DNA of 64,000 nucleotides from the NCBI RefSeq assembly GCF_044324785.1, contig NZ_CP172127.1; one strand, given 5' to 3'. How positions within the stretch are numbered: the first letter of the stretch is position 1; the number at the start of each line of letters is the position of its first letter. The position numbers and the translations under genes were made by a program. Source of the stretch: Escherichia coli. GTDB taxonomy: Bacteria; Pseudomonadota; Gammaproteobacteria; Enterobacterales; Enterobacteriaceae. The notes below the pieces were generated by a model. The model did no database searches. It saw only the letters and a list, made by a program, of their open reading frames with translations, and was not told where the DNA came from. Below, piece by piece: positions 1-64,000 of this stretch.

Positions 1-508
1 ACAGCGCGCCGTGAACGAAGATTTCGATCTCCATATCTGGCACCTGATTGCGGATCTCTTCAATCTCTTCCAGCGACAGCTCGCGAGAGAGGATCACGCG
101 GGTCAGGCCCATTTGCTGCCAGAATTTCACCGTCGCCCAGTTCACGGCGTTAGCCTGTACCGAGAGATGGATCGGCATTTCAGGGAAGTGCTCACGCACC
201 AGCATAATCAGCCCAGGATCGGACATTATCAGCGCATCCGGCCCCATTTCCACCACCGGTTTCAGGTCACGGATAAAGGTTTTCAGCTTGGCGTTGTGCG
301 GTGCAATGTTGACCACGACATAAAACTTTTTCCCCAGCGCATGGGCTTCATTAATGCCGAGCTGAAGATTTTCGTGGTTGAATTCGTTGTTGCGCACACG
401 CAGGGAGTAACGCGGCTGGCCCGCATAAACAGCATCTGCGCCATAAGCGAAAGCGTAACGCATATTTTTCAGCGTTCCCGCCGGGGAAAGGAGTTCCGGT
501 TTAAACAT
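1..508 (-). CDS. yegQ: 23S rRNA 5-hydroxycytidine synthase / U32-family peptidase YegQ (RlhA), N-terminal part; gene continues beyond window start
   Basis: Minus-strand translation from ATG at 508..506 reads MFKPELLSPAGTLKNMRYAFAYGADAVYAGQPRYSLRVRNNEF..., which I recognise as the YegQ N-terminus. No stop inside the window, so it is absent from the ORF track. The + ORF 11..550 is its antisense shadow. Confidence 0.85.
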   Translation of the reverse strand, partial: MFKPELLSPAGTLKNMRYAFAYGADAVYAGQPRYSLRVRNNEFNHENLQLGINEAHALGKKFYVVVNIAPHNAKLKTFIRDLKPVVEMGPDALIMSDPGLIMLVREHFPEMPIHLSVQANAVNWATVKFWQQMGLTRVILSRELSLEEIEEIRNQVPDMEIEIFVHGAL

Positions 509-709
509 AATTCTCTCGTTCTGATGACAGGTCAGATCCGCTTCACCTGATGAAGCGGCCAGGGGAGTGCCCCCACTTTAAGGGCGGGCATTGTAGCGCA
601 ATCGTTGGGGTTGGCTCCAGTGTAATTGTGATGAGCTTTTCGATGCCTGGCGTACAATTGACATCAGAATTGAGTATATTTACGACCGTGAATGCTAAGG
701 AGTTAAAAC

Positions 710-1315
710 ATGTGGATGTTAAAGAAGGGAATCACGCTGGCTCTGTTGGTTCTGTTTTCTCTGCCCGCTACTGCCGGTCTTTCGCTGGAGGAGACTGCTC
801 GTAAGGTGATTATCGGCTTTCAGCAAAAAGATGCTCAATTAATCAACTCGTTAATTGATAAAAAAACGGGGTTGTATGTTCTCTTCCAGCGTGGCGCTTC
901 GATGGATGTCGAAAATTTTAAGTCAATTGATTTTAAAACGCCTGTTCCCGAGTATTTGCTGTGGCCTTCGGCAGGGGAACATATTCCGCGAGATGAAGAG
1001 TTTGATAAGAAAACTATCCCGGAATTTGACTGTGAACGTGGTTGGAATAAGCACGGATATTTTATTAGCAGCAGCGATACACACCATAAAGTCAGCCGTA
1101 ATTTGGTCTTCACGCAGATGTTTGGTTCACCGCGAAACACTATTTCTGATGCGCAGATTGCCGCAGCGCGTCGAATGGAGTACGGGGCCGTGCGTGTGGT
1201 CGCTGCGCCAGAAGGGGGTAGCGATGGACTGGTATTTTATTTAAGTCAACTTTACGGTTATGACCGTGACTGGTATCTGACGGTGGTGGATCAGATTGGT
1301 GATTGTGGGGCGTGA
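710..1315 (+). CDS. hypothetical secreted/periplasmic protein (201 aa) with N-terminal signal peptide
   Basis: ORF with strong SD (TAAGGAG at 696-702, 7 nt before ATG 710). N-terminus MWMLKKGITLALLVLFSLPATAG has a signal-peptide shape. No family recognised. Confidence 0.6.
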   Translation: MWMLKKGITLALLVLFSLPATAGLSLEETARKVIIGFQQKDAQLINSLIDKKTGLYVLFQRGASMDVENFKSIDFKTPVPEYLLWPSAGEHIPRDEEFDKKTIPEFDCERGWNKHGYFISSSDTHHKVSRNLVFTQMFGSPRNTISDAQIAAARRMEYGAVRVVAAPEGGSDGLVFYLSQLYGYDRDWYLTVVDQIGDCGA

Positions 1316-1345
1316 TAAAGATTTATTCGCCCGCAAGCAGTGATG

Positions 1346-2746
1346 CTATTTAAAAGGTATGTAACCCCTTAATCTGTTGTGAAGTTCCGGATTGCGGGTA
1401 AAAAGCGCCTGAAGTTGCTGACGCTGGGGAGCATTCGGTTGAATGCCCGAAAGATTGAAATTGCGTTGCCATATTGCGAGCTGTTTATCTGCAAATTCTT
1501 CAGTTAGTTTGTGTTGCGATTGCAGAAGAAGAATTAAACCGTCCCATTTGTTCAAGTTATGATACAACCGACAATATGCGCAAGCATGTTTAACTGACGG
1601 TGCGTTTTCCAGCAACTGACGTATTTCCTCGAACGTGAGCGGAACGCGACACCATACACAGATGTTAACCATAAATCGAAGCCCGGAGGCGTCCGGGTTA
1701 GCCAGTGTGGTCAGAATAATCCCTTTGGCACCACCATCAGGATTGGCTTTCGCAAGAATATACATAGCGGCTAATCGCAGTGGGAATACATCCTGTGATA
1801 ATCCCCATTCAGCCAGTTTTAAAATATTGGCATCATGAATGGAGTCCAGCCCGTATAAAGCTGCCCGGCGCTGTGAGGGAGTATATTCAGTCGAGGTGAC
1901 AACATGACGCCAGAATTGCGCAACATCCATGACGTCATTAAGCATGTTTTTAGCGCGTAGACGGATCAACATATTGTTATCCAGCAGTAATGCGCTGTAC
2001 AACGCCGGAGGAATTTCTATAGCTCGGTCAGTAAGGCTAAACAACGTTGCTTGTCGAATACGCGGCCAGCGGTCTTTTAACAGACGAGTTAATACCGCTT
2101 CGCTTAACGGTAATTGTTGACGCAGCCAGTGGGTGACCGCCAGCATTCGTAAACCTTCGTCGGGCTGCTTGAGTATTAAAAGCAGCGAAGATTCATCATT
2201 AAAGTAGCCATATTCAATCAGCGTTTGTAATACTGCGCGGGAGAGTTTTTTATCAGGGCAAGTAAGCCAACACGTTAATTGTGGACGGCTATTTTCTGTC
2301 AATAAAAATCTAAGTATCTCGTCTACAAATGCACGGTGATCGTAACGCTGGCATTGGAGAAGGTTACGTATCATGGGAAGATTAACGGCAAATGCCGCTG
2401 CATTCTTATCCTTCTTTAAATGACGTAACGCTATGGTTGCAGCAAGGCGAACCTCTTTTACCCAGTCATTAGCTGCAAGTAATAATTCTTCTATAGCTGC
2501 AACATCCTCTTTTTGTCCCAGACATTGCACGGCCTTTTCTCGTATATATCCATTGTGGTGATGGGTAAGCTGGCAAAGAACCAGAGTATCGTTGAGATCA
2601 CAATCATGCGCTATATAATTGCCTGGATCGGCTATCATCGCCTGGAGTTGTTGCTGGATAAGAAATAATTCACAGTCAACAGAATTATTCATTTCGACAT
2701 TAAACAAAACCCTGCGTGTAAATAATGTACGCAATCCTTTGAGCAT
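1346..2746 (-). CDS. hypothetical HEAT/armadillo-like repeat protein (466 aa)
   Basis: Long ORF with an AAGGA SD upstream of ATG 2746. Repeated alpha-helical motifs (VRLAATIALRHL, LRLAAMYILAKANPDGG, IRLRAKNML) typical of HEAT/PBS-lyase-like repeats. No U32 peptidase motifs. Confidence 0.65.
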   Translation of the reverse strand: MLKGLRTLFTRRVLFNVEMNNSVDCELFLIQQQLQAMIADPGNYIAHDCDLNDTLVLCQLTHHHNGYIREKAVQCLGQKEDVAAIEELLLAANDWVKEVRLAATIALRHLKKDKNAAAFAVNLPMIRNLLQCQRYDHRAFVDEILRFLLTENSRPQLTCWLTCPDKKLSRAVLQTLIEYGYFNDESSLLLILKQPDEGLRMLAVTHWLRQQLPLSEAVLTRLLKDRWPRIRQATLFSLTDRAIEIPPALYSALLLDNNMLIRLRAKNMLNDVMDVAQFWRHVVTSTEYTPSQRRAALYGLDSIHDANILKLAEWGLSQDVFPLRLAAMYILAKANPDGGAKGIILTTLANPDASGLRFMVNICVWCRVPLTFEEIRQLLENAPSVKHACAYCRLYHNLNKWDGLILLLQSQHKLTEEFADKQLAIWQRNFNLSGIQPNAPQRQQLQALFTRNPELHNRLRGYIPFK

Positions 2747-2868
2747 AATTTTCCTTATCAGTTATGAGGAGAAAACTCATTTCATGATTAATAATTTCTT
2801 GAGGGATAGTAACTCTGTGGTGAGAGAAAATAAAGCCGGACGCCAACAACCCACGCCCGGCATCGTAA

Positions 2869-3201
2869 TTACGTATTGTCTTTCACCGTCTGGCTTGTGC
2901 CATTGGCTTTAACGGAGGCAATTCCGGTTTCACGAGATTGCGCGGTGGCGTACATCTGGCTGGAGCCGATAATTTGATGATTGGCGGCTTTCAGATTGAA
3001 ATAGAATTTGCCGTTGCTTGCCGTTTTTTTCTCATAGCGTTCTTCTTGCGGGCTGTTGCTACGCACCGACGCGATGCCCTTTTCCGCAGAGGCTTTTGAT
3101 GTATACAGCTCGCTGGTGAGGATAGTCTCACCATTGCCCGCTTTTAGCACAAACCGAAATTGATTATCACTGCTCTTACTGAGTTCAAACCAACCAGCCA
3201 T
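2869..3201 (-). CDS. yegP: UPF0339/DUF1508 protein YegP (110 aa)
   Basis: Translation from ATG 3201 (AAGGAG SD 5 nt upstream) reads MAGWFELSKSSDNQFRFVLKAGNGE..., matching YegP. The track ORF is 13 codons longer via an upstream start. Confidence 0.85.
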   Translation of the reverse strand: MAGWFELSKSSDNQFRFVLKAGNGETILTSELYTSKASAEKGIASVRSNSPQEERYEKKTASNGKFYFNLKAANHQIIGSSQMYATAQSRETGIASVKANGTSQTVKDNT

Positions 3202-3336
3202 AATGACTCCTTGATTGAAATTGCGTATCGAAAACAGCATCTAAAAGGACTGTTTACCGATTAAAGTATGAGCGATTTTCTGGTGCCTGCCAGGGCGAAG
3301 AGATAATGTCAGTTTGCTGACCATGCGTGGAATAAT

Positions 3337-3372
3337 GTTGCCGGATGCGGCGTGAATGCCTTCTCCGGCAGG
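3337..3372. repeat. REP (repetitive extragenic palindrome) element between baeR and yegP
   Basis: Sequence GTTGCCGGATGCGGCGTGAATGCCTTCTCCGGCAGG matches the enterobacterial REP consensus (GCCGGATGCGGCGTGAACGCCTTATCCGGC). Confidence 0.6.
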
Positions 3373-3380
3373 TAAAAATG

Positions 3381-4103
3381 TTAAACGATGCGGCAGGCGT
3401 CGGCTTCCCAGCGGTAACCGACGCCGTAAACGGCGCGGATAAATGACTGTTCGGCGTCGAGAGATTCCAGCTTGCGACGCAGGTTTTTAATGTGGCTGTC
3501 GATGGTGCGGTCGGTTACTACGCGGTAGTCGTCATAAAGATGATTGAGCAATTGCTCGCGGGAGAACACTTTTCCTGGTTCATGAGAGAGCGTTTTCAGC
3601 AGACGAAATTCCGCAGGCGTCAGGTCAAGCATTTTACCGCGCCATGAAGCCTGAAAACGACCTTCGTCGATAATCAACGGGCTTTCAGCATCCTGTTGCT
3701 GCAACTCACGCTGCGGTTTGCAACGGCGCAAAATGGTTTTGACGCGCGCTACCACTTCCCGTGGGCTGTACGGTTTGCAGATGTAGTCATCTGCGCCAAT
3801 TTCCAGCCCCAGCAGGCGGTCGATCTCTTCGATTTTTGCTGTCACCATCACGATCGGAATGTCAGAAAAATGACGAATCTCCCGACACAGCGTCAGGCCA
3901 TCGGTACCTGGCAGCATCAGATCGAGCAGGATCAGATCCGGCGGCGACTGGTGAACGTAGGGCAGTACCTGATCGCCGTGGCTGATAAGCGTCGGCGCAT
4001 AGCTCGCAGCACGCAGATAATCAATGAGCAACTGCCCCAGCTTCGGTTCATCTTCCACGATCAAAATACGCGGTGTGTTTTCGTCGATTGGTAACTCGGT
4101 CAT
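3381..4103 (-). CDS. baeR: response regulator BaeR (OmpR family), 240 aa
   Basis: Full-length translation [26 protein letters not shown]... recognised as BaeR. 4-bp overlap with baeS. Confidence 0.95.
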
Positions 4104-5503
4104 ACTTCTCTCTGTAAATCCCGTTCCAGCGGTAACTCTACTGTAATGCTTACCCCGCCAAAAGGCGAATGGGCAGCAATAATGCGGCCATTATGGGCTT
4201 CAACAATGTTCAGGCAAATCGCCAGCCCCAGCCCGGAACCGCCGCTGGCGCGGTTGCGGGAACCTTCGGTGCGATAAAAACGTTCAAACAATTTTTGTAG
4301 CTGATCGTCACTGACGCCCGGCGCGCTGTCAGCAAAGGTCAGGCGCACCGTTTTGTCGTGCTGCTCGGCAGAGATTTTCAGGCTGCCGCCACTGTCAGTG
4401 TAGCGCAGGCTGTTTTCCAGTAAGTTATTGAATAACTGCATTAAACGGTCGCGATCGCCAAATACGGTAATACTGTCTGGCAGGGAAAATTGCAGTTTCA
4501 GGCCACGGCTGGCGAATCGTTCGCGAAATGCGCCGCCCGCCACTTCCAGCAGTGGGATCAAATCTACCGGTGCTTTTTGATAGGCGAGAGCGCCTTCATC
4601 AGACATCGACAACTGATGGAGATCGTCAACCAGTTTGGTCAGTGTACCGACCTCCGCCTGTAAAGACGCCACCGTCTCCGGCGTGAATTTACGCACGCCA
4701 TCCTGAATGGCTTCCAGTTCACCGCGCAGCACCGCTAATGGCGTACGCAGTTCGTGAGAAATATCGGCCATAAAATCGCGCCGCATTTGCTGGTTTTTCT
4801 CCAGCGTGCTGGCAAGCTGGTTGAAGTCTTGCGCCAGTTTGCCCAGTTCATCTTCACTGGTGGGCGTCACGCGGGTTGTGAAATCGCCCGCCGCCAGTTT
4901 GTGCGTGCCGTCCACCAGCCGTTTGACCGGGGCCAACAGACCACGCGCCAGCAGAAAGGTGGCGAGCGCCGCGAGTAACGTTGCCAGGGCGACAATCAGC
5001 CAGCTGGTTTGCCGCTGTTGTTTATCGAAATTGATATCAGTATTGCGGGTCAGTCGCTCAACAGGGGAGGCAATCACCGCACCCACTTCCGCACCGTTGA
5101 CCAGAATGGGTCGCCGTGTACCGTCAGGTGGAATCGGCGCTCGCGGACCAACCAGCACTTTGTTGTTTTGATCAACCACCCAGAACTGAGTACGCCAGCC
5201 GTGTGGTGGCATACCCGGGCCGGGTTTATCTTCCGAATTATCGTGTTCAAATGAGCGCAGGATCTGAAAGACAAAGCGATCATTGTTGCGCAGGAAGCGC
5301 CAGTTGCCATGCTGCGCATACTGCTCGCCAAGCGCATCACTTAACAGTTGTAATCGCTGTTCATTACCATGCTTGATGTAATCAATAAAGCCACGCTCAA
5401 AACTGATACGCACCGCCCAGTGCATACTGATCAGCAAGACAATGCAGGTGGCGAAAATCGCCAGAAACAGTTTACCGGTAATACCGGGTCGCCAGAACTT
5501 CAT
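4100..5503 (-). CDS. baeS: sensor histidine kinase BaeS, 467 aa
   Basis: TM segments, H-box (SHELRTPL) and ATPase domain. Position between mdtD and baeR. Confidence 0.95.
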
Positions 5504-6915
5504 TGCGCGCTCCTTTTTCGCCGCGAAATAGCTACATTTTGATGCGTATCGTTCGGCACTCTGGCAAAGATGAACGCCGGAAGGGCGATGATCAACGCCA
5601 TGCTAAGCCAGGTGTACATAAAGACGGTTTGTGTGGTGCCGCTGTCGATGCTGACATGCTGCGAACCAAAAAGCCCCAGCAACAGCCCGGCGATGGTGAC
5701 GCCGATACTCATCGACAATTGCATAATCATCGACAGCAGACTGTTGCCGCTGCTCGCCAGATTGTCCGGAAGATCTTTCAGCGTCAGGGTGTTCATGGAG
5801 GAGAAACGGGTCGAGTTGACCATCCCTTGTAAAAACAGGACGAACGGCAAAACGTAGTACCAGCCCAGCAGAGCGGTAGTCATAAACAATAGGGTGACCA
5901 GCGACAGACCCAGCGTGGTCGCCACCAGTACCCGACGATAACCAAAGCGATTCACTACCTGTACCACAATTCGCTTCATCCCCATGCTGCCGAGCACCAT
6001 CGGGATCATCATCAGTCCGGCATGAAACGGTGAGAAGCCAAGGCCAATTTGCAGGAAAACCGGCGTCATAAAGGGCAACATGCCGCTACCGATACGTCCG
6101 GCAAAACTCCCCGCCAGGCCCAGCGAAAAGGTACGAGTGCGGAACAGTTTCAGACTGAAAAGAGCGCGGTTGTTATTTCTGGCGTGCAGCAGATAAAGCA
6201 CCAGTGCTACCACGCCAACAGCGACCAGGCCAGTAATCGCCAGCGGCGATAAACCTGTACCTTTACTGCCATCCAGCGCCAGGGTTAATACCGCCATGCC
6301 AACCGCCAGCAATAAAAAGCCGGAAAGATCAAAGCGCCGCGTCTGCATGGTGTAGTTCGGCATCAACATTAGTGTTGCGATCGCACCGATAATCCCCACC
6401 GGAATGTTGATCAAAAAGATCCAGTGCCACGATGCGTACTCCACCAGCAGACCGCCGAGCGCCGGACCCAGCAGCGGACCGACCTGACCGGGCAGTGTGA
6501 CAAAGGTCATCGCCGCCATATATTGCTCGCGCGGTACGATTTTCATCACCGTCAATCTGCCGACCGGCACCATCATCGCACCGCCAACGCCCTGTAACGC
6601 GCGTGCCAGCAACAGTTCGTTTAGCGTGCCGGAAAGCGCGCAAAACAGTGAACCGAGAGTAAACAGTACGATGGCGGTAAAGAAAATATTGCGCACGCCG
6701 ACTTTGTCCGCCAGCCAGCCGCTGGCGGGCAGCATCACCGCCACGGTCAGCACATAAGAGACAATGACCATGTGCATATGCAACGGACTTTCCCCGAGGC
6801 TTTGCGCCATTGAGGGAAGCGCGGTGTTGACGATGGTGGTGTCCAGCGACTGCATAAAGAAGCCGAAAGCCACAATCCACAATTGCCAGCGGGTGCTGTC
6901 GGGAAGATCTGTCAT
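5500..6915 (-). CDS. mdtD: MFS transporter MdtD, 471 aa
   Basis: Hydrophobic multi-TM protein between mdtC and baeS. Overlaps baeS start by 4 bp. Confidence 0.93.
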
Positions 6916-9900
6916 TTACTCGGTTACCGTTTGTTTAGGTTTACGCGAAAAACGCAGCCGCAGACGGTCGAAAAAGAGATACACCACCGGCGTGGTATAC
7001 AGCGTCAGAAGCTGGCTCATTACCAGACCGCCGACAATGGTGATCCCCAGGGGTTGGCGCAGCTCCGAACCGTCACCGCCCGACAATACCAGCGGCAGCG
7101 CGCCAAACAGCGCCGCCAGGGTAGTCATCATAATCGGGCGAAAACGCAGCAGACAGGCCTGGAAAATAGCTTCCTGCGGCGTCAGGTTACCGTGCCGTTG
7201 GGCTTCAAGCGCAAAATCGACCATCATAATGGCGTTTTTCTTCACGATGCCGATTAATAGCATGATCCCTATCAGGGCGATTAGGCTGAACGGGGCATTG
7301 AACAGCTCCAGCGCCAACAGCGCTCCAACGCCCGCCGAGGGCAGGGTGGAGAGAATCGTCAGCGGATGTACGTAACTCTCGTAAAGGATACCCAGCACGA
7401 TATACACCGTGGCGATGGCGGCGATAATCAGGATCACCTGCGAGTTCATCGTCTCCTGGAACACCTGCGCTGTTCCGGCAAAACTGCCGCGCACCGTCGA
7501 AGGCACGCCAAGTTGCGTCATTGCGCGATCGATCGCCGCACTGGCGTCCGAGAGCGATTTTCCGGTCGGCAGGTTAAACGAAATGGTCGAGGCTGCCGAT
7601 AACCCCTGATGATTCACCGACAGCGGAGCATTCGCCGGTTGCCATTTAGCGAAATACGACAGCGGGATCGCTTTTCCTTCGTTATTGATAACGAACATTT
7701 TTTCCAGCGCACTGATGTCCTGGGTATAGCGCGGATCCACTTCCATCACCACTTTATACTGGTTCATCGGCTGGTAAATGGTCGAGATTTGTCGCTGACC
7801 GAAGGCGTTATTTAACAGGCTGTTGGCGGCCTGCACGTCGATTCCCAGCCGTGCCATAGTGTCGCGGTCGTAAACCAGATTCATCTCCGCGCCGTTATCC
7901 TGCTGGTCGGAGTTCACGTCCGCCAGTTCCGGCAATGTCGCCAGTTTTTTGCGGATTTTCGGCTCCCATTCGCGCAGTGCCGCCAGGTCGTCGGACAGCA
8001 ACGTGTACTGATAGCTGGCGTTCGACTGACGTCCGCCAACGCGAATATCCTGTACCGCCATCAGGAACAGATTCGCCCCCGGTTCTTTCGCCAGCTTCAC
8101 CCGCAGACGGTCGATAATTTGCTGCGCCGTTTCGCTGCGTTCGCCGCGTGGCTTGAGGGTGATAAACATCATCCCGCTGTTCACCCGCGAACCGCCGGTA
8201 AATCCGGTGACATTATCCACTGCCGGATCGTCACGGATAATTTTCATGAAATCCTGCAACTTACCGCGCATCGCCTGAAACGAAATACTCTGATCCGCCT
8301 GTATCCCGCCCATCAACACGCCGGTGTCCTGCTCCGGGAAGAAGGTTTTCGGGATCGAGATATATAGCCAGATATTCAGCGCAATGGTGCCAAGCAGCAC
8401 CACGCCCACCAGACGGGTATGATTGAGCACCCATTTCAGTGACTTGCCGTAGCTTTGTTGCAGGGCTACCAACATGCGACCAAAACCACGCAGACGCTTT
8501 TGCTCGCGCGGCTTGCTGGCTTTCAGCATCCAGCCGCACATCATCGGCGTTAGCGTCAGGGAAACCAGCAACGAAATCCCAATGGCGACAGAAAGCGTCA
8601 CGGCAAATTCGCGTAACAGGCGGCCCGGCAATCCGCCCATCAACAGTAGCGGCAGGAACACCGCCACCAGTGACAGACTCATTGATAGCACCGTAAAGCC
8701 GACTTCACGGGTGCCTTGCAGCGCGGCCTGTAGCGGTTTCATCCCCGCTTCCAGATGACGGGCAATGTTTTCCAGCACCACGATGGCGTCATCCACCACA
8801 AAGCCAGTGGCGATGGTGAGCGCCATTAACGACAGGTTATTGAGACTGAATCCGCACAGGTACATCGCCGCAAAAGTACCAATCAGCGAAACCGGCACCG
8901 CAACGGCGGGAATAATAGTGGCGCGACCCGAGCGTAGGAATAAAAAGACCACCAGAATCACCAGCGCCACCGAGATAATCAACGTTTGCTCGACTTCCTC
9001 CAGCGAGGCGCGAATGGTGGGGGAGCGATCCTGAGCAATTTGCAGATCAATCGCCGCCGGAATGGTCTCCTGCAACTCCGGTAATTTTGCCCGGATGCTG
9101 TCAACCGTCTGGATAATATTGGCTTCCGGCAGCTTGCGGATCATCAGCAAAATAGCCGGTTTGGCGTTGGTCATCCCGGCGTTGCGCACATCCTGCACTG
9201 AGTCGGTCACCGTCGCCACATCGCCCAGACGAACCGCGCCGCCGTTGTTGTAATGAATAATTAACGGCTGATATTCAGCGGCGGTTTTTAGCTCATCATT
9301 GGTCTGGATCTGCCAGCGGTGAGTGCTATCTTCCAGCGCCCCCTGCGGTTTACGCACGTTGGCATTGCTGATGGCAGTGCGAACATCGTCCAGCGACACG
9401 CCCTGATTAAACAGCGCCTGCGGATTCAGCCCGACGCGCACGGCGGGCAGTGAGCTGCCGCCAACATCGACATCACCGACACCGTCGATTTGCGAAATCG
9501 TCGGAGCCAGCTGCGTCGAGGCGAAATCGTACAGTTCACCCTGCGAATAAGTATCGGATGTCAGCGTGAGGATCATAATTGGCGCATCCGACGGGTTCGC
9601 TTTGCGATAGGTCGGACGGCTGGGCATCCCACTGGGCAGCAAACTTTGTGCAGCGTTGATCGCCGCCTGCACATCACGCGCTGCGCCGTTGATATCCCGG
9701 TCAAAATCAAACTGCAAAATAATGCGCGTGCTGCCGAGCGAACTACTGGAGGTCATTTCACTAACCCCGGCAATGCGCCCAAGTGAGCGTTCCAGCGGTG
9801 TGGCAACGGAAGACGCCATTGTCTCCGGCGATGCACCGGGCAGCGAGGCGCTGACCATAATCACCGGAAAATCGACCTGTGGCAGCGGGGCGACCGGCAG

Positions 9901-9993
9901 CATACGGAAGCCCAGTATGCCGCACAGGGTAATGGCGACCGACAGTAAAATCGTCGCCACCGGGCGGTAAATGAAGAGGGCAAAAAACTTCAC
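6916..9993 (-). CDS. mdtC: RND multidrug efflux transporter MdtC, 1025 aa
   Basis: RND/AcrB-like 12-TM architecture with large periplasmic loops. Abuts mdtB and mdtD. Confidence 0.95.
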
Positions 9994-12900
9994 TTACGCC
10001 TCCTCTTCATGACGAGCAAAGCGGCTTTTGGTCCACAATGCCAGACGGTCGAATAGCAGATAAATCACCGGCGTGGTAAACAGCGTCAGCACCTGGCTGA
10101 CAATCAGACCGCCGACCATGCCGATCCCTAACGGACGACGCAGTTCCGCGCCGACCCCGGTACTCAACATCAGCGGCAGCGCGCCAAGCAGAGCCGCCAG
10201 GGTGGTCATCAGGATCGGACGAAAACGCAACAGACAAGCCTGGTAGATTGCATCGCGTGGCGACATGCCTTGCTCGCGCTCAGCAGCCAGCGCGAAGTCG
10301 ATCATCATGATGGCGTTCTTCTTCACGATACCGATCAGCAAAATAATGCCGATAATCGCAATCACATCCAGCTCGCTACCGGCAATCAGTAGCGCCAGCA
10401 GTGCGCCGACCCCTGCGGTGGGTAGCGTCGAGAGAATGGTGATCGGGTGAATAAAGCTCTCGTACAGAATGCCGAGCACGATATACATCGCCACCACCGC
10501 CGCGACAATCAGCCAGACAGTGCTGCCAAGCGCCGACTGGAAGGCGAGGGTGCTGCCCTGGAACTGCGTGGTGATATCCACTGGCAGATTCAGCGTCTTC
10601 TCGGTGTCCATAATCGCCTGCACCGCATCGCCCAGCGAATAGTTATCCGGCACGTTAAAGGAGATGGTCGTTACCGGGAACTGATCCAGATGGTTGATGG
10701 AAAGCGGCGCAAAACGCTGCTCAATTTTGGCAATTGAGCTTAACGGCACCACGCCACCGTCGCTGCTGGTCAGGCGAATGGTATCCAGCGCCGCGAGGCC
10801 TGGGGTATTTTCGGTGTTGTGTTCCAGCACTACGCGATACTGGTTAGCCTGAGTATAAATAGTGGAAATCAGCCGCTGACCAAACGCGTTGTACAGGGCG
10901 TTATCGACATCCGCCATGCTGATCCCCAGACGGCTGGCGCTGTCGCGATCAACGTTGACATACGCCACCAGCCCTTGGTCCTGCCAGTCGCTGGAGACAT
11001 CAGAAAGCTGTGGCAGTTGCTGGAGTTTTTCCATCAACTGTGGCACCCAGGTACTGAGCGCATCCAGTGACGTGGCCTGTAAGGTAAACTGGTACTGGGT
11101 GCGGCTGACCTGAGTATCAATAGTCAGGTCCTGCGTTGGTTGCAGGAAGAGATCGACGCCCGGCACTTTATCTACTGCCGTTTGCAAACGAGCGATGACT
11201 TTTTGCACCCGATCATCACGTTCATCCAACGGTTTGAGGTTGATCTGTAAACGCGCACTGTTCAGCGACGGGTTAGTGCCATCAACGCCAACAAATGAGG
11301 TCAGGCTTTGCACTGCCGGATCCTGCAAAATCACATCCGCGACCTGGCGTTGCCGCTGGGCCATATTGGCAAAGGAGCTGGATTGCGGTGCCTGCAAAGT
11401 GCCCTGAATAATGCCGTTGTCCTGTACCGGGAAGAAACCTTTCGGAATGAACACCCACAACAGCACGCTAAGCAGCAGCGTGCTGAGCGCCACGCTTAAG
11501 GTCAGCCACGGATGATTCAGCACTTTCGCCAGTCCCTGACCATAGGCGGCGATTATCCTGTCGAACATTTTTTCCGAGGCACGGGAGAAGCGGTTCTGTT
11601 TACGCAGCGACTCCTGGCTGAGCATCCGCGCACACATCATCGGTGTCAGGGTCAGCGACACCACGGCTGAGATCAAAATCGCGACTGCCAGAGTAATAGC
11701 AAATTCGCGGAACAGTCGCCCGACGATATCGCCCATAAATAGCAGTGGGATCAACACTGCAATCAGTGAGAAGGTCAGCGAGATAATGGTAAAGCCGATT
11801 TCACCCGCGCCCTTGAGCGCCGCCGCCAGCGGTTTTTCGCCTTTTTCGATATAGCGGGAAATGTTTTCGATTACCACGATGGCGTCATCGACCACGAATC
11901 CGGTGGCGATAGTTAACGCCATCAGCGTCAGGTTATTGATTGAAAAATCGAGAAACACCATAACCGCAAAGGTGCCAATTAACGACAGCGGCACTGCGAC
12001 GCCAGGAATGATGGTCGCCGGAATATTGCGCAAAAACAGGTAGATAATCATGACTACCAGCGCGATAGCCATCATCAGTTCAAACTGGGTATCGTCGACC
12101 GATGCGCGGATGTTGGTGGTGCGGTCAGAAAGCACCGTCACTTTTACCGATTTCGGCAAACTCTCGGTGAGTTGTGGCAGCATCTGCCGGATGCTGTCGG
12201 CGGTGGAGATAATGTTAGCACCGGGCTGGCGCTGAACATTCATCACAATGGCCTGTTCTTTGTTCGCCCACGCGCCGAGCCAGCTGTTTTCTGCTCCTTG
12301 CTCTACGGTTGCGACATCGCCCAGACGAATCGGCGCGCCGTTCTGGTAGGCGATGATCAGCTGGCGATACTCTTCGGCGGATTGCATCTGGTCGTTCGCG
12401 GAAAGTGTGACCGCACGAGAAGGGCCGTCGAGGCTACCTTTTGCCGAGTTAACGTTAGCGCCGGTAATAGCGGTGCGCACGGTTTCGCTGGTCAGGCCGA
12501 GGGCGGCAATCGCCTGGGCGTTAAGTTTGACGCGAACAGCCGGACGCTGGCCGCCGGAAAGCGTCACCAGGCCGACGCCGGAAATCTGCGAGATTTTCTG
12601 CGCGACGCGGGTTTCCACCATATCTTCCACTTGCGTCATTGGCATGGCGGTTGAGGTGACGGCGAGCGTCATGATTGGTGGATCTGCCGGGTTCACTTTG
12701 CTGTAAACCGGCGGGTTAGGCAGATCGCCCGGCAACAAGTTGGTCGCAGCGTTAATCGCGGCCTGCACCTCCTGCTCGGCGACATCGAGCGGTAATGTTA
12801 GCTGGAACTGCAAAGTGATAACTGACGCACCGCCGGAACTTTGCGACGACATCTGTTTCAGGCCGGACATCTGCCCGAACTGGCGTTCGAGCGGCGCGGT

Positions 12901-13116
12901 AACGGCAGAGGTCATGACATCCGGGCTCGCACCTGGGTAGAGCGTGACCACCTGAATGGTCGGATAGTCCACTTCCGGCAGCGCCGAAACGGGCAGGGCG
13001 CGATAACCGATAATCCCGGCGAGTAAGATCGCCACCATCAGCAGCGTGGTGGCGACAGGACGCATAATAAACAGGCGCGACGGGCCGCCTGTGCTGCTAG
13101 GAGGTAACACCTGCAT
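9994..13116 (-). CDS. mdtB: RND multidrug efflux transporter MdtB, 1040 aa
   Basis: RND family paralog directly upstream of mdtC. Confidence 0.95.
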
Positions 13117-14363
13117 CAGGAGCGTGCTCCTTTTTTCGCGTATTCGCGGCTGGTGGCTTTCTCTTCCGGAGTGGTGGCGCTCTGGGCTTCCACCACTTCC
13201 ACTTTCGCCCCTTCGGTCAGGCGATCAATGCCGTCTGTCACCACGCGGTCGCCCGCAGAAATACCTGCGCGGATCACCACTTTCTGACTGTCCTGAATGC
13301 CCGGCGTCACCAGATGTTTGCTGACCTTGTTTTCGCTATTCAGCACCCAGACAAAATGGCCTTCATTGCCCATTTGCAGGGCGGCGGTGGGGATCACCAC
13401 GGCGTTTTGTTCGGTGTCGACTAACATACGCGCGTTAACAAACTGATTGGGAAACAGCGCATCCTCCTGATTATTAAAGCGTGCTTTCACTTTAATCGTA
13501 CCGGTAGTGGCATCGATTTGGTTATCGAGACTTAACAGCGTGCCTTCACTTAATTTCTTCGAGTTGGTGCGATCCCAGGCTTCAACAACCAGCGGTTTTC
13601 CGGCTTTTTGCGCCTGTACTACGGTAGTGATATCGCTTTCCGGCAGGGTAAAGAGCAAATCGATAGGATGCGTCTGGGTGATCACCACAATCCCGGTGGT
13701 ATCACCACTGGAGATTTGGTTACCAACATCAACCTGCTTGAGACCAACGCGACCATCGACTGGTGCGGTGATGCGGCTCCAGTCGAGTTGCAGCTGCGCG
13801 CTGGCGACGCTTGCTTCATCAGCCTTAATGGTGCCTTCTGTTTCACTGACCAGCGCTTGTTGGGCATCCAGTTCCTGACGAGATACGAGATTGGTTTTTA
13901 CCAGTTGTTGATAACGCGCCAGGTCACGGCGGGCGTTGGCAAGCGTGGCTTTATCTTTTGCCAGTTGGCCCTGGGCTTGTGCTAATGCAACTTTGAACTG
14001 GCTGGGGTCAATTTCTGCCAATAAATCGCCTGCTTTGACCTGCTGGCCTTCCTGGAAATGTAACGCCATCAGTTGACCGTCCACGCGGCTGCGCACCGTA
14101 ACGGTATTAGCGGCGGTAATGGTGCCAAGCCCGGTGAGATAACGTGGCACAGCTTGTTCTACGGCAGTCGCCGCCTGAACCGGGGCTAATGGGCCGGCAC
14201 GCATACCACGGCGACCACCCGCTGGCGATTGCTGCGCTTGTTTGGTCGCCCCTGGGGCTGCACTCTGGGAGTCATTGCGGCCTTGCCAGAACCAGAATGC
14301 GGCGATGGCGGCGATAACCACCACGATTACGATTACCCAACGGGATTTATAACTGCCTTTCAT
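13116..14363 (-). CDS. mdtA: RND efflux membrane fusion protein MdtA (415 aa from ATG 14363)
   Basis: Translation from ATG 14363 reads [28 protein letters not shown]..., matching MdtA. The track ORF (to 14510) is an upstream extension. 1-bp overlap with mdtB. Confidence 0.9.
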
Positions 14364-14416
14364 CGTTAAGAGTTTCTCTTCCTGAAACGTTTCGCGGAAT
14401 GATACTAGTGTAGCCA

Positions 14417-14434
14417 GCCAATAAGGGAGAAAAA
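14417..14434 (-). promoter_or_regulatory. putative BaeR binding box in the mdtA promoter
   Basis: Minus-strand sequence TTTTTCTCCCTTATTGGC lies ~55-70 bp upstream of the mdtA ATG and matches the BaeR box consensus as I recall it (TTTTTCTCCATDATTGGC) at 16 of 18 positions. Confidence 0.5.
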
Positions 14435-14589
14435 TGGAGGAATTATGAAACACTGTCGGGAATCGTCTGAATGACGGGCACATTTGCGAGCACGCATCCA
14501 GTAATAACACATGAAACTATTTTATCTACGCGTTAGCGATAGACTGCTTGCATGGCGAAAGGAGGTAAGCCGACGATTTCAGCGGGACG

Positions 14590-14740
14590 CTGAAACGGGA
14601 AAGCCCCTCCCGAGGAAGGGGCCATAAATAAGGAAAGGGTCATGATGAAGCTACTCATCATCGTGGTGCTCTTAGTGATTAGCTACCCAGCATACTAAGA
14701 CTACCAGGGCGGGGGAAACCCCGCTCTACCCTCACTCCTG
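14590..14740 (-). ncRNA. sib: Sib antisense sRNA (antitoxin of ibs copy 1); boundaries approximate
   Basis: Minus-strand promoter-like TTGACA (14770..14765) and a CATACT -10 downstream of the ibs stop. Transcript would be fully antisense to ibs. Ends not determined. Confidence 0.45.
14642..14698 (+). CDS. ibs: Ibs-family small hydrophobic toxin (type I TA), copy 1: MMKLLIIVVLLVISYPAY
   Basis: 18-codon ORF after an AAGGAAAGGG SD. Sequence matches the Ibs toxin peptide family. Confidence 0.75.
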   Translation: MMKLLIIVVLLVISYPAY

Positions 14741-14917
14741 AAAGTATGCCTTCACGATAAGATTGTCAATCTGCAGGCTTTGCAGTCTGCGATCCTGCCA
14801 GCAAATATTCTTTGCGAGACGTTACGCAATAATCACATGTGAAACTATTTTATCCGCAAGTCAGCGATAGACTGCATTCAGGGCGAAAGGAGGTAAGCCG
14901 ATGATTTCAGCGGGACG

Positions 14918-15068
14918 CTGAAACGGGAAAGCCCCTCCCGAGGAAGGGGCCTTAAATAAGGAAAGGGTCATGATGAAGTGGATCATCATCGTGGTGCTCT
15001 TAGTCATAAGCTTCCCGGCTTACTAAGACTACCAGGGCGGGGGAACCCCCGCTCTACCCTCACTCCTG
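14918..15068 (-). ncRNA. sib: Sib antisense sRNA (copy 2); boundaries approximate
   Basis: Placed by repeat periodicity (~328 bp) relative to copy 1. Confidence 0.4.
14970..15026 (+). CDS. ibs: Ibs-family small hydrophobic toxin, copy 2: MMKWIIIVVLLVISFPAY
   Basis: Second repeat unit, same architecture. Confidence 0.75.
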   Translation: MMKWIIIVVLLVISFPAY

Positions 15069-15249
15069 AAAGTATGCCTTCACGATAAGATTGTCAATCT
15101 GCAGGCTTTGCAGTCTGCGATCCTGCCAGCAAATATTCTTTGCGAGTCGTTACGCAATAATCACAGAGGAAACTATTTTGTTCACGCGTTAGCGATAGAC
15201 TGCATTCAGGGCGAAAGGAGGTAAGCCGACGATTTCAGCGGGACGCTGA

Positions 15250-15400
15250 AACGGGAAACCCTCTCCCGGAGAAGAGGGCTTTTAATAAGGAAAGGGTTAT
15301 GATGAAGCACGTCATCATACTGGTGATACTCTTAGTGATTAGCTTCCAGGCTTACTAAGAACACCAGGGGGAGGGGGAAACCTCTCCCTAACCCTCACTC
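15250..15400 (-). ncRNA. sib: Sib antisense sRNA (copy 3); boundaries approximate
   Basis: Placed by repeat periodicity; a TTGACA-like box (TGTCAA on + strand) at 15427-15432. Confidence 0.4.
15299..15358 (+). CDS. ibs: Ibs-family small hydrophobic toxin, copy 3: MMKHVIILVILLVISFQAY
   Basis: Third repeat unit, same architecture. Confidence 0.75.
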   Translation: MMKHVIILVILLVISFQAY

Positions 15401-15578
15401 CTGAAATTATGTCACTCCGCCCTTAGTGTCAATCGACGGCTCTCCGTTCTTGCGAGGCGAATAGCAAAATTTTCTGCGCCGCCGGGCCTAATTCTGAAAG
15501 TTTCTTCGTTTGCTCTTATTTCATTGTTGCGGTCGGTATGATACCGGGCCTCAATAATTCTCTAAGAAAGGATTTCTT

Positions 15579-16238
15579 ATGAGCGAACAAATCACGTTTG
15601 CCACCAGCGATTTTGCCAGTAACCCGGAACCACGTTGCCCCTGCATTTTGCTGTTGGATGTTTCTGGTTCGATGAGTGGTAGACCTATTAATGAACTTAA
15701 CGCCGGATTGGTTACCTTTCGCGATGAACTGCTTGCCGACCCGCTGGCCTTAAAAAGAGTGGAACTCGGCATTGTGACGTTCGGCCCGGTGCATGTGGAA
15801 CAACCCTTTACCAGCGCCGCTAATTTTTTCCCGCCCATCCTGTTTGCCCAAGGCGATACACCAATAGGCGCTGCCATTACCAAAGCCCTGGATATGGTAG
15901 AGGAGCGCAAACGTGAGTATCGTGCAAATGGTATTTCGTATTATCGCCCGTGGATTTTCCTGATCACCGATGGCGCTCCAACCGATGAGTGGCAGGCTGC
16001 CGCCAACAAAGTGTTTCAGGGGGAAGAAGATAAGAAGTTTGCCTTCTTTTCCATCGGTGTTCAGGGGGCGGATATGAAGACTTTGGCACAAATCAGCGTT
16101 CGTCAGCCTTTTCCACTGCAGGGATTACAATTCCGTGAACTGTTTAGCTGGTTATCCAGTTCACTGCGTTCGGTTTCCCGCTCCACGCCGGGAACGGAAG
16201 TTGTGCTGGAAGCGCCAAAAGGCTGGACGTCAGTGTGA
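15579..16238 (+). CDS. yegL: von Willebrand factor A (vWA/TerY-like) domain protein YegL, 219 aa
   Basis: MIDAS-like motif [11 protein letters not shown]. Good SD (AAAGGA). Stop overlaps the yegK GTG start. Confidence 0.9.
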
Positions 16239-16996
16239 GCTGGCGTCTGGTCTATGCATCAACCGTTGGAACGTCGCACATCAGCGCGGACTTGCCTTGC
16301 CAGGATGCCTGCCAGATGCAGGTTGCCTGGTTAAATGACCAGCAGCCATTATTGTCGGTATTTGTCGCTGATGGCGCAGGCAGTGTCTCGCAGGGTGGCG
16401 AAGGCGCGATGCTCGCCGTCAATGAAGCGATGGCTTATATGTCGCAAAAAGTGCAGGGCGGGGAATTGGGGCTTAATGATGTCCTCGCCACGGATATTGT
16501 GCTGACCGTTCGTCAGCGACTTTTTGCCGAGGCGGAAGCCAAAGAATTAGCTGTTCGCGATTTTGCCTGCACGTTTCTGGGACTGATTTCATCGCCTAAC
16601 GGCACCCTGATTATGCAGATTGGCGATGGCGGCGTGGTGGTAGATTTGGGGCACGGTCTGCAACTGCCGCTCACGCCGATGGTGGGTGAATATGTCAACA
16701 TGACGCACTTCATTACCGATGAAGATGCGGTTTCCAGACTGGAAACTTTCACCAGCACTGAGCGTGCGCACAAAGTTGCAGCATTTACGGATGGTATCCA
16801 GCGGCTGGCGTTAAATATGCTGGATAATTCTCCCCATGTGCCTTTCTTTACCCCGTTTTTCAATGGGCTGGCGTCAGCAACGCAGGAACAACTCGATTTA
16901 TTACCTGAATTGTTAAAGCAGTTTTTGTCCAGCCCGGCGGTAAACGAGCGTACCGATGATGATAAAACGTTGGCACTGGCGCTGTGGACAGAATGA
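16235..16996 (+). CDS. yegK: PP2C-family Ser/Thr protein phosphatase YegK, 253 aa
   Basis: GTG start overlapping the yegL stop (GTGTGA). PP2C-like motifs (VADGAGS, DGGVVVD). Confidence 0.9.
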
Positions 16997-17060
16997 ACAT
17001 CGCATGGCGGTTGAAGACAACAGTTCAACCGCCAGTTTAAGCAATCAATATAATGGCTGG

Positions 17061-17522
17061 TTAGCGAACTAATTTTGCTCTTAGCTCGTCGGCTTCTTCT
17101 TTTGGATAGGTGACCAATAAAGGATCAATGGTATAACCGCCGTAAATTTTATCCCCGCGTGTATACATCCAGTCTGAAATATCTTCTTTCTTGATTTTCC
17201 ACTCCTGACCATATTCTACGTTTGTAACAATACCAGGGTCATTGCTTATTACGCCAATAAACATGCCGTTAGAATAAGTGACATCCGTGAGCCAGAAATG
17301 CTCGGTTCTTCCGTGATCGGTTATCGGGGCTTTGACTGCGAAAGTATCGGCATCTTTTTTATTCATAACCTCGATGAATTTATCAGTTTCTTTCCGCGCA
17401 TGTTGAATGGCGTCAGACATCGCTTGTTTATCATAACCTCCCGTCACTAACGTATCCGAAACTTCACTAAAGCCCGCGGTAGTAAAAAATAGCAGACTCA
17501 ACATAAGTAATATCTTTTTCAT
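17061..17522 (-). CDS. yegJ: periplasmic DUF2314-like protein YegJ, 153 aa
   Basis: Signal-peptide-like N-terminus MKKILLMLSLLFFTTAGFS. Convergent with yegK. Confidence 0.85.
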   Translation of the reverse strand: MKKILLMLSLLFFTTAGFSEVSDTLVTGGYDKQAMSDAIQHARKETDKFIEVMNKKDADTFAVKAPITDHGRTEHFWLTDVTYSNGMFIGVISNDPGIVTNVEYGQEWKIKKEDISDWMYTRGDKIYGGYTIDPLLVTYPKEEADELRAKLVR

Positions 17523-17722
17523 TTTTTCTCCAGAATCCCTGTGTAGTAAAAGTTAGCAATAAACCTGTGGAAGTGAATCATTATCAGGTTGGAATTGAAT
17601 TGTATCCTGATGAAATTGCATTATCATTTTTATTCTTGAGTGGGACTCTTCCCATATAGAAATAATTATAATAGGCAGTGTTATTATTCATTGAAATATA
17701 ATATGACTGCCCTTGAAACATT

Positions 17723-19669
17723 ATGAAGACAAATATAAAAGTATTTACATCGACAGGTGAATTGACCACTCTCGGGCGTGAACTGGGCAAAGGTGGCGAA
17801 GGCGCGGTTTATGATATCGAGGAGTTAGTCGATAGCGTCGCCAAGATTTATCACACGCCGCCACCCGCCTTAAAACAGGACAAACTTGCCTTTATGGCTG
17901 CGACAGCTGATGCGCAGTTGCTGAATTATGTCGCCTGGCCGCAGGCAACGCTTCACGGTGGACGAGGCGGAAAAGTAATCGGTTTTATGATGCCAAAAGT
18001 TTCTGGTAAAGAACCGATTCATATGATCTATAGCCCGGCACATCGTCGTCAACGTTACCCTCATTGTGCGTGGGATTTTCTACTCTATGTTGCGCGCAAT
18101 ATTGCTTCATCTTTTGCTACGGTTCACGAGCACGGGCATGTCGTGGGTGACGTAAACCAGAACAGCTTTATGGTAGGCCGTGACAGCAAAGTGGTGTTGA
18201 TTGATAGCGACTCCTTTCAGATTAACGCCAATGGCACACTGCATTTATGCGAAGTCGGCGTGTCGCATTTTACGCCGCCAGAGCTGCAAACCTTGCCATC
18301 ATTTGTCGGCTTTGAACGCACCGCGAATCACGATAATTTTGGCCTTGCGTTGCTGATTTTTCACGTCTTGTTTGGTGGTCGGCATCCTTATTCCGGTGTA
18401 CCGCTTATCTCTGATGCGGGTAATGCACTGGAGACGGATATTGCCCATTTCCGTTATGCCTACGCATCAGATAATCAGCGACGTGGTTTAAAACCGCCGC
18501 CACGATCTATTCCGCTGTCGATGTTACCAGGTGATGTTGAAGCCATGTTTCAGCAGGCATTCACGGAAAGTGGCGTGGCAACCGGGCGTCCGACGGCAAA
18601 AGCGTGGGTAGCGGCACTTGATTCTCTACGCCAACAGTTAAAGAAATGTACCGTTTCGGCAATGCATGTTTACCCCGGTCATTTGACTGACTGCCCGTGG
18701 TGTGCGCTGGATAATCAAGGCGTTATCTATTTTATTGATCTCGGCGAAGAGGTCATTACCACCAGCGGTGATTTTGTGCTGGCGAAAGTCTGGGCGATGG
18801 TGATGGCGTCAGTTGCACCACCAGCATTGCAACTGCCATTACCCGATCATTTCCAACCGACTGGCAGGCCGCTTCCTTTAGGCCTGTTACGGCGTGAATA
18901 CATCATTCTGATTGAGATCGGACTGTCAGCGTTATCGCTGTTGCTTTGCGGCCTTCAGGCAGAACCGCGTTATATTATTTTGGTTCCTGTGCTGGCGGCT
19001 ATCTGGATTATTGGCAGCCTGACAAGCAAAGCGTACAAAGCAGAAATCCAGCAACGCCGTGAGGCGTTTAATCGCGCGAAAATGGACTATGACCATTTAG
19101 TCAGCCAGATCCAACGGTTGGGCGGGCTGGAAGGTTTTATCGCCAAACGGACGATGCTCGAAAAAATGAAGGACGAAATTCTTGGGTTACCGGAAGAAGA
19201 GAAACGCGCTCTGGCAGCACTTCAGGACACCGCAAGGGAACGGCAGAAGCAGAAGTTTCTGGAGGGATTTTTTATTGATGTTGCCTCTATTCCCGGCGTT
19301 GGCCCTGCGCGTAAAGCGGCGTTACGGTCCTTTGGTATTGAAACGGCGGCAGACGTTACCCGACGGAGCGTTAAGCAAGTTAGAGGTTTTGGTGATCATC
19401 TGACCCAGGCGGTTATCGACTGGAAAGCAAGTTGCGAACGCCGTTTTGTGTTCAGGCCGAATGAAGCGGTAACGCCAGCAGACAGACAAGCGGTAATGGC
19501 AAAAATGGCCGCCAAACGACATCGGCTGGAATCGACGTTGACTGTCGGCGCGACAGAGTTGCAGCGATTCCGCCTTCATGCTCCAGCACGGACCATGCCG
19601 TTGATGGAACCTTTACGTCAGGCGGCAGAAAAACTGGCTCAGGCGCAGGCTGATTTAAGCCGTTGCTGA
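17723..19669 (+). CDS. yegI: Hanks-type (eukaryotic-like) Ser/Thr protein kinase YegI, 648 aa
   Basis: Glycine loop GKGGEGAVY, VAK lysine, catalytic-loop variant HVVGDVNQNS, DSDS variant of DFG. Predicted TM segment, then a C-terminal helical domain. Confidence 0.9.
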   Translation: MKTNIKVFTSTGELTTLGRELGKGGEGAVYDIEELVDSVAKIYHTPPPALKQDKLAFMAATADAQLLNYVAWPQATLHGGRGGKVIGFMMPKVSGKEPIHMIYSPAHRRQRYPHCAWDFLLYVARNIASSFATVHEHGHVVGDVNQNSFMVGRDSKVVLIDSDSFQINANGTLHLCEVGVSHFTPPELQTLPSFVGFERTANHDNFGLALLIFHVLFGGRHPYSGVPLISDAGNALETDIAHFRYAYASDNQRRGLKPPPRSIPLSMLPGDVEAMFQQAFTESGVATGRPTAKAWVAALDSLRQQLKKCTVSAMHVYPGHLTDCPWCALDNQGVIYFIDLGEEVITTSGDFVLAKVWAMVMASVAPPALQLPLPDHFQPTGRPLPLGLLRREYIILIEIGLSALSLLLCGLQAEPRYIILVPVLAAIWIIGSLTSKAYKAEIQQRREAFNRAKMDYDHLVSQIQRLGGLEGFIAKRTMLEKMKDEILGLPEEEKRALAALQDTARERQKQKFLEGFFIDVASIPGVGPARKAALRSFGIETAADVTRRSVKQVRGFGDHLTQAVIDWKASCERRFVFRPNEAVTPADRQAVMAKMAAKRHRLESTLTVGATELQRFRLHAPARTMPLMEPLRQAAEKLAQAQADLSRC

Positions 19670-19681
19670 GCAAGTTTTCAA

Positions 19682-21034
19682 TTAACGAAACACCACTTCC
19701 GCCCAGCGTGCCAGCCCGGCGGTGACGGAGCCAAAGTCATCGCCACCTGCAATCGGAATGCCCGGCAACTGTTCTGTCAGCGCTTTTTTAATCAGCGGTG
19801 AACGGGCGCTACCGCCGGTCAGATAGATAACATCCGGTTTTTCCTGGGCGTTATCCAGCGCCAGTTGCACCTGTTCCAGAATCCGCGCCAGCGGCTGGCT
19901 GAGGGCGCTTTCCAGCCCTTGTCGGCTAATCAGCGTTGCCAATTCATCGCTGATAAACGGCAGTGAGGCGCGGGTTTCCGCTACGCTTGAAAGCGCAATT
20001 TTGCTCTCTTCTGCGCTGCGCACCAGGCGATAGCTTAAACGCTGACGCCAGACTTTCTGTAACAGGGCCACTTTCTCCGGTTCGCGGGCATCGCGTACCA
20101 GATCGTTAAGCAGACGACCGTTGGCACTACTGTAGAAATCACTTTGCGCAGGGACGTCGTTGATGGCAACCGCATTCCACCACGGCAGGATCGGCAGGGC
20201 GATGCCTTTTTCGGTTTCGCCACCCATGCCAAGTAACGGCATCAGGTTTTTAAACGCCAGCGCGATATCCAGATCGTTACCACCAATACGGCAACCACTG
20301 TGACCCAGCAGGCTGGCTTCACGATCGAGACGCGAACGCCACTGCGGCCCCATCAGCAGCAATGAACAGTCAGTCGTACCACCGCCGATATCCACCACCA
20401 GCACCCGTTTTTCTTCCTGCAAGGTGGCTTCGTAATCCAGCCCAGCCGCGACCGGCTCGTACTGGAATACCACGTCCCTGAATCCGGCACGCTTCGCCGC
20501 GCGTTCCAGAATCCCTTGCGCCTGGGCGTTTGCTTCATCGCCGCCCAGCCCCTGGAAGTTGATCGGGCGACCAATCACCGCCTGAGTAATCGCTTCTGGC
20601 AGCTGCGCCTGCGCCTGCTGGCGAATGTGCAACATCATTGCGCAGACCAGATCCTCAAACAGCGCTACCTGCTGCGGTTTTAAGCCGCTGGCACCGAGGA
20701 ACGATTTTGGTGATTTCACAAACCACACTTCTTCTGGATCATCAATGTACTGTGCCAGTGAGGAAAGACCGAACTGCACGCTTTTCGCCGTAACATCGAT
20801 ATCTTCTTCGCGGTTATAACGAATCGCCCGACGCAACAGCGCCTGCGTTTCATCGTCGTCTGCCGGAACATCATGATGGCGGTACAGCCATTCGCTTACC
20901 GCTTCACGCGTTGGCGCGCAAAGCATTGAAGGCAGCAGCGTGCTGTCGTTTTCCATTTTTAGCAAGTGCGGTTTACCGTCACGCATGACCGCCACTGAAC
21001 AGTTTGCTGTACCGTAATCAAAACCAATAAACAC
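19682..21034 (-). CDS. yegD: Hsp70/actin-fold chaperone-like protein YegD (450 aa from GTG 21034; in-frame ATG alternative at 21097)
   Basis: N-terminal FIGFDYGTANCSVAV and DIGGGTTD motifs characteristic of the Hsp70/DnaK ATPase fold. Confidence 0.85.
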   Translation of the reverse strand: MFIGFDYGTANCSVAVMRDGKPHLLKMENDSTLLPSMLCAPTREAVSEWLYRHHDVPADDDETQALLRRAIRYNREEDIDVTAKSVQFGLSSLAQYIDDPEEVWFVKSPKSFLGASGLKPQQVALFEDLVCAMMLHIRQQAQAQLPEAITQAVIGRPINFQGLGGDEANAQAQGILERAAKRAGFRDVVFQYEPVAAGLDYEATLQEEKRVLVVDIGGGTTDCSLLLMGPQWRSRLDREASLLGHSGCRIGGNDLDIALAFKNLMPLLGMGGETEKGIALPILPWWNAVAINDVPAQSDFYSSANGRLLNDLVRDAREPEKVALLQKVWRQRLSYRLVRSAEESKIALSSVAETRASLPFISDELATLISRQGLESALSQPLARILEQVQLALDNAQEKPDVIYLTGGSARSPLIKKALTEQLPGIPIAGGDDFGSVTAGLARWAEVVFR

Positions 21035-21167
21035 GAAATAATCCCCATGCCGGTGAAGAAGGGGCGTGACTTTAGCGAAATGTTGCCGTCGCGACAACCG
21101 GAATATGAAAGCAAAGCGTAGCGTCTGAATAACGTTTATGCTGAAAGCGGATTAACAAGGAGATGCG

Positions 21168-22025
21168 ATGTATACCCTGAACTGGCAGCCGCCATATGAC
21201 TGGTCGTGGATGTTGGGATTTCTCGCCGCCCGTGCGGTGAGCGGTGTTGAAACGGTTGCGGACGATTATTATGCCCGTAGTCTGGAGGTGGGCGAATATC
21301 GCGGCGTGGTGACTGCTATTCCGGATATAGCCAGCCATACTCTGCACATAAATTTAAGTGCAGGTTTAGAACCTGTTGCCGCTGAGTGTCTGGCGAAAAT
21401 GAGCCGCCAGTTTGATCTGCAATGTCACCCGCAGATTGTTAACGGTGCGTTGGGCAAGTTAGGCGCGGCGCGGCCCGGATTGCGTTTACCCGGCAGTGTT
21501 GATGCTTTTGAGCAGGGCGTGCGGGCGATTTTAGGCCAACTGGTGAGCGTGGCGATGGCGGCAAAATTGACCGCCAGAGTGGCACAGCTTTATGGCGAAC
21601 GGCTGGATGATTTTCCGGACTATGTCTGCTTCCCCACGCCTCAGCGGCTGGCTGCAGCCGACCCGCAGGCATTAAAAGCGTTAGGTATGCCGTTGAAACG
21701 GGCAGAGGCACTGATTCATCTGGCAAATGCGGCGCTGGAGGGCACCTTACCAATGACAATTCCGGGCGACGTAGAACAAGCGATGAAAACGCTGCAAACT
21801 TTTCCGGGTATCGGGCGCTGGACGGCGAATTATTTCGCCTTACGTGGCTGGCAGGCGAAAGATGTTTTCCTGCCGGATGATTATCTGATTAAACAGCGAT
21901 TTCCGGGAATGACACCGGCACAAATCCGCCGTTATGCCGAACGCTGGAAGCCCTGGCGTTCTTATGCGCTGTTGCATATCTGGTATACGGAAGGCTGGCA
22001 ACCAGACGGAACGGACGAATTGTAG
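21168..22025 (+). CDS. alkA: 3-methyladenine DNA glycosylase II AlkA, 285 aa
   Basis: Translation MYTLNWQPPYDWSWMLGFLAARAVSGVETV... recognised as AlkA. Confidence 0.93.
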   Translation: MYTLNWQPPYDWSWMLGFLAARAVSGVETVADDYYARSLEVGEYRGVVTAIPDIASHTLHINLSAGLEPVAAECLAKMSRQFDLQCHPQIVNGALGKLGAARPGLRLPGSVDAFEQGVRAILGQLVSVAMAAKLTARVAQLYGERLDDFPDYVCFPTPQRLAAADPQALKALGMPLKRAEALIHLANAALEGTLPMTIPGDVEQAMKTLQTFPGIGRWTANYFALRGWQAKDVFLPDDYLIKQRFPGMTPAQIRRYAERWKPWRSYALLHIWYTEGWQPDGTDEL

Positions 22026-22062
22026 GCCTGATACGCCGCATCAGTCGATGGGGAAGCACGCC

Positions 22063-25000
22063 TTAGTTAATCGCGAAATAACTGCTATTCACCAGCAAAT
22101 CCAGCGGTTGGGCATCGGCAATCACATCGCCATAAATCAGATCGACGCCGATGCCAGAAAGCGTATCCATCACCAGGGGTAAAACGACTGGCCCGGCGAT
22201 GGTCTTCATCCCGAGCCGCTGAGCGTGCCCCTGAATGATCGTAATCAGCATCTCATCCATCAAATTTCCCTGCACGTTGGCGCATAACTCACCATCAAGT
22301 AGCAGATAATCTGCCATATTTGCTTTCAGCGAGTTGAAGATTTGCAGATCGCGGCCCACCTGACTGAATACGATCCGACATCCCGCCAGCCGCAGTTTTT
22401 GCACGCTTTCTGCGTGATCTAAAATCGCGTCTGCCGGAATAATCAGATGTAATAACCGTGGTGGTATAGGGCTATTTTCCAGCTGCTCAATTAGTTCATT
22501 CACCAGCGTGGCGCTACTCAAACCGGCAACGGAAAGGGGGAGGGCGATGCTTAAGCCTTTACTGGCAATCGCTTTTGCGGCCTGCTGGAAAAAATCGTGG
22601 AATACCCGTCGGTCAAGAGCATGGCTAAGTGCCGGATCGCTGAAGCTACGACGAAATGTTTGTTCATCAATAATCTCGCCTTCGCAACTCCAGAGCTTAA
22701 GTGAAATCAGCCACAAATTACGTGCTTCCGGGATCCGCGGCGAAGCGACACCGTGGGCGATCATCATCAACTGATTTTCTTTAATCATCCGCCACTGTTC
22801 ATCAAGCGATATCGCCGCCCGTTCGCTATGTGCGGCAGCTTGCTGTGGTTCGTAAACCGTCACGCGGCCCCGTCCACCATTTTTGGAGGCATAACAGGCG
22901 ATATCAGCCTGCGACATCACTTCTGCCGCCTGATGATTGTTGTCATCAATCAAGGTAATCCCGGCACTGGCACCTACCCGATGTACACGTCCTTCCCATA
23001 TAAAGTGATAGTCATTCACGGCACTGATAATGCGTGTAGCGATAAAACGCGCGCTTTCAACATTACAGTCTGGTAGCAGCAGACCAAATTCATCCCCACC
23101 GAGTCGCGCCAGCACGTCGCTGGAGCGCAGCATACTCAGCATCAACGACGCCAGTTCGCGCAGCAAAGCGTCGCCAGCGGCGTGCCCGGCGCTGTCATTC
23201 ACCGCTTTAAAGCGATCAAGATCGATAAACACCAGTGCATGTCGCTGATGTGTACTGTTTACCGTTTGCAGCAGGATGCGTAGTTGTTTCTCAAAACTGG
23301 CGCGGTTGGCGAGATGCGTCAGTGCATCATGGGAGGCGCTGTAGCTCAGCTGGCGCAGCATTTTACGCGATTCGGTGACGTCCTGAATCACCAGAACCGA
23401 ACCAATATTGCTGCCGTCCAGAGTACTTAACGGCGTAATACTGTAATGCACGTCGTAGCTGCCGCCGCTTCGGCAGTGCAACACCACATCTTGTTCAATC
23501 GCGGAACGTGAGGTGTCGGCACTGTAAATGTTCTCCATTAATGGTCCGTTGTCGCCAAAAGTAATATGCAACACCGTCAGGAGTGGAACACCTAACGCTT
23601 CTTCCTGCGTCCAGCCGCTCATCTTCTCCGCCACCGGATTCATAAAGGTAATTTTCATTGCCATATCAATACAGACCACGGCTTCGCCGATGGAATCCAG
23701 CGTTATGTGCAGGCGCTCTTTTTCCTGAAACAATGCCTCGTTAAGCTGTTTCACTTCGGTCATATCCATATTAATGCCGAGCAGGCGTTCGACTTCGCCT
23801 TCTTTATTCAGTACCCGGTTGGCGAGGGCGCGGATATGGCGAATACCGTCTTTCACGGTAATGCGAAATTCCAGTTTAAAGGGAGAGCGTGATTGCAATG
23901 AATCGCGAATCACTTTTTCGGCGTGCTGGCGATCTTCCGGCAGCACGCAGTCGTACCACACCTGCCAGTTCGGTTTGATATGCGGAGGAATTTCATACAG
24001 CTCGAACATCCGCTTATCCCAGCTAAAAATATTCGGCTTAAGCTCCCACTCCCAGATGCCAATCCCGCCCGCTTCGTTAGCCAGCGTGATGCGCTCCATC
24101 AGTTGCTGGTTCACCTGTTCGGTGCGTTTTAGCTCGTTAATGTCTTCAATCTGAGCGATAAAATAGAGCGGCGTGCCATCCGTGTGGCGCACCAGTGAGA
24201 CGGCAAGCAACGCCCAGACAACATCGCCATTGCGGTTGTAGTAGCGTTTTTCCATTGAATAGGTGTTTATTTCACCGCTTATCAGCTTTTCAACCTGTTG
24301 GAGATCTTTATTGAGATCCTCCGGCCAGGTCAGTTGCTGAAAGGTGAGTCCGCGCAGCTCTTCCTGACTGTAACCGAGAAACTGGCAGAGCGCTTTGTTG
24401 GATTGCAGCCATTGCCCCTCGGTGCCCACTAATGCCATGCCGATGGCGGAATATTCCATGGCATTACGAAAACGGGTTTCGCTTTCAGAGATGTGTTTGC
24501 GTTCCGCACGAAAGGCATACATCACCATCGTCATGATGTTGGCGGGCAGCAGGATCAGCAAAAACGGTAGCCACGGCATATGGCTCATCAGGTATGTACG
24601 CGGCGTAGCAAGCAGGGAGGGATCAGCGGCCATCATCAGTGACACCATCATCACCGTGGTAAGGAAGATCAAAAAGGCTTCCATTCGTGGCAGGCGCACG
24701 GCGCTCCACATCAACAGCACAATAATGAAAGTAAAAGGCCACGGCAGATACAGCATCGAAAGCCAGCTTAACGTCAGTGTGATGGCCAACGTGAGCAGCG
24801 ACTCAAAAAGCAACCGTGGGTTGCGATGGCGCAGCAGATAGTGTGGTTTAAATAACAATCCCAGCGGCACCAGTGCCAGTGCGCCGATGGATTCTGAAAG
24901 TACCCATATCAAAAATGCCCTGAGAGGATCGTCTCCGGGCGTCAGCAGGACAACCAGAACACCCCCCAACAGAGGCGGAACAATGGCGCTGCCGAGTGCC

Positions 25001-25380
25001 AGACGCAGCCAGTCAGCCAGATTTTGCAATGGGTTATACCACGGCAGCAATTTACGCAGTAGCACTGCCCCGACCACGGCTTCAACAATATTGATGGTCG
25101 TCCAGGTCATGTTCAGCGAGCTGGTGGAAAAAAGCAGGATGGATGCGGCGATATTTCCCAGTGAGCAGCTCAGCGCAATCCCCGGCCACATGCGCCCGGC
25201 ATGGCGATAAAACGCCACCATCATGATGGACGTCGGGAACCACAGTGGGGCGAGTTGGGTGCCAAACTGCGAAAGCTCAAGCGAGAAAAGGGTAAAGATA
25301 AACGAGACTAAACCTAAACTGACCAGGTGAAGCAGCGGGTGGGGCAGGGCAATTAATACATGCTGTGATTGTTTGCTCAT
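22063..25380 (-). CDS. dgcE: diguanylate cyclase DgcE (YegE): MASE1-PAS-GGDEF-EAL, 1105 aa
   Basis: N-terminal multi-TM region, PAS region, GGDEF motif (RLGGDEF) and a C-terminal EAL-like domain. Length matches YegE. Confidence 0.93.
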   Translation of the reverse strand: MSKQSQHVLIALPHPLLHLVSLGLVSFIFTLFSLELSQFGTQLAPLWFPTSIMMVAFYRHAGRMWPGIALSCSLGNIAASILLFSTSSLNMTWTTINIVEAVVGAVLLRKLLPWYNPLQNLADWLRLALGSAIVPPLLGGVLVVLLTPGDDPLRAFLIWVLSESIGALALVPLGLLFKPHYLLRHRNPRLLFESLLTLAITLTLSWLSMLYLPWPFTFIIVLLMWSAVRLPRMEAFLIFLTTVMMVSLMMAADPSLLATPRTYLMSHMPWLPFLLILLPANIMTMVMYAFRAERKHISESETRFRNAMEYSAIGMALVGTEGQWLQSNKALCQFLGYSQEELRGLTFQQLTWPEDLNKDLQQVEKLISGEINTYSMEKRYYNRNGDVVWALLAVSLVRHTDGTPLYFIAQIEDINELKRTEQVNQQLMERITLANEAGGIGIWEWELKPNIFSWDKRMFELYEIPPHIKPNWQVWYDCVLPEDRQHAEKVIRDSLQSRSPFKLEFRITVKDGIRHIRALANRVLNKEGEVERLLGINMDMTEVKQLNEALFQEKERLHITLDSIGEAVVCIDMAMKITFMNPVAEKMSGWTQEEALGVPLLTVLHITFGDNGPLMENIYSADTSRSAIEQDVVLHCRSGGSYDVHYSITPLSTLDGSNIGSVLVIQDVTESRKMLRQLSYSASHDALTHLANRASFEKQLRILLQTVNSTHQRHALVFIDLDRFKAVNDSAGHAAGDALLRELASLMLSMLRSSDVLARLGGDEFGLLLPDCNVESARFIATRIISAVNDYHFIWEGRVHRVGASAGITLIDDNNHQAAEVMSQADIACYASKNGGRGRVTVYEPQQAAAHSERAAISLDEQWRMIKENQLMMIAHGVASPRIPEARNLWLISLKLWSCEGEIIDEQTFRRSFSDPALSHALDRRVFHDFFQQAAKAIASKGLSIALPLSVAGLSSATLVNELIEQLENSPIPPRLLHLIIPADAILDHAESVQKLRLAGCRIVFSQVGRDLQIFNSLKANMADYLLLDGELCANVQGNLMDEMLITIIQGHAQRLGMKTIAGPVVLPLVMDTLSGIGVDLIYGDVIADAQPLDLLVNSSYFAIN

Positions 25381-25697
25381 TACCGCTTTATCCGCAAGAC
25401 CAGGTCGCCAGTATTCGTTTCTGTGTTTATGCTAGTACAAAAGTTTTACATTTTATATGCGAATTGCTCATAAAGTGACGTAAAGGCGGATAATTTGCGC
25501 AACTGCGTATAACAATTTTTACCTTGTATAAAACTGATCAACGTAATTTGCCACCGGGAATTCTTCGTCAACAATTAACTCTGAGCGCGCGGCAACGCTA
25601 TTCGACTGGTATCAGGCGGATGAAATCCCTATAATTGCCGCGTTTGGCGCTTCGTCGCCCCCTTCCTAACATCCAGGTTAATCAGGTCGCTAAATAT

Positions 25698-26339
25698 ATG
25701 ACTGATCAGTCTCATCAGTGCGTCATTATCGGTATCGCTGGCGCATCGGCTTCCGGCAAGAGTCTTATTGCCAGTACCCTTTATCGTGAATTACGTGAGC
25801 AAGTCGGTGATGAACACATCGGCGTAATTCCCGAAGACTGCTATTACAAAGATCAAAGCCATCTGTCGATGGAAGAACGCGTTAAGACCAACTACGACCA
25901 TCCCAGCGCGATGGATCACAGCCTGCTGCTTGAGCATTTACAAGCGTTGAAACGCGGCTCGGCAATTGACCTGCCGGTTTACAGCTATGTTGAACATACG
26001 CGTATGAAAGAAACGGTGACGGTTGAGCCGAAGAAAGTCATCATTCTCGAAGGCATTTTGCTGCTGACGGATGCGCGTTTGCGTGACGAACTTAACTTCT
26101 CAATTTTCGTTGATACCCCGCTGGATATCTGCCTGATGCGCCGCATCAAGCGTGACGTTAACGAGCGTGGGCGTTCAATGGATTCAGTGATGGCGCAATA
26201 TCAAAAAACCGTGCGCCCGATGTTCCTGCAATTCATTGAGCCTTCTAAACAATATGCGGACATTATCGTGCCGCGCGGCGGGAAAAACCGCATCGCCATC
26301 GATATATTGAAAGCGAAAATAAGTCAGTTCTTTGAATAA
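25698..26339 (+). CDS. udk: uridine/cytidine kinase Udk, 213 aa
   Basis: Translation from ATG 25698 reads [27 protein letters not shown]..., with P-loop. The track ORF is an upstream extension. Confidence 0.93.
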
Positions 26340-26430
26340 GCTTGATAAATTGTGTACCGTTCAGTGATAACCTGGTATGCCCTTGACGTAATTGGCGTTA
26401 AGGGAGTGATGCACGAAAGGAGAAAATGCC

Positions 26431-27012
26431 ATGCGTCTGTGTGACCGAGATATTGAAGCCTGGCTTGATGAAGGCCGTTTGTCGATCAACCCACGTCCGC
26501 CAGTGGAGCGTATTAACGGCGCGACGGTGGATGTGCGCCTGGGCAATAAATTTCGTACCTTCCGTGGTCACACGGCAGCGTTTATCGATCTGAGCGGTCC
26601 CAAAGATGAAGTGAGCGCCGCGCTTGACCGCGTGATGAGCGATGAGATCGTACTCGATGAAAGCGAGGCGTTTTATCTTCACCCAGGAGAGCTGGCGCTG
26701 GCGGTGACGCTGGAGTCGGTGACGCTGCCAGCCGATCTGGTGGGATGGCTGGACGGTCGTTCCTCACTGGCGCGTCTGGGGCTGATGGTGCACGTCACCG
26801 CGCACCGTATCGATCCGGGCTGGTCTGGCTGTATTGTGCTGGAGTTCTACAACTCCGGTAAGCTGCCGCTGGCGCTGCGTCCGGGCATGTTAATTGGTGC
26901 GCTGAGCTTTGAGCCGCTTTCCGGCCCGGCGGCGCGACCTTACAACCGCCGTGAAGATGCGAAATATCGCAACCAGCAGGGCGCGGTAGCCAGCCGAATC
27001 GATAAAGACTAA
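26431..27012 (+). CDS. dcd: dCTP deaminase Dcd, 193 aa
   Basis: Translation [23 protein letters not shown]... recognised as Dcd. Confidence 0.95.
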
Positions 27013-27033
27013 TTCAGGCCCATTGAGGATACC

Positions 27034-28887
27034 ATGAGACGATTTCTGACGACGCTGATGATACTCCTGGTCGTGCTGGTGGCCGGGTTATCTGCGTTAG
27101 TGTTGCTGGTGAATCCGAATGATTTCCGCGACTATATGGTCAAGCAAGTTGCTGCACGTAGCGGTTATCAATTGCAGCTCGACGGGCCACTGCGTTGGCA
27201 CGTTTGGCCGCAGCTTAGTATCCTCTCCGGGCGAATGTCTCTCACTGCCCAGGGCGCGAGCCAGCCACTGGTTCGCGCAGACAACATGCGTCTGGACGTG
27301 GCGCTTTTACCACTGCTGAGTCATCAACTGAGCGTTAAGCAGGTGATGCTAAAAGGGGCAGTGATCCAACTGACGCCGCAGACGGAAGCGGTACGCAGTG
27401 AAGATGCCCCGGTTGCACCACGCGACAATACCTTGCCGGATCTGTCAGATGATCGCGGATGGTCGTTTGATATATCCAGTCTTAAGGTGGCGGACAGCGT
27501 GCTGGTGTTCCAGCATGAAGATGACGAGCAGGTGACAATCCGCAATATCCGCCTGCAAATGGAACAAGATCCCCAACATCGTGGCTCATTTGAGTTCTCC
27601 GGGCGGGTTAATCGCGATCAGCGCGATCTCACGATATCCCTTAACGGTACGGTAGATGCTTCTGATTATCCGCATGATTTAACGGCGGCTATTGAACAAA
27701 TTAACTGGCAGTTGCAGGGTGCAGATTTACCAAAACAAGGTATTCAGGGGCAGGGGAGTTTCCAGGCCCAGTGGCAGGAGTCACATAAACGCCTTTCATT
27801 TAACCAAATCAGTTTGACCGCCAATGACAGTACGCTGAGCGGGCAAGCACAGGTCACGCTGACAGAGAAACCGGAATGGCAGCTGAGGCTGCAATTCCCG
27901 CAACTGAATCTTGACAACCTCATCCCGCTTAAAGAAACAGCGAACGGTGAAAACGGTGCCGCGCAGCAGGGGCAGAGCCAATCCACGTTGCCGCGCCCGG
28001 TCATTTCTTCGCGTATTGATGAACCGGCCTATCAGGGATTGCAAGGCTTTACGGCTGATATTTTGTTGCAGGCCAGTAACGTGCGCTGGCGCGGAATGAA
28101 TTTTACAGATGTTGCCACGCAAATGACCAACAAATCGGGTCTGCTGGAAATTACTCAACTGCAGGGCAAACTTAACGGTGGGCAGGTTTCACTGCCGGGC
28201 ACGCTGGACGCGACATCAATAAATCCGCGGATAAACTTCCAGCCACGGCTGGAAAACGTTGAGATTGGTACCATTCTGAAGGCGTTTAACTATCCGATTT
28301 CGTTGACCGGAAAAATGTCACTGGCTGGTGATTTCTCCGGTGCTGACATAGATGCCGACGCATTCCGCCACAACTGGCAAGGACAGGCACATGTCGAAAT
28401 GACCGACACACGCATGGAAGGGATGAACTTCCAGCAGATGATTCAGCAAGCGGTAGAGCGTAATGGTGGTGATGTGAAGGCCGCTGAAAACTTCGATAAC
28501 GTGACGCGTCTTGACCGCTTTACCACCGATTTGACGTTGAAGGATGGCGTCGTGACGTTAAACGACATGCAAGGTCAATCGCCTGTGCTGGCGCTTACAG
28601 GGGAAGGTATGTTGAATCTGGCAGATCAAACCTGCGATACCCAGTTTGATATTCGGGTCGTGGGTGGCTGGAACGGGGAAAGCAAACTGATTGATTTCCT
28701 CAAAGAAACGCCAGTACCGCTGCGGGTTTATGGCAACTGGCAGCAACTTAATTACAGCCTGCAAGTGGATCAGTTACTGCGTAAACACTTACAGGACGAA
28801 GCGAAACGTCGCCTGAATGACTGGGCCGAGCGGAATAAAGATTCCCGCAATGGCAAAGATGTGAAGAAGTTGCTGGAGAAGATGTAA
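27034..28887 (+). CDS. asmA: outer membrane assembly protein AsmA, 617 aa
   Basis: N-terminal TM anchor MRRFLTTLMILLVVLVAGLSALVLL; length and sequence match AsmA. Confidence 0.93.
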   Translation: MRRFLTTLMILLVVLVAGLSALVLLVNPNDFRDYMVKQVAARSGYQLQLDGPLRWHVWPQLSILSGRMSLTAQGASQPLVRADNMRLDVALLPLLSHQLSVKQVMLKGAVIQLTPQTEAVRSEDAPVAPRDNTLPDLSDDRGWSFDISSLKVADSVLVFQHEDDEQVTIRNIRLQMEQDPQHRGSFEFSGRVNRDQRDLTISLNGTVDASDYPHDLTAAIEQINWQLQGADLPKQGIQGQGSFQAQWQESHKRLSFNQISLTANDSTLSGQAQVTLTEKPEWQLRLQFPQLNLDNLIPLKETANGENGAAQQGQSQSTLPRPVISSRIDEPAYQGLQGFTADILLQASNVRWRGMNFTDVATQMTNKSGLLEITQLQGKLNGGQVSLPGTLDATSINPRINFQPRLENVEIGTILKAFNYPISLTGKMSLAGDFSGADIDADAFRHNWQGQAHVEMTDTRMEGMNFQQMIQQAVERNGGDVKAAENFDNVTRLDRFTTDLTLKDGVVTLNDMQGQSPVLALTGEGMLNLADQTCDTQFDIRVVGGWNGESKLIDFLKETPVPLRVYGNWQQLNYSLQVDQLLRKHLQDEAKRRLNDWAERNKDSRNGKDVKKLLEKM

Positions 28888-28898
28888 GACAAGTTATG

Positions 28899-28934
28899 CA
28901 GATGGCGGCGTCAATTTGTCGCCATCTGTATTTA
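28899..28934. terminator. hairpin between convergent asmA and the higA-like gene (likely bidirectional terminator)
   Basis: CAGATGGCG-(loop)-CGCCATCTG inverted repeat followed by TATTTAT. Confidence 0.5.
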
Positions 28935-28939
28935 TAGTA

Positions 28940-29230
28940 CTAAGCAGCATGTGGATATTGAACTTCAATACGTTGAATATGCAATCCTGCATGAGCCATC
29001 ATGGTGATCAATTTATCGATACTAAAGATCTGGATCTTACCTCTGGCAAGTTCAGATATGCGAGGTTGAGTGACCCCTAAAGCAGACGCTGCCTGAGCCT
29101 GGCTAAACCCTTGTTGTTCAATCCAGTTATTAATGATCGTAACAAGTTCGGCACGGATCCGCATATTTTCCGCTTGTTCAGGGGTGTCACTCACCGCATC
29201 CCACACACTATCAAAGGTTTCAATTTTCAT
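28940..29230 (-). CDS. HigA-like HTH (XRE-family) antitoxin
   Basis: Translation from ATG 29230 (AGGAG SD) reads MKIETFDSVWDAVSDTPEQAENMRIRAEL...LGVTQPRISELARGK..., an antidote-type HTH protein. Sits directly downstream of, and overlaps, the toxin ORF. The track ORF begins at an upstream TTG. Confidence 0.7.
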   Translation of the reverse strand: MKIETFDSVWDAVSDTPEQAENMRIRAELVTIINNWIEQQGFSQAQAASALGVTQPRISELARGKIQIFSIDKLITMMAHAGLHIQRIEVQYPHAA

Positions 29231-29535
29231 TTTTCCGCTCCTGAACAAGTTCTTTATAGCGTCGTTTGGCTAAATCAATATCCGATTGACTGGTAGTCTG
29301 TGTTTTCTTTTGAAAACAATGCAATACGTAAACCGCTTCTTCAAATTTTGCGACATACATGACGCGATAGATCCCATCAGCATCGCGAGTACGAATCTCT
29401 CGCACACCAGGGCCGATAGTTGAAAAAGGTTTCCAGTCGTATGGGTTTAACCCTTGTTGGATCCTGTCGAGACGATTCTGGAAATGCGCGTAAATCGTCA
29501 AGACTGGTATCAAGAAAAGCCAGCTTTTTTCTCAT
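29220..29535 (-). pseudogene. HigB/Gp49-like (RelE/ParE superfamily) toxin gene, apparently frameshifted
   Basis: The toxin core (KPFSTIGPGVREIRTRDADGIYRVMYVAKFEEAVYVLHCFQKKTQ...) is in one frame with no ATG start. A well-signalled start (TATAAT, GGAG SD, ATG at 29535) opens a different frame encoding MRKKLAFLDTSLDDLRAFPESSRQ..., which stops at 29377. The two segments only join by a frame change near 29455-29480. Confidence 0.55.
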
Positions 29536-29609
29536 TACTCCATCCTTAGATTATACTAAATTTTGTATAAATCAAATGCGCAGTTTGAACCTGCGCATTT
29601 GATGTTTTA

Positions 29610-31193
29610 TCACACCTCGTACTCCATCTCGCCATCCTTACGCAGCGGAATAATTTGCACCTTCTGCACGCGATGGCTTTCCACCTGCAACGTTTTAAGC
29701 AAATAATCTCCCACCTGCACTTCTTCGCCAGGTTTTGGAATGCGCTGCAAATATTCCATCAATAGCCCGGCAATGGTGTGATATTCACGTTTCTCGTCCA
29801 GCGGCAGCGGCACATATTGCACCAGATCCTCCAGCGGCATATGACCATTCGCCGTCCAGGAACCGTCCGCATTCTTCTGAATATCATGGCGGGCGTCGAT
29901 CTCTTCCACTTCGTTCGGTAAGTTACCGGCAATGGTTTCTGTGACATCACTTAATGTCACAATCCCTTCCACCGAGCCAAACTCATCCACCACAAAAGCA
30001 AAGTGTGTGCGGGCATTACGGAACTGCTCCAGGGCAGGTAACAACGGCAAGGTTTCCGGGAACACCAGCGGCTGGCGAATCAACACCCGCAGGTTGAGCG
30101 GTTCGCCGCGCAGAGACTGTTGTAGCAGGTCGATAACGTGAACAACACCGAGCAAATCTTCCGCGTCGTCACCGTCGGTAACCACCAGCCGCGTATGCTG
30201 ATTTCGCTCCAGCAACTGGCGGATTTCCTCTTCCGGCGCGTTGAGATCGATATGCTCAATATCGTGGCGCGACGTCATAATGCTGCTGACGGTACGCTGG
30301 TTAAGATTAAGGACCCGCTCAATCATCCGCCGCTCCTGCGGATTAAAGATCTGCTGGTTACCATGATCCACCAGCATGGACGCGGTTTCGGCGTCCAGTT
30401 CCGCATCTTCTTTTTGCCCGCTAAGCAGGCGCATTACCGCTTCGGTAGTCCGCTGGCGCAGCGTCTGGTTAGCGGAAAGAAAACGTCGCCGGTTAAAGAT
30501 AGCCAACTGATTGAGCGCCTCGATCATCACCGAGAAACCAATGGCAGCGTACAGGTAGCCTTTCGGAATGACGAAGCCGAAACCTTCCGCCACCAGGCTA
30601 AAGCCAATCATCAACAGGAAGCTTAAGCAGAGAATAACGATGGTCGGGTGACTGTTAACAAATTGCGTTAACGGCTTGCTGGCCATCAACATCAGGCTAA
30701 TAGCGATAACCACGGCGGCCATCATGACCAGTAAATGGTCGACCATCCCGACGGCGGTAATCACCGAGTCGAGTGAGAAGATGGCGTCCAGTACCACAAT
30801 TTGTGTCACCACCCCCCAGAACTTCGCACCTTTGCGTTGTGTGGGGTTATTGCTGTCTTTCCCCTCCAGCCGTTCGTTCAGCTCCATCGTGGCTTTGAAC
30901 AGCAGGAAGAAACCACCAAACAGCATGATTAAGTCGCGGGCGCTAAAGGTAAACGAGCGGAAGCTGAACAGCGGTTGAGTCAGGGTGACCAGCCAGGAGA
31001 TAGACGCCAGCAGTAACAGGCGCATTAACATCGCCAGCAGCAGCCCGGTAACCCGTGCGCGGTCGCGCTGCTTCGGCGGTAGTTTTTCGGCGAGGATGGC
31101 AATAAAGACCAGGTTATCAATGCCGAGGACCAGTTCGATCACAATCAGCGTGATTAACCCGGCCCAGATAGACGGATCGGCAATCCATTCCAT
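29610..31193 (-). CDS. yegH: TerC-family membrane protein with CBS/CorC domains, YegH (527 aa from ATG 31193)
   Basis: Translation from the internal ATG reads [30 protein letters not shown]... (TerC), with a C-terminal CBS/transporter-associated domain. Confidence 0.88.
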
Positions 31194-31634
31194 AGTAAGT
31201 ACAAAACCTATTCGTTGTATGACAAATGTCACAATTCGATCATGGATAAATCGGGGCAAAAATGCAATGTTGCAGCACTATTTATCTCATATTATTTGAG
31301 GGTAATAACCTCACATTATCCCTGAATTAAAAGTGGTAATAATAAAACATTATTTAAGAAATATCGCATGTGGAGACACAGTATTAAATATTGTCAACCT
31401 AAAGAAACTCCTAAAAAACATATTGAATGACACTTAATATAATTCTTAAAAATAGCCAATTGCCGAATTGTTACCTTGCCTGCTATTCCGTTAGCTGTAA
31501 CACTTCCTCCTGCATTATTGGAGAGCCAATATTCAATTACCATAATGTCACCTTATATTCGGAAGTTAATTTCCGCAATAACCCTTTCTCATCAACGATT
31601 GTATGCAGAGAGGGTTTGAAAAATTGAGCTAAAT

Positions 31635-31673
31635 CAGTGTATTGGTAGCTAAAAAGCCAGGGGCGGTAGCGTG
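31635..31673 (+). promoter_or_regulatory. JUMPStart element with ops (RfaH antitermination) site upstream of the colanic acid operon
   Basis: CAGTGTATTGGTAGCTAAAAAGCCAGGGGCGGTAGCGTG contains the canonical ops GGCGGTAGCGTG, ~180 bp upstream of wza. Confidence 0.7.
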
Positions 31674-31851
31674 TCTGGATGCCTGAAAGACCAGTCTGAA
31701 TTATTCTGTCAATAGCCTGCGGATGAAATCAATTTTTTTAGGACTGATGCCAGTTAAATTTTTATTCAATTAACTGCAAGGTAAATGTGCATGGCGACAT
31801 TGCTATTAATAGTGCACAGGATAATTACTCTGCCAAAGTGATAAATAAACA

Positions 31852-32991
31852 ATGATGAAATCCAAAATGAAATTGATGCCATTATTGGTGTCAGTAACCT
31901 TGATAAGCGGTTGCACAGTACTTCCGGGCAGCAATATGTCTACGATGGGTAAAGACGTCATCAAACAGCAGGACGCTGATTTCGATCTCGACAAAATGGT
32001 GAATGTTTATCCGTTGACCCCGCGCCTGATTGATCAATTACGCCCACGACCCAACGTAGCGCGCCCCAATATGACGCTGGAAAGTGAGATCGCGAATTAC
32101 CAGTATCGCGTCGGGCCGGGGGACGTTCTTAATGTCACCGTCTGGGATCACCCGGAACTCACCACGCCAGCCGGTCAGTACCGCAGCTCCAGCGACACCG
32201 GCAACTGGGTACAGCCTGACGGCACTATGTTCTACCCGTATATCGGCAAGGTTCACGTCGTGGGGAAAACGCTCGCTGAAATCCGCAGTGATATTACCGG
32301 GCGCTTAGCGACGTACATCGCTGACCCGCAGGTGGACGTTAATATCGCCGCCTTCCGCTCACAAAAGGCCTATATCTCCGGACAGGTGAATAAATCCGGC
32401 CAACAGGCGATCACCAACGTGCCACTGACCATTCTCGATGCCATCAACGCCGCAGGTGGCCTGACCGATACTGCTGACTGGCGCAACGTGGTGCTAACAC
32501 ACAATGGTCGTGAAGAGCGCATTTCTTTGCAGGCGCTGATGCAAAACGGCGACCTCAATCAGAACCGACTGCTTTATCCTGGCGATATTCTCTACGTGCC
32601 GCGTAATGATGATCTGAAAGTATTTGTGATGGGTGAAGTTAAAAAACAGAGCACCCTGAAAATGGACTTTAGCGGCATGACCCTGACTGAAGCCCTGGGT
32701 AATGCTGAAGGCATCGACATGACCACCTCCAACGCCAGCGGCATCTTTGTCATTCGTCCGTTGAAAGGCGAGGGCGGGCGTAACGGCAAGATTGCCAATA
32801 TCTACCAGCTGGATATGTCCGATGCCACATCGCTGGTGATGGCGACAGAATTCCGCCTGCAACCTTATGACGTGGTGTATGTCACCACCGCCCCGGTTTC
32901 CCGCTGGAACCGTCTGATCAATCAGTTGCTGCCAACTATTAGCGGTGTCCGTTACATGACGGATACAGCCAGCGACATTCATAACTGGTAA
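31852..32991 (+). CDS. wza: outer membrane polysaccharide export lipoprotein Wza, 379 aa
   Basis: Lipoprotein signal (LISGC) and recognised Wza sequence. First gene of the colanic acid cluster. Confidence 0.95.
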
Positions 32992-32996
32992 TCGTC

Positions 32997-33440
32997 ATGT
33001 TTAACAACATCTTAGTTGTCTGTGTCGGCAATATTTGCCGCTCCCCGACGGCGGAACGCTTACTGCAACGTTATCATCCGGAGCTAAAAGTGGAGTCCGC
33101 TGGACTCGGCGCGCTGGTCGGTAAGGGCGCTGACCCTACTGCTATCAGCGTCGCCGCAGAACATCAACTGTCTCTGGAAGGTCACTGTGCACGGCAAATC
33201 AGCCGTCGCCTGTGTCGCAACTACGACCTGATTTTGACCATGGAAAAGCGCCATATCGAACGCTTATGTGAGATGGCACCTGAGATGCGCGGCAAAGTGA
33301 TGCTGTTTGGTCACTGGGATAACGAATGTGAAATCCCCGATCCGTATCGCAAAAGCCGGGAAACGTTTGCAGCGGTGTACACATTACTTGAACGGTCTGC
33401 CCGCCAGTGGGCGCAGGCATTGAACGCAGAGCAGGTATAA
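32997..33440 (+). CDS. wzb: low-molecular-weight protein-tyrosine phosphatase Wzb, 147 aa
   Basis: CX5R motif (VCVGNICRS). Confidence 0.95.
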   Translation: MFNNILVVCVGNICRSPTAERLLQRYHPELKVESAGLGALVGKGADPTAISVAAEHQLSLEGHCARQISRRLCRNYDLILTMEKRHIERLCEMAPEMRGKVMLFGHWDNECEIPDPYRKSRETFAAVYTLLERSARQWAQALNAEQV

Positions 33441-33442
33441 GA

Positions 33443-35605
33443 ATGACAGAAAAAGTAAAACAACATGCCGCTCCGGTAACGGGCAGTGATGAAATCGATA
33501 TTGGTCGCCTGGTCGGCACCGTCATTGAAGCGCGCTGGTGGGTAATTGGCATCACCGCCGTATTCGCCCTCTGTGCCGTGGTTTACACCTTCTTCGCCAC
33601 GCCGATATACAGCGCCGACGCACTGGTACAAATCGAACAAAGCAGCGGCAATTCGCTGGTGCAGGATATCGGATCGGCATTAGCCAACAAACCGCCTGCA
33701 TCGGACGCCGAGATCCAGTTGATTCGTTCGCGTCTGGTGCTTGGTAAAACGGTGGACGATCTCGACCTCGATATTGCGGTGAGCAAAAACACGTTCCCGA
33801 TTTTCGGTGCGGGCTGGGATCGCCTGATGGGACGTCAGAACGAGACGGTAAAAGTGACCACCTTTAACCGTCCGAAAGAGATGGCGGATCAGGTGTTTAC
33901 GCTTAATGTGCTGGACAACAAAAACTACACCCTGAGCAGCGACGGCGGCTTTAGCGCCCGTGGGCAAGCGGGCCAGATGCTGAAAAAAGAAGGCGTCACA
34001 CTGATGGTTGAAGCCATTCACGCCAGCCCGGGCAGTGAGTTTACCGTCACCAAATACTCCACGCTGGGGATGATCAATCAACTGCAAAACAGCCTGACGG
34101 TAACGGAGAACGGCAAAGATGCTGGCGTTTTGAGCCTGACTTATACTGGAGAAGATCGCGAACAGATCCGCGACATTCTTAACAGTATCGCCCGTAACTA
34201 TCAGGAACAAAATATTGAGCGCAAATCGGCGGAAGCGTCGAAAAGCCTCGCTTTCCTCGCGCAACAGTTACCGGAAGTACGTAGCCGCCTCGATGTTGCC
34301 GAAAACAAACTGAATGCCTTCCGTCAGGATAAAGATTCAGTTGATCTGCCGCTGGAAGCGAAAGCGGTGCTCGATTCGATGGTGAACATCGACGCGCAGT
34401 TGAACGAACTGACCTTTAAAGAGGCGGAAATCTCCAAGCTGTACACCAAAGTTCACCCGGCGTACCGCACGCTGCTGGAGAAACGGCAGGCGCTGGAAGA
34501 CGAAAAAGCCAAACTTAATGGTCGCGTAACGGCGATGCCGAAAACCCAGCAGGAGATTGTGCGCCTGACCCGCGATGTCGAGTCTGGTCAGCAGGTCTAT
34601 ATGCAACTGCTGAATAAAGAGCAGGAGCTGAAAATCACCGAAGCCAGCACCGTCGGCGATGTGCGCATTGTTGACCCGGCAATCACTCAGCCTGGTGTGC
34701 TGAAACCGAAGAAAGGGTTGATTATCCTCGGTGCAATTATCCTCGGCCTGATGCTCTCTATCGTGGGTGTACTGCTGCGCTCGTTGTTTAATCGCGGCAT
34801 TGAAAGCCCGCAGGTGCTGGAAGAACATGGCATCAGCGTCTATGCCAGCATCCCGCTGTCGGAGTGGCAGAAAGCGCGCGATAGCGTCAAAACCATCAAA
34901 GGGGTTAAACGCTATAAACAGAGCCAGCTACTGGCGGTGGGGAATCCAACCGATCTGGCGATTGAAGCCATCCGTAGTCTGCGTACCAGTCTGCACTTCG
35001 CGATGATGCAGGCACAGAACAATGTGTTGATGATGACCGGGGTTAGCCCGTCAATCGGTAAAACCTTTGTCTGCGCCAACCTGGCGGCGGTGATCAGCCA
35101 GACCAATAAACGGGTGTTGTTGATCGACTGCGATATGCGCAAAGGCTACACCCACGAGCTGTTGGGCACCAATAACGTCAATGGCCTGTCGGAAATTCTG
35201 ATTGGTCAGGGCGATATTACTACCGCTGCTAAACCGACCTCTATTGCCAAATTTGACCTGATCCCGCGCGGTCAGGTACCGCCAAATCCTTCTGAACTCT
35301 TGATGAGCGAACGCTTTGCCGAACTGGTGAACTGGGCGAGTAAAAACTACGACCTGGTGTTGATTGATACGCCGCCGATTCTGGCAGTGACCGATGCGGC
35401 AATTGTTGGTCGTCATGTCGGAACCACGTTAATGGTGGCGCGTTATGCGGTCAACACATTGAAAGAAGTGGAAACCAGCCTGAGCCGCTTTGAGCAAAAC
35501 GGTATTCCGGTGAAAGGGGTGATTCTGAACTCCATCTTCCGCCGCGCCAGCGCGTATCAGGATTATGGCTATTACGAATACGAATATAAGTCGGATGCGA
35601 AATAA
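33443..35605 (+). CDS. wzc: tyrosine autokinase / polysaccharide co-polymerase Wzc (720 aa from ATG 33443)
   Basis: MTEKVKQHAAPVTGSDEIDIGRL... start, Walker A (SPSIGKT), C-terminal tyrosine-rich tail (YQDYGYYEYEYK). Confidence 0.95.
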   Translation: MTEKVKQHAAPVTGSDEIDIGRLVGTVIEARWWVIGITAVFALCAVVYTFFATPIYSADALVQIEQSSGNSLVQDIGSALANKPPASDAEIQLIRSRLVLGKTVDDLDLDIAVSKNTFPIFGAGWDRLMGRQNETVKVTTFNRPKEMADQVFTLNVLDNKNYTLSSDGGFSARGQAGQMLKKEGVTLMVEAIHASPGSEFTVTKYSTLGMINQLQNSLTVTENGKDAGVLSLTYTGEDREQIRDILNSIARNYQEQNIERKSAEASKSLAFLAQQLPEVRSRLDVAENKLNAFRQDKDSVDLPLEAKAVLDSMVNIDAQLNELTFKEAEISKLYTKVHPAYRTLLEKRQALEDEKAKLNGRVTAMPKTQQEIVRLTRDVESGQQVYMQLLNKEQELKITEASTVGDVRIVDPAITQPGVLKPKKGLIILGAIILGLMLSIVGVLLRSLFNRGIESPQVLEEHGISVYASIPLSEWQKARDSVKTIKGVKRYKQSQLLAVGNPTDLAIEAIRSLRTSLHFAMMQAQNNVLMMTGVSPSIGKTFVCANLAAVISQTNKRVLLIDCDMRKGYTHELLGTNNVNGLSEILIGQGDITTAAKPTSIAKFDLIPRGQVPPNPSELLMSERFAELVNWASKNYDLVLIDTPPILAVTDAAIVGRHVGTTLMVARYAVNTLKEVETSLSRFEQNGIPVKGVILNSIFRRASAYQDYGYYEYEYKSDAK

Positions 35606-35628
35606 CGACGCCTGCATTCGCACCGCCC

Positions 35629-35665
35629 CGTAGGCCGGATAAGGCGTTCACGCCGCATCCGGCAA
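35629..35665. repeat. REP element between wzc and wcaA
   Basis: CGTAGGCCGGATAAGGCGTTCACGCCGCATCCGGCAA is the reverse complement form of the REP consensus. Confidence 0.55.
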
Positions 35666-35697
35666 GCAAACCAGCTCATAAGCCGGGAGAACAACCT

Positions 35698-36537
35698 ATG
35701 AAAGACAATCCGCTGATCTCAATCTATATGCCGACCTGGAACCGCCAACAACTGGCGATTCGGGCGATAAAATCGGTCCTGCGCCAGGACTATAACAACT
35801 GGGAGATGATCATCGTGGATGATTGCTCCACCTCCTGGGAACAACTCCAACAGTACGTCACCGCCCTCAACGATCCGCGTATCACCTACATTCACAACGA
35901 CATTAACAGCGGGGCGTGCGCGGTACGTAACCAGGCGATTATGCTGGCGCAAGGGGAATATATCACCGGGATCGATGATGATGATGAATGGACACCCAAC
36001 CGTCTGAGCGTCTTCCTCGCCCATAAACAGCAACTGGTCACACACGCCTTTTTGTACGCTAACGACTACGTTTGCCAGGGCGAGGTCTACTCCCAGCCGG
36101 CAAGTTTGCCGCTGTATCCCAAATCGCCGTATTCACGCCGCCTGTTCTACAAACGCAATATCATTGGCAATCAGGTCTTTACCTGGGCGTGGCGTTTCAA
36201 AGAGTGTTTGTTCGATACCGAACTGAAAGCGGCACAGGATTACGACATTTTCCTGCGGATGGTGGTGGAGTACGGCGAACCGTGGAAAGTAGAAGAGGCG
36301 ACGCAGATCCTGCATATCAATCACGGTGAAATGCAGATCACCTCGTCACCGAAAAAATTCTCCGGATACTTCCACTTTTACCGCAAGCACAAAGACAAAT
36401 TTGACCGCGCCAGCAAAAAATATCAGCTGTTTACCCTCTACCAGATCCGCAATAAACGCATGACCTGGCGCACTTTGCTGACGCTGCTGTCGGTGCGTAA
36501 CGGCAAACGTCTGGCTGATGGTATTCGGGGGCGCTAA
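35698..36537 (+). CDS. wcaA: colanic acid glycosyltransferase WcaA (GT2), 279 aa
   Basis: GT2 motifs (ISIYMPTWN, DDCST); conserved wca order. Confidence 0.92.
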   Translation: MKDNPLISIYMPTWNRQQLAIRAIKSVLRQDYNNWEMIIVDDCSTSWEQLQQYVTALNDPRITYIHNDINSGACAVRNQAIMLAQGEYITGIDDDDEWTPNRLSVFLAHKQQLVTHAFLYANDYVCQGEVYSQPASLPLYPKSPYSRRLFYKRNIIGNQVFTWAWRFKECLFDTELKAAQDYDIFLRMVVEYGEPWKVEEATQILHINHGEMQITSSPKKFSGYFHFYRKHKDKFDRASKKYQLFTLYQIRNKRMTWRTLLTLLSVRNGKRLADGIRGR

Positions 36538-36539
36538 AG

Positions 36540-37028
36540 ATGCTGGAAGATCTGCGCGCCAACAGCTGGAGTTTACGCCCGTGCTGCATGGTTCTTGCCT
36601 ATCGCGTTGCTCATTTTTGTTCGGTGTGGCGCAAAAAGAACGTCCTCAACAATATTTGGGCGGCCCCGCTGCTGGTGCTGTATCGCATTATCACCGAATG
36701 CTTTTTCGGTTATGAAATCCAGGCAGCCGCAACCATTGGTCGCCGTTTCACTATCCATCACGGCTATGCCGTAGTGATCAATAAAAACGTGGTCGCGGGG
36801 GATGATTTCACCATTCGCCACGGCGTCACTATCGGCAATCGTGGAGCCGATAACATGGCATGTCCACACATTGGCAACGGCGTCGAACTCGGTGCCAACG
36901 TTATTATTCTTGGTGATATCACGCTTGGTAACAATGTCACCGTGGGCGCGGGCAGCGTGGTGCTCGACTCTGTCCCGGACAACGCGCTGGTGGTGGGAGA
37001 AAAAGCGCGAGTGAAGGTAATTAAATGA
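36540..37028 (+). CDS. wcaB: colanic acid acetyltransferase WcaB (hexapeptide-repeat), 162 aa
   Basis: Left-handed beta-helix hexapeptide repeats; position. Confidence 0.92.
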   Translation: MLEDLRANSWSLRPCCMVLAYRVAHFCSVWRKKNVLNNIWAAPLLVLYRIITECFFGYEIQAAATIGRRFTIHHGYAVVINKNVVAGDDFTIRHGVTIGNRGADNMACPHIGNGVELGANVIILGDITLGNNVTVGAGSVVLDSVPDNALVVGEKARVKVIK

Positions 37029-38242
37029 ATATTCTGCAATTTAATGTGCGACTGGCGGAAGGCGGGGCAGCAGGTGTGGCGTTAGATCTCCACCAGCGTG
37101 CGCTGCAACAGGGGCTGGCGTCACATTTTGTCTACGGCTACGGCAAAGGCGGCAAAGAGAGCGTCAGCCATCAAAACTATCCGCAGGTCATCAAACATAC
37201 GCCGCGGATGACCGCGATGGCGAACATTGCCCTGTTTCGTCTGTTTAATCGCGATCTGTTCGGCAATTTCAATGAGTTATATCGCACCATTACTCGCACA
37301 CCGGGTCCGGTGGTCCTGCATTTTCATGTGCTGCACAGCTACTGGTTGAATCTTAAGAGCGTGGTGCGCTTTTGCGAAAAAGTGAAAAACCACAAACCGG
37401 ATATCATTTTGGTCTGGACGTTACACGATCACTGGAGCGTTACCGGACGCTGCGCCTTTACCGACGGTTGTGAAGGCTGGAAAAAGGGCTGCCAGAAATG
37501 CCCGACCTTAAATAATTATCCGCCGGTGAAGATTGATCGCGCACACCAGCTGGTGGCGGGCAAACGCCAGTTATTCCGTGAGATGCTGGCGCTGGGCTGT
37601 CAGTTTATTTCCCCCAGCCAGCATGTGGCTGATGCTTTCAATAGTCTGTACGGTCCAGGGCGTTGCCGGATTATCAATAATGGCATTGATATGGCAACCG
37701 AAGCGATTCTGGCGGACTTGCCTCCGGTGCGCGAAACCCAGGGCAAGCCGAAAATCGCGGTGGTGGCGCATGATCTGCGTTACGACGGCAAAACTAACCA
37801 GCAACTGGTACGCGAGATGATGGCGCTGGGCGACAAAATCGAACTGCATACCTTTGGTAAGTTCTCGCCGTTCACCGCTGGCAACGTGGTTAATCACGGC
37901 TTTGAAACTGACAAGCGCAAGTTGATGAGCGCGCTCAATCAGATGGATGCGCTGGTATTCAGTTCTCGCGTCGATAACTACCCGCTGATTTTGTGTGAGG
38001 CGCTATCGATTGGCGTGCCGGTGATTGCCACCTATAGCGACGCGGCGCGGGAAGTGTTGCAAAAATCCGGCGGTAAAACCGTCAGCGAAGAAGACGTGCT
38101 GCAACTGGTGCAGTTAAGCAAACCGGAAATCGCGCAGGCGATATTTAGTACCACGCTGGCTGAGTTCAGCCAACGCAGCCGCGCCGCCTACAGTGGACAA
38201 CAGATGCTGGAGGAGTATGTCAACTTCTATCAGAATCTGTAG
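37025..38242 (+). CDS. wcaC: colanic acid glycosyltransferase WcaC (GT1), 405 aa
   Basis: GT1 fold; position and length. Confidence 0.92.
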   Translation: MNILQFNVRLAEGGAAGVALDLHQRALQQGLASHFVYGYGKGGKESVSHQNYPQVIKHTPRMTAMANIALFRLFNRDLFGNFNELYRTITRTPGPVVLHFHVLHSYWLNLKSVVRFCEKVKNHKPDIILVWTLHDHWSVTGRCAFTDGCEGWKKGCQKCPTLNNYPPVKIDRAHQLVAGKRQLFREMLALGCQFISPSQHVADAFNSLYGPGRCRIINNGIDMATEAILADLPPVRETQGKPKIAVVAHDLRYDGKTNQQLVREMMALGDKIELHTFGKFSPFTAGNVVNHGFETDKRKLMSALNQMDALVFSSRVDNYPLILCEALSIGVPVIATYSDAAREVLQKSGGKTVSEEDVLQLVQLSKPEIAQAIFSTTLAEFSQRSRAAYSGQQMLEEYVNFYQNL

Positions 38243-39434
38243 CTACCTGCTGCTGCCGCTGATTTACCTGCTGGTTAACGTCAAAATCGCCCAGCTTGGC
38301 GAAAGTTTCCCCATCACCATCGTCACTTTTTTACCTGTCTTGTTACTGCTGTTTTTAGAGCGCATCAGCGTTAAAAAATTGATGATTGCCTTGGGGATTG
38401 GCGCGGGGCTCACGGCGTTCAACTATCTGTTTGGTCAGTCGTTGGATGCCAGTAAATACGTCACTTCAACCATGCTGTTTGTCTATATTGTGATCATTAT
38501 TGGCATGGTGTGGAGTATTCGCTTTAAAACGATTTCGCCACACAACCATCGCAAGATATTACGTTTCTTTTATCTGGTGGTCGGGCTGGTGGTGGCGCTG
38601 GCGGCAGTGGAGATGGCGCAAATTATCCTCACCGGTGGCAGCAGTATTATGGAGTCGATTTCGAAATATCTGATTTACAGCAACAGCTATGTGCTGAATT
38701 TCATCAAATTCGGCGGCAAGCGCACGACCGCACTTTATTTCGAACCGGCATTTTTCGCTCTGGCATTAATCTCAATTTGGCTCAGCATCAAACAGTTTGG
38801 TATCAAAACGCCTAAAACCGATGCTATGATTCTCGCAGGGATAATATTATCCGGATCGTTTTCAGGGGTTATGACCTTTATCCTGTTTTATTTGCTGGAG
38901 TGGGCATTTCAATATCTGAATAAAGAGGCGATTAAGAAAAAGTTACCGTTAGCATTGATTTCTATGGCTGTATTCCTGGTTGGTGTGGTAATTGCATTTC
39001 CTTATATTTCCACCCGTCTGGGCGATTTAGGTACGGAAGGATCGTCATCATATTATCGTATTGTCGGTCCGCTGGTGATGGTCGGTTATTCTTTGACCCA
39101 TATTGACGGTGTAGTCAGATTTGGCTCACTTTATGAATATGTCGCATCATTCGGAATATTTAACGGTGCGGATGTCGGAAAAACCATAGACAATGGTTTG
39201 TATCTGCTGATTATTTATTTTTCCTGGTTCGCGGTGTTTTTATCGCTGTGGTACATGGGGAAAGTGATAAAAATGATGATCAACGCTTTTGGTGATAACC
39301 GCAATTTTCGCGTGCAATTATATCTTTTTACTCCGGTATCGCTGTTTTTTACCGGTTCGATATTTAGCCCGGAATATGCATTTTTAATCGTCTGTCCGTT
39401 TATTTTGCGAAAAGCGTTAAATATTACGAGGTAA
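38217..39434 (+). CDS. wcaD: colanic acid polymerase WcaD (405 aa from ATG 38217)
   Basis: Polytopic membrane protein starting [19 protein letters not shown]. Confidence 0.9.
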
Positions 39435-39444
39435 GAATAAGAAC

Positions 39445-40191
39445 ATGTTGCTTAGCATAATCACTGTCGCGTTTCGTAACCTCGCAGGGATAGTCAAAAC
39501 ACATGCCTCGCTGGCGCATCTGGCGCAGGCGGACGATATCAGCCTCGAATGGATTGTTGTCGATGGCGGTTCCAACGACGGTACCCGTGAGTACCTGGAA
39601 AATCTCAAGGGTATCTATAACCTACGCTTTGTCAGCGAGCCAGATAACGGTATCTACGACGCCATGAACAAGGGCATTGCGATGGCACAAGGCAAGTTCG
39701 CGTTGTTTCTCAACTCGGGCGATATTTTTCATCAGGATGCCGCAAATTTTGTCCGTAAGTTAAAAGTGCAAAAAGATAACGTGATGATCACCGGCGATGC
39801 GCTGCTGGATTTTGGCGACGGGCATAAGATTAAACGTAGCGCCAAACCGGGTTGGTATATTTATCACAGCCTGCCCGCCAGTCATCAGGCGATATTTTTC
39901 CCGGTATCCGGCTTGAAAAAATGGCGTTATGACCTGGAATATAAAGTTTCTTCCGACTACGCGCTGGCAGCCAAAATGTATAAAGCCGGTTATGCATTTA
40001 AAAAACTCAATGGCCTGGTGTCTGAATTTTCTATGGGTGGGGTATCAACCACCAATAATATGGAATTGTGTGCTGACGCGAAAAAAGTCCAACGGCAAAT
40101 ATTACATGTGCCTGGCTTTTGGGCTGAATTATCCTGGCATTTACGCCAACGTACTACCTCAAAGACGAAAGCCTTATATAACAAAAGCTGA
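39445..40191 (+). CDS. wcaE: colanic acid glycosyltransferase WcaE (GT2), 248 aa
   Basis: GT2 motifs; position. Confidence 0.92.
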
Positions 40192-40206
40192 ATATAAGGG
40201 AAAACG

Positions 40207-40755
40207 ATGCAAGATTTAAGTGGATTCTCGGTGCCGAAAGGGTTCCGGGGCGGCAACGCTATTAAAGTGCAATTATGGTGGGCAGTACAGGCAACAATAT
40301 TTGCCTGGTCGCCACAAGTATTGTATCGCTGGCGGGCTTTTTTATTACGTTTATTCGGGGCAAAAATAGGAAAAAACGTAGTTATTCGTCCGTCAGTAAA
40401 AATTACCTATCCGTGGAAATTAACCTTAGGTGATTACGCGTGGGTCGGCGATGACGTCAATTTATATACCCTCGGTGAAATAACCATTGGCGCACATTCG
40501 GTGATATCGCAAAAAAGTTATTTATGCACCGGTAGCCACGACCATGCAAGTCAACATTTCACCATTAACGCCACGCCTATTGTGATTGGCGAGAAATGCT
40601 GGCTGGCGACAGATGTTTTTGTTGCCCCTGGCGTCACGATTGGCGACGGCACCGTCGTGGGTGCACGAAGCAGTGTTTTTAAATCGCTTCCGGCAAATGT
40701 GGTTTGCCGGGGGAATCCCGCAGTGGTGATACGCGAACGCGTTGAAACTGAATAA
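40207..40755 (+). CDS. wcaF: colanic acid acetyltransferase WcaF, 182 aa
   Basis: Hexapeptide-repeat acetyltransferase; position. Confidence 0.92.
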   Translation: MQDLSGFSVPKGFRGGNAIKVQLWWAVQATIFAWSPQVLYRWRAFLLRLFGAKIGKNVVIRPSVKITYPWKLTLGDYAWVGDDVNLYTLGEITIGAHSVISQKSYLCTGSHDHASQHFTINATPIVIGEKCWLATDVFVAPGVTIGDGTVVGARSSVFKSLPANVVCRGNPAVVIRERVETE

Positions 40756-40781
40756 ATTCAAAAAATACAGAGGAATAAGAC

Positions 40782-41903
40782 ATGTCAAAAGTCGCTCTCA
40801 TCACCGGTGTAACCGGACAAGACGGTTCTTACCTGGCAGAGTTTCTGCTGGAAAAAGGTTACGAGGTGCATGGTATTAAGCGTCGTGCATCGTCATTCAA
40901 CACCGAGCGCGTGGATCACATTTATCAGGATCCACACACCTGCAATCCGAAATTCCACCTGCATTATGGCGACCTGAGTGATACCTCCAACCTGACGCGC
41001 ATTTTGCGTGAAGTGCAGCCGGATGAAGTGTACAACCTGGGTGCAATGAGCCACGTTGCGGTTTCTTTTGAGTCACCGGAATATACCGCAGACGTTGATG
41101 CGATGGGTACGCTGCGCCTGCTCGAGGCGATCCGCTTCCTCGGTCTGGAAAAGAAAACCCGTTTTTATCAGGCTTCTACCTCTGAACTGTACGGTCTGGT
41201 GCAGGAAATTCCGCAGAAAGAGACCACGCCGTTCTATCCACGCTCTCCGTATGCGGTCGCCAAACTGTATGCCTACTGGATCACCGTTAACTACCGCGAA
41301 TCCTACGGCATGTACGCCTGCAACGGTATTCTCTTTAACCATGAATCCCCGCGCCGCGGCGAAACCTTCGTTACCCGCAAAATCACCCGCGCAATCGCCA
41401 ACATCGCTCAGGGGCTGGAGTCGTGCCTGTACCTCGGCAATATGGATTCTCTGCGTGACTGGGGCCATGCCAAAGACTACGTAAAAATGCAGTGGATGAT
41501 GCTGCAACAGGAACAACCGGAAGATTTCGTTATTGCCACCGGCGTTCAGTACTCCGTGCGTCAGTTCGTGGAAATGGCGGCGGCACAACTGGGCATCAAA
41601 CTGCGCTTTGAAGGCACGGGTGTTGAAGAGAAGGGCATTGTGGTTTCCGTCACCGGGCATGACGCGCCGGGCGTTAAACCGGGTGATGTGATTATCGCCG
41701 TTGACCCGCGTTACTTCCGTCCGGCTGAAGTTGAAACGCTGCTCGGCGACCCGACCAAAGCGCACGAAAAACTGGGCTGGAAACCGGAAATCACCCTCAG
41801 AGAGATGGTGTCTGAAATGGTGGCTAATGACCTCGAAGCGGCGAAAAAACACTCTCTGCTGAAATCTCACGGCTACGACGTGGCGATCGCGCTGGAGTCA
41901 TAA
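40782..41903 (+). CDS. gmd: GDP-mannose 4,6-dehydratase Gmd, 373 aa
   Basis: [31 protein letters not shown], Rossmann SDR. Confidence 0.95.
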
Positions 41904-41905
41904 GC

Positions 41906-42871
41906 ATGAGTAAACAACGCATTTTTATTGCTGGCCATCGCGGGATGGTCGGTTCCGCCATCAGGCGGCAGCTCGAACAGCGCGGTGATGTGGAACTTGT
42001 ATTACGCACCCGCGACGAGCTGAACCTGCTGGACAGCTGGGCGGTGCATGATTTCTTTGCCAGTGAAAGCATTGACCAGGTCTATCTGGCGGCGGCGAAA
42101 GTGGGCGGCATTGTTGCCAACAACACCTATCCGGCGGATTTCATCTACCAGAACATGATGATTGAGAGCAACATCATTCACGCCGCGCATCAGAACGACG
42201 TGAACAAACTATTGTTTCTCGGATCGTCCTGTATCTATCCGAAACTGGCAAAACAGCCGATGGCAGAAAGCGAGTTGTTGCAGGGCACGCTGGAGCCGAC
42301 CAACGAACCTTATGCCATTGCCAAAATTGCCGGGATCAAACTGTGCGAATCTTACAACCGCCAGTATGGACGTGATTACCGCTCGGTCATGCCGACCAAC
42401 CTGTACGGGCCACACGACAACTTCCACCCGAGTAATTCGCATGTGATCCCTGCATTGCTGCGTCGCTTCCACGAGGCGACGGCACACAATGCGCCGGACG
42501 TGGTGGTGTGGGGCAGCGGTACACCGATGCGCGAATTTCTGCATGTCGATGATATGGCGGCGGCGAGCATTCATGTGATGGAGCTGGCGCACGAAGTCTG
42601 GCTGGAAAACACCCAGCCGATGTTGTCGCACATTAACGTCGGCACGGGCGTTGACTGCACCATCCGTGAACTGGCGCAAACCATCGCCAAAGTGGTGGGT
42701 TACAAAGGTCGGGTGGTTTTTGATGCCAGTAAACCGGATGGTACGCCGCGCAAACTACTGGATGTGACGCGCCTGCATCAGCTTGGCTGGTATCACGAAA
42801 TCTCACTGGAAGCGGGGCTGGCCAGCACTTACCAGTGGTTCCTTGAGAATCAAGACCGCTTTCGGGGGTAA
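41906..42871 (+). CDS. fcl: GDP-L-fucose synthase Fcl (WcaG), 321 aa
   Basis: [15 protein letters not shown] start; position after gmd. Confidence 0.95.
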
Positions 42872-42873
42872 TG

Positions 42874-43353
42874 ATGTTTTTACGTCAGGAAGACTTTGCC
42901 ACGGTAGTGCGCTCCACACCGCTTGTCTCCCTCGACTTTATTGTCGAGAACAGTCGCGGCGAGTTTCTGCTTGGCAAAAGAACCAACCGCCCGGCGCAGG
43001 GTTACTGGTTTGTGCCGGGAGGGCGCGTGCAGAAAGACGAAACGCTGGAAGCCGCATTTGAGCGGCTGACGATGGCGGAACTGGGGCTGCGTCTGCCGAT
43101 AACAGCAGGCCAGTTTTACGGTGTCTGGCAGCACTTTTATGACGATAACTTCTCCGGCACGGATTTCACCACGCACTATGTGGTGCTCGGTTTTCGCTTC
43201 AGAGTCGCTGAAGAAGAGCTGTTACTGCCGGATGAGCAGCATGACGATTACCGCTGGCTGACGCCGGACGCGCTGCTCGCCAGTGACAATGTTCACGCTA
43301 ACAGCCGCGCCTATTTTCTCGCTGAGAAGCGAGCCGGAGTACCCGGATTATGA
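42874..43353 (+). CDS. gmm: GDP-mannose mannosyl hydrolase Gmm (WcaH/NudD, Nudix), 159 aa
   Basis: [22 protein letters not shown]... with Nudix fold. Confidence 0.93.
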
Positions 43354-44573
43354 AAATACTGGTCTACGGCATTAACTACTCGCCGGAGTTAACGGGCATC
43401 GGCAAATACACCGGCGAGATGGTGGAATGGCTTGCGGCACAAGGTCATGAGGTGCGGGTTATTACCGCACCGCCTTACTATCCGCAGTGGCAGGTGGGCG
43501 AGAACTATTCCGCCTGGCGGTACAAACGAGAAGAGGGGGCCGCCACGGTGTGGCGCTGCCCGCTGTACGTGCCAAAACAGCCGAGCACCCTGAAACGCCT
43601 GTTGCATCTCGGCAGTTTTGCCGTCAGCAGTTTTTTCCCGTTGATGGCGCAACGTCGCTGGAAGCCGGATCGCATTATCGGCGTAGTGCCAACGCTGTTT
43701 TGCGCGCCGGGAATGCGCCTTCTGGCGAAGCTCTCTGGTGCGCGTACCGTGCTGCATATTCAGGATTACGAAGTGGACGCCATGCTGGGGCTGGGCCTTG
43801 CCGGAAAAGGCAAAGGCGGCAAAGTGGCTCAGCTGGCAACGGCGTTCGAACGTAGCGGACTGCATAACGTTGATAACGTCTCCACGATTTCGCGTTCGAT
43901 GATGAATAAAGCCATCGAAAAAGGCGTGGCGGCGGAAAACGTCATCTTCTTCCCCAACTGGTCGGAAATCGCCCGTTTTCAACATGTCGCAGAGGCCGAT
44001 GTTGATGCCCTTCGTAACCAGCTTGGCCTGCCGGATAACAAAAAAATCATTCTTTACTCCGGCAATATTGGTGAAAAGCAGGGGCTGGAAAACGTTATTG
44101 AAGCTGCCGATCGCCTGCGCGATGAACCGCTGATTTTTGCCATTGTCGGGCAGGGCGGCGGCAAAGCGCGGCTGGAAAAAATGGCGCAGCAGCGTGGACT
44201 GCGCAACATGCAATTTTTCCCGCTGCAATCGTATGACGCTTTACCCGCACTGCTGAAGATGGGCGATTGCCATCTGGTGGTGCAAAAACGCGGCGCGGCA
44301 GATGCCGTATTGCCGTCGAAACTGACCAATATTCTGGCGGTAGGCGGTAACGCGGTGATTACCGCAGAGGCCCACACAGAACTGGGGCAGCTTTGCGAAA
44401 CCTTTCCGGGCATTGCGGTTTGCGTTGAACCGGAATCGGTCGAGGCGCTGGTGGCGGGGATTCGTCAGGCGCTCCTGCTGCCCAAACACAACACGGTGGC
44501 ACGTGAATATGCCGAACGCACGCTCGATAAAGAGAACGTGTTACGTCAATTTATAAATGATATTCGGGGATAA
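43350..44573 (+). CDS. wcaI: colanic acid glycosyltransferase WcaI (GT1), 407 aa
   Basis: GT1; position. Confidence 0.92.
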
Positions 44574-44575
44574 TT

Positions 44576-46012
44576 ATGGCGCAGTCGAAACTCTATCCAG
44601 TTGTGATGGCAGGTGGCTCCGGTAGCCGCTTATGGCCGCTTTCCCGCGTACTTTACCCCAAACAGTTTTTATGCCTGAAAGGCGATCTCACCATGCTGCA
44701 AACCACCATCTGTCGCCTGAATGGCGTGGAGTGCGAAAGCCCGGTGGTGATTTGCAATGAGCAGCACCGCTTTATTGTCGCGGAACAGCTGCGTCAACTG
44801 AACAAACTCACCGAGAACATTATTCTCGAACCGGCAGGGCGTAACACTGCACCTGCCATTGCACTGGCGGCGCTGGCGGCAAAACGTCATAGCCCGGAGA
44901 GCGACCCGTTAATGCTGGTATTGGCGGCGGATCATGTGATTGCCGATGAAGACGCGTTCCGCGCCGCCGTGCGTAATGCCATGCCGTATGCCGAAGCGGG
45001 CAAGCTGGTGACCTTTGGCATTGTGCCGGATCTCCCTGAAACCGGTTATGGCTATATTCGTCGCGGTGAAGTGTCTGCGGGTGAGCAGGATACGGTGGCC
45101 TTTGAAGTGGCGCAGTTTGTCGAAAAACCGAATCTGGAAACCGCTCAGGCCTATGTGGCAAGCGGCGAATATTACTGGAACAGCGGTATGTTCCTGTTCC
45201 GCGCCGAACGCTATCTCGAAGAACTGAAAAAGTATCGTCCGGATATTCTCGATGCCTGCGAAAAAGCGATGAGCGCCGTCGATCCGGATCTCGATTTTAT
45301 TCGCGTGGATGAAGAAGCGTTTCTGGCCTGCCCGGAAGAGTCGGTGGATTACGCAGTCATGGAACGTACGGCAGATGCTGTTGTGGTGCCGATGGATGCG
45401 GGCTGGAGCGATGTCGGTTCCTGGTCTTCATTATGGGAGATCAGCGCCCACACCGCCGAGGGCAACGTTTGCCACGGCGATGTGATTAATCACAAAACTG
45501 AAAACAGCTATGTGTATGCCGAATCTGGCCTGGTCACCACCGTCGGGGTGAAAGATTTGGTGGTAGTGCAGACCAAAGATGCAGTGCTGATTGCCGACCG
45601 TAACGCGGTGCAGGATGTGAAAAAAGTGGTCGAGCAGATCAAAGCCGACGGTCGCCATGAGCATCGGGTGCATCGCGAAGTGTATCGCCCGTGGGGCAAA
45701 TATGACTCTATCGACGCAGGCGACCGCTACCAGGTGAAACGCATCACCGTGAAACCGGGCGAGGGCTTGTCGGTACAGATGCACCATCACCGCGCGGAAC
45801 ACTGGGTGGTTGTCGCAGGAACGGCAAAAGTCACTATTGACGGTGATATCAAACTGCTTGGTGAAAACGAGTCCATTTATATTCCGCTGGGGGCGACGCA
45901 CTGCCTGGAAAACCCGGGGAAAATTCCGCTCGATTTAATTGAAGTGCGCTCCGGGTCTTATCTCGAAGAGGATGATGTGGTGCGCTTCGCGGATCGCTAC
46001 GGACGGGTGTAG
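44576..46012 (+). CDS. cpsB: mannose-1-phosphate guanylyltransferase CpsB (ManC), 478 aa
   Basis: [24 protein letters not shown] nucleotidyltransferase motif and C-terminal cupin. Confidence 0.95.
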
Positions 46013-46113
46013 TAGTTGAATAATCAACCGGATTAATTCTCCGGTAAATAACGACAAAAACAAAATTGGCCGTTTCGGTCAGGGCCAACTACTGCCTGAA
46101 AAAGGGTAACGAT

Positions 46114-47484
46114 ATGAAAAAATTAACCTGCTTTAAAGCCTATGATATTCGCGGGAAATTAGGCGAAGAACTGAATGAAGATATTGCCTGGCGTATTGGG
46201 CGTGCCTATGGCCAATTTCTCAAACCGAAAACCATTGTGTTAGGCGGTGATGTCCGCCTCACCAGCGAAACCTTAAAACTGGCGCTGGCGAAAGGTTTAC
46301 AGGATGCGGGCGTCGATGTGCTGGATATCGGCATGTCCGGCACCGAAGAGATCTATTTCGCCACGTTCCATCTCGGCGTGGATGGCGGCATTGAAGTTAC
46401 CGCCAGCCATAACCCGATGGATTACAACGGCATGAAACTGGTGCGCGAAGGGGCTCGCCCGATCAGCGGCGATACTGGACTGCGCGATGTCCAGCGTCTG
46501 GCAGAAGCCAACGACTTTCCTCCCGTCGATGAAACCAAACGCGGTCGCTATCAGCAAATCAATCTGCGTGGCGCTTACGTTGATCACCTGTTCGGTTATA
46601 TCAACGTCAAAAACCTCACGCCTCTCAAGCTGGTGATCAACTCCGGGAACGGCGCGGCGGGGCCGGTGGTGGACGCCATTGAAGCCCGCTTTAAAGCCCT
46701 CGGCGCACCGGTGGAATTGATCAAAGTGCACAACACGCCCGACGGCAATTTCCCCAACGGTATTCCTAACCCGCTGCTGCCGGAATGTCGCGACGACACC
46801 CGCAATGCGGTCATTAAACACGGCGCGGATATGGGCATTGCTTTTGATGGCGATTTTGACCGCTGTTTCCTGTTTGACGAAAAAGGGCAGTTTATCGAGG
46901 GCTACTACATTGTCGGCTTGCTGGCAGAAGCGTTCCTCGAAAAAAATCCCGGCGCGAAGATCATCCACGATCCACGTCTCTCCTGGAACACCGTTGATGT
47001 GGTGACTGCTGCTGGCGGCACTCCGGTGATGTCGAAAACCGGACACGCCTTTATTAAAGAACGTATGCGCAAGGAAGACGCCATCTACGGTGGCGAAATG
47101 AGCGCTCACCATTACTTCCGTGATTTCGCTTACTGCGACAGCGGCATGATCCCGTGGCTGCTGGTCGCCGAACTGGTATGCCTGAAAGGGAAAACGCTGG
47201 GCGAACTGGTGCGCGACCGGATGGCAGCGTTTCCGGCAAGCGGTGAGATCAACAGCAAACTGGCGCAACCCGTTGAGGCAATTAATCGCGTCGAACAGCA
47301 TTTTAGCCGTGAGGCGCTGGCGGTGGATCGCACCGATGGCATCAGCATGACCTTTGCCGACTGGCGCTTTAACCTGCGCTCCTCCAACACCGAACCGGTG
47401 GTGCGGTTGAATGTGGAATCGCGCGGTGATGTGCCGCTGATGGAAGCGCGAACGCGAACTCTGCTGACGTTGCTGAACGAGTAA
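46114..47484 (+). CDS. cpsG: phosphomannomutase CpsG (ManB), 456 aa from ATG 46114
   Basis: [21 protein letters not shown] start; active-site TASHNP motif. Confidence 0.95.
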
Positions 47485-47538
47485 TGTCGGATCTTCCCTT
47501 ACCCCACTGCGGGTAAGGGGCTAATAACAGGAACAACG

Positions 47539-48933
47539 ATGACAAATCTAAAAAAGCGCGAGCGAGCGAAAACCAATGCATCGTTAATCTCTATGGTGCA
47601 ACGCTTTTCAGATATCACCATCATGTTTGCCGGACTATGGCTGGTTTGCGAAGTCAGCGGACTGTCATTCCTCTACATGCACCTGTTGGTGGCGTTGATT
47701 ACGCTGGTGGTGTTCCAGATGCTGGGCGGCATCACCGATTTTTATCGCTCATGGCGCGGTGTTCGGGCAGCGACAGAATTTGCCCTGTTGCTACAAAACT
47801 GGACCTTAAGCGTGATTTTCAGCGCCGGACTGGTGGCGTTCAACAATGATTTCGATACGCAACTGAAAATCTGGCTGGCGTGGTATGGGCTGACCAGCAT
47901 CGGACTGGTGGTTTGCCGTTCATGTATTCGCATTGGGGCGGGCTGGCTGCGTAATCATGGCTATAACAAGCGTATGGTCGCCGTAGCGGGGGATTTAGCC
48001 GCCGGACAAATGCTGATGGAGAGCTTCCGTAATCAGCCGTGGTTAGGGTTTGAAGTGGTGGGCGTATACCACGACCCAAAACCGGGCGGCGTTTCTAACG
48101 ACTGGGCGGGCAATCTGCAACAGCTGGTAGAGGATGCAAAAGCGGGCAAGATTCATAACGTCTATATCGCGATGCAGATGTGCGACGGCGCGCGAGTGAA
48201 AAAACTGGTCCATCAACTGGCGGACACCACCTGTTCGGTGCTGCTGATCCCCGATGTCTTTACCTTCAACATTCTCCATTCCCGTATCGAAGAGATGAAC
48301 GGCGTACCGGTGGTGCCGCTTTACGACACTCCGCTTTCCGGGGTTAACCGCCTGCTCAAACGTGCGGAAGATATTGTGCTGGCAACGCTGATCCTGCTGC
48401 TGATCTCCCCGGTGCTGTGCTGCATTGCGCTGGCGGTGAAACTCAGTTCATCTGGGCCGGTTATTTTCCGCCAGACTCGCTACGGCATGGACGGCAAGCC
48501 GATCAAAGTGTGGAAGTTCCGTTCCATGAAAGTGATGGAGAACGACAAAGTGGTGACTCAGGCGACGCAGAACGATCCGCGCGTCACCAAAGTGGGGAAC
48601 TTTCTGCGCCGCACCTCGCTGGATGAATTGCCGCAGTTTATCAATGTGCTGACCGGGGGGATGTCGATTGTCGGTCCACGTCCGCACGCGGTAGCGCATA
48701 ACGAACAGTATCGCCAGCTCATTGAAGGCTACATGCTGCGCCATAAAGTGAAACCGGGCATTACCGGCTGGGCGCAGATTAATGGCTGGCGCGGCGAAAC
48801 CGACACGCTGGAGAAAATGGAAAAACGCGTCGAGTTCGACCTTGAGTACATCCGCGAGTGGAGCGTCTGGTTCGATATCAAAATCGTTTTCCTGACGGTA
48901 TTCAAAGGCTTCGTTAACAAAGCGGCATATTGA
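47539..48933 (+). CDS. wcaJ: undecaprenyl-phosphate glucose-1-phosphate transferase WcaJ, 464 aa
   Basis: Polyprenyl-phosphate hexose-1-phosphate transferase C-terminal domain (GPRPHAV...). Confidence 0.93.
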   Translation: MTNLKKRERAKTNASLISMVQRFSDITIMFAGLWLVCEVSGLSFLYMHLLVALITLVVFQMLGGITDFYRSWRGVRAATEFALLLQNWTLSVIFSAGLVAFNNDFDTQLKIWLAWYGLTSIGLVVCRSCIRIGAGWLRNHGYNKRMVAVAGDLAAGQMLMESFRNQPWLGFEVVGVYHDPKPGGVSNDWAGNLQQLVEDAKAGKIHNVYIAMQMCDGARVKKLVHQLADTTCSVLLIPDVFTFNILHSRIEEMNGVPVVPLYDTPLSGVNRLLKRAEDIVLATLILLLISPVLCCIALAVKLSSSGPVIFRQTRYGMDGKPIKVWKFRSMKVMENDKVVTQATQNDPRVTKVGNFLRRTSLDELPQFINVLTGGMSIVGPRPHAVAHNEQYRQLIEGYMLRHKVKPGITGWAQINGWRGETDTLEKMEKRVEFDLEYIREWSVWFDIKIVFLTVFKGFVNKAAY

Positions 48934-48934
48934 T

Positions 48935-50413
48935 ATGAGCTTACGTGAAAAAACCATCAGCGGCGCGAAGTGGTCGGCGATTGCCACGGTGATCATCATC
49001 GGCCTCGGGCTGGTGCAGATGACCGTGCTGGCACGGATTATCGACAACCACCAGTTCGGTTTGCTTACCGTGTCGCTGGTGATCATCGCGCTGGCAGATA
49101 CGCTTTCTGACTTCGGTATCGCTAACTCGATTATTCAGCGAAAAGAAATCAGCCACCTTGAACTCACCACGCTGTACTGGCTGAACGTCGGGCTGGGGCT
49201 TGTGGTGTGTGTGGCGGTGTTTTTGTTGAGTGATCTCATCGGCGACGTGCTGAATAACCCGGACCTGGCACCGTTGATTAAAACATTGTCGCTGGCGTTT
49301 GTGGTGATCCCCCACGGGCAGCAGTTCCGCGCGTTGATGCAAAAGGAACTGGAGTTCAACAAAATCGGCATGATCGAAACCAGCGCGGTGCTGGCGGGCT
49401 TCACTTTTACTGTGGTTAGCGCCCATTTCTGGCCGCTGGCGATGACCGCGATCCTCGGTTATCTGGTCAATAGTGCGGTAAGAACGCTGCTGTTTGGCTA
49501 CTTTGGCCGCAAAATTTATCGCCCCGGTCTGCATTTCTCGCTGGCGTCGGTGGCACCAAACTTACGCTTTGGTGCCTGGCTGACGGCGGACAGCATCATC
49601 AACTATCTCAACACCAACCTTTCAACGCTGGTGCTGGCGCGTATTCTCGGCGCGGGCGTGGCAGGGGGATACAACCTGGCGTACAACGTGGCCGTTGTGC
49701 CGCCGATGAAGCTGAACCCAATCATCACCCGCGTGTTGTTTCCGGCATTTGCCAAAATTCAGGACGACACCGAAAAGCTGCGCGTCAACTTCTACAAGCT
49801 GCTGTCGGTGGTGGGGATTATCAACTTTCCGGCGCTGCTGGGGCTGATGGTGGTGTCGAATAACTTTGTACCGCTGGTCTTTGGTGAGAAGTGGAACAGC
49901 ATTATTCCGGTGCTGCAATTGCTGTGTGTGGTGGGTCTGCTGCGTTCTGTGGGTAACCCGATTGGTTCGCTGCTGATGGCGAAAGCGCGGGTCGATATCA
50001 GCTTTAAATTCAACGTATTCAAAACCTTTCTGTTTATTCCGGCGATTGTTATTGGTGGGCAGATGGCGGGCGCAATCGGCGTCACGCTCGGTTTCCTGCT
50101 GGTGCAGATTATCAACACCATTCTGAGTTACTTCGTGATGATTAAACCGGTGCTCGGTTCCAGTTATCGCCAGTACATCCTCAGTTTGTGGCTGCCGTTT
50201 TATCTCTCGCTGCCGACGCTGGTGGTCAGTTATGCGCTGGGCATTGTGCTGAAAGGGCAACTGGCGCTGGGGATGCTGCTGGCGGTGCAAATAGCCGCGG
50301 GCGTGCTGGCGTTTGTAGTGATGATTGTGCTGTCGCGCCATCCGCTGGTGGTGGAAGTAAAGCGTCAGTTTTGTCGCAGCGAAAAAATGAAAATGCTTTT
50401 ACGGGCGGGGTGA
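48935..50413 (+). CDS. wzxC: colanic acid flippase WzxC, 492 aa
   Basis: Multi-TM polysaccharide-transport fold; position. Confidence 0.92.
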   Translation: MSLREKTISGAKWSAIATVIIIGLGLVQMTVLARIIDNHQFGLLTVSLVIIALADTLSDFGIANSIIQRKEISHLELTTLYWLNVGLGLVVCVAVFLLSDLIGDVLNNPDLAPLIKTLSLAFVVIPHGQQFRALMQKELEFNKIGMIETSAVLAGFTFTVVSAHFWPLAMTAILGYLVNSAVRTLLFGYFGRKIYRPGLHFSLASVAPNLRFGAWLTADSIINYLNTNLSTLVLARILGAGVAGGYNLAYNVAVVPPMKLNPIITRVLFPAFAKIQDDTEKLRVNFYKLLSVVGIINFPALLGLMVVSNNFVPLVFGEKWNSIIPVLQLLCVVGLLRSVGNPIGSLLMAKARVDISFKFNVFKTFLFIPAIVIGGQMAGAIGVTLGFLLVQIINTILSYFVMIKPVLGSSYRQYILSLWLPFYLSLPTLVVSYALGIVLKGQLALGMLLAVQIAAGVLAFVVMIVLSRHPLVVEVKRQFCRSEKMKMLLRAG

Positions 50414-50483
50414 ATGGCTGTTTTCGGTTCCGGCAACGAAAACAACAACTAACCTCACCTGGCATCAAATTTATGAGGAAAAA

Positions 50484-51764
50484 ATGAAATTACTTATTCT
50501 GGGCAACCACACTTGCGGCAATCGTGGCGACAGCGCCATCTTGCGCGGCTTACTTGATGCCATCAACATCCTCAATCCACACGCCGAAGTGGACGTGATG
50601 AGCCGCTATCCGGTCAGTTCTTCCTGGCTACTCAACCGCCCGGTAATGGGCGATCCTCTGTTCCTGCAAATGAAACAACACAACAGCGCGGCGGGCGTTG
50701 TCGGGCGCATTAAAAAAGTCCTCCGTCGCCGCTACCAGCATCAGGTATTGCTCTCACGCGTCACTGACACTGGCAAGCTGCGTAATATCGCCATCGCCCA
50801 GGGATTCACTGACTTCGTGCGCCTGCTGTCAGGTTACGACGCCATTATTCAGGTCGGCGGATCGTTTTTTGTCGATCTCTATGGCGTGCCGCAGTTTGAA
50901 CATGCGCTTTGCACATTTATGGCGAAAAAACCGCTGTTTATGATTGGTCACAGCGTCGGCCCCTTCCAGGATGAGCAATTTAACCAACTGGCGAACTATG
51001 TCTTTGGTCATTGCGACGCGCTGATCCTGCGCGAATCGGTCAGCCTTGATTTGATGAAACGCAGCAATATCACTACCGCAAAAGTTGAACATGGCGTCGA
51101 TACCGCGTGGCTGGTCGATCACCACACCGAAGACTTCACCGCCAGCTATGCCGTTCAACATTGGCTGGACGTTGCCGCACAACAGAAAACGGTGGCCATT
51201 ACCCTGCGCGAACTGGCACCGTTCGACAAACGCCTCGGCACCACTCAACAAGCGTATGAAAAAGCCTTTGCCGGGGTGGTCAATCGCATTCTCGACGAAG
51301 GCTATCAGGTCATTGCGCTCTCCACCTGTACGGGCATTGACAGCTATAACAAAGACGACCGCATGGTGGCGCTCAACCTGCGCCAGCACATCAGCGATCC
51401 TGCCCGTTACCACGTAGTGATGGATGAACTCAACGATCTGGAAATGGGCAAAATTCTCGGTGCCTGTGAACTCACCGTCGGTACGCGCCTGCACTCGGCT
51501 ATTATCTCGATGAACTTTGCCACTCCGGCGATTGCCATCAACTATGAACATAAATCCGCCGGGATTATGCAGCAGCTGGGACTGCCAGAGATGGCGATTG
51601 ATATCCGTCATTTACTGGACGGCAGTTTGCAAGCGATGGTTGCGGATACCTTAGGCCAGCTTCCGGCGCTGAACGCGCGACTTAACGAAGCCGTCAGTCG
51701 CGAACGTCAGACGGGAATGCGGATGGTGCAATCTGTGCTTGAGCGCATCGGGGAGGTGAAATGA
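50484..51764 (+). CDS. wcaK: colanic acid pyruvyl transferase WcaK, 426 aa
   Basis: Position and length. Confidence 0.92.
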   Translation: MKLLILGNHTCGNRGDSAILRGLLDAINILNPHAEVDVMSRYPVSSSWLLNRPVMGDPLFLQMKQHNSAAGVVGRIKKVLRRRYQHQVLLSRVTDTGKLRNIAIAQGFTDFVRLLSGYDAIIQVGGSFFVDLYGVPQFEHALCTFMAKKPLFMIGHSVGPFQDEQFNQLANYVFGHCDALILRESVSLDLMKRSNITTAKVEHGVDTAWLVDHHTEDFTASYAVQHWLDVAAQQKTVAITLRELAPFDKRLGTTQQAYEKAFAGVVNRILDEGYQVIALSTCTGIDSYNKDDRMVALNLRQHISDPARYHVVMDELNDLEMGKILGACELTVGTRLHSAIISMNFATPAIAINYEHKSAGIMQQLGLPEMAIDIRHLLDGSLQAMVADTLGQLPALNARLNEAVSRERQTGMRMVQSVLERIGEVK

Positions 51765-52981
51765 AGGTCGGCTTCTTCTTATTGAAATTCCCGCTGTCGT
51801 CGGAAACCTTCGTCCTCAATCAAATTACCGCGTTTATTGATATGGGCTTTGAGGTGGAGATTGTCGCGCTGCAAAAAGGCGACACCCAGAACACCCACGC
51901 GGCATGGACGAAATACAACCTTGCCGCCAGAACCCGCTGGTTACAGGACGAACCTACGGGCAAAGTGGCGAAACTGCGCCACCGCGCCAGCCAGACCTTA
52001 CGCGGCATTCATCGTAAAAATACCTGGCAGGCGCTCAACCTCAAACGCTATGGTGCCGAGTCGCGGAACCTGATTTTATCTGCCATTTGCGGCCAGGTCG
52101 CAACACCGTTTCATGCCGATGTCTTTATCGCTCATTTTGGCCCTGCGGGGGTAACCGCAGCAAAACTACGGGAACTGGGTGTCATTCGCGGCAAAATTGC
52201 CACCATCTTCCACGGCATTGATATCTCCAGTCGGGAAGTGCTCAACCACTACACCCCCGAATATCAACAACTGTTTCGCCGTGGCGATTTGATGCTACCG
52301 ATAAGCGATCTGTGGGCCGGAAGGCTGCAAAAAATGGGCTGCCCGAGGGAAAAAATTGCCGTATCGCGTATGGGCGTGGACATGACGCGCTTTAGCCCGC
52401 GTCCGGTGAAAGCGCCCGCAACGCCGCTGGAAATCATCTCCGTCGCACGCTTAACCGAGAAAAAAGGCCTGCATGTGGCGATTGAAGCCTGCCGTCAGTT
52501 GAAAGAGCAGGGCGTGGCATTTCGCTATCGCATCCTCGGCATTGGCCCGTGGGAACGACGCCTGCGCACCCTCATCGAACAATATCAACTGGAAGATGTG
52601 GTGGAGATGCCGGGCTTTAAACCGAGCCATGAAGTGAAAGCGATGCTCGACGACGCGGATGTCTTCCTGTTGCCATCGGTTACAGGTGCGGATGGTGATA
52701 TGGAAGGCATTCCGGTGGCGCTAATGGAAGCGATGGCGGTCGGTATTCCGGTGGTTTCTACTCTGCATAGCGGAATTCCTGAACTGGTGGAGGCCGATAA
52801 ATCCGGCTGGCTGGTGCCTGAGAACGATGCTCGAGCACTGGCGCAACGACTGGCGGCGTTTAGCCAACTGGACACCGACGAACTGGCTCCGGTCGTCAAA
52901 CGTGCGCGCGATAAAGTCGAACATGATTTTAACCAGCAGGTGATCAATCGAGAACTCGCCAGCTTGCTGCAGGCTTTATAG
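51761..52981 (+). CDS. wcaL: colanic acid glycosyltransferase WcaL (GT1), 406 aa
   Basis: GT1 motif; 4-bp overlap with wcaK. Confidence 0.92.
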
Positions 52982-52991
52982 AGGAGAACGC

Positions 52992-64000: not shown

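Follow-up and report, generated by a model that had tools for sequence, protein, structure and literature searches.

The yegD gene, in a stretch of Escherichia coli DNA of 64,000 nucleotides (the window, contig NZ_CP172127.1 of assembly GCF_044324785.1), encodes an Hsp70-like ATPase and lies directly beside genes for a protein kinase, a PP2C phosphatase and a vWA protein. The locus raises the question of whether this ATPase is part of the neighbouring signalling genes or an unrelated protein that happens to adjoin them. Our answer, which we consider very probable as a whole, is that yegD is a vertically inherited gene for a protein consisting of a nucleotide-binding domain (NBD) only, that its translation starts at GTG 21034, and that its neighbours form an unrelated, inserted cassette of the TerY-P type with which it has only local coupling.

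The gene is ordinary and already known in E. coli:

19682..21034, minus strand: yegD CDS, GTG start, TAA stop, 1353 nt, 450 aa, Hsp70-type nucleotide-binding domain only (from the ORF and its translation)

The stop codon occupies 19682-19684 and the GTG lies at 21034; the ORF is far above chance expectation. RefSeq/PGAP places an identical 1353-nt yegD, named 'molecular chaperone', between yegI and alkA. Against the equivalog model NCBIfam NF008673 the protein scores 809.6 bits (cutoff 331), with residues 1-450 on profile positions 1-450, and against Pfam HSP70 it is matched with E = 1.4e-25. The catalogued YegD family (NF008673 / PRK11678; UniProt 'uncharacterized chaperone protein YegD', E. 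coli K-12) agrees with the gene here in length, in its GTG start and in lying between alkA and yegI; catalogued E. coli sequences share 98-99% identity with the window copy, with no notable difference. The literature searched held no paper on the biochemical characterisation of YegD; one query gave only generic Hsp70 papers.

Identity to the window copy declines smoothly with taxonomy, from E. albertii (95%), Citrobacter (90%), Salmonella (89%) and Enterobacter (85%) to Pantoea (74%), Yersinia (72%), Vibrio (49-56%) and Shewanella (47-48%). Comparisons with E. albertii, Citrobacter and Salmonella give dN/dS ratios of 0.04-0.06, about 0.05 overall. yegD thus appears to have been inherited vertically, as a stand-alone gene belonging to the core of Enterobacterales and of neighbouring orders of Gammaproteobacteria.

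The initial annotation regarded the start as ambiguous between GTG 21034 and an in-frame ATG at 21097. The codon at 21097 is TTG, and the sole nearby ATG (21048) is out of frame. Comparison of homologues settles the start for GTG 21034: the aligned position is ATG or GTG in about 40 genera (Enterobacterales, Vibrio, Aeromonas, Shewanella), in-frame stops are found 1-17 codons upstream in many genera, and in Citrobacter the upstream frame is disrupted by an indel of 1 nt immediately ahead of the GTG. With translation, as judged from these alignments, beginning at this GTG after a conserved Shine-Dalgarno GGGGA, the yegD start can be taken as fixed. The sequence ahead of it is read as a leader with a putative promoter:

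21035..21097, minus strand: leader and putative promoter of yegD
21097-21092, minus strand: -35-like TTGTCG, candidate promoter element in the leader
21074-21069, minus strand: -10-like TAAAGT, candidate promoter element in the leader
21064-21061, minus strand: CCCC tract, facing the Shine-Dalgarno GGGGA
21046-21042, minus strand: Shine-Dalgarno GGGGA, 7 nt ahead of the GTG

The TTG at 21097, which opens the long ORF, is not a start codon and is probably part of the -35-like hexamer. TAAAGT and GGCATGGGG are invariant or almost so across 16 Enterobacterales leaders. The sole structure that RNAalifold predicts from the leader alignment is a CCCC/GGGG stem of 4 bp, in which a single pair is compensatory, and the single-sequence fold is no better than shuffles (z = 0.8). 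Predicted duplexes of the leader with a RyhB sequence are no better than those of shuffled leaders, and we claim no site.

At its other end yegD is convergent with yegI, as first described:

19670..19681, unstranded: spacer of 12 nt between the convergent stops (yegI TGA 19667-19669, yegD TAA 19684-19682)

A spacer of 12 nt is too short for separate terminators, and the 3' ends of yegD and yegI must therefore overlap. There is no terminator-like site in the spacer, and the number of such sites in the region is no higher than in shuffles. The pair belongs to the 165 excludons listed as convergent in E. coli MG1655, where a listing means detection in at least 50% of the analysed transcriptomes (PMC12288877). 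Mild overexpression of yegJ, a further gene of the adjoining segment, strongly raises yegD mRNA (PMC13232886). The link that survives is a lineage-restricted regulatory coupling in Escherichia, as documented in the literature (PMC12288877, PMC13232886). Local convergent transcription with overlapping 3' ends, possibly together with the effect of yegJ on yegD mRNA, would be the only coupling that the insertion brought about.

One may give this coupling more weight and propose that yegD and yegI form, through the short spacer, an excludon with mutual damping, a relationship that is regulatory and not biochemical, and that yegD read-through antisense to yegI may reach the co-directional yegJ in strains that harbor yegJ. 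We hold this as a tentative possibility. It is consistent with the terminator-free spacer, the entry in the MG1655 convergent excludome (PMC12288877), the published expression link between yegJ and yegD, the location of both genes on the same strand, and a yegD-yegJ tandem in Superficieibacter electus, the only case outside Escherichia of yegJ beside yegD among the loci examined. However, it forms a compatible layer on the insertion account and does not replace it; the triad genes are published as barely expressed in laboratory conditions, 65% of E. coli genomes lack yegJ (1924 of 5426 have it), and elsewhere no Hsp70 gene adjoins the YegJ homologues. A yegD-yegJ partnership was likewise considered and rejected, as YegJ homologues occur on three distant contigs without Hsp70, kinase, PP2C or vWA neighbours.

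The genes on the far side of the spacer belong to an Escherichia-specific segment:

15460..19681, unstranded: Escherichia-specific segment directly behind yegD, containing yegL, pphC/yegK, yegJ and yegI
15579-16238, plus strand: yegL, Pfam VWA
16235-16996, plus strand: pphC/yegK, Pfam PP2C_2
17061-17522, minus strand: yegJ, within the segment behind yegD
17723-19669, plus strand: yegI, annotated protein kinase

The description of these neighbours as kinase, phosphatase and vWA genes is correct. YegL and PphC/YegK are assigned by Pfam; the annotation of YegI as a protein kinase is backed by weak PADLOC and NCBIfam matches to the kinase region together with published biochemistry. No PADLOC family is matched by YegK or YegL at E <= 0.01. 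The piece carrying yegJ has a low GC content (0.38-0.43). TerY-P triads combine vWA, PP2C and Ser/Thr kinase proteins (Anantharaman et al. 2012; TerY-P-like defence, Gao et al. 2020; as summarised in PMC11090510), and yegL, pphC and yegI are adjacent genes for these three domains in the same order. In other bacteria the triad is a compact operon, often in defence islands, whereas in part of E. coli it is split by yegJ. A zinc ribbon or OB fold is described for the TerY-P kinase; the YegI C-terminus shows instead only a weak, sub-threshold match to HHH_5 (helix-hairpin-helix, residues 517-553).

YegI homologues are 90-98% identical within Escherichia, whereupon identity drops to 62% (Klebsiella spallanzanii), 61% (Piscinibacter) and 59% (Chromobacterium). 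All five YegI-type triads outside Escherichia are compact trios of vWA (219 aa), PP2C (212-253 aa) and kinase (~648 aa) genes with differing flanks, and four of the five adjoin GmrSD, type I RM, BrxR, JetB, AbiH, KAP NTPase or Tn7-like genes. The yegL-pphC-(yegJ)-yegI block is thus probably a separate, horizontally acquired cassette of TerY-P type, which an Escherichia ancestor would have received at a site with the stop codon of yegD on one side and the sib/ibs repeats on the other. In Salmonella the TAA of yegD runs straight into GCGCCTCGCAAG, with which the sib/ibs repeat unit begins, and the same motif is found at ~15459 in the window. The gene order in Salmonella and Citrobacter is asmA-dcd-udk-dgcE-alkA-yegD-ibs-mdtABC, with the triad absent. 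Because the cassette would be separate and horizontally acquired, its adjacency to yegD is best seen as an accident of insertion. Work on YegI and PphC should take as its natural unit the cassette of three genes that other bacteria carry in defence islands, and not yegD.

A functional link between yegD and yegI-L had been called plausible, with a lack of co-conservation across genomes named beforehand as the outcome that would speak against it. This outcome was obtained. Within 10 kb on either side of yegD, in one genome per species, homologues of YegI, YegK or YegL occur in none of the 75 loci outside E. coli (tblastn and single-sequence phmmer, which very divergent kinases would escape). Conversely, none of the five non-Escherichia triads has an Hsp70 gene beside it. 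Clustering of 832 flanking ORFs reveals no conserved yegD neighbour of any kind beyond order-level synteny. In E. albertii and E. coli 19-5 the triad has been deleted, leaving scars beside a yegD that is still intact. yegD adjoins the kinase, phosphatase and vWA genes only through insertion of a mobile three-gene cassette in the Escherichia lineage. Inference of YegD function from these neighbours by guilt by association is thereby removed, and the informative comparisons for YegD are the many genomes that harbor yegD alone.

Within the species the arrangement is stable: the triad is present in 5393 and yegD in 5417 of 5426 complete E. coli genomes, with adjacency kept in about 99%. Near-fixation leaves room, therefore, for functional recruitment specific to this lineage. 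In the most far-reaching version, Escherichia wired the cassette and the later-inserted yegJ to a resident NBD-only Hsp70 through antisense (excludon) transcription and YegJ-dependent induction of yegD, such that YegD serves a kinase/phosphatase/vWA switch in stress or anti-phage response, either as its ATP-dependent cofactor or as its phospho-target, an independent re-invention of the pairing of Hsp70-like and TerY-P proteins in type III-A CoCoNuT systems. We regard this as improbable.

Quite improbable, too, is that YegD works within a signalling or defence module that yegL, pphC and yegI make up in Escherichia, for instance as a kinase substrate, or as a sensor or effector that depends on ATP and was recruited once the cassette had arrived. 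Besides the adjacency in about 99% of complete genomes and the increase of yegD mRNA upon yegJ overexpression (PMC13232886), such membership has a precedent in type III-A CoCoNuT systems, where Hsp70-like CnuD proteins and TerY-P triads co-occur (PMC11090510). Common descent alone, however, predicts near-fixation within one species. Neither the 75 other yegD loci nor the five other triads show the association, yegD is intact where the triad was deleted, purifying selection on yegD is equally strong in triad-free lineages (dN/dS 0.06 against Salmonella), and yegD and the triad genes are convergent and not co-transcribed. [quoted passage not shown] The CoCoNuT companions McrB-like GTPase, DUF2357 (McrC-N), helicase and HEPN (PMC11090510) are absent among the annotated neighbours of yegD, which, apart from the segment itself, are mdtAB, ibs, alkA, dgcE, udk, dcd and asmA. 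We therefore retain the reading of an inserted, unrelated cassette.

The protein itself was initially described as a stand-alone paralogue with the Hsp70/actin fold, intact nucleotide-binding motifs and no canonical lid. Pfam, NF008673, the motif alignment and fold matches bear out the first part; the second holds as well, and alignment and model indicate that the whole substrate-binding half is absent too. Across 33 diverse family members the residues G4, D6, G8, T9, K110, E193, P194, A196, A197, D215, G217, G218, G219, T220, D222, G251, G252, D256, G407 and G408 are invariant, and the motifs align with GIDLGT, EPTAAA, DLGGGTFD and GGxxRxP of DnaK. YegD thus has the features of the Hsp70/actin-fold superfamily, namely phosphate-1 (DxG[ST]), connect-1 (EPxAA), phosphate-2 (DxGGGTxD), adenosine (GG) and a two-lobe fold, and judging by the alignment it carries every residue required for ATP binding and hydrolysis. 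The AlphaFold2 model (pLDDT 94.4) maps over its full length onto Hsp70 NBD structures. In a fold search the best 50 matches are all Hsp70 proteins aligned through their NBD (E about 1e-19 to 1e-21), with TM about 0.7 for the top matches, normalised to NBD targets of ~380 residues. DnaK, HscA and HscC share with YegD the four-subdomain actin-fold NBD as well as the phosphate-1, catalytic Lys/Glu, phosphate-2 and adenosine motifs; identity to them is only 17-23%, and YegD has enlarged subdomains (450 aa as compared to ~380).

The last NBD helix (H436-449) is also the end of YegD, and no residues follow. Where DnaK, HscA and HscC continue with an interdomain linker, a substrate-binding beta-domain and a helical lid, neither E. 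coli YegD nor any of the 33 aligned members has a linker, SBD-beta or lid; the chain terminates exactly where the linker of DnaK would begin. Of the features of a canonical Hsp70, YegD lacks both the hydrophobic linker with substrate-binding beta-sandwich and the C-terminal alpha-helical lid, and DnaK-family NCBIfam models score at most 88 bits against cutoffs of 620-1019. Without linker and SBD, YegD therefore would not clamp peptides in the manner of DnaK, HscA and HscC. Most likely it is an ATP-driven two-lobe switch that acts on some partner. For a protein that has only the NBD, the name 'molecular chaperone' misleads. That YegD nevertheless folds clients as a conventional Hsp70 with DnaJ- and GrpE-type partners is hardly credible: the name given by NCBIfam and PGAP, its proximity in sequence and fold to DnaK NBDs and its inclusion among Hsp70s in chaperone surveys (PMC3930520) point that way, but the chain stops at the last NBD helix, the aligned members have no linker, SBD-beta or lid either, and none of 76 yegD loci has a J-protein or GrpE-like gene as conserved neighbour.

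An actin-like filament former of the MreB/ParM type was rejected, because the Pfam MreB_Mbl (36 bits) and PHROG partition-protein matches span residues ~133-229 only, the shared phosphate-2 region, and the listed fold matches are all Hsp70. PADLOC yields for YegD only a 27-residue match to phosphate-2, and PHROGs give generic Hsp70 and ParM-region matches. Longer members of the YegD family likewise contain no SBD or signalling domains according to Pfam: nine of ten consist of the NBD alone, and the tenth carries a fusion to NeuB, which may be an artefact of assembly or gene calling.

The gene yegD (window 19682-21034, minus strand) encodes a protein of 450 aa. A 2-kb query around it finds matches in 5417 of the 5426 complete E. 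coli genomes, most of them with 95-99% identity, which identifies the window as Escherichia DNA. The minus-strand reading frame opens with a TTG (21097) and closes with a TAA (19684-19682). At the equivalent position, RefSeq/PGAP lists a yegD of 1353 nt, annotated as 'molecular chaperone' and located between yegI and alkA, whose start is the GTG corresponding to window 21034. YegD matches NCBIfam NF008673 at positions 1-450 of 450 (809.6 bits, cutoff 331) as well as Pfam HSP70 (E = 1.4e-25). The gene belongs fully to NF008673 and is the yegD already catalogued, nothing new in kind. Its neighbours on the side of yegI are:

15579-16238, plus strand, yegL (vWA)
16235-16996, plus strand, pphC/yegK (PP2C)
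17061-17522, minus strand, yegJ (DUF2314)
17723-19669, plus strand, yegI (kinase)

Annotation and domain assignments agree with the kinase, phosphatase and vWA neighbours named in the initial annotation, and yegD is indeed convergent with yegI, with 12 nt separating the stop codons.

The description of YegD as an Hsp70-like ATPase with intact motifs is borne out by both family matches, by alignment and by fold. Across 33 members of the YegD family (31-89% identity to the window protein), the residues G4, D6, G8 and T9, K110, E193, P194, A196 and A197, D215, G217, G218, G219, T220 and D222, G251, G252 and D256, as well as G407 and G408 are invariant. In a HMMER alignment to Thermus DnaK, these invariant residues fall on GIDLGT, EPTAAA, DLGGGTFD and the adenosine motif GG-x-x-R-x-P, so that the ATPase machinery is intact. 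An AlphaFold2 model built on the same alignment (mean pLDDT 94.4, pTM 0.91) retrieves only Hsp70 proteins among the top 50 Foldseek matches in the PDB, all aligned on their nucleotide-binding domains (NBDs; E ~1e-19 to 1e-21), with a TM of ~0.7 when normalised to these ~380-residue targets. The last NBD helix (H436-449) ends the chain, and neither linker nor beta-sandwich nor lid is found in the model or by fold comparison. YegD hence shares a superfamily with the canonical Hsp70 chaperones but lacks their defining linker, substrate-binding domain (SBD) and lid; the family models of DnaK and HscA score at most 88 bits against cutoffs of 620-1019. Longer members of the YegD family consist of the NBD plus insertions only, with no SBD, kinase, PP2C or vWA domain. 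The earlier remark that there is no obvious canonical substrate-binding lid is correct as to the lid and understated otherwise: the entire substrate-binding half is missing, so the label 'molecular chaperone' is not supported by the architecture. YegD probably acts instead as an ATP-driven two-lobe switch on a partner, rather than as a peptide-clamping chaperone. Any likeness to MreB or ParM is limited to the common phosphate-2 region, and an MreB- or ParM-like identity was rejected. No biochemical study of YegD was found in the literature searched; an overexpression screen for H2O2 resistance lists yegD (PMC8228696).

The start of yegD had been considered ambiguous between GTG 21034 and an in-frame ATG at 21097. 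The codon at 21097 is TTG, and the sole nearby ATG (21048) is out of frame. We placed the start by homology in ~45 yegD loci. The aligned codon is GTG in Escherichia, Salmonella, Citrobacter, Enterobacter, Kluyvera and Superficieibacter, and ATG in Mangrovibacter, Pantoea, Yersinia, Rahnella, Brenneria, Pectobacterium, Rosenbergiella, Providencia, Vibrio, Aeromonas and Shewanella; in all aligned loci the protein begins with M-(F/Y/V/S)-(I/V)-G-F-D-Y/F-G-T. Many genera have an in-frame stop 1-17 codons upstream (Superficieibacter -17, Mangrovibacter -4, Vibrio sp. -1) with no other start in between, and in Citrobacter a 1-nt insertion right before the GTG throws the upstream TTG out of frame. 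Together with a nearly invariant Shine-Dalgarno sequence, GGGGA, 7 nt upstream of the GTG, these comparisons place the start at GTG 21034.

The TTG at 21097 falls on a conserved -35-like TTG(T/C)C, followed 17 nt on by a -10-like TAAAGT box that is invariant in 16 Enterobacterales, and is therefore most simply read as promoter sequence. Conservation of the promoter and leader (21035-21097, minus strand) is far above that of synonymous sites: ~44 nt are identical in E. coli, Salmonella and Citrobacter despite a dS of ~1.2. In the same 16 Enterobacterales a CCCC tract in the leader faces the Shine-Dalgarno GGGG, and Pectobacterium shows one compensatory U-A. Translation of yegD is activated by RyhB (PMC4666370), and this element could be the putative Shine-Dalgarno-sequestering basis of that activation; neither single-sequence folding of the leader nor a RyhB duplex test with it was significant. 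The alkA and yegD promoters are divergent and have a common 133-nt intergenic region. On the alkA side (21098-21167, plus strand), GAATATGAAAGCAAxGCG and CGTTTATGCTG are kept in E. coli, Salmonella and Citrobacter; these motifs resemble the alkA Ada-binding box and -10.

A functional link between yegD and yegIJKL had been thought plausible. Co-conservation, tested from yegD as well as from the triad of yegL, pphC and yegI, was not found, which is the outcome that the initial annotation had named as refuting the link. A family-alignment scan with one genome per species gave 76 yegD loci in Enterobacterales, Vibrionales, Aeromonadales, Alteromonadales, Oceanospirillales and a small number of remoter lineages. 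Within 10 kb of yegD, tblastn (E <= 1e-5) and phmmer on all six-frame ORFs (E <= 0.01) detected no YegI, YegK or YegL homologue in these loci, except for a yegL fragment in E. albertii. Clustering of 832 flanking ORFs likewise yielded no family-wide conserved neighbour, only order-level synteny. Salmonella enterica and Citrobacter freundii keep the order asmA-dcd-udk-dgcE-alkA-yegD-ibs-mdtABC, with no gene between yegD and ibs. The E. albertii fragment is a deletion scar of the triad beside an intact yegD: the yegD stop is followed by ~60 nt of the yegI 3' end, fused to sequence upstream of and within yegL, and then by the sib/ibs repeat (locus L006, 11354-11540). E. coli 19-5 (locus L088, 5206-5313) shows a comparable scar, with 36 codons of yegI left directly behind an intact 450-aa yegD; the two deletions are independent. 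With dN/dS values of 0.043 against E. albertii, 0.057 against Citrobacter and 0.064 against Salmonella (dS up to 1.25), yegD is under strong purifying selection whether the triad is present or absent. The gene is vertically inherited and strongly constrained.

The triad has a different history. YegI homologues share 90-98% identity within Escherichia, 62% in Klebsiella spallanzanii and K. aerogenes, 61% in Piscinibacter and 59% in Chromobacterium, a patchy spread compared to the smooth decay of YegD with taxonomy. All five non-Escherichia contexts considered (L082, L083, L084, L089 and L090, representing Klebsiella spallanzanii, Piscinibacter, Chromobacterium and two metagenomic contigs) contain a compact trio of vWA (219 aa), PP2C (212-253 aa) and kinase (~648 aa), each with different flanks and none with yegJ or an Hsp70 gene. 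Four of the five adjoin genes for GmrSD, type I restriction-modification, SymE, BrxR, JetB, AbiH, KAP NTPase or Tn7-like TniQ/TniB. Identity pattern, compactness, flanks and neighbours all point to a self-contained mobile cassette, and the defence, restriction and Tn7-like genes suggest that in E. coli, too, the trio may be a defence-island cassette; YegK and YegL had no match among the PADLOC models. By domain content the triad, not yegD, would be of the TerY-P type. TerY-P triads have been described as signalling switches tied to restriction and defence systems, and TerY-P-like modules work as anti-phage systems (PMC11090510). The combination of Hsp70-like protein and TerY-P known from type III-A CoCoNuT is absent here, since no CoCoNuT core gene lies near yegD. 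The triad occurs in 5393 of the 5426 complete E. coli genomes, for which common descent is sufficient. YegI has no Pfam kinase-domain match; its C-terminal part (residues 517-553) gives a helix-hairpin-helix match, below threshold, and in many sources its homologues go by the name 'DNA-binding helix-hairpin-helix protein with protein kinase domain'.

In Salmonella, the yegD TAA is directly followed by GCGCCTCGCAAG, with which the sib/ibs repeat unit begins. The same motif lies at ~15459 in the window, which delimits an Escherichia-specific segment of ~15460-19681. As the adjacency of yegD and yegI is absent from yegD loci elsewhere and triads elsewhere lack an Hsp70 gene, it most probably reflects an insertion in an Escherichia ancestor and no conserved partnership. 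In Superficieibacter electus ~5 kb of unrelated ORFs separate a yegJ homologue from mdtA, suggesting a variable hotspot at the yegD/mdtA junction. In the window, the interval between mdtA and yegL holds three sib/ibs type I toxin-antitoxin repeat units in tandem (14560-15460), and the inserted yegL-yegI segment adjoins the first.

Some coupling may nevertheless follow from the insertion. With the cassette inserted only 12 nt beyond the yegD stop codon, the transcription units of yegD and yegI would have to overlap at their 3' ends; no terminator-like site was found in the 12-nt spacer, and the list of 165 convergent excludons in E. coli MG1655 includes the pair (PMC12288877). The gene yegJ is co-directional with yegD: read along the minus strand, yegD comes first, then antisense yegI, then yegJ. 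A 2026 study reported that yegD mRNA rises strongly when yegJ is mildly overexpressed, and its authors speculated on a common pathway (PMC13232886). The yegJ segment (17030-17700), whose GC content is low (0.38-0.43), represents an indel polymorphism within the pphC-yegI operon. Of 5426 complete E. coli genomes, only 1924 carry yegJ, in line with an earlier report that B strains lack it (bioRxiv 10.1101/303594). Members of the YegJ family are few and scattered: besides E. coli, they occur in Superficieibacter (75%) and, at 55-62%, in metagenomic and Opitutaceae sequences. Outside E. coli, only one of the 76 loci, that of Superficieibacter electus (L013, 10001-12010), has a yegJ homologue (74%) adjoining yegD, 198 nt on its 3' side and co-directional, with no triad at this locus; three more distant homologues have unrelated neighbours. 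Given this distribution, a local regulatory link between yegD and yegJ in some E. coli strains is plausible, rather than a conserved system. That the inserted cassette and yegJ secondarily recruited YegD in Escherichia only, we consider very improbable.

We note that alkA and dgcE are likewise convergent, with a 37-nt gap (window 22025-22063), and that the called genes overlap in Salmonella and Citrobacter. This pair is also listed as an excludon (PMC12288877).

Follow-up and report, generated by a model that had tools for sequence, protein, structure and literature searches.

A Gp49/HTH_37 toxin-antitoxin cassette between asmA and yegH of Escherichia coli retains an intact antitoxin beside a frameshifted toxin gene

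The gap between asmA and yegH on this Escherichia coli chromosome holds a type II toxin-antitoxin (TA) cassette that we regard, with high confidence, as a module in decay, its Gp49-type toxin having been killed by a slippage deletion and its XRE-type HTH antitoxin left in place. The window analysed here, a stretch of 64,000 nucleotides from contig NZ_CP172127.1 (assembly GCF_044324785.1), carries dcd, asmA, two small minus-strand ORFs, yegH and wza, in that order. Read from its sequence, the window is the site of an orphan antitoxin beside a toxin pseudogene, with no live TA pair. The features on which this reading is built are as follows.

26431-27012, plus strand: dcd
27034-28887, plus strand: asmA (stop codon 28885-28887)
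28889-29608, no strand: the variable cassette, spanning from the asmA stop codon and a shared G (28888) to the base preceding the yegH stop codon
28896-28931, plus strand: left hairpin with a 15-bp stem, directly after asmA (from folding and an inverted repeat)
28940-29230, minus strand: antitoxin gene, 96 aa, intact (from Pfam, translation, allele comparison and PGAP annotation in other strains)
29220-29535, minus strand: toxin pseudogene, Gp49 family of the RelE-ParE superfamily, 316 nt against 339 nt in intact alleles
29238-29242, minus strand: AGGAG, read as the Shine-Dalgarno sequence of the antitoxin gene, 7 nt before its ATG and within the toxin 3' end (from sequence)
29377-29535, minus strand: residual ORF from the native toxin start, 52 aa, with 24 native and 28 out-of-frame residues
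29462-29471, minus strand: deletion junction, where one of two copies of the 10-bp direct repeat CTCGACAGGA is left (from alignment)
29550-29555, minus strand: TATAAT, a perfect match to the -10 hexamer that ends 14 nt before the toxin start codon, a possible -10 box
29552-29569, no strand: 18-bp palindrome TATAC-N8-GTATA, a candidate operator (inverted repeat, overlapping the -10-like box)
29571-29603, no strand: right hairpin with a 13-bp stem, between the yegH stop codon and the toxin promoter (from scan and folding)
29610-31259, minus strand: yegH (stop codon 29610-29612; wza is next in order)

The antitoxin gene is where the original prediction had placed an XRE-type HTH ORF. Its 96-residue product, which contains LGVTQPRISELARGK, matches Pfam HTH_37 (PF13744) over residues 13-86 with 78.1 bits against a cut-off of 27 (E=4.5e-22), gives weaker matches to HTH_3 and HTH_31, and is identical to WP_000687872 of O157 and 042. 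The predicted overlap with the toxin 3' end is also present and amounts to 11 nt, measured between the antitoxin ATG at 29230 and the upstream stop codon, TGA at 29220-29222; the AGGAG motif ahead of this ATG would allow separate translation of the antitoxin. Modelled with AF2 (pLDDT 86.8), the protein is a helical HTH bundle, and its fold matches are XRE regulators (best PDB entries 2o38 and 2a6c), HipB, S. pneumoniae HigA and Mtb HigA2; a profile search additionally matched HigA 6af3_B (E=3.5e-4). Ahead of the bundle lies a conserved N-terminal segment, FDSVWDA, with F6, V9, D11, A12 and T16 conserved, which by analogy with related antitoxins may be the toxin-binding part. The allele of the most widespread deletion lineage, the ST540 type (L010:709-999), encodes an antitoxin with the private changes D15A, T16P and G82E, and G82 is invariant in the antitoxin family alignment. 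These substitutions may reflect relaxed constraint after toxin loss.

The toxin gene, which had been taken as working, is a frameshifted pseudogene. Alignment with the intact alleles of UTI89 and O157:H7 places the frame shift after codon 24. Intact alleles carry two copies of CTCGACAGGA, 13 bp apart, and the 23 bp missing from the window, CTCGACAGGAAATTGGCTATCAA, correspond to one repeat copy together with the 13-bp spacer. The native start, ATG 29535, is preceded by an AAGGA Shine-Dalgarno sequence, and because these 23 bp are missing, the ORF that it opens does not share the frame of the region matching Gp49. This 52-aa residual ORF gives no Pfam match. The 3' toxin frame matches Gp49 (PF05973) over profile positions 11-90 with 90.2 bits (cut-off 23.9, E=9.1e-26), and the intact 112-aa allele matches it over positions 1-90 with 105.8 bits (E=1.2e-30). 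In the AF2 model of the intact toxin (pLDDT 92.2), beta-1 spans residues 4-7, alpha-1 residues 11-16 and alpha-2 residues 20-34, with four more strands and a C-terminal helix beyond; the lesion falls within alpha-2. PGAP calls the same allele a 'frameshifted' RelE/ParE-family pseudogene in GN04275, O157 4276 and ST540, with the antitoxin intact each time. A functional type II TA module has both frames intact, and in the window the toxin frame is shifted.

The second toxin frame of the window is open for 97 aa from TTG 29513, and this ORF bears on whether the locus might still work as a toxin-first higBA module, with the toxin supplied by the 97-aa product or through ribosomal frameshifting and the antitoxin restraining it. 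The ORF keeps Gp49 positions 11-90 together with every conserved residue of the C-terminal part (the HCFQKK motif, R56, R65 and Y68), and the antitoxin is intact; some residual toxin activity is thus formally conceivable. However, no Shine-Dalgarno sequence precedes TTG 29513, and the product of this start would lack beta-1, alpha-1, most of alpha-2 and the invariant residues L15, F18, P19 and G27. Restoring the frame would require a +1 shift, no known frameshift signal was seen, and PGAP treats the window-type toxin allele as a pseudogene. We consider a working module at this locus very unlikely, and the loss of the toxin remains the preferred reading.

The lesion in the window can be set against an intact counterpart. 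In the complete-genome collection, the best match to the window over 20 kb reaches 98.1%. A look-up of genomes encoding exactly the AsmA protein of the window yielded a draft assembly (L024, GCA_958309045.1) that shows no SNP against the window along 7,854 bp and retains the 23 bp and an intact toxin. Since no SNP separates the window from this intact allele over 7.85 kb, the deletion in the window is very recent. The same identity would suit an assembly or sequencing artefact, in which the gap is spurious and the module truly intact. Yet the same junction occurs in 57 independently finished genomes of several lineages, and the clean loss of one repeat copy and the spacer is a signature of biological slippage, unlike a base-calling error; an artefact is hardly credible.

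These 57 genomes were recovered among 5,426 complete E. coli genomes with a 57-nt junction query designed so that coverage of 80% or more is attainable only by deletion alleles. The identical junction was found in seven O157:H7 genomes, one genome of a UTI89/ATCC 11775 haplotype and 49 with the ST540-type allele. In a SNP matrix over ~1.7 kb, with the window included, the deletion lies on at least four haplotypes. Over this length, the O157 deletion allele equals the intact O157 allele but for the deletion and one private SNP, and the B2-type deletion allele equals UTI89 but for the deletion and one SNP, and two further haplotypes belong to the ST540 type and to the window, respectively. This distribution suggests recurrent slippage between the direct repeats as the most economical account of a deletion shared by several haplotypes. 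For the O157 and B2 haplotypes, the deletion could, strictly speaking, have been moved by a short recombination tract (260-500 bp or less) as an alternative to recurrence.

A different loss affects the 042-type allele (~115 genomes), in which the 5' half of the toxin gene and its promoter are swapped for an unrelated element of ~390 bp. This hybrid, seen in E. coli 042 (L004:1786-2345) and GN03551 (L008), keeps an intact antitoxin and the last 168 nt of the toxin gene, and lacks the toxin promoter and the right hairpin. Its junction, with ...CATCGCGAG on one side and CGGCGGCACC... on the other, joins the remnant to the ~390-bp element of cassette-free strains.

Further toxin variants were observed within and outside E. 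coli. A 104-aa E. coli protein (P0015, on 2 contigs) shows, besides the 23-bp deletion, the loss of 1 nt from the AAACCC run that follows; the frame is restored (…SSRQDATRVNPYDW…), and the net effect is an in-frame loss of 8 codons within alpha-2. An 82-aa E. coli protein (P0040, on 326 contigs) belongs to a more divergent toxin allele (93%); it ends after …VLHCF and is without the conserved C-terminal 30 residues. In Photorhabdus luminescens (L012:3882-4001) and in two further distant species representatives (L019 and L021), the toxin gene before the homologous antitoxin seems to be truncated or interrupted by stop codons in a crude ORF check. The sequences hint that decay of the toxin with the antitoxin kept is common in the Gp49/HTH_37 family.

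Retention of the antitoxin invites the question of whether it has been selected. It could have been domesticated as an anti-addiction or immunity factor against the Gp49 toxins of plasmids and phages, or as a stand-alone regulator, with loss of the toxin favoured. Such a role would suit the repeated loss of the toxin, which came about through the 23-bp deletion on four haplotypes and through 5' truncation in the 042 type (~115 genomes), with the antitoxin ORF intact in all examples examined. Plasmids commonly carry Gp49 toxins (637 records, of which 303 are conjugative), prophages carry them too, and toxin and antitoxin both have strong PHROG families. Orphan antitoxins are plentiful in E. coli, where anti-addiction and regulatory roles have been proposed for them (PMC10790755). 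However, the closest true plasmid toxins are only ~74% identical and come from Erwinia and Pantoea, and the near-identical 'plasmid' matches are chromosomal segments. Intactness of the antitoxin in the window requires no selection, given how recent its deletion is (0 SNPs over 7.85 kb), and the three private changes of the ST540-type antitoxin, which include the invariant G82, look more like relaxed constraint. A regulator acting elsewhere also finds little to bind nearby, as the operator motif has no second copy within the 64-kb window. Domestication of the antitoxin is therefore unlikely in our judgement. We give a similarly low standing, as quite improbable, to the idea that the repeats form a built-in hotspot that kills the toxin again and again, with selection keeping the antitoxin as a trans-acting immunity factor or a regulator acting through TATAC-N8-GTATA. 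If this were true, the locus would be domesticated and not simply decaying. We retain decay of the module as the preferred reading.

Plasmid copies of the module were considered as evidence of mobility or as an anti-addiction target, and were set aside on finding that the near-identical matches are chromosomal asmA-dcd-udk segments. Three E. coli 'plasmid' records in PLSDB (NZ_CP083887.1, NZ_CP114132.1 and CP137936.1) carry a toxin that is at least 99% identical. The first of these (43 kb) is such a chromosomal segment, and for the other two (365 and 439 kb) a chromosomal origin, through mislabelling or excision, is likewise probable.

Upstream of the toxin gene, the palindrome TATAC-N8-GTATA is the sole match to this motif in the 64-kb window, where 0.02 would be expected. 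A single copy of the motif precedes the homologous toxin gene in each of four other loci (L014, L017, L018 and L023), which come from a plasmid of Pseudomonas cerasi, two Nocardia species and a Chryseobacterium and together represent three phyla. This recurrence upstream of homologous pairs makes it a likely operator. Conservation of the motif and the behaviour of characterised relatives suggest that an antitoxin dimer binds the palindrome and autorepresses the operon. A. baumannii HigA2, from a toxin-first module, autorepresses its own promoter with the toxin as corepressor (PMC5906591), and ATATCAC-N6-GTGATAT is the site bound by Mtb HigA2, whose partner is a Gp49-type toxin (PMC11205783). 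The E. coli candidate is palindromic like the Mtb site; however, its half-site is TATAC, compared with ATCAC in Mtb.

The promoter is less clearly marked. A sigma-70 promoter scan of the minus strand reported nothing, and no canonical -35 was found for the TATAAT box, with TTGATT just 14 nt off. The hexamer is thus a possible -10 of the toxin gene, a weak assignment that would imply a very short leader. In the Pseudomonas plasmid (L014:3622-3650) and Nocardia (L017:3480-3510) loci, a -10-like box lies inside the palindrome, 6 nt from the toxin start. This spacing suggests a leaderless toxin mRNA in these homologues. A leaderless mRNA is a possible way to hold translation of the toxin below that of the antitoxin in toxin-first modules.

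The two hairpins said to bracket the module are both real and strong (z about -6.8), with boundaries ~3 nt from those first given. The left hairpin folds at -24.7 kcal/mol on the plus strand (z -6.77), and its position suggests that it serves as the asmA terminator; with an interrupted U-tract, it escaped the terminator scan. It had been described as a bidirectional terminator, a description that the minus strand does not bear out, since the fold there is weaker (-15.5 kcal/mol, z -3.13), has no U-tract and was likewise unflagged. The right hairpin folds at -20.6 kcal/mol on the minus strand (z -6.8) and at -19.6 kcal/mol on the plus strand (z -5.6), where it passes the terminator scan with the tail GTTTTAT. 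It is terminator-like on both strands and, judged by its position, looks like the yegH terminator.

The whole stop-to-stop region between asmA and yegH is allelic, and other E. coli carry unrelated sequence there. The limits of the cassette were drawn from side-by-side intergenic sequences of seven allele types, the SNP matrix and K-12, and the allele-type comparison places both hairpins inside the exchangeable unit. About 910 of the 5,426 complete E. coli genomes carry the cassette, and ~793 of these carriers have it at full length. In K-12 MG1655 the gap measures 273 bp with REP, and there is no homologue of either protein. The K-12-type allele consists of a REP element and an element of ~200 bp, the THO-003-type allele pairs a REP element with an element of ~390 bp, and the ATCC 25922 allele is hardly more than one REP element. 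The comparison across E. coli that had been proposed as a check thus agrees with the original prediction, in that K-12 is among the strains without the two ORFs. Of the further claim that the cassette was independently acquired, the presence or absence of a discrete unit stands, whereas acquisition is only one reading of it: gain and loss would both produce this pattern, and no mobility genes and no target-site repeats or duplications were found at the cassette. In the SNP matrix, the K-12-like asmA haplotype of the ST540 type reaches the asmA stop codon, a pattern consistent with spread of the cassette via homologous recombination in the core genes on either side. In the species-representative scan (one genome per species), no representative of other Escherichia or of Salmonella came up.

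SNP density among E. coli haplotypes is very high at the asmA 3' end (window positions 28584-28800), with ~30 differences in ~300 bp between the ST540 type and the window. Such density is consistent with recombination breakpoints beside the cassette. An Rfam scan of the cassette returned nothing meaningful, its sole match being STnc40 (E=0.99). Outside the window, the alternative intergenic allele of the THO-003 and 042 types includes a sub-threshold match to Rfam TwoAYGGAY (31.5 bits against a gathering score of 43, E=0.06; L006:695-838 and L004:2100-2243, both on the minus strand). This sequence forms two hairpins with the loops ATGGAT and ATGGAC, and the shorter K-12 version is without the piece. 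A known anti-phage defence system was also considered and dropped, as PADLOC models gave only weak matches (PDC-M64C for the HTH protein, 6.2e-5; NsnC for the toxin, 1.4e-3). Our literature search for this locus and its RefSeq protein accessions found no paper.

The toxin belongs to a large family, with 6,707 matches at E<=1e-5 and PF05973 in all 120 of the matches listed. The best PDB matches of the intact toxin model are Mtb HigB1 (7nbu/7awk, TM 0.67) and S. pneumoniae HigB (6af4); RelE, HigB2, ParE2 and YafQ rank lower, and the predicted fold is of the RelE/BECR type. The toxin and antitoxin profiles match the two chains of one solved pair, S. pneumoniae HigBA (6af3), and the toxin-first order is kept in distant loci (L013, L014, L016, L017, L019 and L021). 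The pair had been called a typical toxin-first higBA, and as to layout the name is apt, with an XRE-HTH gene downstream of a RelE-superfamily gene. The classical families do not fit: the antitoxin scores 16.3 bits against a cut-off of 47.7 with the NCBIfam HigA equivalog model (TIGR02607, antidote_HigA), and the classical HigB Pfam families (PF05015 and PF09907) match neither the window ORF at E<=0.1 nor the intact allele at E<=0.01. By these profile matches, the pair is a member of the Gp49/HTH_37 branch, higBA-like in its working and outside the strict HigB or HigA families.

Comparison with known systems further places the module. The S. pneumoniae HigBA and A. baumannii HigBA1/2 modules have in common with the E. 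coli pair a Gp49 toxin domain, toxin-first order and an HTH antitoxin downstream. Mtb HigB1 (Rv1955), HigBA2 (Rv2022c-Rv2021c) and HigBA3, as well as Tad-Ata of Paracoccus plasmids, are further Gp49/XRE modules. In contrast to the solved Gp49 members, to which it has only ~20% sequence identity, the E. coli pair is known from sequence alone; unlike the Mtb TAC system, it has no SecB-like chaperone. Classical HigBA modules (P. vulgaris Rts1, K-12 YgjN-YgjM, V. cholerae HigBA-1/-2) are alike in having toxin-first order, a RelE-superfamily toxin and an autoregulating XRE-HTH antitoxin. They differ in family, as HigB belongs to PF05015 or PF09907 and V. cholerae HigB2 to PF06296, none of which is matched here. 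Gp49 toxins are described as ribosome-dependent mRNases in toxin/antitoxin gene order, and the same source places V. cholerae HigB2 in Pfam RelE, PF06296 (PMC11980606). On that assignment, and as HigB2 is only a mid-ranking fold match, V. cholerae HigB2/HigA2 was rejected as the family prototype. The orphan antitoxins and decaying TA loci described in E. coli and Klebsiella likewise show an intact antitoxin, a broken or missing toxin and variation between lineages (PMC10790755, PMC7192599). In contrast to those loci, the lesion described here is defined to the base, lies on several haplotypes and has an identified intact progenitor allele.

We propose the following account of the locus. The cassette fills the asmA-yegH gap and supplies terminator-like hairpins for both flanking genes. 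The intact 112-aa toxin, by analogy with its family, would be a RelE-fold, ribosome-dependent mRNA nuclease, which the antitoxin would neutralise; the antitoxin dimer would also repress the operon at TATAC-N8-GTATA. Loss of 23 bp between the 10-bp repeats, typical of a replication-slippage or microhomology event, has shifted the frame after codon 24. The remaining antitoxin, with its own AGGAG, is probably still expressed and self-repressing beside a dead toxin.

This is a known kind of module, which RefSeq already annotates, pseudogene state included, and the locus leaves the current understanding of TA biology unchanged. For annotation, it means that the window should be read as an orphan antitoxin with a toxin pseudogene, of the Gp49/HTH_37 branch rather than classical HigBA. 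The locus also provides a base-resolved example of chromosomal TA decay, in which several haplotypes bear the identical slippage deletion, the 042 type shows another kind of toxin truncation, and the antitoxins are retained. Additionally, for an antitoxin family that is large and has received little study, the conserved TATAC-N8-GTATA motif predicts an operator in a form open to direct testing.

Follow-up and report, generated by a model that had tools for sequence, protein, structure and literature searches.

Three RcsAB-type boxes probably precede a weak sigma-70 promoter in the regulatory region of the Escherichia coli colanic-acid operon

The interval between yegH and wza in the Escherichia coli DNA analyzed here (the window, a stretch of 64,000 nucleotides) is the promoter region of the colanic-acid (cps/wca) operon, a region that was already known and that a preliminary description of this DNA had recognized correctly. 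We consider it quite likely that, within this known promoter and leader, the sequence flagged earlier as a weak RcsAB-box candidate (box A) stands second in a row of three RcsAB-type boxes upstream of a weak, activator-dependent sigma-70 promoter, and that the region operates by the established Rcs/H-NS/RfaH mechanism. Rcs envelope-stress signaling has production of the colanic-acid capsule as its classic output, and this promoter serves as the standard reporter for it; confirmation of the region brings no new biology. The footprint across genera described here is of practical use as a map of the bases that matter: those of the three boxes, of JUMPstart, and of what is likely the true core promoter.

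The wza gene, the first of the colanic-acid operon, is a 379-aa ORF on the plus strand (31852-32991) that is annotated as Wza in both K-12 and O157:H7. Divergently, yegH starts on the minus strand at an ATG at 31193, assigned by correspondence with K-12. Since the ATG of wza is at 31852, the interval of non-coding DNA covers positions 31194-31851 (658 bp), a definition that rests on the ORFs, the K-12 annotation, and the alignment. In K-12 MG1655 the annotated starts are 2137243 for wza and 2137902 for yegH, and the interval aligns without gaps to NC_000913.3 2137244-2137901 at 98-99% identity; no base differs from K-12 in boxes A, B, or C, in the core promoter, or in JUMPstart. Over 31150-31900 the closest relative is O157:H7, at 99.5% identity, with yegH and wza underlying the match, and this 751-bp query is matched in about 4818-4838 of 5426 complete E. 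coli genomes.

The preliminary description placed a leader of about 590 bp upstream of wza. A regulatory region does lie there, but the interval measures 658 bp, and the boundary that had been drawn at 31260 marks where a TTG-extended ORF ends. The transcribed leader is likely to be the roughly 340 nt next to wza, and the remainder upstream regulatory DNA. That the region is very AT-rich is borne out by a G+C content of 34.8% for the interval, against 49.6% across the window; successive windows of 200 nt contain 30-34% G+C over 31200-31600, compared with 50-59% in the flanking genes.

The flagged sequence, CCTAAAGAAACTCCTAA, is present exactly at 31398-31414 on the plus strand, as had been described, and the wza ATG follows 438-454 bp downstream. 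The RcsAB-box consensus given at that time, TaAGaatatTCctA, agrees with the published one (PMC4325325), and the match is indeed partial: the core TAAAGAAACTCCTA (31400-31413) agrees at 10 of 14 positions and at five of the six capital positions, departing from the consensus at capital position 4, where it has A instead of G. Matches of this quality are expected by chance in AT-rich DNA. First-order Markov shuffles of the region predict 1.4 matches of at least 10/14, where three are seen (P = 0.2), and 7.8 matches of at least 9/14, where eight are seen; the motif TCYTAAAA is not rare, with eight occurrences in the window against 4.5 expected. Because the match counts agree with the shuffle expectation, consensus matching is unable to pick the site, and we rejected the consensus match alone as evidence for box A. 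The support for box A is instead its conservation across the family, since that, unlike the consensus score, exceeds chance.

We collected 80 loci with close relatives of Wza, from about 18 genera of Enterobacteriaceae, and aligned the 480 nt upstream of ops as 72 distinct sequences including the window; conservation was scored in the 69 sequences from outside Escherichia, as their identity to the window. Upstream of wza, short conserved blocks alternate with unconserved spacers (n = 72). The elements, namely boxes C, A, and B, TTGTCAA, and the -35 and -10 blocks, score 0.71-0.96, versus 0.22-0.42 for the spacers. Reading toward wza, the values are 0.71 for box C, 0.31 for the spacer 3' of it, 0.96 for TTGTCAA (31391-31397), 0.79 for box A, 0.22 for the spacer between boxes A and B, 0.88 for box B, 0.42 for the spacer 3' of box B, 0.92 for the CCTTGCCTG block (31474-31483), 0.85 for the TTAGCTGTAACACT block (31491-31506), 0.33 for 31512-31634, and 0.88 for JUMPstart. 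When non-overlapping 14-nt windows 5' of JUMPstart are ranked, the top four are the -35 block, box B, the -10 block, and box A. Distances between elements are also kept: boxes C and A lie 45 ± 1 bp apart in 60 of 71 sequences, boxes A and B 34-35 bp apart in 67 of 71, and box B and the -35 element 40-41 bp apart in all 71, with the distance from the -35 element to ops variable (172-209 bp).

Could this conservation reflect a small coding gene? We give this explanation almost no credence. In many RefSeq E. coli records (for example, WP_162829205.1), the minus strand at 31394-31543 is annotated as encoding a 'hypothetical protein' of 49 aa. Only 5 of 71 orthologous segments, however, retain an ATG-started reading frame of 45 aa or more, and in 31 of them it is shorter than 10 aa; moreover, the conservation takes the form of short blocks parted by unconserved spacers with 1-bp changes in length. 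The minus-strand ORF was rejected as the cause of the conservation because so few segments keep it, and for the same reason the gene call is probably spurious. As annotated, the ORF spans boxes A and B together with the core wza promoter.

Box A, with its adjoining AAAAA tract, occupies 31400-31418 on the plus strand and is probably of RcsAB type. Its right half is TCCTA in 62 of 71 sequences, TCTTA in five, and TCCGA in four, with the A-tract directly 3' of it, so that the box contains the RcsB half-site TC(C/T)TA, equivalent to TA(G/A)GA. The left half is variable (n = 71), reading TAAAG in 26 sequences and TCAAT in 18, with TGAAG, TGAGG, and TACGG found in a few each. At the orthologous position some genera, including Atlantibacter, have TGAGGCTAATCCTA, which fits all six capital positions. 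The neighboring TTGTCAA, whose reverse complement is TTGACAA, is nearly invariant, and in every sequence with both motifs its GTCAA precedes the TCCTA of box A by exactly 16 bp. Separately, TTGACA, the reverse complement of TGTCAA, forms a perfect -35 hexamer on the minus strand. We rejected it as the -35 element of a divergent promoter, as no conserved minus-strand -10 lies at 16-18 bp, the spacer between box C and TTGTCAA being unconserved.

Two further boxes accompany box A. Box B, TAATATAATTCTTA with an A-tract, is an RcsAB-type element at 31435-31452 on the plus strand (core 31435-31448) that matches the consensus at 10 of 14 positions on either strand and lacks the G at position 4; its right half is TCTTA in 69 of 71 sequences and its left half TAATA in 59 of 71. 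Box C, TAAGAAATATCGCA, is RcsAB-like and lies at 31355-31368 on the plus strand, matching at 9 of 14 positions and at all six capitals. It carries a strong RcsB-type half-site on the left, TAAGA here and TAGGA in most genera; across the family the left half is TAGGA, TAAGA, or TCGGA in 49 of 71 sequences and the right half TCGCA in 45 of 71. In Atlantibacter box C is TGAGGATATTCCTA, which, like the TGAGGCTAATCCTA of its box A, would make a good RcsAB box. All three boxes thus have one strict and one loose half, and the strict halves are TA(G/A)GA on one strand or the other, with box C oriented one way and boxes A and B the other. In crystals of RcsB with flhDC DNA (TTAGGAA / TCTAAGA), residues K180 and S184 of RcsB contact G and A bases of this half-site (PMC5829831).

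Comparison with other Rcs-regulated promoters supplies counterparts for boxes A and B. Upstream of K-12 rcsA we find TAAGGATTATCCGA followed by AAAA, a match of 10/14 with 6/6 capitals, and TAATATAATTCCGT 33 bp upstream of it. The RcsA-RcsB site of rcsA consists of two boxes, of which box1 overlaps TGAATTGCCATTAATATA, and is placed in AT-rich, H-NS-bound DNA some 170 bp before the rcsA start (PMC11879457). The first of these boxes and wza box B have an exact 12-mer, TTAATATAATTC, in common, which falls within a local alignment of 26 nt; the second, TAAGGATTATCCGAAAA, agrees with wza box A in its right half and A-tract. The two promoters are alike in having far-upstream boxes in AT-rich DNA; rcsA, however, has two boxes, about 33 bp apart, in the reverse order, with the B-type box upstream of the canonical one, and it lacks both box C and TTGTCAA. 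Upstream of K-12 yjbE are TGAGGTTAATCCTA and TTCCAATTATCCTA, each followed by AAA, and yjbEFGH and the colanic-acid operon are both RcsA-RcsB targets (PMC5461412). By sequence, the yjbEFGH upstream sites TGAGGTTAATCCTAAAA and TTCCAATTATCCTAAAA have TCCTA and an A-tract as in wza box A, and TGAGGTTAATCCTAAAA is nearly identical to box A of Atlantibacter; the region has neither JUMPstart nor TTGTCAA, and its spacing is unlike that of wza. The matches at rcsA and yjbE thus provide both box A and box B with a counterpart elsewhere among RcsA-dependent promoters.

The RcsAB/RcsB box of flhDC, TAGGAAAAATCTTA, has half-sites of the same kind as the wza boxes (TAGGA or TAAGA), but differs in having two good half-sites, in binding RcsB homodimers, and in repressing (PMC5829831). 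In each wza box, in contrast, a strong half-site is paired with a weak one, as a heterodimer with RcsA would lead one to expect, and the box would be activating. An extended right half with its A-tract, (A/T)TCC(T/G)AAAA, is common to RcsA-dependent K-12 promoters, occurring at positions 372-418 of the rcsA upstream segment and at 343-356 and 479-492 of the yjbE upstream segment. Comparison of the letters suggests that the functional RcsAB box may be longer than the published 14-mer.

The variable left half leaves room for another reading of box A, which could be a lone RcsB half-site or the site of another protein. It might then be no RcsAB operator at all, the mapped box being C or B, and box A would be kept for some other reason, for example as the site of another protein acting together with TTGTCAA, or because its A-tract serves as a bend or a UP-like element. 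We regard this as rather improbable. It draws on the fact that boxes B and C match the RcsAB consensus about as well as box A, on the left half of box A, which usually lacks the G at position 4, and on TTGTCAA, whose fixed 16-bp distance from TCCTA and absence upstream of the K-12 rcsA and yjbE boxes hint at a wza-specific composite site. Set against these points, the invariant part of box A is exactly the RcsB half-site plus A-tract of yjbE and of rcsA box2, and the full TGAGGCTAATCCTA occupies its position in some genera. With its conserved TCCTA, its fixed spacing, and its counterparts at rcsA and yjbE, box A behaves like a genuine RcsAB-type box. The candidate that was flagged as weak is thus very probably a real Rcs box as judged from these features, although it is one of three such boxes and not the only one.

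Downstream of the boxes we place a putative sigma-70 core promoter at 31476-31504 on the plus strand. It comprises a -35 element, TTGCCT (31476-31481), that matches at four of six positions, a 17-bp spacer, and a -10 element, AACACT (31499-31504), that matches at three of six, including A2 and T6, and is preceded by TGT, which provides the TG of an extended -10 (31496-31497). In the family the core blocks have the consensus CCTTGCCTG...TTAGCTGCAACAAT and are the most conserved sequences between box B and JUMPstart; the family -10 consensus, TGCAACAAT, matches at four of six positions. We infer a weak extended -10 promoter with a start at about 31511-31514, and such weakness is as expected of a promoter that requires an activator. 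A start there gives a leader of about 340 nt, places ops at about +150, and puts boxes B and A with their centers at about -70 and -105 and box C at about -150. Both -10 and -35 sites and an RcsAB box have been described for the wza promoter (PMC2478693).

The conserved -10 was missed by our scan tool because AACACT matches at only three of six positions. The sole promoter that the tool called, TGGAGA-16-CATAAT at 31519-31546 (one call, versus 3.5 expected from shuffles), is specific to Escherichia, with a conservation of 0.33 elsewhere, and was rejected as the ancestral promoter on the ground that it is unconserved outside the genus. This site, picked out by plain consensus scanning, is probably not the true promoter and may be either a lineage-specific secondary promoter of E. 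coli or a chance match. If it were the start region in E. coli, all positions would shift by about 40 bp.

A different placement of the start would alter the reading of the whole upstream region. The conserved blocks at 31390-31510 would then be part of the transcript and the start would lie further upstream, for example at a TATAAT in box B, which would put box A at about -43, as in a class II LuxR-type arrangement. E. coli does have a perfect TATAAT at 31438-31443, and in RcsB-only promoters the box lies just upstream of the -35 element (PMC5651002). In most genera, however, this hexamer is TATTAA, without the final T, and no -35 element stands at the right spacing from the E. coli TATAAT. 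The CCTTGCCTG...TGCAACAAT blocks, on the other hand, have the form and spacing of a -35 and an extended -10, at a fixed distance from box B, and the RcsAB boxes of rcsA are likewise remote from their start site, some 170 bp upstream of it (PMC11879457). We consider a start within box B very unlikely and retain the core promoter at 31476-31504.

The RcsAB box of the K-12 wza (cps) promoter was reportedly described by Wehland and Bernhard in 2000, and the K-12 wza promoter itself by Stout in 1996; these two studies are also said to report binding of RcsA and RcsB at wza and loss of activation on mutation of the box. In a full-text literature search, with the original mapping studies lying outside it, neither candidate box sequence was found in print, nor were the coordinates of the mapped wza RcsAB box. 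The published cps box reportedly lies about 100 bp upstream of the start site. With a start near 31512 this distance leads to box A, and with the promoter called by the scan tool it leads to box B. There is roughly an even chance, in our estimate, that the box mapped by Wehland and Bernhard is box A; box B is a tentative alternative, and box C an equally tentative one. The K-12 coordinate is 2169095 minus the window coordinate, which places box A at 2137682-2137695, box B at 2137647-2137660, box C at 2137727-2137740, and the putative start at about 2137583.

We propose that phosphorylated RcsB and its unstable co-activator RcsA would bind boxes C, A, and B, with RcsB reading the conserved TC(C/T)TA half-site and RcsA the variable half. 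The occupation of all three boxes, and which protein reads which half, are what we infer from the pattern of strict and loose halves. Binding of RcsA-RcsB would overcome H-NS silencing of this 35% G+C DNA and would help RNA polymerase to start near 31512. About 150 nt into the transcript, the non-template strand of JUMPstart/ops would load RfaH, which would then carry transcription through the operon of about 20 kb. In strain CFT073, ChIP places H-NS over the wza promoter, sigma-70 peaks there only in the absence of H-NS and StpA, and an RfaH ChIP signal is found at the wza ops site (PMC9765446). The box spacings of 35 and 45 bp correspond to no whole number of helical turns, which counts against this leading model.

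Beyond the established mechanism, it is possible, if doubtful, that what drives the colanic-acid promoter is, instead of one RcsAB box, a family-conserved, rigidly spaced, enhancer-like array made up of three half-site-anchored Rcs boxes and TTGTCAA. Within such an array, box B may belong to the same G-less subclass as rcsA box1. If the array is real and has not yet been dissected, it would imply cooperative or stepwise occupancy by RcsA-RcsB and an extra factor at TTGTCAA. The rigid architecture of three boxes plus TTGTCAA across the family is the only mildly new point of our analysis, and it may already have been described.

In the leader, the JUMPstart/ops element named in the preliminary description is found at full length. 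Rfam model RF01707 matches 31635-31673 on the plus strand with 57.3 bits (gathering score, 35; E = 3.8e-12) and is covered from position 1 to position 38 of 38, and the ops 12-mer, GGCGGTAGCGTG, matches at 31662-31673 on the plus strand, which is the non-template strand. The JUMPstart model is 39 nt long and includes the ops sequence GGCGGTAGNNTG. The ops element lies 179 nt before the wza ATG, and this placement is nearly constant in 71 of the 80 related loci. In its full-length match and its position in the leader of a long polysaccharide operon, the element is the same as in JUMPstart/ops-RfaH antitermination (RF01707; Hobbs and Reeves 1994), and we found no difference between the two.

Three further conserved blocks lie in the leader 3' of ops, at 31697-31714 (GAATTATTCTGTCAATAG), at 31734-31758 (TTTTTTAGGACTGATGCCAGTTAAA), and at 31814-31851, the last being the 38 nt that precede the wza ATG. 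None of the three has a match in Rfam. The block at 31734-31758 holds another TCCTAAAA, on the minus strand at 31736-31743. An IS1 element between JUMPstart and wza enhanced the sedimentation resistance of a mutant that overproduces colanic acid (PMC8117528).

At the other end of the interval, the family alignment contains conserved blocks within 31219-31269, proximal to yegH. They include a palindrome, TGACAAATGTCA (31220-31231), for which most genera have ATGACAATTGTCACA, as well as GATCATGGATAA (31238-31249) and CAAAAATGCAATG (31257-31269). These blocks are probably the promoter and operator of yegH.

Follow-up and report, generated by a model that had tools for sequence, protein, structure and literature searches.

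Why should a stable stem-loop without the features of a terminator stand in the middle of a capsule operon, and does it serve the operon in any way? The question arises from the 54-nt spacer between cpsG and wcaJ in a stretch of 64,000 nt of Escherichia coli DNA (the window), which holds the E. coli colanic-acid (wca/cps) cluster on its plus strand. The coding sequence of cpsG (phosphomannomutase, 46114-47484, plus strand, named cpsG in matching E. coli records) ends with the stop codon UAA at 47482-47484. It is followed on the same strand by 10 unpaired nucleotides (UGUCGGAUCU, 47485-47494), the hairpin, and 18 nt (47521-47538) that lead to the AUG of wcaJ (undecaprenyl-phosphate glucose phosphotransferase, 47539-48933, plus strand, annotated in the E. 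coli records), the gene directly 3' of the hairpin. The hairpin core, CCCTTACCCCACTGCGGGTAAGGG, lies at 47496-47519 (plus strand). A C-rich 5' arm (UCCCUUACCC, 47495-47504) and a G-rich 3' arm (GGGUAAGGGG, 47511-47520) enclose a 6-nt loop, CACUGC (47505-47510), and are joined by nine Watson-Crick pairs (47496-47504 with 47511-47519), six of them G-C, and by a U47495·G47520 wobble at the base. RNAfold assigns the hairpin -17.1 kcal/mol, and the minimum free energy structure equals the centroid structure. The hairpin is thus placed 10 nt 3' of the cpsG UAA, 18 nt 5' of the wcaJ AUG and 8 nt 5' of the wcaJ Shine-Dalgarno sequence AGGA (47529-47532), which stays unpaired in the predicted fold.

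A preliminary description of this DNA had reported a perfect 8-bp stem inside the operon. The location was correct and both 8-bp arms are present (CCCTTACC, 47496-47503, and GGTAAGGG, 47512-47519), while the extra pair C47504-G47511 and the U·G base make the hairpin slightly stronger than was claimed. K-12 MG1655 has an identical spacer, with the same hairpin at 2121573-2121598 on the complement and no annotated feature between cpsG and wcaJ. A covariance-model search of Rfam with the hairpin gave no match at E-values up to 10. Two open reading frames on the minus strand that overlap the hairpin (47369-47581 and 47499-47624) were discarded, as they run antisense to two well-annotated genes.

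That the hairpin exceeds chance is suggested, not compellingly, by the window sequence, and it is the comparative data that make the case. The 64-kb window has seven perfect hairpins with a stem of 9 bp or more and a loop of 3-8 nt, where 100 dinucleotide shuffles give 1.48 +/- 1.14, and the odds of such a hairpin landing in a given 54-nt spacer are about 0.1%. The pattern CCCTNNCCC-N3-9-GGGNNAGGG is found once in the window and never in 100 shuffles. The local fold z-score of the hairpin region is modest (-1.7 to -2.0), since shuffled sequences with the C-runs and G-runs left in place fold well too.

One genome per species was scanned, which gave 80 loci with a WcaJ orthologue; they come from unnamed MAGs and from about 20 named genera of Enterobacteriaceae, and 77 cpsG-wcaJ spacers were extracted from them. 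When a fold of -14 kcal/mol or better is taken as structured, 76 of the 77 spacers are structured, compared with 24 of 73 wzxC-wcaK spacers taken from the same loci as a control; the species are related, so that retention counts overstate independence, and the Fisher test (7e-20) ignores shared ancestry. The control spacer has a median length of 32 nt, contains BoxC and REP elements sporadically and behaves like an ordinary home of selfish repeats. At cpsG-wcaJ the hairpin has been lost in one species only, Citrobacter sp. MGH106 (L022), which has a spacer of 39 nt and in which, given this loss, the hairpin is dispensable. The shortest structured spacers, 46-49 nt in length, hold little beyond the hairpin and the ribosome-binding site. 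Spacing around the structure is constrained: its start is a median 10 nt past the stop codon, with distances up to 15 nt in 64 of the 76 spacers and longer ones in 12, and its end is a median 21 nt (IQR 18-24) before the AUG.

What stays constant is that a stable structure occupies the position; the presence of a third sequence block and its orientation vary. Three-block BoxC elements, allowing at most 2 substitutions, were found in 23 of the 77 spacers; in 6 they lie solely on the sense strand, in 6 solely on the antisense strand, and the other 11 have them on both strands or as inverted pairs. Two-block hairpins, among them that of the window, account for 18 spacers. Another 36 were classed as other, and many of these are degenerate relatives or shorter C-run/G-run hairpins, as in the Citrobacter freundii group, Kosakonia and Lelliottia. 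Unrelated structures occupy the junction in Siccibacter, Franconibacter and Mangrovibacter, a REP-like structure is found in Cedecea and a G-first hairpin in some Buttiauxella.

Individual loci show what else can happen at this junction. In two of them the cpsG-wcaJ spacer has grown to 357 nt (L053, 1644-2000) and 247 nt (L030, 1754-2000) by tandem units of about 65 nt and 45 nt, respectively, added to BoxC arms; BoxC-linked local expansion is under way at the junction. In Citrobacter youngae CCUG 30791 (L013) and Citrobacter sp. Cu233 (L015) only the last ~70 nt of cpsG are left (around 1800-2000 of each locus), and the gene is apparently truncated or replaced upstream, yet the spacer hairpin and wcaJ are intact.

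Comparison of close relatives gives signs that the structure is under purifying selection. The hairpin arms are identical to those of E. coli at 17 of 18 positions in Salmonella arizonae and at all 18 in Citrobacter sedlakii and one Citrobacter amalonaticus, while identity at four-fold degenerate sites in the neighbouring wcaJ is only 54-59% (binomial P 2e-4 to 5e-5). In an alignment of 15 sequences from Escherichia, Salmonella and Citrobacter, 97.3% of the cells are paired versus 46-65% when the partners are slid, and these pair counts are slightly conservative, as two Citrobacter rows are mis-registered in the MAFFT alignment used (A2). Compensatory pair changes are carried by other Citrobacter, and at two pairs both partners have been replaced, C-G by U-A and A-U by G-C; these may go back to no more than one or two events. 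The loop differs in almost every lineage and is unconserved in the alignment. The most conserved part of the spacer is ACAGGAAC(A/C)ACG, and 3' of the hairpin the alignment shows nothing conserved except the ribosome-binding site. In 50 of 74 spacers the more stable fold is that of the sense RNA and not of the antisense (Wilcoxon P 5e-4, a weak result as the lineages are related), and this strand bias hints weakly at action at the RNA level. Conservation and covariation suit a hairpin at the DNA level equally well as one in RNA. The preliminary description had found the hairpin more in keeping with an mRNA stability or processing element, or a polarity modulator, than with a terminator, and had counted missing conservation of the structure in related genomes as evidence against this; the retention in 76 of 77 spacers, with compensatory changes, goes the other way. 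Its reading is partly supported: the hairpin is conserved and is not a terminator, and the function that it proposed is a putative one. What that description missed is the kinship with a known family of palindromes.

The family is BoxC, also described as PIT (potential intrastrand triplex) or TMECO, with the consensus CCCTCNCCC-N3-6-GGGNGAGGG-N3-GGGNGAGGG and no function assigned to it (PMC4666352). The C-rich arm of the hairpin is one base off the C block CCCTCNCCC and the G-rich arm one base off the G block GGGNGAGGG; the window reads CCCTTACCC-N6-GGGTAAGGG, with one mismatch in each block, and the two mismatched bases pair with each other. A BoxC search that allows one mismatch per arm finds the window hairpin, while a search with the strict consensus does not. 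The second G block, GGGNGAGGG, which would be the third strand of a triplex, is absent, GGGTAAGGG being followed by GCTAATAACAGG, and a search for the double G block with 3 mismatches allowed returned nothing at the hairpin. The element is therefore classed as a plain hairpin of two blocks. The table of 23 TMECOs in MG1655 does not include it, and its 45-nt region has no dispersed copies, with one match per genome in 4,129 genomes. Strict TMECO membership is ruled out by the missing third block and by the absence from the MG1655 table, and a dispersed repeat is ruled out because the hairpin is single-copy in each genome. When Rfam was searched with the long BoxC forms, all matches were to eukaryotic miRNA precursor hairpins and fell below threshold.

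As judged from its sequence, the hairpin is best described as a two-block, hairpin-only derivative of BoxC/PIT/TMECO, since it lacks the second G block and neither the MG1655 TMECO list nor Rfam contains it. Like members of the family it is intergenic, has a C-run arm followed by a G-run arm and a 6-nt loop within the range of the consensus, and 23 of the 77 spacers, as well as 9% of E. coli genomes, have true elements or inverted pairs at the orthologous site. The collapse of a pair into a plain hairpin is also described for the family, in which inverted TMECO pairs are often partly deleted with a hairpin remaining (PMC4666352). Unlike the family, the hairpin has no second G block and its own sequence is undispersed, and unlike typical BoxC loci, which come and go between strains, the cpsG-wcaJ site is filled in almost every species examined. 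A literature search on BoxC/TMECO found nothing beyond PMC4666352, and the TMECO and RepRanger supplementary tables do not mention cpsG or wcaJ.

Within E. coli the spacer exists in two forms. Most of the genomes that possess the junction have the short hairpin allele, which is present in 4,129 of 5,426 complete genomes, always as a single copy. The other allele, with a cpsG-wcaJ spacer of 134 nt, was found in 509 of the 5,426 genomes (9%), for example in strain 2012C-4227 (L001, 401-534), and its coding flanks are 99.5% identical to those of the window; the replaced patch is confined to the spacer. The long allele carries the BoxC element CCCTCGCCC-CTTT-GGGAGAGGG-CCG-GGGTGAGGG (the stretch reads CCCTCGCCCCTTTGGGAGAGGGCCGGGGTGAGGGG) and, upstream of it, a degenerate inverted copy; the arms of the window hairpin align with the outer arms of this inverted pair. 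The BoxC core of the long allele has a median of 2 and up to 6 matching places per genome, other BoxC sites among them. A search of the 77 spacers for a donor turned up no match beyond the generic BoxC core. The short form is the one present in the outgroups E. whittamii, Salmonella and Citrobacter, and the long allele may have originated by insertion, by conversion from another BoxC locus or as an old polymorphism. Of 15 short-allele E. coli sequences that were read, the window and K-12 included, one (strain PSUO2) has a change in the stem and the others vary in the loop or flanks. The loop variants in E. coli are CAUUGC, CCACUGC, CACUUGC, UACUGC and UCUGC, and the loop differs between genera too. 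In E. coli CEC13002 (L004, 1601-2863) the place of wcaJ after cpsG is taken by a defective ISAs1 transposase gene and perB, and some of the ~780 E. coli genomes without the junction may be rearranged in the same way.

What, then, could keep a structure at this junction? The reading that we favour, with a confidence that stops a little short of evens, is that selection maintains an element of the junction which probably acts as a REP-like, non-terminating intercistronic RNA stem-loop, either as a barrier to mRNA decay or as a setter of expression ratios. REP elements stabilise upstream mRNA, and those within 15 nt of a stop codon affect translation, according to the summary in PMC12306157. Several properties are shared with REP/BIME elements. 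The hairpin is a stable stem-loop without a U-tract, it lies within an operon, 10 nt past a stop codon, and it precedes a gene that is likely needed less; moreover REPs sit in spacers of the same operon, between wzc and wcaA in the window and between wzxC and wcaK in K-12. The REP-like reading rests on these parallels, namely that REPs act in this way elsewhere and are found in other spacers of the operon, and that both ribosome sites are left free by the fold. The hairpin differs from REP/BIME in that it is unrelated to their consensus (a palindrome of the GCCGGATG... type) and to the REPs of the wzc-wcaA spacer and the K-12 wzxC-wcaK spacer, consists of one short stem and not a pair, and is single-copy. 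A stem of 9-10 bp is a weaker block to exonucleases than REP pairs are.

The following course of events is conceivable. The long transcript would be cut downstream of the hairpin, the stem-loop would stop 3'-to-5' exonucleases, and the wza...cpsG segment would then outlive the wcaJ-wcaM segment. The result would be a step from high to low expression between the soluble sugar-nucleotide enzymes and WcaJ, the membrane initiating transferase. This transferase is harmful when over-made, and the REP of malE-malF is the classic intercistronic mRNA stabiliser. The hairpin, 10 nt past the stop codon and 8 nt before the Shine-Dalgarno sequence, is placed between two ribosome sites and could stand between a terminating and an initiating ribosome with the wcaJ start left unmasked. 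Structure, position, conservation, covariation, the kinship to BoxC and the lack of terminator features are read directly from the sequences; action in RNA, and decay protection in particular, we infer from the analogy with REPs. The Term-seq supplements of PMC7815308 list no 3' ends for cpsG, wcaJ, cpsB or wzxC, which is uninformative as the operon was probably silent there, and their lack of entries near several K-12 BoxC coordinates is uninformative as well. Literature searches did not find wcaJ and cpsG together with a stem-loop, and found nothing relevant for colanic acid with Term-seq or for cpsG with RNase E.

A wider claim can be made, and we regard it as possible although rather doubtful: that cpsG-wcaJ is the first site where a palindrome of the BoxC type has a selected and conserved job, as a structural RNA element that sets an expression step between the sugar-nucleotide genes and the membrane assembly genes of the colanic-acid operon, and of which lineages have swapped the forms. 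A plain hairpin, a single BoxC, an inverted BoxC pair and an unrelated palindrome would then be interchangeable. BoxC/PIT/TMECO elements have been known for about 30 years, and most copies vary between strains and are hence hard to study; it is unusual for the family that a BoxC-type structure is held at one junction in about 20 named genera with signs of purifying selection. If true, these repeats, which have gone without a function since the 1990s, would gain one, together with a model locus at which it can be tested. Because the structure is retained with signs of selection, cpsG-wcaJ is a natural site at which the action of such palindromes in RNA can be tested. The matter is also relevant to the balance, in a capsule operon of 20 kb, between abundant soluble enzymes and a membrane initiating transferase.

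Among the alternatives to an RNA element, the one that survives best is that the hairpin is a neutral relic, a collapsed inverted BoxC/TMECO pair whose arms persist as palindromes lose their insides, and which has no function in DNA or RNA. The dimorphism within E. coli speaks for such a history, as 509 of 5,426 genomes hold a BoxC element and a degenerate inverted copy with outer arms that align to those of the window; inverted TMECO pairs often shrink to a hairpin, and no function was found for TMECO elements (PMC4666352). The sporadic occurrence of BoxC and REP elements in the wzxC-wcaK spacer and the loss of the hairpin in Citrobacter sp. MGH106 also agree with neutrality. We nevertheless consider it unlikely. 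Arms that remain identical at 17-18 of 18 positions where four-fold sites have fallen to 54-59%, differences between arms that are compensatory, and a structure present in 76 of 77 spacers but in only 24 of 73 control spacers are hard to reconcile with decay, and the structures that are not of BoxC origin in Siccibacter, Franconibacter, Mangrovibacter and Cedecea indicate that it is structure that was kept, not one repeat. Should the hairpin be inert, it would still illustrate cleanly the decay of a BoxC pair into a hairpin.

The short distance to the cpsG stop codon allows another explanation, which is that the hairpin meets the ribosome terminating on cpsG, slows its release and lowers the level of CpsG; trans-translation or mRNA cleavage might follow, as for REPs located at most 15 nt from stop codons. 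The 15-nt rule for REPs is given in PMC12306157, which cites Liang, Rudd and Deutscher (2015), and REP-like hairpins that modulate translation are recognised by a stem-loop that starts less than 16 nt after the stop codon. The start is at 10 nt here, and the distance is at most 15 nt in 64 of 76 spacers. It is more than 15 nt in the other 12, however, and a compact spacer may by itself explain short distances. There is also no evident reason to throttle CpsG specifically, and we find the explanation improbable.

The hairpin might instead act on transcription. The related group 1 capsule cluster has an attenuating stem-loop downstream of wzc, and a JUMPStart/ops element is a feature of colanic-acid operons. 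The nascent hairpin could cause RNA polymerase to pause, or release a part of the polymerases, so that less of wcaJ-wcaM is transcribed, with read-through dependent on RfaH, the antitermination factor of the operon. A GC-rich hairpin in a long operon that is transcribed as a unit would be suited to this, and a REP hairpin is present in the wzc-wcaA spacer of the same operon. The spacers that were read show no U-tract 3' of the stem, however, and downstream of the hairpin only the ribosome-binding site is conserved. Earlier work on PIT/BoxC, as far as it is summarised in PMC4666352, detected neither promoter nor terminator activity and no effect in vivo. A pause or partial attenuator is, in our estimate, quite unlikely.

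Roles at the DNA level have to be considered because the colanic-acid and O-antigen region recombines often. The hairpin could form a cruciform, be a hot spot for recombination or instability, or serve as a landing site for BoxC. TMECO loci have been linked with raised local variability (PMC4666352), the E. coli spacer is dimorphic (4,129 short and 509 long BoxC alleles between coding flanks that are 99.5% identical), and the spacer has undergone the large expansions, to 247 nt (L030) and 357 nt (L053), in some species. We hold such roles to be very unlikely: a triplex would require the third block, which is absent from the window hairpin, a cruciform of 9 bp would hardly extrude, the better folding of the sense strand hints at RNA, and instability leaves the purifying selection on the arms unexplained.

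That the hairpin is an intrinsic (Rho-independent) terminator closing a cpsG-proximal transcription unit can, in spite of its GC-rich stem (6 of 9 pairs G-C), be dismissed with near certainty, and the preliminary description had already leaned against it: a U-tract 3' of the stem is missing on both strands (the tail reads GCUAAUAACAGG, or GCUAAUAAC) and from the orthologous spacers read, and a promoter and terminator scan found no site within the spacer. With intrinsic terminators and the post-wzc attenuator of group 1 capsule and colanic-acid clusters the hairpin shares a GC-rich stem in a gap of a capsule operon; it differs in having no U-tract and in lying at another junction.

Other elements of the operon and the window deserve mention. 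An algC RNA motif (RF02929) is located at 46060-46109 (plus strand) in the cpsB-cpsG spacer, just 5' of the cpsG start at 46114, with 74.2 bits against a gathering score of 33.8, and it is also found upstream of cpsG in the Enterobacter, Kluyvera and Kosakonia loci. With the algC motif on its 5' side and the hairpin on its 3' side cpsG is flanked by RNA structure on both sides, and it is speculative that a processed cpsG segment is capped by structure at both ends. The wzc-wcaA spacer (92 nt) contains a REP-type palindrome, GCCGGATAAGGCGTTCACGCCGCATCCGGC, at 35634-35663 (plus strand), which has no U-tract. That the window is not K-12 itself is seen from the wzxC-wcaK spacer, which is 70 nt here (50414-50483, plus strand) and 275 nt in MG1655 (L085, 2406-2680), where it holds two REP pairs; in other genera this spacer is 14-271 nt long and sometimes has BoxC elements or pairs.

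Outside the operon, three identical 8-bp hairpins, TTTCAGCGGGACGCTGAAA, are found at 14577-14595, 14905-14923 and 15233-15251, exactly 328 nt apart, a spacing that suggests a tandemly repeated segment. Just past them, at 15380-15400 on the minus strand, lies a degenerate BoxC-like double G block with 2 mismatches. The longest perfect hairpins of the window have a 13-bp stem (ATCAAATGCGCAG...CTGCGCATTTGAT, 29571-29603) and an 11-bp stem (TGGCGGTTGAA...TTCAACCGCCA, 17005-17034).
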